From: Hormiphora californensis
Taxonomy: Eukaryota > Animalia > Ctenophora
DNA: 64,000 nucleotides
Assembly: GCA_020137815.1 (NCBI GenBank)
Contig: CM035359.1
Coordinates: 5,828,001 to 5,892,000, forward strand
Direction: 5' to 3'
Numbering within the stretch: position 1 is the first letter of the stretch; every line of letters begins with the position of its first letter. The notes beneath the pieces are model-generated. The model worked only from the letters and a program-made list of their open reading frames with translations, made no database searches and had not been told where the DNA came from. The position numbers and the translations under genes were made by a program. Of the stretch, positions 1 to 64,000 are shown piece after piece.

Positions 1-109
1 TTTACTGCTCGTCCTATGTCTTTTCAGTAGTATCATGTTACCCACCCACACACCCACACAAACACACAATATGAACAGCAGGTGCGTCACAGACATAGTC
101 TACGGTGTT

Positions 110-297
110 TCACCTCCTCGCCTCTCTCTCTCCTCTCTCTCTCCTATGATCTCTCACATCTCTCCCTCTCTCGCTTCATCACTCTCACTCTCTGTCCCTC
201 TCACTCTCCCTCTCTCTTCTTCGTTCTCTCTCCTCTCTATCTTCTCTGCTCTCACTCTCATCTCATCTCTCTCTCGTCTCTCTCTCTCATCTCGTCG

Positions 298-334
<37 letters not shown>

Positions 335-476
335 CTCTTCATACTCTCATCTCTCTCTTCTCTCAGTCTCTCTCTCTCCTCTCTCTCTGCTCTCTCTCCT
401 CTCCTCTCTCCCTGGCCCTCTCTCCCCTCCTCTCGCCGTCTCTCCTCTCTCCTTCTCTCTTCTCTCTCATCTCTCG

Positions 477-508
<32 letters not shown>

Positions 509-852
509 CCTCTCATCTCGCTCTTCTCTCGTCCCCAAAAATATTTCTTTCTTGCCTGTCACTTCTGCTACTCTCACTTCTTCACTAGTGCTCTGTTCTT
601 GCCATGTCACTAGCTCTACTTCTTGAACTAACGTTACTCCCGTTCCCAATACGTAGCTGACTCCTATGTCAGTTTAAAAAAAAGTAGTAGTCTCTCTCTC
701 TCTCTCTCTCTCATCTTCTCTCTCCGTCTCTCTCTCATCACTCATCTCTCACATCTTCTCTCGTTCTCTCTCTCTCCTCTCTCTCTTCTCATCGTTCTCC
801 TCTCTCTTCTCTCTCTCTCATCATCCCTCTCTTCTCCCATGGCCCTCTCTCC

Positions 853-890
<38 letters not shown>

Positions 891-1203
891 TCTCTTCTCT
901 TCACCTCTCTCCTCTCTCAGTCTCCTCTCTCTCCTCTCTCTCTCTTCTCTCTCTCTCCCCAAAAATATTTCTTTGCCTGTCACTACCCGTTGCCCAGACG
1001 TAGCTGACCTCTAATGTCATTCTAAAAAAAAGTAAGTAAGGCTCCTCTCCTCTCTCTCTCTCTCTCCTCTTCGTCTCTCTCTCTCTCTCTCATCTCTCTC
1101 TTCTCTCCTCTCTCTCGCTCTCATCTCTGTCTCTCTCTCTCTCCCCTCTCTCCTGCCCCTCTCTCCTCTCTCTCTCTCTCTCTCCTCTCTCCGTCTCATC
1201 CTC

Positions 1204-1239
<36 letters not shown>

Positions 1240-1360
1240 ATATCTCTATCTCTCTCATCTCTCTTAATCTATCTCTCTCTCTCTCTCTCTCTCTCCCCAA
1301 AAATATTTCTTGCCTGTCACTCCCGTGCCCCAGACGTAGCTGACTCTATGTCAAGTTAAA
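110..1360. repeat. Degenerate (CT)n tracts interleaved with three copies of a ~70-bp unit
   Basis: CCCCAAAAATATTTCTT..GCCTGTCACT..ACGTAGCTGAC..ATGTCA at ~533-680, ~957-1030 and ~1294-1360. Confidence 0.8.
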
Positions 1361-1667
1361 TGATAGAGTCGAGACACTCAGGTAGAACTGCTGTGGGAGG
1401 GAGAGGGAGTGAAATGAAGAAATGAACTATAATGAAAGGGAGAGGTAGTGAGCAAAAAATAAAGAAATGAACAATGAAGAGAGAAAGTCACACAGAGAGA
1501 AATATGTGTTATAGGCAGCGTTGAGCGAGATTTGTCTCTTGACGCGTGTATAATTGTTCTGATTTCCAATCTCTACAATATGTCACTTTCAGGGGTATTG
1601 TCATCTAGAGAGCAGTCAATGAGCTGAAACGACCATCAGGAAATGATATATCGCTTATCAATTGTAA

Positions 1668-1701
<34 letters not shown>

Positions 1702-1712
1702 TGAGAGAGAGA

Positions 1713-1762
<50 letters not shown>

Positions 1763-2649
1763 AGAGGAGAGAAAGAGAGGGATGGAGAGTTCCGGAACTG
1801 TGCTATGCGTAAGGAAGTGTGACAAACGAACTAACAAAGTTGCAAATACACACACACAGTTGATAGCATTACCATTTCTAAATTTGGATGCCCTGCCTTC
1901 TAAATATCCTTCTTTTTTCGTCGCTTCTCTAAGTGCCTCTCTGTCTATCTTTTTCTCTGTCTATCAATGCCTCTGGTTCTCTCTTTCCATCTCTCTTTCT
2001 TTTTAAAGCCACAAACAGTGTAATACCGTATGTCGATACCACGCCCTGTTTCTTCCCTGGCAAACTTTTCACACATAATATTCCGTCCACCCACGATGCA
2101 ATATAGTTGGTTTCTGAGTAAATGTAAATCTCTCAAGGGAAAAGGCACCCATACCACGATCTATTACGGACTACCAATCATTTTGAGCTATGCAAATCAA
2201 TCATTTTCCTCCCATTTTCTCTCTCCCTCTCTCTCTCCCTATCTTTAGCTCCATCTCTCTCTTTTAATATCTACATCGAATTCATTTTAGGGCAATAAAA
2301 GCCATAGGTGTCACTTTCTGACGAACATATGTCGTAAGAGACCCATCCATTCCATCCGTCTATTATAATGCACTACGTATTATAGTTCCCCACAAATGAC
2401 AAATCAAGATCCAATTTCCGACGCGAAATCCAAGTTCCGAAATCGTTCAATTTCAATCAATTCCATCAAGTTTACCCTATCTGTCAAGTGTCAGTGAAAC
2501 AAATTTGTTCTATGATTATTGTTTACCACGATTGTTTCCTTATTCCTACCCCCTAATCCACTAACTAAACCCCAATTAACCCCCTAATCCGCTACCCCCT
2601 AATCCACTAACTAAACTAAACCCCAATTAACCCCTTCCTTTTCTCTCAG

Positions 2650-15299
<12,650 letters not shown>

Positions 15300-16450
15300 T
15301 CTTGTTACCATGGCAACCGTTGCCAACAGCTTAATCGAGTTCAGGGAGATATTAGAGGACAGTGCGAATGATTTTGGACAAGTTTTATTAATGTGTGTGG
15401 AAATAGAGAATTCGGGGATGTCGTTTTGACAAGTTTTGAGAAGAATATAGTCGTATAAATTTAAGGTTTTGGGTAAAAACACAGGGTGTATAATAATCGT
15501 GTGTACTTTAGATCGTGTATAGTGAAAGTGATCGGTACATATCCCTATATCAATCGAATGCTAATCTCTCTTTTTAGTTTAACTAAATGTAGACAATGTA
15601 AATATATATCTCAATGATTAAAAAGAGCTTGATTATTCCCTTATTTTTTTAAAAACTTTAAAAAATAAGAGAGGTCAACATATTTCGTTAGGGGGCAGTT
15701 AGACGTTATTTCTTCTGATTATATTTCCGCGACAAGAACAGATCTCAGTGGGAGAGAGTATGATACACCAGCTGTGAGTGTGAACACACCATATATGGTC
15801 ATATACAATGGCCATATATGGTCATATGCAATGGCCATATATTGATATCCTGTCTGGAGGCATCGATCCGATCTGAGCACAGAATCAAAACGGGGCCGCC
15901 AGACAGTCGATATATATCTGGATCCAGAGTAGAGTGTGTTTCTGTTGCATGTCACTTCAGATAATTTTAATGACAATTAACACCAAAATCATCTTGTTTC
16001 GAATTGGTTGAATGGAAGGTACTGGAAAGCATCTCAGGACGAGAGTATTATGACTGCAACCTGGTCGAATTGGTTGTTGCTTTGGGTATATCAAGCAATC
16101 CCCTGTACGTAGTGCGAGGCATAGGCTCCGACGTCGTTAGCAGCTTCACTGCCAATACGTTGCGTACAGTTTCAGCTCACTGCTAGTGCTACTGCTCTCA
16201 AGTAAAATATTAGATGCTTTCCAGTTTATGTCAAATTAAAAACACGCTGTTTTTGTTTTGAAGGTGACGGGTATGAAATTTATAAAATACTTAGCATAAG
16301 ACACAGACAGATACACATACTTCTATATTACAATTCTCTCAGTCTCAAAAATTGGGCACCCTGTGCCCTCTTTCTTTCTAATTCTCTCTCTCTTTCCTTC
16401 TCTCTTTCTCTGCCCACACTCTTTTAAACGAGAAAGCGGGCATGCTATTT

Positions 16451-16611
16451 CTCTAAAGTCGGATTTTTTGAAGTTGTCACCCCAAAATGACTGCGCATGT
16501 GAAATTTATCAATTTTGACGCGCACACCACACGTTAACATATGATGTGACGCGCAAAAACATTCCGTGCACGAAAAGGGGGGTGACAACTTCAAAAAATC
16601 CGACTTTAGAG
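16451..16611. mobile_element. ~160-bp MITE-like element with 33-bp inverted repeats
   Basis: CTCTAAAGTCGGATTTTTTGAAGTTGTCACCCC ... GGGGTGACAACTTCAAAAAATCCGACTTTAGAG; no clear TSD seen. Confidence 0.7.
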
Positions 16612-16878
16612 GGGGCCTGACTCTTTTAACAGACCAATTGAAAATCAGCCGTCCAATAGAGTTGACATATAATATCACTGTCTTTCTCGTAAGAAATCTC
16701 TCTAAATATACATGCAACTAAACAAAAACAAAAACCCGAGAAAAAAGTTCGAGTGTGTCCAGACACTTCAGAACAGGAGTTGTTGATGTTTCTTTAAAAA
16801 GTGAAATCCTCGTATTTCCATATATGGAGCGAAAACTAATGCCCGTATATGGAATGATAATATATTGTCCGGGAATTA

Positions 16879-19800
16879 TCATTCTTGGCGGGCGAGGAAA
16901 GATTTTGATGTGGCATCGTCATCCCCGGACAACTTTCTTGTCTTGATGTGGTATTCGGATAGAATCTGAAAATAGGGTCGATCAAGAATCGTGATTGGCA
17001 TACGAATTTTAGAGGGGTGGCTTTTAGAAGGGGGTATAATGGATCACTAACATCGCTGAGTTGCTCCCCATTTCCACTGAAGTAGGCAATAACTGCAGAA
17101 TTAAACATCTCCAACTGCTGCTTCATGACTGTGTTCTGAAAGGAAGTCGTGTTTTAGATCTGTGGCGCTTGTCAGCGCAGTTTTTAAACAAGAGTGTGGC
17201 GCGCCGTTTGATTTCGTGTCGCGTTGGCGCGCAGCGCGACGGTGGGCAGACCGGGTAAAGATTGAATGAAATGGCGGTCGCGCGTTCCATAAAATTCCCA
17301 CGGAATCCTGGACCGGCGAAACTGAGCGTTCCGTGGGCGTCTTGAGCCACTGGGTATTGATTTAGTGTTATTCACCTTGTTTTCATTTAACAGGTTCATC
17401 TTGGTGTGAGTATCTTGCATTAATCGCTCCCACTTTCTTTTCCTGTCATCGTACGTGATCTGTATTGAGAAAAAAAAAAGTTAGTTTAAAAACCACCTCC
17501 GTCTTTCTTAGTCCGACTTCGGAACTAAACGATTGCATAACTCATACTGGACTATACTCCAGAGACTAGTGATCTACGTTACCTGAATTTCAAGCAGTTT
17601 GTTCTTATTGGCATCGGTTTGTGGAGCATTCTGCAGATTAGTAACTTCGTTCCGATATGCGTCATACTCAATTCGAGCATTTTCATAGTTTCTGCAGGGT
17701 TAGAATAAGCGTTAACTCTTTGTTAAGCCGAATTTATTTTCACCATGACACTCTCATTATCTCCCCAAACCCCATTTCTACCATCTCACGACTTACTTAA
17801 CAGTCAGGATGGTATCTTGCATGGTGACATTAACCAGGGTATTGAGAGAATCCACAAACGATTTGATTGCCCCTGTGAGTGGAGAAGTCTAGTGAGGAAT
17901 TCTCTTGATATATGACCCTCCTTTACATTTGCACACGGAAAGAGGGTCGAGCAAGAAAAGATTTATCAGGGTACATAAAATACAGTTGCAGAGATATAGG
18001 AATGTAGAAACATCTCAAACAGTAACTTACCTAACAGGCCCTTTCCGTTTCGTTCTAATATCAGATGAGTCGTTGAGTTAGCTTGAAGTTGCTCACCTAG
18101 CTCAGGAGCATGCGCCACCATTGTCTGAAATAATTCAATTTTAACCAAATTGGAGCAGATTATATTTGTAACGATTTATTACACAAGTGACAAGATCTCT
18201 GTAAATATTATGTGTATGGTCTCCCCTCTCTTACATTGAACTGCGTCCTCAGAAGTTGATGGGATGTAAGGAGTGCCTCAAACCGTGTGTGTAATGCCCT
18301 GGATTCTCTTAGCATGGCAGCAAACTGCAGCTTCTGTATCTTTAGATCGGATATTCTTTCCTATGGGGAGAATTTAGTTAGAATTCATTATCTGAAATAA
18401 ACAAAGTCAACTGAACATGGAACTACTATACCATTATATAATCCCTGTTTCACCACGCTCCATGTTTCAAACTTCTCAACACTACTTTAAACAAATTAAT
18501 TTGAGAAAGCCATGTCCAAGTAAAAAAACCCCGGACGCTAGACGAGACCCCGGTCACCACATGTTTAAGAAGTGACTCTACTCCCCCCGATTTAACCCCT
18601 GAACGAGTTCTTTTCCACTCTACTCTTCCGCCTCCTCACGGATATCCCCGATCAATGTATATTTGAGCCCCCGGGCATTGGGGACTTAGAAGATATACAA
18701 TCTGATAAGTTCTGGTAAAAAAAGCGGTTTTTATAAGGCTGCTAAACAACACCACTCAAAGCCGGCCCACCCCCGCGCCCCGAAAAAGGGGGTTCAGTAT
18801 GATGAGGGGTTTTACAGGGGGCTATACACTACCGAAATTTCGTTTCCCCGACCCCGGACGAGCTGAAAACAACAGTCCCCCAGCATTTTGGGGGAAAATC
18901 CCCGAACCCCCACCTCTAAAATGCTCTCCAGTACTGGGAAGTGGGGGGGGAGAGTTCGAGCTGGGCAATAGAACCCTAACCCAAATTTAGTTTTCCCATG
19001 GCTAGGTCAAGGAGTTTCGGAACGGGTTTAATGGGTGTTCTTGGTATATTATAGGGAACAGAATGCGAAACTGGGGTCCACTCCGATGGGGAGCGCATGA
19101 ACGACCCGGATCTCCTATCATCAAGTTTGAAGGACAGTCTGGGAACTGGTGTTCAGGAGCGAAGACCCACATATTTAAAAGCCTGTTTCGATTTGGGGGG
19201 AAGGGACTGTGTGTATTCACCCCGGAATGTAGGATCTTTAAAAATTTGCAGTGAAAAGGAGGCACCAGGACCACACCAGGGGCTGGAGGCAGTGCTGTCA
19301 TTTAGAAGGGTGGACAAATTGGAAACGGTGCTACATCCCCCCCGCCCAATCCAAAAAAAATGTCTGTGGGAGTTCCCCCTCCCCGCTATACCCCCTCCCC
19401 AGTCCATCAAAAAAATCACAATCCCCAGTACCGAAAAAACCCCACTCCTCCCCCCTCCCCCCCCTTCACCAATGGGGTCTCCTATGCCGGGAGCAGTCCC
19501 CACCTTCTCCGAGCTAACGGCGCTTGTCTGGTACTGTCCGAAATTGCTGTGATGCCCCTCCTGCCAACGGAACCAGGGATACTGGATCCCCCCGCGGGGG
19601 ACTAGGGGGGGATGAGTCCCCCCTCTGACGATACCCCCCCGTCAGGTGTCAGCCCTAAAGGAGGGTTCCCTTACACCAGCAGACTGAAATCTCCTCCTAC
19701 TCCCCCCCTCTCAACTAGGAACAGCCACCACTTCATCGAACTATGAGCATGTTGCCTTGGGAGATTCAATGTTAAAGGGACTGTGTCTGGGTGGGGTTAA

Positions 19801-22800
19801 GGTCTTTGCCTATGGAGGCATCACGATTCGCGGGCTGCACGACAAGATAGTGGGCTTCATCCCTGACAGCTCTACAAAAACTGTGACCCTATTGGTCGGG
19901 ACAAACGATTTAGATAGTAGCCTTTCGATATGGTCAATAGTAGATAGATATATCGATCTCATGGAGGTAGTACGTAGGGCCTATCCAAATGCCCTGATCA
20001 ATTGTATAAATGTTCTACCTAGGGCGGACATTAGAGATATTGGGATGGATATAGTGAGGCTTAATAGGCTATTGGAGGATTTCGTTGAGATGGAGGTAGT
20101 CGGGGCTTCATGGATTAGGCTCTTTAGGGAGTACCTGGATCACTGTGGGTGCTGTCCCAATCTCAACCTTCTAGCGAGAGGGAGGCTGCACCACAGTGTG
20201 AAGGGGAAACAAATACTTATTAACTGTATCCTGAGATGCATTGGTAGAGCAATCGAATATAGAAGGCGATATAGAGCAGATCGGGTGGCCGGCTCCTGAG
20301 CTACAAAAATTTTGGTTTGAAATGATAGATCTTGAAACTTATCGCAGTCGTATTGGAACCCACTACCAACGTAAATCTAACCATGAAAACAACAAAACAA
20401 ACCGACTAAGACACTACACATCACAATATTCCACAACATACCGCGAACCCCCGTATAATTCTCAATTTCTTCGCTTTTTCTTAGCCGGTTCCGGTGTCTT
20501 TCTATATGGATTCATAATATTTCTATGTTTTCTCGGCCTTTCCAGGCAGTCATTCTCCAACAATCTAGACCATTGCTTGCCACGATCTGTTCAGAGTGGC
20601 AGTTTTATGAAACCTCAAATCTATCCCCTTTATTTAGCAATACAAATGGCATACCTTTTATGCATAACCTCCAGTAGCAACATATCTTCTAAAAGAAATG
20701 ATATAAAAATCAAAACACTGTTTTTCCTGAAAACATTAGTCAGATCTCTAATATACTTTTTTTCGTAGCTAGTGGCACTGCTACTCTAGTGATACAACCC
20801 TGATTACCAATCCGGGCCAAAACAAAGTTGAAACTAGACCCTTAAAAAGTATTTTTGTAACATCAGGGTTTAATAAAGAACCTAGACCTCAAAAAATCCA
20901 ACCTTCCAGGCAAATAAAAAGTGATTTAAGGGCCCATACCTGTAACTTATCCCCCGATATATTTATTCTAAATGAAAATGGTTTTCTAAGTTATATAGAG
21001 ATAATGAAGTGGTATGGATCAGACTACACAGTTTATAGAAAAGATAAAACTACGGGCGAAAAAAAAATACAAAAAAAAAGGGGGGGGGGGGTAAGATCAG
21101 AAAAAAAACAATGCGGGTTTAAAGTTTTCTATATAAGGAAATTTGGAGATCTTCCCATTTAAAAGGCTTGTTAAAGCAAAAAAAAAGGGGAAAACTTTTT
21201 TATCTAACATATTATAGAATGATTACAGTAGTTGAGTTTGCAATCAGTAGAGGAATATTATTAGAGCTCATAAAAAGATATAGCAACATAGCATTTATAG
21301 GTGACTTGAATTTTAAGTTCAGTAAGGACGGGGTGTACCCGTACTTCGAACTCCAGCCACTCCAGGTTCCTGGTATTTGATAATTTAGGTCTAAAGTTTA
21401 AAATTAAAAAAATCTACCCATCGTCAGGTAAATTCTCGACCTCATCATGACTAATCAAACTGATATGTTTTTCAAGCACTATCCCAACCCAAAACCCTTA
21501 CTTCTTCTGATCTTTTCCCTTAACAGCTGATATCCCCCGATCAAGAAACCCAAGTCTGTAGAAAATGAGAAAAATTTTTTTACAAAAAGGCGGATGGAAA
21601 AGCATAAATAATGAATTAGGTAAAGTTTATGGGGGCCTTTTTTAGAAAACCGTACAATTAAAAAAAAAGGAATCTTAAATCAAAAAGGACATAATCTTAG
21701 AAAACAATTTTCCCATGGTTTCGTTAAAGTTGGGGAAAACCCCCATGGGAGACAGTGAGTGAAAAATCTAAAAAAAAATCGATGAGAAAAAAAGTCAGCT
21801 AAAGCTCGGGGCAGATCCTGCCCCTTTAAAAATTTTTCCCAAAAAATTGAAAGGATATAGGGAAATGGTTAAAAATAAAAAGGAAAGTTATTTCACTGCG
21901 AAGGGCCCGGAAACTCTGTTCTAAAAAGTTGTACAAACCATTTGGTCTTATCACTAGTACTAGAAATTCCGAGTTCTACAAACGAAAAAAATCCATCCAC
22001 AATTAGAAGAAAATGTAACATGTTTTAATTTCTTTTTTAGTCAACAGTTCTGGGTAGCAGTGATTAAAAAAACTCACGTTAATTAAGAGAAATAATTTTG
22101 GGGCTGAATGACACTTATTTTAGGAAAATGATGTTTTTAAAATCTCAAAAATTTAGACCATCAAAACCACTGGTCCGATAATATAGAGGGGATTGTCAAA
22201 GAAATGCGGGGTTTTTTCTTAGTAAACCCTTTTCCCTTTTTTTTAATAGCTGTTTTCCCCGCTGGCGTTTTCTGCCGAATGGGAAAAATGCCAATGTTGC
22301 CCTATACACAAAAAGTGTGCCAAGAACGATGTTAGGGAAATTTGGCCCATATCCCAAAAAGTTTAGTATGAAAGTCTTTGAAAATTTAGTCGGGCAAAAC
22401 TTACTCTCAATGCAAAGAAAAATAAAAAAAACATAAAAGGCTTTTTCCTCATAAATCTGTAAAACACAGCTTATTGAAATTTTCGCAAATTGCCTAAATT
22501 CTAAACAATCACCCAAAAAGATATGTTTATTTGACTTTTTAAAGGGTTTTGATAGTTCTCCAAAGACTTAAATTAGAAAAAAATTAAGAACCAAAATTTA
22601 TATAGCGGGAAAACTGCTAAACTTTATAAAAAAATTTTCTCCCAAAATCGAAGACAGCGTGTAAAGGGAGATGGCTCATTCCGATGGACTCTGTAACACC
22701 CGGTTGTAAACCCCAGGGTTATTCTGGCCCCTAATTTTTTCCATTTAAAACGTATTGGGTTTTAGTTAGGGGATGGTACCAAATAAAATATATGCCGAGA

Positions 22801-24847
22801 CTCAAAATTGGCGGGAAAAAGAGTCAAAACCAGTCTGCAGTTAGATATAGATAATTAGAAACGGGAGCACTGAAATAAAATGAAGTTTCATCCTTAAATG
22901 TAAAGTAAAACGTAACAGTAAAGTGGTTAAGATATTTTGAATTATTGGGGGGAGTAAAAACTAGATGTACATGTCGAAACGTTTTTGGGGTGTTATGCGG
23001 GGAAAAATAAGCTACACTGATCCCTCGAATTTGTTCAAAAAACTTTACAAAAAACTAGGTCTGTCAAACGGCACTGTAATATGGTTGTCAACACAAGCTA
23101 AAAAAACTCTTTAAAAGTAATTAGGACTTTTAAACTGTTTTCCCAATTGGGACCCTTTAAGTGATAATGGTCTCAGTAAGTTGAAAAAAAATACAAAAAA
23201 GGGGGTGTGAAATTTCTTTTAAGAAAAATTGTAGCTACACTGAATGAAAAATTTGAGAAAATTTTGTGAACTGAAACTATTCCGATGTCCTCAAATTCCC
23301 TTTCACCGATATACTCTTCTGCACAAAAAGTTATTTCACATTCCCCGCAACTACCTGCAACTACAATGTAGGGCAGACAAAACCCATTTTACTAGAACAA
23401 CGAGATTCCAGAGTGAGAGAGAGACCTTCATATTGTTTGTACCGAGAGGGCAAGACTTGAGTCATTTGAGCAGTCATTTTTCTACAGAACACATTTGGCC
23501 TGGAATTTACTCCCACTGTCTCTAAGAGAAATATGCAACCCTGCACTTTTTTCCATTAAACTCAAGAACCACATGCTAGAACACGGAGTAACATAAAATA
23601 TCTTCTACTACAGCTGTATCTCTATTACTAGCCCTCTAATCCTAGATTTAAGGAAAGTACAGCTGTGAAGCATTTTGCTGCACTCTCTTTCTCTCTCTCT
23701 CCCTCACTCTCGCTCTCTCTCTCGCTCTCTCCCTCATTCTCCCCTTCTCTCAAAACCTCTCTAATATATCTCTCCCTCCTGCACTCTTTCTACTTCCTAA
23801 AACACTCTCTCCAGCATGACTATATGACGTGACTCACCGACAGGACAAAATAATCTAAAATACACAAAAATAAAATTTAATAAATCAATACCTCTAATTT
23901 ATTAAACTAATTTATTATCTACATTACCCTATAAATTGATTTAGTGTGACTCTGCGGCGTAAGCGTCTAATTAGACCTGCCTCTAATCTGCTCTATATAC
24001 AGGGACTTATATATATTTATATTTTTATGTGTGCTACTTTTCCTGTATATGTTGCAAATTAGTTTAAAATCAAATCAAAATCAAATCAAATGAGGGTCAG
24101 AACACAAGATGTGACAAAAGATGTGGCATGGTTGAATTGTTCACACTTCAGTGGATATGGCTAATGGCTACTCACGTCAGTATCCTTATCAACTGTTTTT
24201 GTTGTGTTCCCTAGTTTCTCTCCGACCAGTTGTTTTGTGTACTTGTAGTTTGTTATCGTCCACTTCTTGATTTGTTCCAGTTTAGGGGGCTCCAATGTTA
24301 AACACTGTACGGGGAACAATCTATCAGATTAGGGAACACAAATACCAATTGGAAAGGGAGGTATGGGTTGATCTACCGAACCCTCACAGCCTGTGAGTCA
24401 CATGAAATAAAATGACGGCGTGAGCCACACAAGGTATTGGGTGAGCAAATATATTCCCACATATATGAGTAAACCTTTGGGAAACCTTTCAATAATGTGA
24501 ATCAAAAGTCAGTAAAAACTAAATAAAGCACCTTTTTATCGGAAATAAATGGATTATCAGTAAAGCTGTCAGTAAACTGTCCCCCTTCTACTAATCCACT
24601 TTCTATCTGTCTGTCGTTTGTCTGTCTGTCAGTGTTATAGTCTGTCTGTCTGTCATTATAGTCTGTCATCATTTCATATTGTTCTAACTGATCAGATGAT
24701 GGGGTGGTGGTACTGTCGGGAGTTTTCATATTGTGGAAGAGTTATTATATTGTACAATTCAACACACACAGTAGTAGGAGACAAAAGGAAACAGCGGTGT
24801 GTTGAGAATGGTGGTCGTGTGCGGAGAGAGAAAGAGAGAGAGAGTGA

Positions 24848-24932
<85 letters not shown>

Positions 24933-25723
24933 CTACTACAATAACATACAATATGTGCGGCACCAGGTGCAGCTACCATCTGGTTACTGTAGGATTGTGT
25001 GGTTTTGTGTGACACGTATTGATCGAGGAAGGAAGCATTTAAAAAGGAACGAAAAATAATCAAAAAAATCTTGATCGCTCTGAACCTACCACTTTTCTGA
25101 GATTCAGTGGGGGTGCGAACTCCAATGATGGCTCTAAATCCACCGTCCTTTCCTCAGCACCAGCAGGTAGATCAGGTACTACATCAACCATAGTGGGCAT
25201 GACTTGTAGAGAACACTCCCTTCTATACACAACCTGTTTATCACGTGACTCTTTATTATCAGTATGGGATTCTCTAAATGTTACGTGATCGGTATGTGAC
25301 TTTTCAAATGTCACGTGTTTCTGAACAGATGAAGTTGGTTTATCATCATCCCAAACATCATCCCCGTTCTCCATATCGTCCTCTTCCTCTTCTTCGTCCT
25401 CCAGGGGAAAGAGTTGAGATGCTAATGTCCGTCCCTTTCCTCCCTCCTCAGAGCTGCTATCTGAGGGTGTCAGTTCCTGTTCCGTGGGAAATAACTCCGC
25501 TGCCAACCTTCGTACACCTTCCTCTTTATCAACTTCTTCCGAGTTCTGGACCTCGGAATCTTCCGAATCTTCCCTTCTTCTCTCTGCGGTGTCTTCCTTT
25601 CTTCTCTCACGATCTTCCCGATCCTCGTCCGTATCTTGGTCCATTATAGCAAAAACAGAGACTCCTTCAATAACAAAGTACTAACAGGCCACGAGAGACA
25701 GAAATAGAGAATGACAACGATGG

Positions 25724-25794
<71 letters not shown>

Positions 25795-27288
25795 GACGTA
25801 GTGTACTAGCAAGTTGTAGGACTCTACAACACAAGCATAACATGCAAAACGGATGAGAGAGAAAGGTTAAGTGAAAGATGAAGGGGAGAGAAAGAAAGAG
25901 AGTGTGATAGTCGATGGAGATAGAGAGATAGAAGGAAGGGGTGCGGATTATAATAAAGGAAGGGGAATATTCCAATAAGACCCTCTCGCCACCTGACCAT
26001 GTGTCAGTAGAGGGATTGAGAGAGAGAGTGTGTGTGTGATGTGAGAGAGAGAGAGAGAGAGTGCGTGAGCAATGAGCATCTTGCATCGCAGCTCACGCAA
26101 TTGCACAGTGTGTCACTAAATGGGCGTTGGGCCCTGACATATTTTATACCCTATTGCCAGACAGGCCACAGAAGTAGCAGCGCAACCCCAGCCCCTACTA
26201 AGTTTTATTGTGCAATAACCCCCTCCGACTAATTTATATCATGCAGTCTTACAGCTTACTACCAAATATCTTCTCTTACCGGTTGTGTTCTGTTGTCGTA
26301 TCGTGGTACCGTCATTTCAGGGTATTGTTGAGGCTGCTGACTTGCCGCGTAGTGGGGCGGTAACACTGCAGAGGAGAAGAGAGGTTAAAGACTTGGTGAT
26401 CATTGGTAATATCTATAGTGAAATCACAGCGTTGAAAAGCGACACGGGCAAAGAGATGGATAACAAGGCGGATCAGCCTGGTCCAATTCCCCAAACGTTA
26501 ACAATTCTAACCCTCTGTTCATATATCACGAACACAAGATTATTACTTATATCAGCATCCCTACCTGGAGCTGTTGCCGTTCCAGCAGATGGCATAACAT
26601 CATCGTCATCAAATGTAACGTACTTCCTCTCTCCGTTCATACTGGTGGCACTCGTGTCTGGAAGGGCGGGGTTTCTGGGTTAGTGTGCCAAAAGCAAAAT
26701 TACGCATACATACACACGGGAGATCGTGAGCAAAAATCTGGATTCCTTTTTTAAGGAATTGATAACGAAATTTCAGCCAGGTGCCAACCTGTATCAACTG
26801 ATAAAGTAAACTCATTTGAACGGCTCATGATGTACCGTTATACAGGTATAGCTCGAATGAAGCGTGTAGAACGAAATAAAACGAGTGTGGAGGGATGAGA
26901 AACACTGCCAACGGAAAGAGACAATGAGTAGCGATTCACGAGGCAGTGGTGTAAATTTCAGGCCCTAATTGGAAGATCAAGTTTCCATGTGCATACGTCA
27001 CAGTTACATGTGAGGGGAACGTGTCAAGTTTCCATGGTAACTGTAACGGATGAAATTGCTGACAAATGTAGTGTGTACTGTGTAACCATGGTAACTAGAG
27101 TGTAACCATGGTAACTAGAGTGTAACCATGGTAACTAGAGTGTAACCATGGTAACTAGAGTGTAACCATTGTAACTAGAGTGTAACCGGAACCATGGAGT
27201 GGCCAAATCATATTTGGGGGTGCATATTACAGCATCACTTACCGAGATTAACGTCTGCGAAGGAACTCATCGATGTGCTTGATGGCAT
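16879..27288 (-). CDS. ARFIP: Arfaptin (AH/BAR-domain Arf/Arl1 effector), multi-exon
   Basis: Minus-strand exons read LEQIKKWTITNYKYTKQLVGEKLGNTTKTVD (~24176-24304), ERISDLKIQK.., NGKGLLGAI..TMQDTILTVK, NYENARIEYDAYRNE (~17583-17691), KMNLLNENK, VMKQQLEMFNSAVIAYFSGNGEQL and ..KSFLARQE* (stop 16879-16881). These follow the arfaptin AH-domain motifs (EYDAYR; KQL.LFHNAVSAYFAGN). First exon MPSSTSMSSFADVNL is at 27288-27243. Two single-base frameshifts in short runs are probably sequence errors. Confidence 0.92.
18464..18505 (+). other. Genomic copy of a ctenophore-type spliced-leader exon forming the 5' end of a LINE
   Basis: GTTTCAAACTTCTCAACACTACTTTAAACAAATTAATTTGAG. It matches, from memory and not from a search, the Pleurobrachia SL (..TTCAACACTACTTTAAACAAATTAATTTGAG). 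It is followed by AAAGCC-ATG rather than a GT donor, so it is not an SL RNA gene. Confidence 0.8.
19757..20299 (+). CDS. LINE ORF1 C-terminal SGNH/GDSL esterase domain
   Basis: GDS, G, GTND and a C-terminal His block (GRLH) in the SGNH order; esterase domains are established in CR1/L2 ORF1 proteins. Confidence 0.85.
   Translation: MGDSMLKGLCLGGVKVFAYGGITIRGLHDKIVGFIPDSSTKTVTLLVGTNDLDSSLSIWSIVDRYIDLMEVVRRAYPNALINCINVLPRADIRDIGMDIVRLNRLLEDFVEMEVVGASWIRLFREYLDHCGCCPNLNLLARGRLHHSVKGKQILINCILRCIGRAIEYRRRYRADRVAGS
25090..25644 (-). CDS. Candidate alternative first coding exon of arfaptin (acidic, disordered, ~185 aa)
   Basis: Clean ORF MDQDTDEDRED.. ending at a phase-0 donor (AAAGTG|GTAGGT), compatible with the phase-0 exon MVAAPGAAHI at ~24979-24950. 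Confidence 0.6.
27028..27187. promoter_or_regulatory. Cluster of RFX X-box-like motifs, including a 20-bp tandem array, in arfaptin intron 1
   Basis: GTTTCCATGGTAAC at 27028-27041; GTAACCATGGTAAC at 27082, 27102, 27122 and 27142; a variant at 27162. Confidence 0.5.
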
Positions 27289-27639
27289 TGGGTGCTAGAA
27301 TCAAGGTAGAATTAGTTATTGATGCTTGCTGGGGTAATGTATAATAAGAAATTAAACACGGAGTGTATCTTATTTTAGCGACTTAAATAGAACGTAAACA
27401 AAATATCAATCAAAAAGAATAACCCTGATTTCAACTACCTACTATCCTATTATGTTACTCTAAAAACTCAGCGCAAAAGAGCTAAATCACACGTTTTTTA
27501 GATTTCCGATCGAATCTCACATCCCTCTTTCTAAAAGCGAATCCAGCTCATACAAGTATATTGTTCCCCAGATTACTGAACGTAAAGATAAATTAGGAAA
27601 CAGCGTCGTTCAATAAACCAACTGATAATAAATATGTGT

Positions 27640-28096
27640 CTAAAACAGAAGGCTATAGGGATACGATCTGTGTTTTAGTCTGAAGACTGCTAGTAGAACG
27701 GAGAAGAAGAAGACAACAAGAGCCAGTCCACCATACGCCATATCTGAAATAGAGAGAGGGAGAGTTACCAGCTGTTTAGAAATCAATTACTTCCAGACGG
27801 TTCTAATATAAACTGTAGTAGTGAACATGATAACTACATGGCCTGGTAAACCGATACAAGTGTTCAGGCTCTTGATCGTGTAAACTGGTAAAGTATAAAA
27901 TCAAAAGATTTAGACATTAAGGATGTAATCAAGGTGAGAAAGCAATGTGATGGATCTTGCAAAGCTAGTAATAAAGAGTGAGAGAAAGATGAGGTGCAAC
28001 ATCATTACACACTCAGACCACGTCAACATAGATACAAACACAGATGCAAAGGCACCTGGTATATACATAAAGTGAGTGTGAAATGAAAGAGAGAGA

Positions 28097-28153
<57 letters not shown>

Positions 28154-28175
28154 AGAGAGAGTGAGAGAGAGAGAG

Positions 28176-28220
<45 letters not shown>

Positions 28221-31200
28221 AGAGATTGTGTAAAAGAAGGAAACACCATACTGCACAAAGTAAACAACTGGTGAAGAAATCACAGTGGTGGAAATGAAGA
28301 AAAAGAGAGAGAGATGGAGAGAGGTTGAGAGAGAAAGTGAGCTAGAGAGAAAGAGAGATATAAAGATAGAGATATAGATAGAGAGATGCAGGCTGACTCA
28401 CATTTAGAGTTAGGGTTATTAGGATCCTTGGGTGCATCAGCCATCAGGATAAATCCAAATGCGATGGCTCCATTGACTACTGCAACAATGTAGCTCTCAG
28501 CCACAAACATCATGTTACTACTACCGTGGATAAAACTTGTTCTTCCTGAGCAGGGTTAACTTAAATTAAACTCAGATTTGATTTTCCCTTCCATCATTCC
28601 TATCTCTCTGTTTTTATATAACACTCAAACAACTGACCAATAACGTTCCTTCCTTACCTGAGGCCCGGTCGACGTGAGCGAAGGGGGCACCACGGATGTG
28701 CAGCCACATTTGTCCACTTGTCATGGCAAACATAATAAACTGGGGAGGGGAAGATGTGAGGATAATTTCAGAATGATTTCTCCAAGATTCACAGGATACA
28801 TACAGCTATAGGTAACAGATCTGTGACATCATCTCACTATCTAAAAGCACTTACCATGGCAGTGATGGCCCAGTATTTCCACTTGTAAAGGAAGTCCAAA
28901 CTGTTTCCTTTTATCAACAGAGTTCCTGATACCGCGAATAGGAATACTCCCAGTAAGATGGCAGTTGGTGTAGTTAGGGGGCCTGTAATAATGATAACAT
29001 TATTTATTTCAGTACCACTATTGACTATAGTCTATACCGGTATCTAAAAGGACAGTAATTAATCTTGTTGAAGCTCTCCTGACTCATTCTATTTTGGTCG
29101 TTAAATCCCCACAACGAAATAGTCCCCAAAGATAAGTTGCAGTTTTCCGATGACACTAACCTAATAACCTCGATGACAACCTCGCTCCTTTCCTTGACCC
29201 ATTTCGCCACTGCCTCAGCCGAAATTCCTCGCCTCTCAATATCAAACTTGTCCTCTGCCTTTCTCTTTCCACTGGCAGGGAAATGAAGAACTACCGGGGC
29301 TGATGTCAGCTTCAACTGTAGAGGGGTTTAGATATTGTTAAACCATTGGGAAAGGTACTAGCGTACTAAAGTACTATACTGGATAGGCCCAGTAAAACTT
29401 TAAAAGTTGGGCCCCGGGTATTCCAAACTCATTTCCTTGAGTTTTGGTACCAGATCAGATATAAACACAAACCCGCTGAAAGATGGACGCCCCACCATCA
29501 TAATCAACTACAGAGAAGAAAACACGATTATCAAAGGACCGGGAGTAACGGTGCGATTTGGCCAGCGTGATAAACTCACTGTGAGCTTCCCTGGGTTAGA
29601 GATTCAATTAATCATTGTTAATGCATGGGTGAGGTTGAAATTAAGCAAACGCCAAATAGCGTGTTAAACATTTACCATGCGTTTTCTCGCTCGATGAGAG
29701 AGTCTAACCAATAAATTAACAGAGAGCTAGTAATTATTAATTAAATGGAAGACGTGTACTTACTTGCATATTTTGCATTGACGGTTAGGGGCCAGCGCGG
29801 TAAACATGACAACCATACTGTAGTTTCTGGGCATCGTTCTGAAAGCAAAGCAACATTATTTCATGTGAAACAGCGTTTTTGGAGTCTGTTGATGGGCAAA
29901 ATTTTTCTTTTTTCTATCCCAACCAACATAGCTTGAAGCTTTCTCTCCCTTGATTCTTTTATACATAGAAAACTAGTAAGCTCTCACTCGCATTTGTATT
30001 GAAAGTTTTGTTGTGGCGAGCTGGATGGTGGGCGAGGGAGAGCAAGAAAGAAGAGATATATAGGGGGACAGAGAGAGAAGGGGAAATCAAGGTAAAGATA
30101 ACTACTATCTCTTCTCTCAAGTTTTATAAGAGAGAGAGAGAGAGAGAGCTGTTCCAATTCCATCTATTCTGGGCAGAGCGTTGTGTTGAACTCTTCTGTT
30201 CTAAGATCATACTACAACTAACAACTAGGTCCAGTTATCTAGATTATCTAGATTATCTGGATTATCTAGATGATCGTATGGGAGTGATTTTCCTAGTTTT
30301 GCTTCTGTCAGTTCCGCTAGGAGTTTACGGAAATTGCTCAACCACCAAACTTGCATCTATCAGTGAAGCAACATCAAGATCTATCTTCAAAAATGGTAAG
30401 TTTTAGCTCGTATTAGCCCGTATTAGCTCGTTTAGCTACATTTAAGACCGAGTACTACTACTACTGAACTACGAGTGCCTGAGCTTGCCAATGGCAATCC
30501 CATAGGGGACTATCGTAAAACGATATCGCCGTTACTAGGGTCTAGGAGAGTAGCCCCCCCAACCCCCACTGTTGACTGTTTATAGGAACTACCATTATAT
30601 GGCAGGGTGGAATACTTTAATTGGTCTATTAAGTTTTATCAAACTCTTTCAGAAAACAAACACATCGCTCAAAACGTTCTTGACAATGATATTAACACGA
30701 TGTTTCATTCACTTATCGATGAGAATCCTGAGTGGCTCAAGCTAAAGCTCACAGTGTCATCATGGGTTGACAGAGTGGTCATTATAAACAGGTAAATTAC
30801 AAGCCACTGAAGTCCGTAATTCATAATGCGTGTTGTATTATTTTTTGCCTAGCAGGATTTAATTTCGCAATTCGTGCACCCCGCCAGCAAAACACATGTA
30901 AAGGAGGGTTAGAACATAACACTTATTTTTGAATTCTTCAACTCATATTTAGCTTAAATGGGGCTGTAATTGTAATCGTGGCATACTAAATTAAAACTTC
31001 AATAGGTGTAAAAATGTCAATGCAAAAAGCTCAACCCGGCTTGCTGGAACTCAAATATTACTACTGGGAGCCACAACCAACACCACTTGCGGGACTATCT
31101 CAACAATAAACTCTAACATAGAATCTGTAGAGGACCAAACATACACTATTTCCTGCCCAAATACCAGCGAACCTACCATTGCTGTCTTCCTATATGATGA

Positions 31201-31902
31201 CACATCTAGTGAGACTAAAATCATAATGAACATCGCAGAGGTCATGGTGTATTCACACACGTGTGAGACGGAAACTAATATTGGTAAGTGGGTTTAAATA
31301 AATGTAAAATGAGGGGGGTTGGAGTCGAGTCCCCCAAAAGTAAATATTGGAATTTGGGGTTGTTTTGTTTGTTTATTGTGTCGGTGCTTGTTTCAGATGT
31401 GTAGCTTCAATTAATGTTTAAAAACTCTGTAAAAATTAGCAGGATTTTTGCAGAGTTGTGTTATGTCTTTGTTCCATGTTATCTAGTAATCGCAGAATAT
31501 TAGCACTCTAACTTTCTAGCAGGTGCACTGCCGCTTTATCTCTCACTTCCAACTTCCAATACCATATATGGTTTACATGACCATATATGGTCAGGTATGA
31601 TATTCCACCGGCTCCTTACCTGATGAAAGAACGATACTTGTCCTCGTCAAGTTTGATAACTGGTGACCGGTAACTCAACTCTGTCAGCTGCTCCACACGA
31701 GCTTCCAGAGACTGAAAGAGGTAAATATATTACGTCAGGGGGGTTAATGAAGGTAATAGGTATTGGTTACATGCAGGGTGGGCACCTCATTTTAGAGCTC
31801 GAAGTGATTCCGAAAAAGTTTAGAATGAGCGAGAGAATATTTTCTACTTACATTGGAAGACACGGCGGTGAGACATATCACCAGTACTAAAAACCTCAAC
31901 AT
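27640..31902 (-). CDS. MAGT1/TUSC3: OST3/OST6-family oligosaccharyltransferase subunit (MAGT1/TUSC3 homologue), complete, multi-exon
   Basis: Signal peptide [16 protein letters not shown]; [31 protein letters not shown] (31711-31620); [22 protein letters not shown] (CxxC); [22 protein letters not shown]; [15 protein letters not shown]; FVAESYIV; C-terminus [15 protein letters not shown] (stop 27640-27642). Confidence 0.95.
30278..31284 (+). CDS. Secreted F-type lectin / F5-8C-like domain protein nested antisense in a MAGT1 intron; 3' end uncertain
   Basis: Signal peptide [18 protein letters not shown]. Spliced frame gives [58 protein letters not shown], the motif order of F-type lectin/discoidin folds. 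Confidence 0.7.
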
Positions 31903-32220
31903 GCTCCTACTCGGAAGGACAGTGTTTAGTAATGTGAGTGTTTGTTATAACCATCCTTTACATTTGTAAAAGAGGGGCGTGGCAAAACAAGTGAATGTAA
32001 TGATTATATTTACAAATAGGAAAACAATTAATTGATATAATCGATCTAGATTCCAGGCATAATTAACATGAATGTACATAATTACAAAACTGAGATCTGC
32101 ATAACGTTCAAACCGGAATTTATTTTGGATTTGGGAAATCTAAAATAAGACCGCAAATTAAAGCAGTTAGCAGATGGATTTCCGTGATTTTCTTGCATGG
32201 GGGAAGAGCAAAGCAAGATG

Positions 32221-32290
<70 letters not shown>

Positions 32291-32413
32291 AATGTAGAAT
32301 TGAGAGAGATGAAGTTAGGAGAGAATGATTACTCGCTCTGATTAAATACTTGGGTGTGTGGGTTCTATGTTGTGTTGTTGTCCACTGTCTACTTGTCTCT
32401 CTCTCCCTGCCTG

Positions 32414-32491
<78 letters not shown>

Positions 32492-32915
32492 CCCTCTCTC
32501 TCTATCCCTCTCCCTCTCCTTCTCTCTCTCTCCCCCACTCTCTCTCTCTCTTTCTCTGCTAATCTTGTTAGAAACGTCGTAAACCCCGTTGTCTTCAAAG
32601 CCTTACTGAGCTTTGTTTGCAATGTCAACTCTCTGTTTAATATCTCTTTCTCTACAGAAGAGCTCTGTTTTCCTAAACGTACATTTTCATAATTCGCTAT
32701 TGCTCAACGTCCGGTCTTGGTAAATTGTATTCACATAGTACTGTGTATGTGTTAACCACTGGTTACGAATTTAGAATATCCTTCATTTCCATTCTCCCTT
32801 GCCTTCTCTTGCTTACTCTCTATCTACTGATTTGTTATGTTCTAACCTTTGTAAGAAAGGAGAGAGAGTAGGTCAAACAAGACAAATACTGATACTGACT
32901 CTGAGTTCTAGAGCT

Positions 32916-35900
32916 ATGACATATCGGAGGCTTTTTATTGCATTCCTTGCTGTTTTATATGTGAATAAATCAGAAGCTAAGAAGCCAGAAAGCCAGTCTT
33001 GTCCTAAGACAACAGGTGCGTAAAACTCCATACTTTCGTAGCAGGATTTAGGCGACTGTTGTCTAGTGGTAGACTAGTAGCCAGAGGTGTTAATAGCTGT
33101 TCGAATTACCCACAACTAAACATGGATTCACGTTGTATTCCAGTGTGACTGTCTAAAGATTGAAAACATGTCTAGGTGACCAAGACTGGTGCACATGGAC
33201 TTCTTACAAGTGCTGCCCTGGATACGGTTGCTGTGGACCAGAGTCAACCTGCTGTTGGAGGCTTGGCAGGTGATTTAAACCAAAATGAACAAATTTCTTT
33301 TCGATTTCAGTACGATTACATATTTCAAAAGTTTTCAATCTACATAGTTCACCTTCTAACGTGAATATGGTCTATAAACCATAAATGTTTAGGGAGGGGA
33401 AGTTAGCAGAGGGGTGTTGTACACCAGAGGAGCAGTGCTGTAGTTCCGAGTCTGGTGGGAAATGTTGTCCCACAGATGCCAGGTACACATAGATTTTCTC
33501 TTTTGAGAATGTCATTATACAACAAAATTTTCGATATTTTTTCCCTGCCCGGGTGAACCATTCACCCGGATGATCTTTTTAGCACGTGCTAAAAAGATCA
33601 TTCAGGGTTTATTTGCTAGTAAATACAGCGTATCTGAGGTGTTTATTGAACATGACAGAATCATCACCGTAGTTATATATATATATCGGTATCATTACTA
33701 ACTAATTTCACTCCTCAGGTGTTGTACAGATAGTAGGGGAGTTGTCTCTTGTTGCACTAAAACATCACCAGTTGATCGAGTTCTATTTGCTCTTGGAGGG
33801 TGTAAGTACTTAGCAGAATACAATATTCACTGGAGTGTACCCGGGCCTTTTTTTAGGCCAGTCATATGACGTCGATATATCGCTGAAAAAGGAAGTAATT
33901 GATCTAAAAGCGATTCCACTTCCAGGGCACTCCAATGGGTCTCTACAACCACCAAAAAAATTTACCGCGGGTACCGCGATGGAGAAATCGGTCATTTCCG
34001 GGTTTATTTTGCACCTGCATAAATATAGGCTAGGACGAATGCGATATACGGTAAAAACCGTCTTTGGAAACAAGTAGGGTAAGCTGGGGCGAAAGTGGCC
34101 CATTTTTAACGTTTTAGGTTCTAAAATACGCAATTTATACAGCAGGAAGAAAAAAATTATATAGGCTATCCAATGAAACCTTTTCCTTTCAGCCGAGCTA
34201 AATTTTAAAATCTACAAGTTTTATTTAATGGGTTAATTAATCAATTCAAATATTTTGGTGAGGCGTTTTTTTGGAAAATTTGCACCGGGGCAAAGTGGCC
34301 CAAGCCAATAGCATTGCTCGATTTTATCACGTGCCTGGTGTTGTTAGACGAAACGATCAAACTAGGGGCAAAGTGGCCCATGTTCTGCACCGGAACATGG
34401 GCCACTTTGCCCCTAATTTGATCGTCTGTACTACATTTTTGTGCATTCCAATGTCACGTGGTATTGCAGGCGCCATTTCATTGGTCCTAGAGGTGGGCCA
34501 ATTTGCCCCAGACCGGACCACTTTGCCCCGGAGAGTGGGCCATATTCGCCCCGATTTCACAAAATTGACAATTAAGACAACAAAAATGCCAATTTCTTCA
34601 AAAATTTTTATACCACGTTTTAGAGAATTATAAAGCCTAACTGGCAGTTTTTGCAAAATTAAAATCGGCCAACCCAAACAGAAATGACAGCAGTTTTAAA
34701 GCGAAAATTCGGAACAGAACGAGCAGGTCTCCGCTGGAGAAAAAGTCACGTGACCACATGTAATAACTAGGGCCACTTTGCCCCATACATGGGCCACTTT
34801 ACCCCGCGGGCCATTTCACCCCAGCTTACCCTAGAAAAGAAATCAAGGGCACTAAAGTGTGTAGCGTCCTCGCATTAGTGGGGGTAGGTGCTGGAATTAA
34901 GTCTCTATCTTATCAGGTTAATTAGATAATTGGATAATTAGATGCGCACATAGCCGTTTTATGGTTATACGGTAAAAACCATCTTTGGAATGGAGTAGAG
35001 AAAAAACCGAGGGTACTAGAGTGATCAGCGTCCTCGAATTAGTGGGGGTAGGTACCAAAATTAAGTTCCTATCTCATCGCGTTAGTTAGATAATTGGATA
35101 ATTAGGTATGCGCATAACCGTTTTTAGGTTACATGGCTATAGCCACTTAGGAATGGTTTAGAGACTTTTCATTGGTGCCATTTTGTAGGCAATAGCCAAG
35201 TTATTGGGGGTCGACGTCGGACTTTTAAGCTCTATATTCAACCGTTTAGCCGTTATTTGGCTTTAAAGGTGCTCAAAGTGAGCAACAAAGCGGTAAAAAG
35301 ACCGATTTTGAGCACCTTTAAAGCCATATAACGGCTAAATGGTTGAATATAGAGCTTAAAAGTCCGACGTCGACCCCCCATAACTTGGCTATTGCCTACA
35401 AAATGGCACCAATGAAAAGTCTCTAAACCATTCCTAAGTGGCTATAGCCATGTAACCTAAAAACGGTTATGCACATACCTAATTATCCAATTAACTAATT
35501 AACGCGATGAGATAGGAACTTAATTTTGGTACCTACCCCCACTAATTTGAGGACGCTGATCACTCTAGTACCCTCGGTTTTTTCTCTACTCCATTCCAAA
35601 GATGGTTTTTACCGTATAACCATAAAACGGCTATGTGCGCATCTAATTATCCAATTATCTAATTAACCTGATAAGATAGAGACTTAATTCCAGCACCTAC
35701 CCCCACTAATGCGAGGACGCTACACACTTTAGTGCCCTTGATTTCTTTTCTACTTGTTTCCAAAGACGGTTTTTACCGTATATCGCATTCGTCCTAGGCT
35801 ATATTTATGCAGGTGCAAAATAAACCCGGAAATGACCGATTTCTCCATCGCGGTACCCGCGGTAAATTTTTTTGGTGGTTGTAGAGACCCATTGGAGTGC

Positions 35901-36555
35901 CCTGGAAGTGGAATCTCTTTTAGATCAATTAGTTCCATTTCACAACGTCATATGACTGGCCTATTTAGTTACTCAAAATATCGTTTGAACTGGCCTTTAT
36001 CAGTCCTTATTTGAGCGAGCCCAAGTCACTAGCCCTAATTTCTCACAGTTCAGAGTGTAGTTCTCGCTTTGCTGGTATTCTACCACTATGTGTGGGATAG
36101 ACACAACTCCAAAGCTGATATCTGCTCCTGTTCCAAGTGTAAAGAAAGGTAAATATTTATGTGTAATTGTAATGTTTGAGATCTCAAACATTACAATTAC
36201 ATGATGATCTAGCATGAACCTAGATGCTCTCCGTCGAAAGGAATCTTGAATTTATTAGTGCAAAGAATGCGAAGATTAGTAGTAGTAAACGCTTTCAACT
36301 TGACTGCATGTTGAAACTGACTATTTTCCAGATCAAGAATGGAAAGTCTCCGGTACAGAAGGATAGTTGAAGAAGTGGACGAGGACGAAGAGTACAACGA
36401 GTAAGATCAATTGGTGTTAAATTTCTGTAGAGAGAATAGCTCCTACCGACAATTTATTGTTTATTTCGTGTGGGAACTTAAAAATATTTTTTGCATCTTT
36501 TTTTAGTCCAGATAAAACTGAGAGAGGACCAAGTGAAGTTACCTTACCAACGTCA
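32916..36555 (+). CDS. Single-pass type I membrane protein with a CC-rich ectodomain; 3' end lost in poor sequence
   Basis: Signal peptide MTYRRLFIAFLAVLYVNKSEA; exons GCCTPEEQCCSSESGGKCCPTDA and RCCTDSRGVVSCCTK; TM segment VLFALGGFQSVVLALLVFYHYVW; cytoplasmic ICSCSKCK and an acidic tail; exon phases are consistent. Confidence 0.7.
33856..35961. mobile_element. Foldback (near-perfect palindromic) non-autonomous DNA element, ~0.65-kb arms, intronic
   Basis: TA|GGCCAGTCATATGACGT ... ACGTCATATGACTGGCC|TA; the arms pair up to a ~29-nt spacer at 35278-35306, which explains the mirror-image ORFs 33835-34077 and 35750-35938. Confidence 0.9.
34077..34831. mobile_element. 755-bp TA-duplicating MITE (pogo/mariner type) nested in the left arm of the foldback element
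   Basis: TIR GGGTAAGCTGGGG(C/T)GAAA..GGCC with internal GGGGCAAAGTGGCCC subrepeats; the other arm shows the empty site with a single TA (35751-35752). Confidence 0.9.
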
Positions 36556-36649
36556 GGTAAACACTGCCTTAATTTACTATTATTTTACTAACTTGTATAA
36601 AGTTTGTAAAATCTAAAGCGCTTCTTCTATCCTCCGGGAAAAAATTTGC

Positions 36650-39220
36650 ACCCAATGTACCAGGGACAAAAATTTTAAAAACATCGGGAAAAATCACAAT
36701 ACCCCAATTTTACGGGTAAAAATGGATGTTTAAAAACCCTTTTCACGGACCTTACTCCCGCCAAAACCCCTACCCCCCAATTTATTTTCAAGAAACTTTT
36801 TAAAAAATAAAACTTTTTTAAAAAAACCCCCAAAATAAAAACCCCCAAAACCCCCCCCTTAAAAATAAAAAAACCCCCCCCAATTAAGGGAAAAATTAAA
36901 AAAATAAGAAAAAAAAACCCCAAAAATTAAAAAATAAAAAAAAAAAGGGAAAACCCCAAAAAATTTTTAAAAAAAACCCCAAAAAATAAACCCCCAAAAA
37001 AAGGGAAACCCCCAAAAAATTAACCGGAAACCCCCCCAAAAATTAAGAAAAACCCCCAAAAAAAGGGGGGGGGAAACCCCCAAAAATAAGAAAAAAAAAA
37101 TTGGGGAAAAACCCCCCCCAAAATTTAAGAAACCCCAAAAAAAAAAAAAAAACCCCCAAAAATAAAAAAACCCAAAAAAAAAAAAAACCCCAAAAATTAA
37201 AAAACCCCCAAAAATTAAAAAACCCCCAAAAAATTAAAAAACCCCCAAAAAATAAAAAAAACCCCAAAAATAAGCCCCCCCAAAAATAAAAAAACCCCAA
37301 AAAATTTAAAAAAACCCCCCAAAAAATAAGAAACCAAAAAAAAAAACCCTAATTAGGAGGGGGGCCTAAAAAAGCCTTTTAAAATGGACTTTTTTGACCA
37401 CACAGCCCAATGAAAAACGGGGGCCAAAAAAGACTGTGGTAAAAAATTTTCAGCTCTAAGGGGAATTAAGGGTTTGACAGGTTTACGAAATGGGGCCGGA
37501 ATAAGAAAGTGAGAAGGGGGGGGGGAGACAAATGCAATAACTGCTTGGTGTAAAAAATCGGGGAACTTTTGGGCAAAACCCCCTTTTTCTTATCTTGTTT
37601 TAAGATGGGGGTGCCCCCCCCGAAAAAAAAGGAAAAAGGGAAAAGGGGCGGGAGAGAAAAGGAGACAAAAAAAGAAAAGGGGAAAAAGGAAAAAGGGCGA
37701 GAGAAAAAGTAAAAAGAGAAAAAGGGGAAAAAGAGAGAAGAGAGGAGAAAAAAAATGGAAAGGCCAGGGAAAAAAAAAAAGGGAAAAAAAGGGGAAAAAA
37801 GGGGGGGAAAGGGAAAAACCCGAAAAATTGGTTGAAAATTAGAAGAGAGGGGGTTAAAAAAAAAAAAAAGGGAAAAAGAGAAGAAAAAAAAGGAGAAGAG
37901 AAAAAGAGAGAGAGAGATAAAGAAGAGAGAAAAAAAAAGAGAGAAAAAAGAGAGGAAAAAAGAGAGAGACCAAAAGTAGAGAGAGAAGAAAAGAGAGAAA
38001 ACAGAGCAAGAGAGGAAAAAAAAAGAGAGAGAGAAGGAAAAAATGAGAGAGAGAAAGGAAAAGGGGAAGAAAAGAGAGGGGAAAAAAGAGAGGGGAAGAG
38101 AAGAGAGAGAGAGAGAGAGAGAGGAAGAGAGGAGAAGAGAGAGAGGAGAGAAAAAGAGAGAGAGGAGGGGAGGGGAGAGGAAAGAGAAGGAGAAGAGAGA
38201 ACGAGAGAAAAGCAACAAAGAGAAGAAAATTTTTTTTTTCCCCCCCCCAAAAAAATTTTTTTTTTTTAAAAAAAGGGGGGCCCCCAAAAAAATTTTTCCC
38301 CCCTCCCTTTTCCCTTTTCTTTGTTTCTCTCTCTCTCTTTTCTCTCCAAAACCACACGCAGACACCCATGATGTAAAAAAAGGTAAAGGGGAAACAAAAG
38401 GTAAAAAATAGGAAGAGGGGATTGGGAGGAGAAAAGCAGGGGCAACCCCCCATCTTGGAAAACAAGATAAAAAAAAAGGGTTTTCCTTTTGCATTTTCTG
38501 CAAAAAGGTTCGGGGGTGTTTGCAAAAAAGCGTTCATTGCAGGTTGTTTTGGGGAGGTTGAACCCCCCTTGTCTAGTTTTCTTATTCTGGCCCCCAATAT
38601 CTTAACGTCAACCGTTAAAAGCTAAAATTTTTGCCACACCTTCGAATAGTTAAAAAAAAAATTTTCCCTATTTTAAAAATTCCCTTTTATTTTCCCGGGG
38701 GTTTTTGGTCGGGTGGGGTAAAAAAGACCGTTTTGGGGTTTTTCTTTTTGGGGCCCCTTTTTGGGGGGGTTTTTATTTTTTCGAGGTTTCTTTTTCGATT
38801 TTCTTTTTTTTGGAGTTTCTTATTTTTCGGGGGTTTCTTAATTTTGGGGTTTTATTTTGGGGTTTTTTTAAATTTTTGGGGGTTTTTTAATTTTGGGGTT
38901 TCTTTTTTTTTGGGGTTTTTTTGGGGTTCTTAATTTTGGAAAAGTTACTTTTTTTTTTGGGGGGGCTTTCCCTTAAATTTTGGGGCGGTGGGTTTTTTTG
39001 ATTTCTTTTTGGGGGGGTTTTATTTTTGGGGTTTTTCTTATTTTTGGGGTTTTTTTTTGCTTTTGTTTTGGGGGGGTTTTTTTAGTTGGGGCGGGGGGTT
39101 TTTCTTTTTTTGGGTTTGTTTTTTGGTTTTCCCCCAAAAAATTTCCGTTTTAAAAAAAAATTTTTTCCCAAAAAGGTTTTCTTAATTAGCGAGAGAAAGG
39201 TATTTGTACCCAGGACCCAA
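36650..39220. repeat. Inverted pair of ~18-bp tandem arrays (AAACCCCAAAAATTAAG-like and its complement); possible foldback element in low-quality sequence
   Basis: An A/C-rich array at ~36780-37340 is mirrored by a T/G-rich array at ~38730-39180. Confidence 0.45.
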
Positions 39221-42200
39221 AAAACAAAAACCTTAAATTTTTAGAAAAAATTCCCAACGAGCCCGGAAAACTTTCCCACAGACACACTGGACAGAATTTT
39301 TGTTAAAATTAAAATTGCCCTTTGCACGTGTTCGGGAACACGAACAAATCGGGATAATCTGTACAACTTTTTGGGTGACAATCGATGGGTTTTTAATAGG
39401 GCCCATATAAAAGTAATGGGACTCTTAGACCTCGGTACCAGATGTAGGACCCTCTCTTTTAATTAAATTTAAGGGGGGGTTTCCTAAATATTTTTAAAAC
39501 AAAATCCCAAAAAAATTTTTGATTTTTTTAAGAAGCAAAGCATGGTTTTGATCTATTTTTTTGTTTAAGTGATTTTTTGGAAAATGTTAATTGTAACTAT
39601 TATTTATTTTTTCATGAACTACCCATTTCTCTTTTCGGGGGGGTTTTGAAAAAAATTTTTAAACCGGACCCCCGCATCTTTTTCAGTTTTGGGAAGGCTG
39701 TGATTTTTGGGGTTGTATGAAGCCTTAAAGGGTTTGGGACACTTTAATGCATTTAGGGGAAGGGGAAATTTCGGGTGGTTCCCAAGGTCCCCATTCCCCA
39801 AATCCATGGTCTGGGGGTTCCTTTGTCCCAACAAATCCAAACCCGGGGGGTCTTTCCCCCCTCGGCACGAAAAAATGAAAAAATTTGCTTTATTGGTTTT
39901 TTCCTTCATTAAAATCGATAAAACCAAACCCAAAAAAGGGGCCCCGTGGGATTAAAAGCCCCGGGGGGCCCTTTTGGTTGCCACTTGCCGCAGGGGAAAA
40001 AGTTTCAAAAAAAGTTTAAAAAAACTTTGGGGAAAACGTTGAAAGCGCGGGATGGGGACCCTTAAAAAAAAGTTCAGTATTACACAGAGTTTACAACTTT
40101 ACTCAGTCGTTTTGGGGAAAAGTTTCTGGCCCCGAAAAGGGGCCAGTAGTTCCCGCGACCCCTTTCCGAAAGCCCCCTTTCCCCGAGCCCATTACTGAAA
40201 GGCCGCGCCAGGATTAATTTTACCATTTTAAACCCATCCCGGCGCTAAAAAAGCATGTTTGTGGAAAATGAGACAGAGTCCCATTTTTTTGCCCAATCAT
40301 AATTAGGCGAGCGATCCCTAAACCTGTATCTTGGGCCTGGGAACAAAGACGAGGGGCGGTTTTTAAAACCCAAAACCCTGCCCGGGGGAAAAAAATTGAT
40401 ACCCAAAAGGTTTTTGTGGTCAAAACAACAAAAAAAAAACAAAAAAAAACCTGGGGTGTTTAAATTTTTAAAAAAATATTTTTATCCGGACGGGGCCCCC
40501 CCAAGGGGGAAAGTTCCCCCCTAAAAACAAACCCCCACCCCTTTTTTTTTTGGCCCAAAAAAGATATTTTTAAAAAAATAAAGGGGTTTTCACAAATATC
40601 ACCAAAAAATAGTCATTATTCAGCAGATCAACCTATTTTTCATCTATTTATTTTACGACCCAAACCCCCTTTTTACCGAAACGAATGGGCAATTTAAATT
40701 TCAATCTTTTCCCAGGTTCGGGGCGTAAACCCAAACATTTAAATGGGAAACCGGGGGCCCGGGATGGGGAGAAAAAGGGTGGAGAATAGCAAAAACCCCA
40801 AACTACTGTGGAAAACCCGATTCCCGGGACAAACAGAAAACCTCGGCAGAGAAAAGGGGGGGAGGGTTGGGAGATAAAACCCGGGGGGTTTTGGGGGAGA
40901 AGCCCGGGTGGGGGGTGGGGTTATGGAGAGGGGAAAACAAAGGGGGGGTTCCCGGGAGAAAAAGACAGGGTTTAAGGGGGTTTTTGGGGGGAGAAAGGGA
41001 AAAGGGGCTGGGTGGGGGGGGGGAAAAGAATACAGGGGGGGGGGGGGGGTTCGGGGGGAGAAAACAGGGTGGGGTGGTTTGGGAGGGGAAGACAGGGTTG
41101 GGGGGTTTTGGGGGAGAAGAAAAAGGGGGGGTTTTGGGAGAGATGACAGGGGGGGTTTTTGGGGGAGAAGACCGGGTGCTTTTGGGGGGGGTTTTTTGGG
41201 GAGAAAAAAGGGGGGGGGGTTTTGGTTTTTGAAGACGGGTGGGTTTTGGGGGGAGAAGACAGGGTGAGGTTTTGGGGGGGAGAAGCAAAAAAAACCCCCG
41301 GGTGGAGGTTTGGGGGGAAAAGAAAAAAGGGTGGCGTTTGGGAAAAGAGGGAAAGAGTAGTCGTTTTGGGAGAGAAGACCCCCAGCGATGGGTTTTTGGG
41401 GGGATAAGACAGGGTGTGGGTTTAGGTTGGGGGGAGAGTTTAAATGGGGAGGTTTGGGGAGAAGAAAAAGGTGCCGTTTTGGGGGAAAGGGGAAGACAGG
41501 GAATATATGTGTTTAATTTCGACTTAGAACAAAAAATGTTTGAGGAAAGGAAAAGGGAAAGGGGGGAGGGGGGAGAAGAAGGGGGAGATAAAGAGGGGGA
41601 AGAAGGGGGAGGGGGGGGAAAGGCGGAGGCCCGGGTGGGGGGAAGGTAACCAGGGAAAAGGAGAATGGAAAAAAGGGGGAAAGGGGGAAAAAAGGAAAGG
41701 GAAAAAAAAGGGGCCAGGAGGAGAAAAGGGGGAAAAGAAAAAAGGGGGAAAACCGGGGAAGTTAAAGGGAAAAGGATGAAAGGGGGCAAATGAAAAAAAA
41801 GAAGGGGGGAGATGAGGGGGGGTTGGATGAAGGGGGGGGATCATAGTTCAAGTGCAAAATTTTGCATTTCACCCCCCGGGTTTAAAGGGCCGGGGCTGCA
41901 GTTTGGTTTTGGTTTTGGGTTTGCGGGGGAAAAAAGGCCCCCCCGGGAAAAAGGGGGGAAAGAAAAACAACCCACCCAAAAAAAAAAAAAAAAAAAAAAC
42001 CAAAAAAAAAAGAGAAGAAAAAGGGAAAAAGGAACCGAGAAAAAGAGAGAGGAGGAAGAGAGGGAGAAAAGGGAAAGGGGGAAGAGGGAGAGAGAGAAGA
42101 CGAGAGGGAAAAAGAAAAGAGAGAGAGGAAAAGAGGCGAGAGAGAGGGGAAGAGGGAGGGGGAAGAGGAAAAGGGAGGAAAAGAGAGAGGAGAGAGGAGG

Positions 42201-44114
42201 AGGGCGAAAAGAGGGGAGGGGGAGGGGAGCGAGAAAGGGGGGAGGGGAGGGGAAAAGGCGCGGGGGCCGAAAGCCCCGGGGGTCCGGTGGGCCGAGAGAC
42301 GGGGGCGGGCGAGGGGGTTTTTTTTAAATTTTTCCCCCCTAGCGGCCTCTCTTCCCCTCTCCTTTTCTATTCCCTCTCTTTTTCTCGCTCTCCTCCTCCT
42401 CTCTATTCTCTAATTTTCTCTCTCTCTCTCTCTTCTCTTCCCCTTTTCCCCGCCGCTTTTTTCTTTTCCCCTCCTCCCCTCTCGCCCACTTCCTAGAGGA
42501 AGAAAAAGGTAGATCGAGCCCGAGGGGAGGAAAAAGGGGGGGGGGGGAAGGACGAGGGGATAGGGGGGGAAAGGGTGAATGGTGGGAAAGAAAAAAAGGG
42601 AAAAAGTAGGAGAGGGACGAAGGGGGGGAAAAGGAGGCGAGGATTAAAAAGGGGGGAAAGAAAGGGGGAGATGGGGGGGAATGAAAGGGAAATGGGAAAG
42701 GGGGTTTTAGGGAAGGAGGGCGAAGGGGCGAAGGGGGGGGGGGTTTTAAAATGGTAGGATAAAAGGGGGGGAAAGAAAGGAACGGATGGGAGGGAGATGA
42801 AGGGGGGAAAGAAAAAGGTAGGGAAGAAAGGGGGCTGAGAAGGGAAAAAAAGGGGAGAGGGGGGGATTGAGGGGAGGGAATAAAGGCCAAGGGGGGGGGA
42901 AAAGAAGTAGAGGATGGACGGAAAGGGGGGGGATAAAGTAAGGGAGATTATGTGGGGGTGGGGGGGGGCGGGGGTTGTAGTTAGAAGGGGAAAAATTTTA
43001 GGAAAAAGGCGACTTACTGGAAAAAGAAGCAGGGTATGGAGCGGAGATGGGGTTCCAGAAGAGAAACAACCCCCACCCAGGGGTGCCCCGGGTTGGGCTT
43101 TACTCAGTAATTTAGTAATAGGGGCCAAATGATGAATTTGGTCAAATGGAAAAAATTTTTTTTAGATTTATAAAAAGGGAACCACCGCCCCTTCCGAGTA
43201 TCAAAAATTTAGCCGTTCTATCGGAATCCCGGGGGGGGTAAAGAAGGGTTTAGCCCAAATTTAGGAGGCCTTTAATTTATACTTTAAATTTACCGATCTT
43301 AAACAGGGGGGGTCAGAGGGGGGGGTCTGCCCCCTTTTGACTCCCAGGAAGATGAAAGGGGGGAAGATGAAGGGGGGGAAAAAGTAAGGACAAAATTGGA
43401 GGAGAGGATCAAGAGGAGTAGAGATAGAGGGGTATAATGAAGGAGGAAAGACCGTCCCTCTCTTTCTCTTGTTTGTGTGGGTAGATTATGAGGGTGGGGA
43501 GCCGGGAGGTTGTATGGCAAGTGGGGAGGATGTTTTGGAATCTCACTTACTTTAGCGAAAAGAGGCAGATTGATACGGAATGGAGATGGTTCAGATAGAG
43601 AGAGCCCTCACCGAGAGTTCCCCAGGGCTTATTCTTCATTTATTTCAGTAATCAGTAATAGTGAATAGTATCTACATGATCAATGAAGCATCACCGGGAG
43701 TTGCTTTTAGATTGATGAATACACCATCAATTTACAGTGTCACATTTCAGCCGTTCTATCTGATTCCTGGGGGAGAAGGGTTTTTTAAAACAATAGAGAC
43801 TTTGGACTCATCGCGATAGCCGGAGGTCTATCTCAGTGGTCATCTTAATCAATGAACGATTTAACTTGTAACTATCCAATTCACTACGATCCATCAGATG
43901 GACATTCTTATGTATAAGCAGTGGAACCGTGAACCGTCACGACATCCCTTGCAGTTGCACCTCTGGGGACATCTTCCAAAGACGTCCCACCGCAAGAGAC
44001 GAAATATACTGCCGGAAAAGCGACTCAGTGACAACTCTGACACACTTTATTGGCGTAGCATGACCTCCCGGTTGGTGCATCTGTCCTAAAACTCACCGTA
44101 GAACTTGATTAAGC

Positions 44115-46520
44115 TAATAATAATAATAATAATAATAGTAACAGTTTATATCCCGCTCTGACACAGTTTGTAATATGCAAATGGTCCGTCTTTCCGAAAA
44201 AACAGTGACTGCAACCAGATGCCTGCTCCTAGAGCGGTCCTTATCTTCGGCGTATATGGTGAGATTAGGAGGTGATTTTCTTATGGGTGATTGATCAGGC
44301 ATGGACGTGAATATCGGCAACACGTTTTCTGAGGAGGTATATTCCTCGGGAGGGTTATTTGCTCCCAAGGTTGACGGCTAGTGTCTCAAGCCTAGATTGG
44401 GTACTACTCACAGTGGAAAGGACAACAGCACTGACAGTGAAAGGAAAAAACCGATGGGTAGTAGATCGACAGTAAAACAGCAGACCAACAGACAGGACTA
44501 AGGACAAGACTAAGGACAAAACTATGAATCAGAATAATTAGTGGAACTTACAGACGCCCAGAATCATAGGTTGAGACACCACCAAGGAGGAGGGGGGGGG
44601 GGTAGGTAGGGATTTTTTTTTTGTTTTTTGTTTTTTTTTTTTTGTTGTTTTTTTTTTTTTTTTTTGGTTTTTTTTTTTTTTGTTTTTTTTTTGTTTTTTT
44701 TTGTTTTTTTGTTGTTTTTTTGTTTTTTTTTAATTTTTTTTTGTTGTTTTTTTTTTTGCTTTTTTTTTTTTGCTTTTTTTTCTTTTCTTTCTTCTTTTAT
44801 CAATAAATTAGGTCATCAATAAATTATCTCTACAATTCGTCTACAAAGAAACAGCCCTGGGTACGCCCAAAAAAATTAAAACTCATATAAAAATAGAAAC
44901 TTCCATCCCGTAACAAATATATAAAAACCACTTAGATCACACTTATAAAAAGACACACATACACACATATACTGGAAACAAATGAGTCTGAAAACAGCCC
45001 GGGGTTTTGAAAAAAACTCATCACAAAAAAGAGGCAGGCAGGCAAGCATTAACAAATAAATATAAAACGCTTTAGAACACACTAGAGAAAAAGCACTCGA
45101 ACACTTGGAGAAAACGCTCTAAGACCTCAGTACTCAAAAAACACTGGAAACACTTGACTTAGAAACACACTCAGAAATACACAAAAAAACACACAATTGT
45201 CTGATGAGTCTCTTTTGGATTTTGATAACCGATTTTTTAGAGGTCATATGACTCTTTGAAGAAATGAGTTTTTAGGCTGGATCGGAAGGCCGAGGTGGAG
45301 GATGTTTCACGGAGGGAGCGGGGAGAGGAGAGAGTTCCATTATGGCTGGAGCAGCGACACTAAAGGCTCCGCTTGAAGATTTGTACCTTGTGTGCCGTTT
45401 TTTCGAGGATAGTAGCATCATGGTCTGCCCGGAGTGATTTCGGCTTTTTTCTGCCTTATCTGGAAGTAGTGAAGCCGTAGATTTGGGAGCACGGTCATTA
45501 ATGATCTTGTGTGTCATCAGGCAGAGTTTGAAGTTGACACGCTGCTCAATGGGTAGGAAATGGAGCCTTTGGCGAAGTGCAGTTGTACCTCGGTATGTGT
45601 GTTTGGAGAAAAACGAATCTTACCGCAGAGTTCTGGACTTTTTGTAACCGGCTGAGGTCTTTTGCAGAGAGACCTTTTAGGAGTCCGTTGCAATAGTCAA
45701 GATGAGAATGGATGAGAGTATTTACTAGCTGGGTCTTCAGCTTCCGTGACAGTTTGGATCCTATCTTCCAAAGATTTAGCAAGGCAACATTGCAGGAGCG
45801 GACAACTTTGGATACGTGAGCAGAGAAGGTTAGTTCGGGATCCAACATCACTCCGAGGTTCCTTACACTTGTTGTGGGTACAGTGGGTTGTTCGTTTTCA
45901 AGGGTTTGGATAGAAGTTGGATTTGGCAGCTTGTCATTTCTGTTTCTCAGGAACATTACTTCTGTCTTCGAGGGATTCAGACAGAGGAAGTTCTGTGACA
46001 TCCACGTTTTAATATGGTACAGACATGCTTGTAGGGTTTTCTCAAGGTTGGCTAGGTTATCGTTCGAGAAGGCCGCATAGAGCTGCATGTCGTCGGCATA
46101 CAATTCGATCTCGAGGCCATGATGTCTTGCAATAGCTTCGAGTTCCTTGGTATAGAGGATGAAAAGTAGCGGTCCTAGTATGGAGCCCTGTGGGACTCCT
46201 ATTTCGATGGTCAGCGAGGTAGATGTTACGTTGCCAATCTTGGTTTTTGTCTTCCGTCCGGTAAGGTAGCTTTTGAACCAAGTTAGTGCCATTCCAGTGA
46301 CTCCATAATGGTGTTCAAGCTTGTTTAGAAGTGTGGGATGGTGAATGGTATCAAAAGCGGCGCTTAGGTCCAGCAATACTAAGACCGCTTTCGATTTCTT
46401 GTCCGTTATGAGAAGGAGATCGTTAACAACCTTGAGAAGTGCAGTTTCGGTGCTGTGGTTTGGCCTATAAGCCGATTGGGCATCTGGTAGCAGGTTGTTA
46501 TCTTCAAGATGTTTCGACAA
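44115..46520 (-). mobile_element. 5'-truncated L2/CR1-group LINE with long 3' UTR and (TAT)n tail
   Basis: RT ORF at 45546-46520; the minus-strand 3' end reads GAGCGGGATATAAACTGTTAC(TAT)n at 44115-44160. Confidence 0.85.
45546..46520 (-). CDS. Non-LTR reverse transcriptase (C-terminal part)
   Basis: QSAYRPNHSTETAL, LDLSAAFDT, GVPQGSILGPLLF, YADD, RNLGV, LDYCN motifs. Confidence 0.97.
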   Translation of the reverse strand: MSKHLEDNNLLPDAQSAYRPNHSTETALLKVVNDLLLITDKKSKAVLVLLDLSAAFDTIHHPTLLNKLEHHYGVTGMALTWFKSYLTGRKTKTKIGNVTSTSLTIEIGVPQGSILGPLLFILYTKELEAIARHHGLEIELYADDMQLYAAFSNDNLANLEKTLQACLYHIKTWMSQNFLCLNPSKTEVMFLRNRNDKLPNPTSIQTLENEQPTVPTTSVRNLGVMLDPELTFSAHVSKVVRSCNVALLNLWKIGSKLSRKLKTQLVNTLIHSHLDYCNGLLKGLSAKDLSRLQKVQNSAVRFVFLQTHIPRYNCTSPKAPFPTH

Positions 46521-47012
46521 TAAATATTAACGGATTGGAGCATATCCTTATTAGGTAAGGCAATTTATAGGTCTTTGTCCTCATGAAGTACATAACACGG
46601 AAGGAAGTAAGTACTCTATTCAAATCAACTCAATACTCATAACAATTTTCTTTGGGTTTTCCCTAACTGAGAGTCGGCCATATTGGATTTGAGTCGAACC
46701 AGTGGAAATCGAATGATATTTTTTCCAGAATCATTTGAAATTGGTGCGCGGCTCACTTTAACACATGCGCGTTAGCAATATTAAATAGTGTGCGCGGCTC
46801 TACATTTGCGCGTGCAAAAGTGATCGATTTCCAAAATTGAAAAGAGAGTCATCAAATTCATGTCAAATGCTACCAATTCCCAAAATTTGGTGATTGGAGG
46901 ACCTCCGGAACATGGTCAAAATGACTTGGGACAGGATCCTGTACATGCGCGGTGTTCCCTCCTTATCCCTGTTCTGCGCCACGCGCAGCGCGGGATAAGG
47001 CAGCGCTTTTCA

Positions 47013-47208
47013 ACTCAGTCGTTACACCCAGAGCGGCGCGTGCTGCGCACAGTGGCTTTTTCCAAGAAAATATTGGATTGTGTGCTGCACAATTGACAAA
47101 ATTGAGCGCTGCGGCGAAAAAAGTTTCCGAAAACGCTGCAAATCGAGTGCGAAAGACGCAGTCGTTACACCCAGAGCGGCGCGGGCGCTCTGGGTGTAAC
47201 GACTGAGT
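47013..47208. mobile_element. ~195-bp GC-rich MITE-like element
   Basis: TIR ACTCAGTCGTTACACCCAGAGCG / CGCTCTGGGTGTAACGACTGAGT, with an extra internal direct copy at ~47159-47183. Confidence 0.6.
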
Positions 47209-48896
47209 AAAGACTGTGTAAACGCTGTGTAAATACTGAACTTTTTTAGGGATCCCTATAAGGCAGCGCTTTTCAAAAAAAAACTGGGCTGGAAAAACTT
47301 TTTATTTTGACCACTAAATTTTATAAAAAATCACGCGCGCGTATCAATTCTTTTTCTAAAGCGCCGCGCAAAGTAAGATATGCAATACCCGCGCTCTCCG
47401 TGATTTATAATCGCACGATGCCAGGGTGGCGGGTGCCCTGAATCCTGATAATATGAACGATCTCTCATTATCATAACTATAAGGCTCAGATCCGAAAGAA
47501 TAAACGTGCGGTGATTCCTTTTATTCATTTAGTTTTCCAAGTTCACCAAAATAACATACAGCACAAGAAAAACCCGTCCACAGAAGTATAACTACAAATC
47601 AAACCATGTCGTACAGTAATAACCACGGCCACTAATATAATAATAATACTGAGAGTGTGAATCTGAGGGACCATAACCATATATGGCCATACTAATTACT
47701 ACATAATAAGAAACACACAGAATAATAATACCCATAAAATCAGAAGAAAAAACGTAACCTGTAGATCTGAATAACTGTTTTAATAACCTAACATCTAAAT
47801 TAAAATATCTAGGGGACTGGTGGCAATAATAAAATGTATAGAACATCTGATCCTAATTCAATCAGTATCACATTTGTAGTTTGGTGTGATTATGTAGTCA
47901 TAAAGGGTACTTTAATTGACATTCCCGGACAAATATGATTCCATGTCTTACACAAAACACATAATAATAGTCTCTCTCTGACTCTCTGAAATACCCACTT
48001 CCAGTTCCAAATCCAACTCCCAATGTCCTAATTAGTCCCACGATCTGCAGAAAGTTGATCAATACATCAGTCTTGTAGTTGTTCACTTGTTGAGAAGACT
48101 CAACAAGATCAGTCGCTGTGTGCACGTATACTCCGTATCAACTCCTTTCTCACTCTGAGACGTTAGGAATAATGTTAGAATTTTAATAAAAAGGGGAACA
48201 GTGATAATTACAAAGTGCTGTGACGCAAACACAAAATTAGCACATGTATAAATCTATTTTGTCAATTGTCGCCTGAATTTTGGCACGAGTAACAATTTGG
48301 GTGGAGAGATACTAGAAACGTGAGGTTTTGGGTGATAATTTAAAACTTTAAAAATAACTTTCAAGTGAAAATAACTCAAATTTGACCTGTACAGTTAAAT
48401 AGTGTTTAAATTTGAAATTTAACTGTGACTGTGAAATTAGCTTCTCGCAAATTATACCGACATCAATATGTGTCTGAACATTATTGATGGTCCTTGTCTG
48501 AACATGTAGATCAAGAACGTTTAAAATGTCTTTACATGCGAACTGCAGCACAGCATGTATGTTATGTGAGGTGTACGGCTCCCATCTCATGAATATATTG
48601 TTATGTGATGCGTCAAATCATTTGCTAGTGCTATCGTTTGATATGAAATGCATTGTTATTTGTCTTATAAACTGGGAGATTTGCAATCGAAATAATTTAG
48701 TATTTTTAATTTACAATTTAATGAACGAAACCTGTTTAAACACGAGCCATAGTTAAGCAAATGTACAAAAACGTTCGGGCTACTAGGTCAGTACAGCAGC
48801 GCCCAGCGATTGCATTGTTCGACCCTCTCCGCGCACCAAGGGGTAGCTTAGAACAACCCAGCGGTCAGAGTTATAAATAGCACAAAATGCTGTATA

Positions 48897-48963
48897 CAGT
48901 CGAACCCCGATTTACCGGGATGCTCGGGTGAAAGGGGTTTCCCAGTAAATCGGGGTCCGACTG
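48897..48963. mobile_element. 67-bp MITE, family A, opposite orientation to the 10402 copy
   Basis: TA|CAGTCGAACCCCGATTTACCGGG..GTAAATCGGGGTCCGACTG|TA. Confidence 0.85.
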
Positions 48964-50223
48964 TATATAGAAACAGAAATATTAAATTAAAATGTCTCAG
49001 AGTTTTATATTGTTAAGCACGTTTTCCGATTATTGAGTAGGAGATATTTTCTTTCGCATCTGATCCACGATTTAGTTGTAGGTACTCCGTACTGAAATAA
49101 TGAGCCATGGGGTCAGCAGGGAGCCATGTGAGGTGGAAAAGGGGTCAGCAGGCGGATTGGGCCCAGGGCCATGGGTCAGCAGGCAGAGTGGGACTGGGGG
49201 AGAGAGACTGTTTGGAGAGGTCAGCGTATAATGGGCGATAAAAGACAGCGCTTCAAGAATCAATAGCTTGCTGGGCCAGAGTGTTGCTACACAGGCAGAA
49301 GAAGGATAGATGCAAGGAAATGCTATAAAAGCTGAAAAGATCAAATAGTTGCATAAAAAGAGAGCATGCAGCAGATAATATGCAAAAGATTGTATAATTA
49401 TTAGGATTGTATAATTATTACAATGACGTATTTAATGCGTATATTATGTAGAACAACAGCGCTGCAGATTAATATACTCAATTAAGTTGTGAGATTATAA
49501 CGGATAGCGATTGCAATACGTCATGCATCACAATTAAACTGATAAAGTAAATAAAGTTGTAACTTTGAGTTTGACTGAGATTACGAGAATTACAAGAAGG
49601 TACATTGTCATTAGAACGGATACATTAATTAGTAATTTATTACTTGATCACATGATAATGTATTCGCATAATCATTTTACAAACACACACATGACATGTT
49701 TGGTACCCTGATATTTGGTCGGTTTATAAGTGTATCTTACAAGGGATGATAAGAGCTGCATAGAGAGAAAACACGTGTTATGACCCGTGAAAAGATCCCA
49801 TAAAATGGAAAGTTTGATCAATAAACAGAGTCGCCCCATGCACGCATTGATGACTTTAAAATGGAAAAATATGCTCCAATAAAAACGTGCTAAACCCAGC
49901 ACTATATTAATTACAATCCCCACCCTACTTACATTCTCGCTCGAGTCGTCCTTATTTCCTTGGCCATTAGTCGTAACAAACACTGAGAGATAATATATGC
50001 ATGTCAGCTGTAACATACCAAACCATCATTATACACGCATTAGACCTTAGTTATTACACTTACTAGATAATTACACTGTTTTTACCTGCTGTTTGATCCT
50101 ATAAACTCTCTTTAGTTAACGATGTCACTCTTTAGTATAATTCTATTAGAATTTCTAATTCTACCGATAACCGAGCCTATAATTTTGTATAAACCAATCT
50201 AGTTCACCCACTCCCAGACTTAC

Positions 50224-53200
50224 CACTGCGGCAGCTGCAGCCGAGGCCATCAATACATAGAATACCGTCTCAAATGTTTTGGGCCCTGACTGAAAGGAGG
50301 GGGGGGGGTGTTAGGAAAATAACAAAGGATGCACGTGGCAATATCAAGTCGAACTCGAAGGAGTATGCTGTATGAAATTATGGTTGTGGTTTTTAGAAAT
50401 CTCAGCTATTTGTGGTAGAATGACGGATGGCTTCAAAGTGTAGAGAGCTATAATTTGATAATTTTACCAGTACAGTCATGTCTCAATTTGTTAATGTTCC
50501 AGTTGTTATTGAATTCTCCTACATGTATCCGTCACTTTATGTTACACTGCTCCTTCATAAAACACGAAACTTACCCTTTCTGTTACACTGCTCCTTCATA
50601 AAACAAGACACTTACCGTTTTTGTTACACTGCTCCTTCATAAAACAAGACACTTACCGTTTTTGTTACACTGCTCCTTCATAAAACACAACACTTACCCT
50701 TTCTGTTACACTGTTCTTTCATAACACACGACACTTACCCTTTCTGTTACACTGCTCCTTTATAAAACACAACACTCACCCGGCCACTGATGAGCACACT
50801 AGTGATGTAAGGTCCTACTGTTGCTCCAATGGATCCCGTTCCATCGATAATAGCCGAAACGGTAGCCAGCGCTTGAGAGTTCCCCCTAACGTGCTCGCTT
50901 GTACCCTGTTTGAGTTTGATATAACACACATATAAACGTCTGTCAACCTTTCGGATCACAGAAAATCAAGAATACAGAACTCTGCAGACAGATTTCTAGG
51001 AAGGATTAATATCTAAATTCCCAGAATGTTGCACTCACCAAGTCAGCACTGACGGCCGTTGTAATTAGAGCGTAGGGTCCGTTTGAGAAAAACCCGAGTA
51101 CAGCCATCATTACCAGTTGGGCTGAGAAGGAGATGGTTCCGTATGTGTAGTAGATGTAGAGCTGAGGAAGGGTGGAGGTTAGGGAGGGCGGAGGTTAGAA
51201 AGGGCACATTGTTATGATTTTGGATATGATGAAGACTCGATCTTGTCTCCCTATCTATCATCCACCCTCAACTTAATTAGGGTTGGGGTTAGACAAGGCA
51301 AAGATTATGTTTGTAGCCTCTAATGCTCACACGAATGACCCATATGCATATATAATCTTGATGATTGGATAGCACCAGGAGGTAGCACTCTAGATTGAGC
51401 TGTGTGTACACTCCGACATATGAACAATATAAGATTAAATGAACAGACAATTGGGATCTCTCTCTCTCTCTCTCCCTCTTTCTCTCCCCCATCTCTCTCC
51501 CCTTCTCTCCCTCTCTCTCCCATCTCTCTCCCTCTCTCTCTCTCTCCCCATCTCTCTCCCTTTCTCTCCCTCTTTCTCCCAATTTCAATGCTCCAGACAT
51601 GTGCAGTTACTCTGATTTGCTTTCTACTCGCCTACTGCGAATGTTTCGTTGTGAACAGTTAGAACTTGCCTAGCTCGACCCCCCTTTTCGCGAGCTCCAC
51701 CTCTTTTACAAATAAAGTCAGATCTTGATTCCTTATTCGTTCCTTCTTCCCCCTTTTAGAGGCCTTTTAATCGATCCAATAAATGGATGCTACTCATATA
51801 ATTATATTCCTCATTTCCCAAGCCTAAGTTTTACCACAACTAGTAGATACCGTAAGTTGGGGTAACTTTGTACCACTTTTTAGCATTCTCCTAAAATAAC
51901 TCCTTGCCAGAACCACACTCGAAAATTTTTGAACCAAATAATCCCGTTCCAGACCTAGTACACCAGATATAACTAGTGAAATTTTTGGTCCCCTCTCATT
52001 TAATTACATTAATTAGCGTGTATTTTAGTGTAAGTGGGGTTTTAGGGCATGGGGTAACTTTGGAATGAGGGTGGGGTAACTTTGGACACCCGTCCAAAGT
52101 TACCCCACGATAGTAATATTATATAATATATATATATATATATATATAATATATAATATTGGAACAATATACAATATATAATATATAATATTGGAACAAA
52201 CATAAATCCGAACATTTTGCAATGATAAATAAATGAACCTAAAATGTTTAAATGGGGTTTAAATGGGTCAATAAATTAAAAAAGAACAATAGGGTTAGCC
52301 AAACGCCCCATGATTTAAAAAACATTTGTTGATGTCGGCTCAACTTTTTTGGGTGTGAGGAATGATGAAACTAGCCACCAAATAAAATTTCAGCTCAATC
52401 GGACTTGATTTAGAGGTTGCCACATCCGACCTGAAACCCATCAAACTTCAGTAATTTGGGGTCCCTCATCCATCCTGTAGTTTGGTAGATGGTATTGGCC
52501 CTATAGTTCTTTTTGCTGAATTGGATAGACAGGAAGTGGTCTACTTATAATGGGTACTGGCTAAATAAAGGAGTTTTGGTACCTGTGCTCCTGCATAGAT
52601 TGTCTACAAGAACTAGAACACTCGCCTAGAGATCCAATACCATCTAACAAGCTACAGGATGGATGAGGAACCCCAAATTATTGAAGTTTGATGGGTTTCA
52701 GGCCGGATTTCTGTGATTTAGCTCCATAAAATAGTTCAAATCGTAGTTTTTTTTTCACTAACCTATCGAATAGATGGATGGAAATGGGCGTGGAGTGGGC
52801 TGAATCTAGGTTATATGGCCCTAAACAATTCAGAGAGGGTCTAAGGCAACTCTACAGACATCAAAAATTCCAAACCTGTAGTGTGGGGTAACTTTGGCAC
52901 CCCGTCCAAAGTTACCCCAAAATTCAAAAAATGGTGGGGTAACATTTGCCACCCCTATTAGTCTTAATTAAAGTAATTGATCGGGTTTGAAAAATGGTGC
53001 CCCGAATTATTTGATCGAAACCCTTCCACTCTATGGAGCAAACTTGATTCGGTCATTAGCCCGGTCAAATCTATGGTACCCATTTTGACTTGAACATTTT
53101 AAGCGATTTTGACATCAATTATGTTTGCCCCTAATTAGGAGCTAATTAGCATAGAATTGAAAAAAATAATTGTACCGTTAGTTAGACATTTGTAGGTCAA

Positions 53201-56200
53201 TTACTTGTACACCCCAAAATTATGCCAAATCTGTCGTTATCTGTTGGTAATTTTGGGCTAAAGCCAAATTTTGAAAGTGTCCAAAGTTACCCTGCAAAAC
53301 AAAGTTACCCCAGATTACGGTACTTACTAGTGGTACAGAGACGCACTGAAAGACGATGCACACAATAGCATTACATCCAGTTTTATCAGCTAATAATCCA
53401 CAAAATATTGATCCTAGAATACCTGAGTGGAGGGGGTATTGGAGTGAAATTTGAGGGTTTAAATTCTGTTGATTTGTTAATAATAGTTAGTAAAATATTT
53501 TATGAACTATATAGTGGTCTGCTTGAAATCTTTATTACTCTTACCTCCAATATCAAATAACGTAGCGATGTCTCCACTTTTACTAGCGTCGTATACCTTG
53601 CCTCCGATCTCTAGAGATAGTGAGATAAAATAGAGAAATGAGGGGAGGTAAGAACTGAAATTGTTTTTTTTTCCGTGATTTTATGAACCACGCACAATGA
53701 GTCGTTCATGGTTATTGGAGATAACTTACTGATTGTGTGGATATACTGGGGTAGACAGAAAAGGAAGGTGTAACAGACCAACTTTGCGAAAAACAATGCC
53801 GATGCAAACTCTAGAACACCCTGAAAACATGGAAATTTGTGGTGAATCTGTCACGATTCAATTTCACCAAAATAGTTGAGGGAAAAAAAGATGATTCAGG
53901 CCGAGGTTCACGGTATTATATCTATATCGTGGTTTGTGTACTTACAGGTATCCTGAGAGCGTCCCAGAATGAGATGCCAGGAATACTGTTAGGATCTCTC
54001 ATATCTATCTCCTCATCATCTGAGTCAAAACTAAGGAGAGAGAGAATAGGTTTACAGAATGGTGTAATTTAATATTGCATGAGTCATTTGAGTATAAAAT
54101 AGTGAGATGTTTGATCTAATTAGCTATGAGCTGACTGAAAGTTACGTGTTCTTACTGTGTGCTAGTGTTTTGTAGGGATCTCACTAGCCTCTCCTCATCC
54201 TCCTCACGTCTCAACTGGGAGGGTGGTGCAAGACCGACAGCCTGGGGTGCTGGGGGGGGGGGGGGGGGGGTGGAGAAGTGTATCAGGGGATGTATGTTTT
54301 CGTAGGTAGAGTAATGTGACAAATCTTGGAACTTAGATTCTACTAAAATTGAACCAGTACTAAACCTAAAACTTCTGTATACTACTTCAGAGTGAAAGTT
54401 TTTGAGACTCACTGGTAGGTAGAAATAGAAAGACAATAACGCCCAGTCCACCTATTACGATTGCTGGGAAGATGAAGGATAGGCCCCTGAAATATATTGG
54501 ATTTTGGTAAGGGTCGGTGTCACGATCAGGGGTTTTTTTTTTAAACCCCCTTTTTAACCCCCCTTTTGGTCCCTTTTTCCCCTTTTCCAAAAAACCCCTT
54601 TTGACTTAAAATAATTTTGGGGTTAATTTTTTTAATTTAAAATTTTCCCGGGTTTTTTGGGGGGAGTAAAAAACCCCCCCCAAGTATCAAACCCGAAAAA
54701 TTTTTTTAAAGGGGGGCTCCCAAAAAAATTAGAAAAAACCCGGGACCAGGAATGAAAGTTTAAAAAAATTTGATGGCAAAAAATTTATTAACAACTCCTT
54801 TTTCTCCCCCCCCCCCCCGGGGGGGGGGGGGCCCCCCCCGGGGGGGGGGGGGGGGGGGGTTTTAAAGGGGGGGGGGGGGCCCCCTTTTTTTAAAAAAAAA
54901 AAAAAAAAAAAGAGAGAAAGGGAAAAAAAGGGGGGGGGGGGGGGAATGGAAAAGGGGGGGGGGTTTTGGGAGAAGGGGGGACCGGGGGGGGGGGGGTGGG
55001 GGGGGGCGGGGAGGAAAAACCCCCCCAAAAAAAATAAAAAAAAAAAAAAAAAAAAAAGGGGGGGATTTTTTTTTTGGGGGGGGGAACAAAAGTTTTTTTC
55101 CCCCCAAATTTTTGGGGGGGGGGTTTTCCCCCCCAAAAAAGACAAAAAATTGTAAAGGGGTTTTGTTTTTTTTTATTTTATTGGAAGTTTTAAAAAAAAT
55201 GGGGAAAAAATTTTTTTTTTGGGGGTTTTCTTTTTTTTTTTTTTTTTTTTAAAAATAAAATTTAAAAAAAATTTTTTTCCAAAACCCTAAACGTCCGGAA
55301 TTTTCCCCTTTAAAAAAACCCTTTCCCCACTTTATTTTTCCTTTTTCTTCCTTTTTCCCCCTTTTTCTAGAGTTGTTCTCTTCTAACAACCCCCCCCCAT
55401 CGCACCATTGTACCCGGGTTGTGAGTTGTGATTATAACACACATATCAACGTCTGTCAACCTTTCGGATCACAGAAAATCAACGAAATACAGAACTCTGC
55501 GGCCAGATATTTCTAGAAGGATGATACTACTAATTCCTCAGAATAGTTGCACCACCAAGTCCGCACGCGAGGGCCGTTGTTGATTAGAGCTGTGGTTCCA
55601 TTTAGAAAAACACCTATTACAGGCCATCCATTACCTAGTTGGGGCCTAGAAGGAGCATGGTTCCCGTATGTGTAGTAGATTAGAGATGAGAACGACGGAA
55701 GTTAGGGAGGGCGGAGGTTAGGTAGGGTGCAGGAGGTTAGGTAGGGTGCAGGAGGTTAGGGAGGGCGGAGGTTTATAGGGAGCGTGGAGGTTAGGGAGGG
55801 TCGAGGTTATGATTTTAGATATGGTGAAGACTCCGGTCTTGTCTCCCTATCTATCCTCCACCCTCAACTTAATTAGGGTTGCGTTCTAAAGAGAGTCCGA
55901 CGAGGCAAAGATTATGTTTGAGCCTCCCATGACCCTATATAATCTTGATGATTGGATGTCACCAGGAGGGGTAGCAACTGACTAGATTGAGTCTGAAGTG
56001 TAACACACCGCATATGAACACATTTATGATTTGACTGAACAAGACAATTGGGATCTCTCTCTCTACTCTCTCCTCTTTCTCTCCCCATCTCTTGGCCCCT
56101 ATTACATCCCTCTCATCTCCCATCTCTCTCCTACTACTCTCTACTCTCTCCCCCCATCTCTCTCCCTTTCCTTCCCTCTTTCATCCCAATTTCAATGCTC

Positions 56201-59200
56201 CAGACATGTGGCACTACTCTGATTGCTTTATGTTTTCTATTTTATCGCCTACTGCGATGTTTCGTTGTGAACAGTTGAACTTGCCCTAGCTCTACCACCC
56301 CTTTTCGCGAGCTCCACCTCTTTTACAAATAAAGCAGTCTTGATTCCTTATTCGTTCCTTCTCGCCCCTTTTAGAGGCCTTTAATCGATTCCATAATAAT
56401 GGATGCTACTCATATAATTATATTCCTCAATTTTCCCAAGGCTAATTTTTAACCACAACTAGTAGATACAGTAAGTTGGGATACTTGTACCACTTTTTAG
56501 CATTCTCTAAAATAAATAACCTCTGCCAGAACCACACTCGAAAATTTTGAACCATAATCCCCGTCCAGACCTAGTAACACCAGATATAACTAGGAAAGTT
56601 TTGGTCCCCCATCATTTAATTACATTAATTAGCGTTATTTTAGGTAAGTGCGGGGGGTTTTAGGGCATGCGGGTTAACTTTGGAATGAGGGTGGGGGTAA
56701 CTTTGGACACCCTCCAAAGTTTACCCCACGATGTAATATTATATAATATAATAGATATATATATATAATGATATAATATTGGACAATATACCAATAATAA
56801 TAATAATATTGGAACAAAATAAATCCCGAAACATTTTGCAATGATAAAATAAATGAACCTAAAATGTTTAAATGGGGGTTTTAAAATGGTTCAATAAATT
56901 AAAAAAAGAACAATAGGGTTAGCCAAGCCCCATGATTTAAAAACATTTGTTGTGTACGGCTCAACTTTTTGGGTGTGAGGAATGATGAAACTAGCCACCA
57001 AAATAAATTTCACTCAATGGACCGTGATTTAGAGGTTGGCCACATCTCCGACTGAAACCCAATCAAACTTCAGTAATTTGGGGTCCCTCATCCTATCCTG
57101 TAGTTTGAGATGTAATTGGCCCTTAAGCGTTCTTTTGCCTGAATTGGATAGATACAGGAAGTGGTTCTACTTAAGGGGTACTGGCTAAATAACAGGAGTT
57201 TTTGGTACCTGTGCTCCTGCACTAGATTGTGCTACAAGAACTAGACAACTCGCATCTAGAGATCCAATATCCATACCTAACAAGCTACGGGAATGGATGA
57301 AGGACACCCGAAATTATATGAAGGTTGATGGGTTTCAGGGCCGGATTTCTGTGATTTTAGCCAGCTCCATAAAATAGTTTCAAATGTAGTTTTTTTTTCA
57401 CTAACCTATCAGATAGATGGATGAAAATGCGTGGCCGTTGGGAGTGGGCTGAATCTAGGTTATATCGCCAAACAATTCAGAGAGGGTTTCTAAGGCCAAT
57501 CTCACCAGAACATCAAAAATTCCAAACCTGTAGTGTGGGGTAACTTATGGGCAGCCCCGTCCAAAAGTTACCCCAAATTCAAAAAATGGTTGGGGTAACA
57601 TTTGCCACCCCCCTATATCTTAAATTTAAGTAATTGATCGGGTTTGCAAAAATGGTTTGCCAGGCCGCATTATTGATCGAACACCCTTCCATCTATGGAG
57701 CACACTTGGATTCGGTATCATAGCCCGGTCAAATCTATGGGTACCCATTTTTGACCTTGAACATTTTTAAGCGATTTTGACATCAATATGTTTGCCCCCT
57801 ATTAGGAGGCTAATTAGCATACGAATTGAAAAAAAATATGTAGCCGTTAGTTAAGACTATTTTAGGCAATTACTTGTAACACCCCAAAACATTATGCCAA
57901 TATCTGTCTTATCTGTTGGTATTTTTGGGCTAAAGACCCAAATTTTTGAATAGGGCCAAAGTTACCCACCTGCGCAAAACAAAGTTACCCCAGATTACGG
58001 ACTTACTAGTGGTACGGAGACGAGCAACTGAAAGACACGGATGCACACCACAATACATACAATATCCAGTTTTTATGAGCTAACTCGCAATCCACAAAAT
58101 ATGATCCTAGAATACCTGAGTTTGGAGGGGGTAATTGGAGTGTAATTTGAGGGTATTAAACTTCTGTGATTGTGTTAATAAATAGTTTAGGTAAAATATT
58201 TTATAACTATATAGTGGCTGCTTGAAATCTTTATTAACCTGTACAATCAATAATAATAACGTGTCGACCTGTCTCCACTGTTTACTAGCCGTCGTTAACC
58301 TTGCACTCCGATTCTCTATAGATACTGAGATAAAATCTAGAGAATATGAGGGGGAAGGTATACATCTGAAATTGTTTTTGTTTTGCCGTATTTTTATGAA
58401 ACCACGCACAATGAGTCGTTCATGTGTTATTGGCGATAACTTACTGATGTGTGTGATATACATGGTGGTAAACAGGAAAAGGAAGGTGTAACAGACCAAC
58501 TTTGCGAAAAACAATGCCGATGCAAAACCTAGAACACCTGAAAACAGGAAATTTGTGGTGAATCTGTCATCGATTCAATTTCACAAAACTAGTTGAGGGA
58601 AAAAAAAAAGAGTGATTCAGGCCGAGGTCACGGTATTATATCTATAATCGTGGTTTGTGTACTTACAGGTATCTGAGAGCGTCCCAGAATAGATGCAGGA
58701 ATACTGTTAGGAGTCTCTCATACTCTATTCGATCCTCCATCATCTGAGTCAAAACTTAGGAGAGGAGAATAGGTTCTTACAGAATGGTGTATATTAATAT
58801 GCATGAGTCATTGAAGTATAAACTAGTGAGATGTTTGAGTCTAATTAGCTATGAGCTGACTGAAAGTTACGTGTTCTACTGTGTGCTAGTGTTTTGTAGG
58901 GATCTCACTAGCCTCTCCCTCATCCCTCCTCACGTCTCAAACTGGGGAGGGTGTGTGCGAAGACCGACAGCTTGGGTGCGTGGGGGGGGGGGGGGGGTGA
59001 GAAGTGTATCAGGGGATGTAGTGTGTTCGTAGGTAAGTATGTACCAAATCTGGAAACTTAGATTTCTACTAAAATTGAACCAGTTACTAAACCTAAACTT
59101 CTGTATACTACATACTTCAGGAGTGAAAGTTTTTTTGAGACTCACTGGTAGGTAGAAAAGAAAGACAATAACGCCCCAGTCCACCTATACGATGTGCTGG

Positions 59201-60368
59201 GAAGATAAGGATTAGGCCCTCTGCAAATATATTCGGATTTTGGTAAGGTCGGTGTACGATCAGGGGGTTTTATACAATGTTGGCCCCCACTTTTCCGATA
59301 TGCTGACGCTGTCTAGTAGCGTCTCCCTTCCAGCACATCCTCCCTACATATAGGGACTCCTAATTATAAATATGTCAGGAAATAGCACGTTGTAATTTAT
59401 TCAAGATTGCCGGGTGGTGTAAGTAAAACGGGCCTGCTTTACTGTATAACATTGCCCGAAATACTTTCTATTCGGTGGGGCTTGCCTATATTGTATGAAA
59501 ATACTTAGTTCTTTCGGCACCAGGCCAATGGAACCAGCTTACTCAAACACATGTTGGTATCAGGCCAATAAAATTATTAATGAAACAACCTCCCTCAAAT
59601 ATTGACTGGCCACCAGACACCAAGCGAGAGAGAGAGAGAGAGAAGGAGAGAGAGAAGAAGGAGCGAGAAGAGAGAGAGATGAGAGAGAGAGACGAGAGAG
59701 AGAGGAGGAGGAGAGAGGAGATTGAGTAGAGATGGAAGAGAGGGAGACTTTCTAGGGAGTGAGTGGCACACGACTTTCAATTTTCTAACTATGTGAGCTG
59801 ATGTGGAGAGACGAGAGAGAAGGGAGAGGAGGAGAGAAAGAGAGAGAGGGGGAAAAACAAAAAAAAAACAAAAAAGGGAATGAGAGAGAGAGAGAGAGAG
59901 AGAGAAGAGAGAAAGGAGAGAGAAGAGAGAGGAGAGAAATGAGAATGAGAGAGAGAGAGAGAGAGAGAGGATAAGATGAGAGAGACAGGAGAGAGGATTT
60001 GAGCGCGACGGAGGAGAGAGAGAGAGCGGAGAGGAGTGAACCCGAGAGATGAAGAGAGAAGAAGAGAGAGAGAAGAGAGCGAGGGAGAGAGAGAGAGAGA
60101 AGACGATGATGAGAGAGAGAGAGAGAGCGAGAGAGAGGATGAGAGAAGAGAGAGAGAAGGGAGGAAGAAGAGAGACGAGCGATGTGATGAGAGAAGTAGA
60201 TCGTGGGATAGAGAGAGAGACTGAGAGTTGGACCGAGACGAGAGAGTGGAGGGGAGAGAGAGACTCACCACGTGTCAATACTGTCGGACTCTGCTGCGGC
60301 CACCAGTCCACCCAAGATGTTTCCTACAGAGGTGTGAGAGTTCCATATTCCCATGATGAAACCACGAC
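50224..60368 (-). CDS. SLC37A: SLC37-family (MFS, GlpT-like) sugar-phosphate exchanger, multi-exon; N-terminal exons and last exon not resolved
   Basis: GFIMGIWNSHTSVGNILGG (~60270-60365, one indel), ISFWDALRIP-GVLEFASALFFAKLVCYTFLF, ATLFDIG-GILGSIFCGLLAD, NGPYALITTAVSADL-G, NSQALATVSAIIDGTGSIGATVGP, VFYVLM. Confidence 0.92.
50533..50779 (-). repeat. ~41-bp tandem repeat (about 6 copies), units beginning with 5' splice-site-like GTAAGT
   Basis: Plus-strand unit CACTTACCCTTTCTGTTACACTGCTCCTTCATAAAACACGA; starts at the true donor GG|GTGAGT (~50779). Confidence 0.9.
51850..53320. mobile_element. 1.47-kb non-autonomous TA-duplicating DNA transposon (pogo/mariner type) in an SLC37 intron; degraded second copy at ~56470-58000
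   Basis: TA|CCGTAAGTTGGGGTAACTTTG ... CAAAGTTACCCCAGATTACGG|TA; internal GGGGTAACTTTGG subrepeats. Confidence 0.88.
55410..59270. other. Indel-rich direct duplicate of ~50900-54530 (SLC37 exons and the transposon)
   Basis: Colinear with the first copy, with dense 1-2 nt indels; joined to it by a homopolymer-inflated junction at 54530-55400. Confidence 0.9.
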
Positions 60369-61453
60369 TGAAAATAAATTAGTAAAAGGGCGTGATTAGT
60401 GTTTTAGTTAGTTTGCATTGGTAAGTCTATGAAATATGGTATGTAATTAGCATTTTTAGTTAGTTTGGGGTCAGTTTCGTGTGTTCTGTGTGTATGTGTG
60501 TGTGTGTGTGTGTGTTTTGCGTGAGGGAGAGGGAGATAGAGAGGGATAAAAGGAATTTAATCCAAGAGATTGCAACTAAATTCTGTCAAAGGTTAATTGT
60601 ACGGAAATTCCAACATACGACCATTTCTCTATCTTTATTTTTAACCTTTTTCTCTCTATCTCTCTATCTATATCTCTCTCTCTCACTTTTTTCTCATTCT
60701 CTCTCTCTCTTACTCTGTCTCTCCCATCTATTCCGTGACCGTTATATATGTCTGCCCCACATAAAATTCCTAGAAAACTAATTTAGCCCATGCTTATTGC
60801 ACACGTATATTACATCTAGGGGGATATAAAAATAAGCTTGTTTCATACATCGTTTCCTTCAATTTGCTTTTCGAACATCCCATATGAGTGTGAAATGGCT
60901 TCTTACGAAAAGGTGGAACTCAATCTGGAAACAGGGGTACAGTTCGTCATAACTGTAAACACTAGGTACTATAAGAGCCATCAAATGCGTACAAATAGTA
61001 CACAGAGATGTCTGTTCTTGTTGACAGGTTGTATTGCACTAATGGTTCAACTAACTAAAGGCTCAAGATTTTTAATATCTTCTCTGGCTGCTAATCTCAC
61101 TTTCTCTCTCACACATACCCTATTTAATCCTGAACAAGATCTCATCATTGATATTTAACTAAAGGCTGTTTGATCAATTCTATCTCGGAACCATCCTCTT
61201 TTGCTCCGTTTCCTTGTATTGTTATTATTGCTATCTTCTCCCTACATAACAGTGATAGAAGTTTATGGACAACTGAGACAATTATTTTATTCCAGGAAAT
61301 AAATCACACGACGGTTTCGTCGAACATCGACATCATCAGGCTGCTAAAAATAAGGTCACATTAATTAATGTCTAATATCTAAAATACACGAAATAGGAAC
61401 TATACAATATATACATCACACGCAAACTAGGAATCAGAAAATCAGATACTGTA

Positions 61454-62008
61454 TCAGATAATAAATTGTTCGATCTTTTCTCCCTCTTCTCGTTTGTTAA
61501 TGCTAGGTTTAAGAGATTTGATTAGGATCGCCTCCGTGACTTTTCGTCTGACTGGCTGGTCCAAGCCAGTTGCCAATATGTCAAACTCTAAATCAGGGGG
61601 TTCTCCATTGTGTTGTGATTGGTAGTGTGCTGCAAGTGCTTCGTTAGGGTAGATATTGGGCGATTTCGCTGCCAATCTGTGCTCCTTGAAACGCTCACGG
61701 CACGGTCTAGCCGTCTCACCCACATATATTTCATTACATAATTTACACACTATCTTGTATACCACTCCCTTGACAGTACAATCCAAAGTGGGATGGGTCA
61801 TGAGGGGGCATACAAGACAGTTAGTAATATGACAGTGTGTTCTGTCGTGCGGTCTCGATTTGCAAAACAGGTTTCTCAACTTGGTACCTGGTGTAAACAC
61901 AACTCGGATGGGAAGAGTGTGTGACCGTATGAATGAAATTACTAACTCAGAAAATGATTCACTAATATAGGGAAGTTTAAGTATCGTGAGATGTGATCTC
62001 GTGAGCAC
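61454..62008 (-). CDS. Penelope-type GIY-YIG endonuclease (C-terminal ORF fragment), inverted copy
   Basis: LKLPYISE..C..C..VVYKIVCKLCNEIYVGETARPCRERFKEH..ALAAH..RKVTEAILIK..PSIN. Confidence 0.93.
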   Translation of the reverse strand: MLTRSHLTILKLPYISESFSELVISFIRSHTLPIRVVFTPGTKLRNLFCKSRPHDRTHCHITNCLVCPLMTHPTLDCTVKGVVYKIVCKLCNEIYVGETARPCRERFKEHRLAAKSPNIYPNEALAAHYQSQHNGEPPDLEFDILATGLDQPVRRKVTEAILIKSLKPSINKREEGEKIEQFII

Positions 62009-62011
62009 TCC

Positions 62012-62545
62012 ACGATACTTAAACTTCCCTATATTAGTGAATCATTTTCTGAGTTAGTAATTTCATTCATACGGTCACACACTCTTCCCATCCGAGTTGT
62101 GTTTACACCAGGTACCAAGTTGAGAAACCTGTTTTGCAAATCGAGACCGCACGACAGAACACACTGTCATATTACTAACTGTCTTGTATGCCCCCTCATG
62201 ACCCATCCCACTTTGGATTGTACTGTCAAGGGAGTGGTATACAAGATAGTGTGTAAATTATGTAATGAAATATATGTGGGTGAGACGGCTAGACCGTGCC
62301 GTGAGCGTTTCAAGGAGCACAGATTGGCAGCGAAATCGCCCAATATCTACCCTAACGAAGCACTTGCAGCACACTACCAATCACAACACAATGGAGAACC
62401 CCCTGATTTAGAGTTTGACATATTGGCAACTGGCTTGGACCAGCCAGTCAGACGAAAAGTCACGGAGGCGATCCTAATCAAATCTCTTAAACCTAGCATT
62501 AACAAACGAGAAGAGGGAGAAAAGATCGAACAATTTATTATCTGA
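62012..62545 (+). CDS. Penelope-type GIY-YIG endonuclease (C-terminal ORF fragment)
   Basis: Same protein sequence as the minus copy; truncated at the inversion point. Confidence 0.93.
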   Translation, partial: TILKLPYISESFSELVISFIRSHTLPIRVVFTPGTKLRNLFCKSRPHDRTHCHITNCLVCPLMTHPTLDCTVKGVVYKIVCKLCNEIYVGETARPCRERFKEHRLAAKSPNIYPNEALAAHYQSQHNGEPPDLEFDILATGLDQPVRRKVTEAILIKSLKPSINKREEGEKIEQFII

Positions 62546-62654
62546 TACAGTATCTGATTTTCTGATTCCTAGTTTGCGTGTGATGTATATATTGTATAGT
62601 TCCTATTTCGTGTATTTTAGATATTAGACATTAATTAATGTGACCTTATTTTTA

Positions 62655-62695
62655 GCAGCCTGATGATGTCGATGTTCGACGAAACCGTCGTGTGA
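62655..62695 (+). ncRNA. Minimal type I hammerhead-ribozyme-like motif in the Penelope 3' region (mirror copy at 61305-61344, minus strand)
   Basis: CTGATGA-T-GTCGA(TGT)TCGAC-GAAA-CC-GTC: core boxes and stem II are present; stems I and III are weak. Confidence 0.6.
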
Positions 62696-63282
62696 TTTAT
62701 TTCCTGGAATAAAATAATTGTCTCAGTTGTCCATAAACTTCTATCAACTATTGAAGATGAGACTCATATCAAGCGTGGCAACACATGAACTACATAACAG
62801 TGATTCGTAGAATATCGCGATCGACCGTACACACTTATTGATAATCATTTTTTAAACCCAATTGATTTATTCAAGTGCAAACTCTAAATATTCGGCAGTC
62901 TCGTGATTCTTTATTCTAGTTTACAATTCACTGTGTATATTATCCATTGTATAATAAGGCCCGGCTGGCACACATGGGGCAAAATGAGGTGTAATCAGCA
63001 TGACAATGAACAATGATTATACCCTGCTTAGCTAGACTCTGGAACCCTCTCTCCCTCTCTCATACAATCTCTTCCTAGCTAACACACTACATTGCAAGTG
63101 ACCTGCAGCAGTATGCTTAATTGAAATTCATAGTTCATGGAGTATGAGTCTTACTTTAATTTTACTTTGACTCTAGACTGTTTAGTATTTATGTAGTTAG
63201 CCCAAACATAATTACCCGTTTTGTTCCATATGACAACCCCTGTTTAATCCATATTTCTCTCCCTCTCTCTCCCCAGCCCACT

Positions 63283-64000
63283 ATGTCCCACTACGAATTG
63301 TTGCCCCTTTTGGCCCTACTTCTCCACCTTGGAAGTGCCGATCTAATGCCCATGGAGTGTTACCGGTGTATGAATTTGGTGGTTGATAACGAGAACCAAA
63401 CCTTTCCTGGGGTACGTTTTGTTTTGTCTTTTTGTTCCCGTATATTTTGGGATGCGGAGAGAGTTTGAACAAGACAATATTTGTCTAGTTTGCAACCGAA
63501 TCTTCTTCACGTTCAGACATTCTGAGAGAATTGAAGAAGGGTTGGGTTCCCAACAAAACCGACCGTTTCAGATTTCCCAATGCCACTCCTACAAAAGGAC
63601 ATCCTGTGAGAGAACGACGCACGCCTGCTACATGATGTACATGGATTACGAGATAACAGAGAATAGCGTCAGGAGTGCCTTTCCTGTCCACGATCCTCAA
63701 ATAAGTAAGAAATGAAAAGATCGAGCTGTTTGCATAGATTATTCAACTGAGGAAAAACAAGAATTGTTTTGCTGTTGAAGATATGTATCAGATGATATCC
63801 ATCTAACCCCCACATCCCCTCAGTGGTAACGTATTGGGAATGTCTACCCCGGGTGGCCCCATGTTCCCACGCTTTCCAGAACATACGAGACCTGACAAAA
63901 GACGACAGAAAGATGAATCTGACATGGTGTGAAGCGAACCAAAGAAGTGCAGAACCATTGTATTTGGGCGACAGTGAGAGTTCAGGGGCATCAACCAGTT
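63283..64000 (+). CDS. Secreted, possibly GPI-anchored, Cys-containing protein, LU/three-finger (Ly6/quiver)-like; runs off the window
   Basis: Signal peptide MSHYELLPLLALLLHLGSA, then MECYRC; later exons ISQCHSYKRTSCERTTHACY and VTYWECLPRVAPC..LTWC. The canonical CCxxDxCN motif is not seen. Confidence 0.55.

Follow-up and report, generated by a model that had tools for sequence, protein, structure and literature searches.

Why does a LINE in a ctenophore genome begin with the spliced leader (SL) of its host, and does this head belong to the form in which the element propagates? The question is raised by an insertion present in the window, the 64-kb stretch of Hormiphora californensis DNA that was analyzed here as a whole.

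The leader, the element and its insertion site

The 5' end of the element (18464..18505, + strand) consists of 42 of the 43 nt of the exon of a ctenophore SL RNA gene, with 41 matches out of 42. Apart from position 18475, where the window copy carries a C (a locus-specific SL variant), these are the last 42 nt of the exon of the SL RNA gene L087, and a by-eye comparison showed that they correspond to the leader given for H. californensis in PMC8527503, which is 44 nt long, minus its first 2 nt. The 42-mer occurs only once in the window, and a chance match was rejected, its probability being about 1e-15. The printed leader and the L087 exon thus confirm that the 42-mer is the host SL, as the preliminary description had claimed. 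The possibility that the locus might itself be an SL RNA gene was rejected, as it had been in that description: the match to L087 stops at 18464, beyond which the upstream sequence is different, and the exon is directly followed by AAAGCC, whereas the true SL genes L087 and L088 have GTAAG at this point. The GT donor, the SL intron and the sequence that is conserved ahead of the exon in SL gene repeats are all missing, and the window sequence had no match in Rfam. The LINE is joined precisely at the end of the SL exon, and the copy lacks only about 1 nt at the start of the SL, which agrees with the earlier claim of reverse transcription nearly to the cap. No AG occurs inside the 42-mer until its very end. 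Consisting of an SL exon alone, near-complete, joined at the splice junction and preceded by an unrelated flank, the element fits an SL-tagged retrocopy.

Beyond the SL/LINE junction (18504..18511, +), an upstream ORF of three codons (Met-Ser-Lys-stop; 18512..18523, +) was found. The ATG at 18512 had been taken to be the start of ORF1; since the TAA at 18521-18523, on which the short reads concur, closes this frame after three codons, that assignment had to be abandoned. Because the next ATG is that at 18561, the probable ORF1 (18561..20299, +) is preceded by a leader of about 55-60 nt rather than 6 nt: an ATG does lie 6 nt after the SL, but it opens only the upstream ORF. The 5' two thirds of ORF1 are unreadable, owing to indels relative to the short reads. 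Its C-terminal part (19712-20296, +) encodes an SGNH/GDSL esterase, as indicated by Pfam (PF13472, E 2.1e-5, below the curated cut-off) and by the atlas (SGNH clusters, 0.94), while a PDB search with the esterase gave only weak SGNH matches. ORF2 (20322..23596, +) encodes an apurinic-type endonuclease and a reverse transcriptase (RT): the region 20241-23593 is colinear with the endonuclease and RT proteins P0001, P0002, and P0003 (PF03372, PF14529, PF00078), and the frameshift-aware scores against P0001 and P0002 amounted to 1684-1799, as compared with 66-103 for block-shuffled DNA. On their own, the ORF2 fragments of the window gave no endonuclease or RT match because of the many frameshifts in the assembly, and no ORF2 relatives were found in viral_contigs and genome_contigs. 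The 3' UTR (23597..24066, +), including a CT-rich repeat at 23683-23751, leads to an AAATC microsatellite tail of 4.8 copies (24067..24091, +) without any poly(A). The esterase ORF1, the ORF2 and the (AAATC)n tail that had been proposed were therefore all recovered, and the LINE is full-length in extent, although not in its ORFs, both of which are broken by many indels in the assembly. Since the short-read contigs contradict the window in the interior of the LINE and yet match one another, these indels are most likely assembly errors. The apurinic endonuclease and RT in ORF2, the esterase-type ORF1 and the simple-repeat tail are traits of the CR1 group (the esterase ORF1 occurs in many CR1 and L2 members), and on the basis of its motifs we take the element to be a CR1-group-like LINE from a ctenophore of the pleurobrachiid type.

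The element lies in antisense in an intron of an arfaptin-like host gene (18361..24175, - strand), which measures 187 nt once the element is removed. The host exons lie near 24176-24292, 18233-18360, 18032-18124, 17586-17690, and 17382-17459 (-); the Arfaptin matches, which are below the cut-off, cover the last two of them, and the upstream exons were deduced from the GT-AG sites and the frame. The two flanks of the element are the two halves of this single intron and contain no parts of an SL gene. A possible target-site duplication or microhomology of 3 nt (ATG at 18462..18464, +, repeated at 24090-24092) is too short to be distinguished from chance. As the copy is antisense to the host gene, the read-through of the window copy envisaged previously was not borne out, and this copy need not be a source copy.

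Leader-headed copies in short reads and in marine metagenomes

Both junctions are present in short reads, which speaks against an assembly chimera. The flank-to-SL junction is spanned by one short-read contig (X1, 17600-18494) with no differences, and the SL-to-LINE junction by six gap-free contigs from four runs, which have fewer than 31 bases on either side and are not tied to the window locus; the RNA run X10 gave no cover past the SL, which tells neither for nor against. Twelve of the 17 aligned contigs extend beyond 18504 on the 5' side, and in every one of them the 3' end of the SL is present (14-18 compared bases), so that the SL head is general to the family rather than a one-off event, as had been anticipated. 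Two junction forms were observed. Six of the 12 contigs show the gap-free form of the window copy, SL|AAAGCC, and four have a 6-nt insertion, giving the form SL|TTTCAG|AAAGCC (printed as TTTCAG in two contigs that show no further difference, the two others having one). The hexamer TTTCAG resembles a 3' splice site. The remaining two carry the last 14 SL bases alone next to a different flank, and correspond to an independent insertion. The TTTCAG form predominates in sample S2 (1329/1594). In terms of depth, which is a rough guide and not a copy number, the SL-headed forms account for 313 + 230 in X4, where the downstream contig that they share has 662, and for 249 + 792 of a downstream depth of 2065 in X6, i.e., about half; they make up about 80-90% of the 5' depth in X4 and nearly all of it in X5. 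Contigs with a non-SL 5' end could escape this search, because their match to the error-ridden window would be only about 20 nt long.

In a scan of marine metagenomes which selected for the SL, and to which outron-headed copies were therefore invisible, 121 SL loci were obtained. They include four further, distant LINE families with an exact SL head (L028, L039, L042, and L064). Endonuclease and RT were detected above the Pfam cut-offs in L039, L042, and L064, which are presumably L2-like (this label, too, is based on motifs), and L028 has a homologous ORF1 and a partial endonuclease. Since the ORF1s of these families are 43-59% identical to one another and the ORF2s of the metagenomic families only 23-28% identical to those of relatives of the window family, the SL habit is common to two distant LINE lineages. 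Their heads agree with the SL gene exon along 40-43 nt (23 of which were forced by the search) and fall 0-3 nt short of the SL start, at differing points; the adjoining UTRs are 84% identical between L028 and L042, and 68-74% identical in the case of L039. In L028, L042, and L064, the positions at which the SL is joined differ by no more than 1 nt. The UTRs of the L2-like SL-headed families are 145-190 nt long and contain strong acceptors just upstream of the ORF1 ATG. Locus L081 shows the TTTCAG form and the same upstream ORF as the window element. Its probable homology with the window family is suggested by matches at 16 of the 18 bases after the acceptor and by the shared upstream ORF, since a protein search with the esterase piece and the L081 ORF gave no match to longer proteins (which is weak evidence).

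Among the 73 frames scanned from 71 loci, a set which left out 39 of the 41 short loci L081-L121, 63 match host protein families, 10 match nothing and none matches an RT. Loci L071 and L015 each carry an SL and an ORF1-like frame; they are related to one another (E 3e-7) and fall into unnamed ctenophore clusters of the atlas. Locus L085, with 300 nt of downstream sequence only, was left unclassified. At L019, L066, and L089, the SL is preceded by a few non-SL bases; these loci are host-mRNA-like, however, and were not counted as genomic. The SL pattern had no matches in viral_contigs and genome_contigs.

Renewal of the 5' end and alternative explanations

The reading we favor, with a probability of about 0.7, is that the LINE RNA is SL trans-spliced and reverse-transcribed nearly to the cap, and that the SL-headed copies are the propagating form. 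Since 12 of 12 readable family 5' ends and four distant families are SL-headed, SL-capped RNA is likely to be the usual template of transposition, and a fresh leader may be added in later rounds. The outron would be cut away before reverse transcription, so that a promoter upstream of the splice site could not be copied and new master copies would have to be SL-headed. In a transcript that starts at an integrated copy or ahead of it, whether it stems from read-through of host transcription or from a promoter inside the short UTR, the old SL would serve as an AU-rich outron. A second trans-splicing would occur mostly at the SL's own last AG, renewing the same 5' end and keeping the TTTCAG form. 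Use of the following AG, six bases further, would sometimes occur instead and would yield the form of the window copy.

Repeated trans-splicing has indirect support in the two junction forms, which are one acceptor apart, and in the presence of current-SL heads beside diverged UTRs. The two forms are as expected if trans-splicing used two neighboring AGs; as a single unit of a near-tandem TTTGAG/TTTCAG pair separates them, TTTCAG could also have been gained or lost by slippage. Where two AGs lie close together, it is common for the first to be used: a YAG is retained no more than 6 nt past the SL at 31 of the 112 host-mRNA-like loci, as compared with 10-17 in the controls. On the other hand, GAG is a weak splice acceptor, which counts against re-splicing at the end of the SL. 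In favor of the proposal, about 30% of the Iso-Seq reads from Hydra transposable elements bear an SL (PMC12220107). Against it, the L2-like families retain strong acceptors before the ORF1 ATG, which would be expected targets of re-splicing. Re-capping at the same base, as originally put forward, is called into question by the two forms, between which the site moves by 6 nt, and the notion of a promoter-less element is weakened by the 145-190 nt UTRs kept by related SL-headed families. That several ctenophore LINE lineages might lack a promoter of their own, each integrated copy beginning with the host SL, the SL acting as outron and acceptor on any transcript that passes through it, the spliceosome excising, capping and renewing the 5' end in each cycle and occasional slips to the next AG shortening the UTR, and that a good part of the hundreds of "leader" copies in ctenophore genomes might be explained in this way, is a tentative proposal, to which we would give somewhat less than even odds.

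Alternatively, the SL may have been captured once per lineage and now be an inherited promoter or initiator, transcription starting from its first base without any re-splicing. In Ascaris, the SL exon is reported to have a promoter role. Retroposed DinoSL has been suggested to act as a promoter (PMC6050394), and trypanosomatid LINEs use an internal promoter of 77 nt (PMC8190864). The TTTCAG form, being the main form in S2 and shared with L081, propagates without losing its acceptor, and the long UTRs of the L2-like families, with their inner acceptors, point in the same direction. Such inheritance requires, however, that 40-43 nt should have stayed identical to the current SL gene while the neighboring UTRs diverged by 16-32%; calculated by hand, the odds of an intact unconstrained SL are 0.84^17, or about 0.05, and 0.74^18, or about 0.004. 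By itself it also leaves the second junction form unexplained, and we regard it as unlikely. Exact junctions, perfect SLs and both forms could be accounted for without re-splicing by a few fixed masters with an upstream promoter, an outron and two close acceptors, the SL-headed copies being dead ends comparable to SL-relic processed pseudogenes. This reading has been given in passing for flatworm transposable elements (PMC5832876, PMC12582326), and outron-headed copies could have been missed in both of our searches. The promoter in the outron would nevertheless go uncopied unless some RNA escaped splicing, and yet the families are old and diverse, as their ORF1 identities indicate; the shared SL join position in L028, L042, and L064 and the share of the SL-headed contigs in the X4 and X5 5' depth also make fixed masters rather improbable.

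It might also be imagined that the LINE was inserted behind a pre-existing genomic SL, by chance or by targeting of the NeSL, CRE, or SLACS kind, or that a template switch or an assembly chimera is involved. The 718 SL copies reported from the H. californensis genome (PMC8527503) would provide opportunities for this, and the interior of the window LINE is badly assembled. NeSL, CRE, and SLACS (PMC4640811) likewise lie beside SL exon sequence, but they insert into SL genes and have a restriction-like endonuclease. SL-gene targeting was rejected here, since the endonuclease of the relatives is of the apurinic type and the flanks are halves of a host intron. No SL intron (GTAAG...) follows the tail, no SL-gene upstream sequence precedes the head, the flanks differ between copies, and it is the removal of the SL and the LINE together that leaves the 187-nt intron; the short reads speak against a chimera. 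An origin of this kind is highly improbable.

Comparison with known systems

LINEs have to rebuild their 5' end and promoter via an RNA step, and the known answers include internal promoters and self-cleaving ribozymes on co-transcripts. If the trans-spliced cycle is correct, trans-splicing by the host would have to be added to these, in the present case for an animal and for two LINE lineages that are distant from each other. CR1 and L2 superfamily LINEs (PMC13343379) likewise combine an esterase ORF1, an ORF2 with apurinic endonuclease and RT, and a simple-repeat tail; the window element differs from them in that its 5' end is the host SL, with only some 55-60 nt to go until ORF1 probably starts. 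Genomic SL exons fused to transposable elements, read as integrated trans-spliced retrotransposon RNA, have been reported at six loci in Schistosoma mansoni (PMC5832876), and partial leaders have been reported at 597 loci with LTR or LINE elements in 24 cestodes and trematodes (PMC12582326). The flatworm cases are side remarks, discarded from the analysis and with chimerism left open, in which family 5' ends, junction variants and a cycle are not dealt with, whereas the ctenophore SLs are near-complete and stand at the head of whole families in two LINE lineages. In the SL-relic retrogenes of dinoflagellates (PMC6050394), the SL is also a DNA tag of retroposed trans-spliced RNA, with repeated rounds and a debated promoter role; these are, however, host genes moved by an unknown RT, in which tandem relics stack, whereas in ctenophores the tag is carried by an element that is autonomous, and an old leader would be exchanged for a new one instead of accumulating, the 42-mer having no AG before its end.

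In PMC8527503, 718 genomic leader copies are given for Hormiphora and 491 for Mnemiopsis. SL-headed LINEs offer an explanation for part of these copies, and warn that a count of genomic SLs is not a count of SL genes. Because a copy with an SL head constitutes a trans-splice acceptor, insertions into introns in the sense orientation are predicted to be selected against. The SL variants provide a built-in tag with which the cycle can be followed.

Leader exon, element body and insertion site

The 42-nt sequence at 18464-18505, which forms the 5' end of the LINE at 18464-24091 (+ strand), occurs only once in the whole window. The preliminary description took it for a ctenophore spliced leader (SL) that is not part of an SL RNA gene, and both statements were borne out. 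It differs by one base, in a comparison by eye, from the final 42 nt of the H. californensis leader (44 nt) printed in PMC8527503, where 718 genomic leader copies are counted and their nature is left open. It is likewise identical, except at position 18475, to the exon of two tandem SL RNA genes in a marine metagenome contig (L087 and L088; exon followed by GTAAG, spacing 778 nt, fold z -2.5 over the first 120 nt). Since the upstream and intron sequences of these genes also turn up in the runs that contain the window sequence, where they form loose ends of SL contigs, L087 and L088 represent this animal group's SL gene. The window copy carries neither a GT donor nor the upstream SL-gene sequence, and an Rfam scan of the window sequence gave no match to the ctenophore SL RNA gene. 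The 42-nt SL is 74% AT, and its only AG is its end. In the short-read run X5, a low-depth contig at 18469-18486 reads as a leader fragment followed by 8 other bases and the leader again, this partial tandem SL being possibly a stacked relic from elsewhere in the genome.

The esterase (19712-20296, +; profile match below the curated cut-off, and atlas clusters), ORF2 (20322-23593, +; colinear with the related endonuclease and RT proteins P0001-P0003) and the AAATC tail (ending at 24091, +) were all found as described. The ATG at 18512, previously given as the start of ORF1, had to be rejected: because a stop follows at 18521-18523, as the short reads confirm, it opens a uORF of three codons (+); the probable start of ORF1 is 18561. 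The many indels in the LINE interior recur in no short-read contig, whereas contigs from two samples are consistent with one another; this indicates assembly error rather than decay.

The element lies antisense within an intron of an arfaptin-like gene (- strand; Pfam support limited to two downstream exons), and this intron measures 187 nt once the SL and the LINE are cut out together. A 3-nt repeat at both ends may be a target duplication or microhomology. As to whether the junction is an assembly chimera, both joins were recovered in short-read contigs: a 1534-nt contig from run X1 covers 17600-18494 with no differences and enters the SL by 31 nt, and six gap-free contigs from four runs and two samples cross from the SL into the LINE; the latter, which extend less than 31 bases to either side, cannot be tied to this locus. 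The host gene also contains a short multi-copy repeat with hairpin-like ends (17915-17952; raised depth, many loose ends), and neighboring host-gene exons are RhoGEF-like (10494-11802, +) and OST3/OST6-like (29028-29327, -).

SL heads in other copies and in a second LINE lineage

The survey of other copies, based on 18488-18670, aligned 17 contigs from four runs. The SL 3' end was present in all 12 contigs extending upstream of 18504 (14-18 bases compared), and the SL head is therefore not a one-off event. The SL is joined directly to AAAGCC, as in the window, in six of these contigs, while four have six extra bases in between and two keep no more than the final 14 bases of the SL, show two differences and have another flank upstream. 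The extra bases are TTTCAG, with no other difference, in runs X4 and X5; contigs from X4 and X6 show the 6-nt insertion plus one further difference. The TTTCAG form, which dominates in X5 (1329/1594), had been predicted from metagenome locus L081 and an X4 contig starting at 18504 before it was found. Taking depth as a rough guide, since non-SL ends may fail to align, SL-headed contigs account for 543-610/662 of the downstream depth in X4, nearly all of it in X5 and about half in X6.

Scanning metagenome contigs for exact matches to the last 23 SL bases yielded at least 121 loci. Most of those listed are SL-capped host mRNAs (host-family matches in 63 of 73 frames, RT in none of the 73). At least ten loci have four or more bases foreign to the SL gene ahead of the SL, three of them resembling mRNAs; these ten include all five listed loci of data set Ga0233438, presumably DNA contigs. 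Three of the five (L039, L042, and L064) encode ORF1 plus endonuclease and RT, L028 has a homologous ORF1 and a partial endonuclease, and L085 is too short for classification. Only 6 and 5 bases precede the SL in L042 and L064, respectively, which both continue from the SL through a TTA tail into the flank. The four ORF1s are 43-59% identical among themselves. Since the ORF2s are only 23-28% identical to those of relatives of the window element, these LINEs form a second, distant lineage. From its motifs, we take this lineage to be L2-like. Its heads agree with the SL gene for 40-43 nt (23 of them forced by the scan), and the adjoining UTRs are 84% and 68-74% identical. The SL heads are real, family-wide and present in two LINE lineages. 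From their sequences, L071 (SL, TTTTAG, ORF1-like frame, short-repeat end) and L081 (SL, TTTCAG, same uORF as the window family) look like further cases. L071 (1-1258) is an SL-headed 1.1-kb element with a single ORF1-like frame, and L015 is a related SL-capped mRNA; both fall in unnamed ctenophore clusters of the atlas, and they possibly belong to a non-autonomous retroelement family.

Origin and probable renewal of the SL head

The SL-headed copies hold the SL exon only, join it exactly at the splice junction and fall raggedly short of the cap end by 0-3 bases, which shows that they derive from trans-spliced RNA. Because trans-splicing discards the outron before the RNA is reverse-transcribed, families that are long-lived and consist entirely of SL-headed copies would have to be transmitted by such copies. 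In the simplest cycle, a transcript entering a copy would have the old SL for its outron, AU-rich and free of AG before its end, and would be re-spliced at the terminal AG of that SL or, on occasion, at the AG that follows. Use of the first AG is normal in host mRNAs, where a YAG soon after the SL is often kept: it occurs within 6 nt in 31 of the 112 listed mRNA-like loci (controls 10-17), and among the listed loci the ATG follows the SL at a median distance of 11 nt. Tandem acceptors for trans-splicing seem to be frequent in this group of animals. On these sequence grounds, we give a probability of about 0.7 to a LINE head that is trans-spliced and repeatedly renewed; a cycle requiring no promoter at all is a more tentative proposal, somewhat below even odds.

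Several points weigh against the re-splicing cycle: slippage between TTTGAG and TTTCAG would give the same two junction forms; the window copy, being antisense, cannot be read through by the host gene; and the L2-like families retain UTRs of 145-190 nt with strong acceptors ahead of ORF1, which suggests that the UTR contains something needed, perhaps a promoter. The inherited SL might itself work as a promoter, which we consider unlikely; for the SL relics borne by dinoflagellate retrogenes, such a role is debated (PMC6050394). Hidden master copies bearing outrons, the non-SL ends of which could escape alignment in the copy survey, seem less probable still. Targeting of SL genes, the exons of which are hit by NeSL-type elements (PMC4640811), or an artefact is very improbable, the window copy lacking all SL-gene sequence beyond the exon. 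The two junction forms and the SL variants provide an unusual handle on the retrotransposition cycle.

Comparable associations have been described. In the genome of Schistosoma mansoni, six SL exons are joined to TEs, which is explained there either by trans-splicing and retro-transcription of the elements or by chimerism (PMC5832876). A flatworm survey set aside 597 loci where a partial leader lies at an LTR or LINE element, offering the same suggestion (PMC12582326), and in Hydra roughly 30% of the Iso-Seq reads from TEs bear an SL (PMC12220107). CR1-group LINE structure and the Pr77 promoter are treated in PMC13343379 and PMC8190864, and nothing further came from PMC7986045 or PMC2566580. 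The literature searched (most subscription papers and the Repbase notes lying outside its scope) contained no description of LINE families whose defining 5' end is an SL, nor of such elements in ctenophores. We regard these SL-headed LINEs as a variant of SL-tagged retroposition.

Some 5' sequences recur among these elements. GTAAC followed by a C run, overlapping the stop of a tiny uORF, is common to the otherwise unrelated L015, L071 and L081 (17-19 nt past the SL) and the window family (after 18516), and is a candidate internal promoter or translation signal. In L028, L039, and L042, a conserved ATCGAT hexamer in the 5' UTR, about 10-20 nt past the SL, is a candidate promoter element; an acceptor immediately in front of the ORF1 ATG is a candidate for the splicing of a separate ORF1 mRNA. 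L042 also carries eight tandem 39-nt repeats (2727-3045; 13 glycine-rich residues each), in frame in ORF2 between the endonuclease and the RT.
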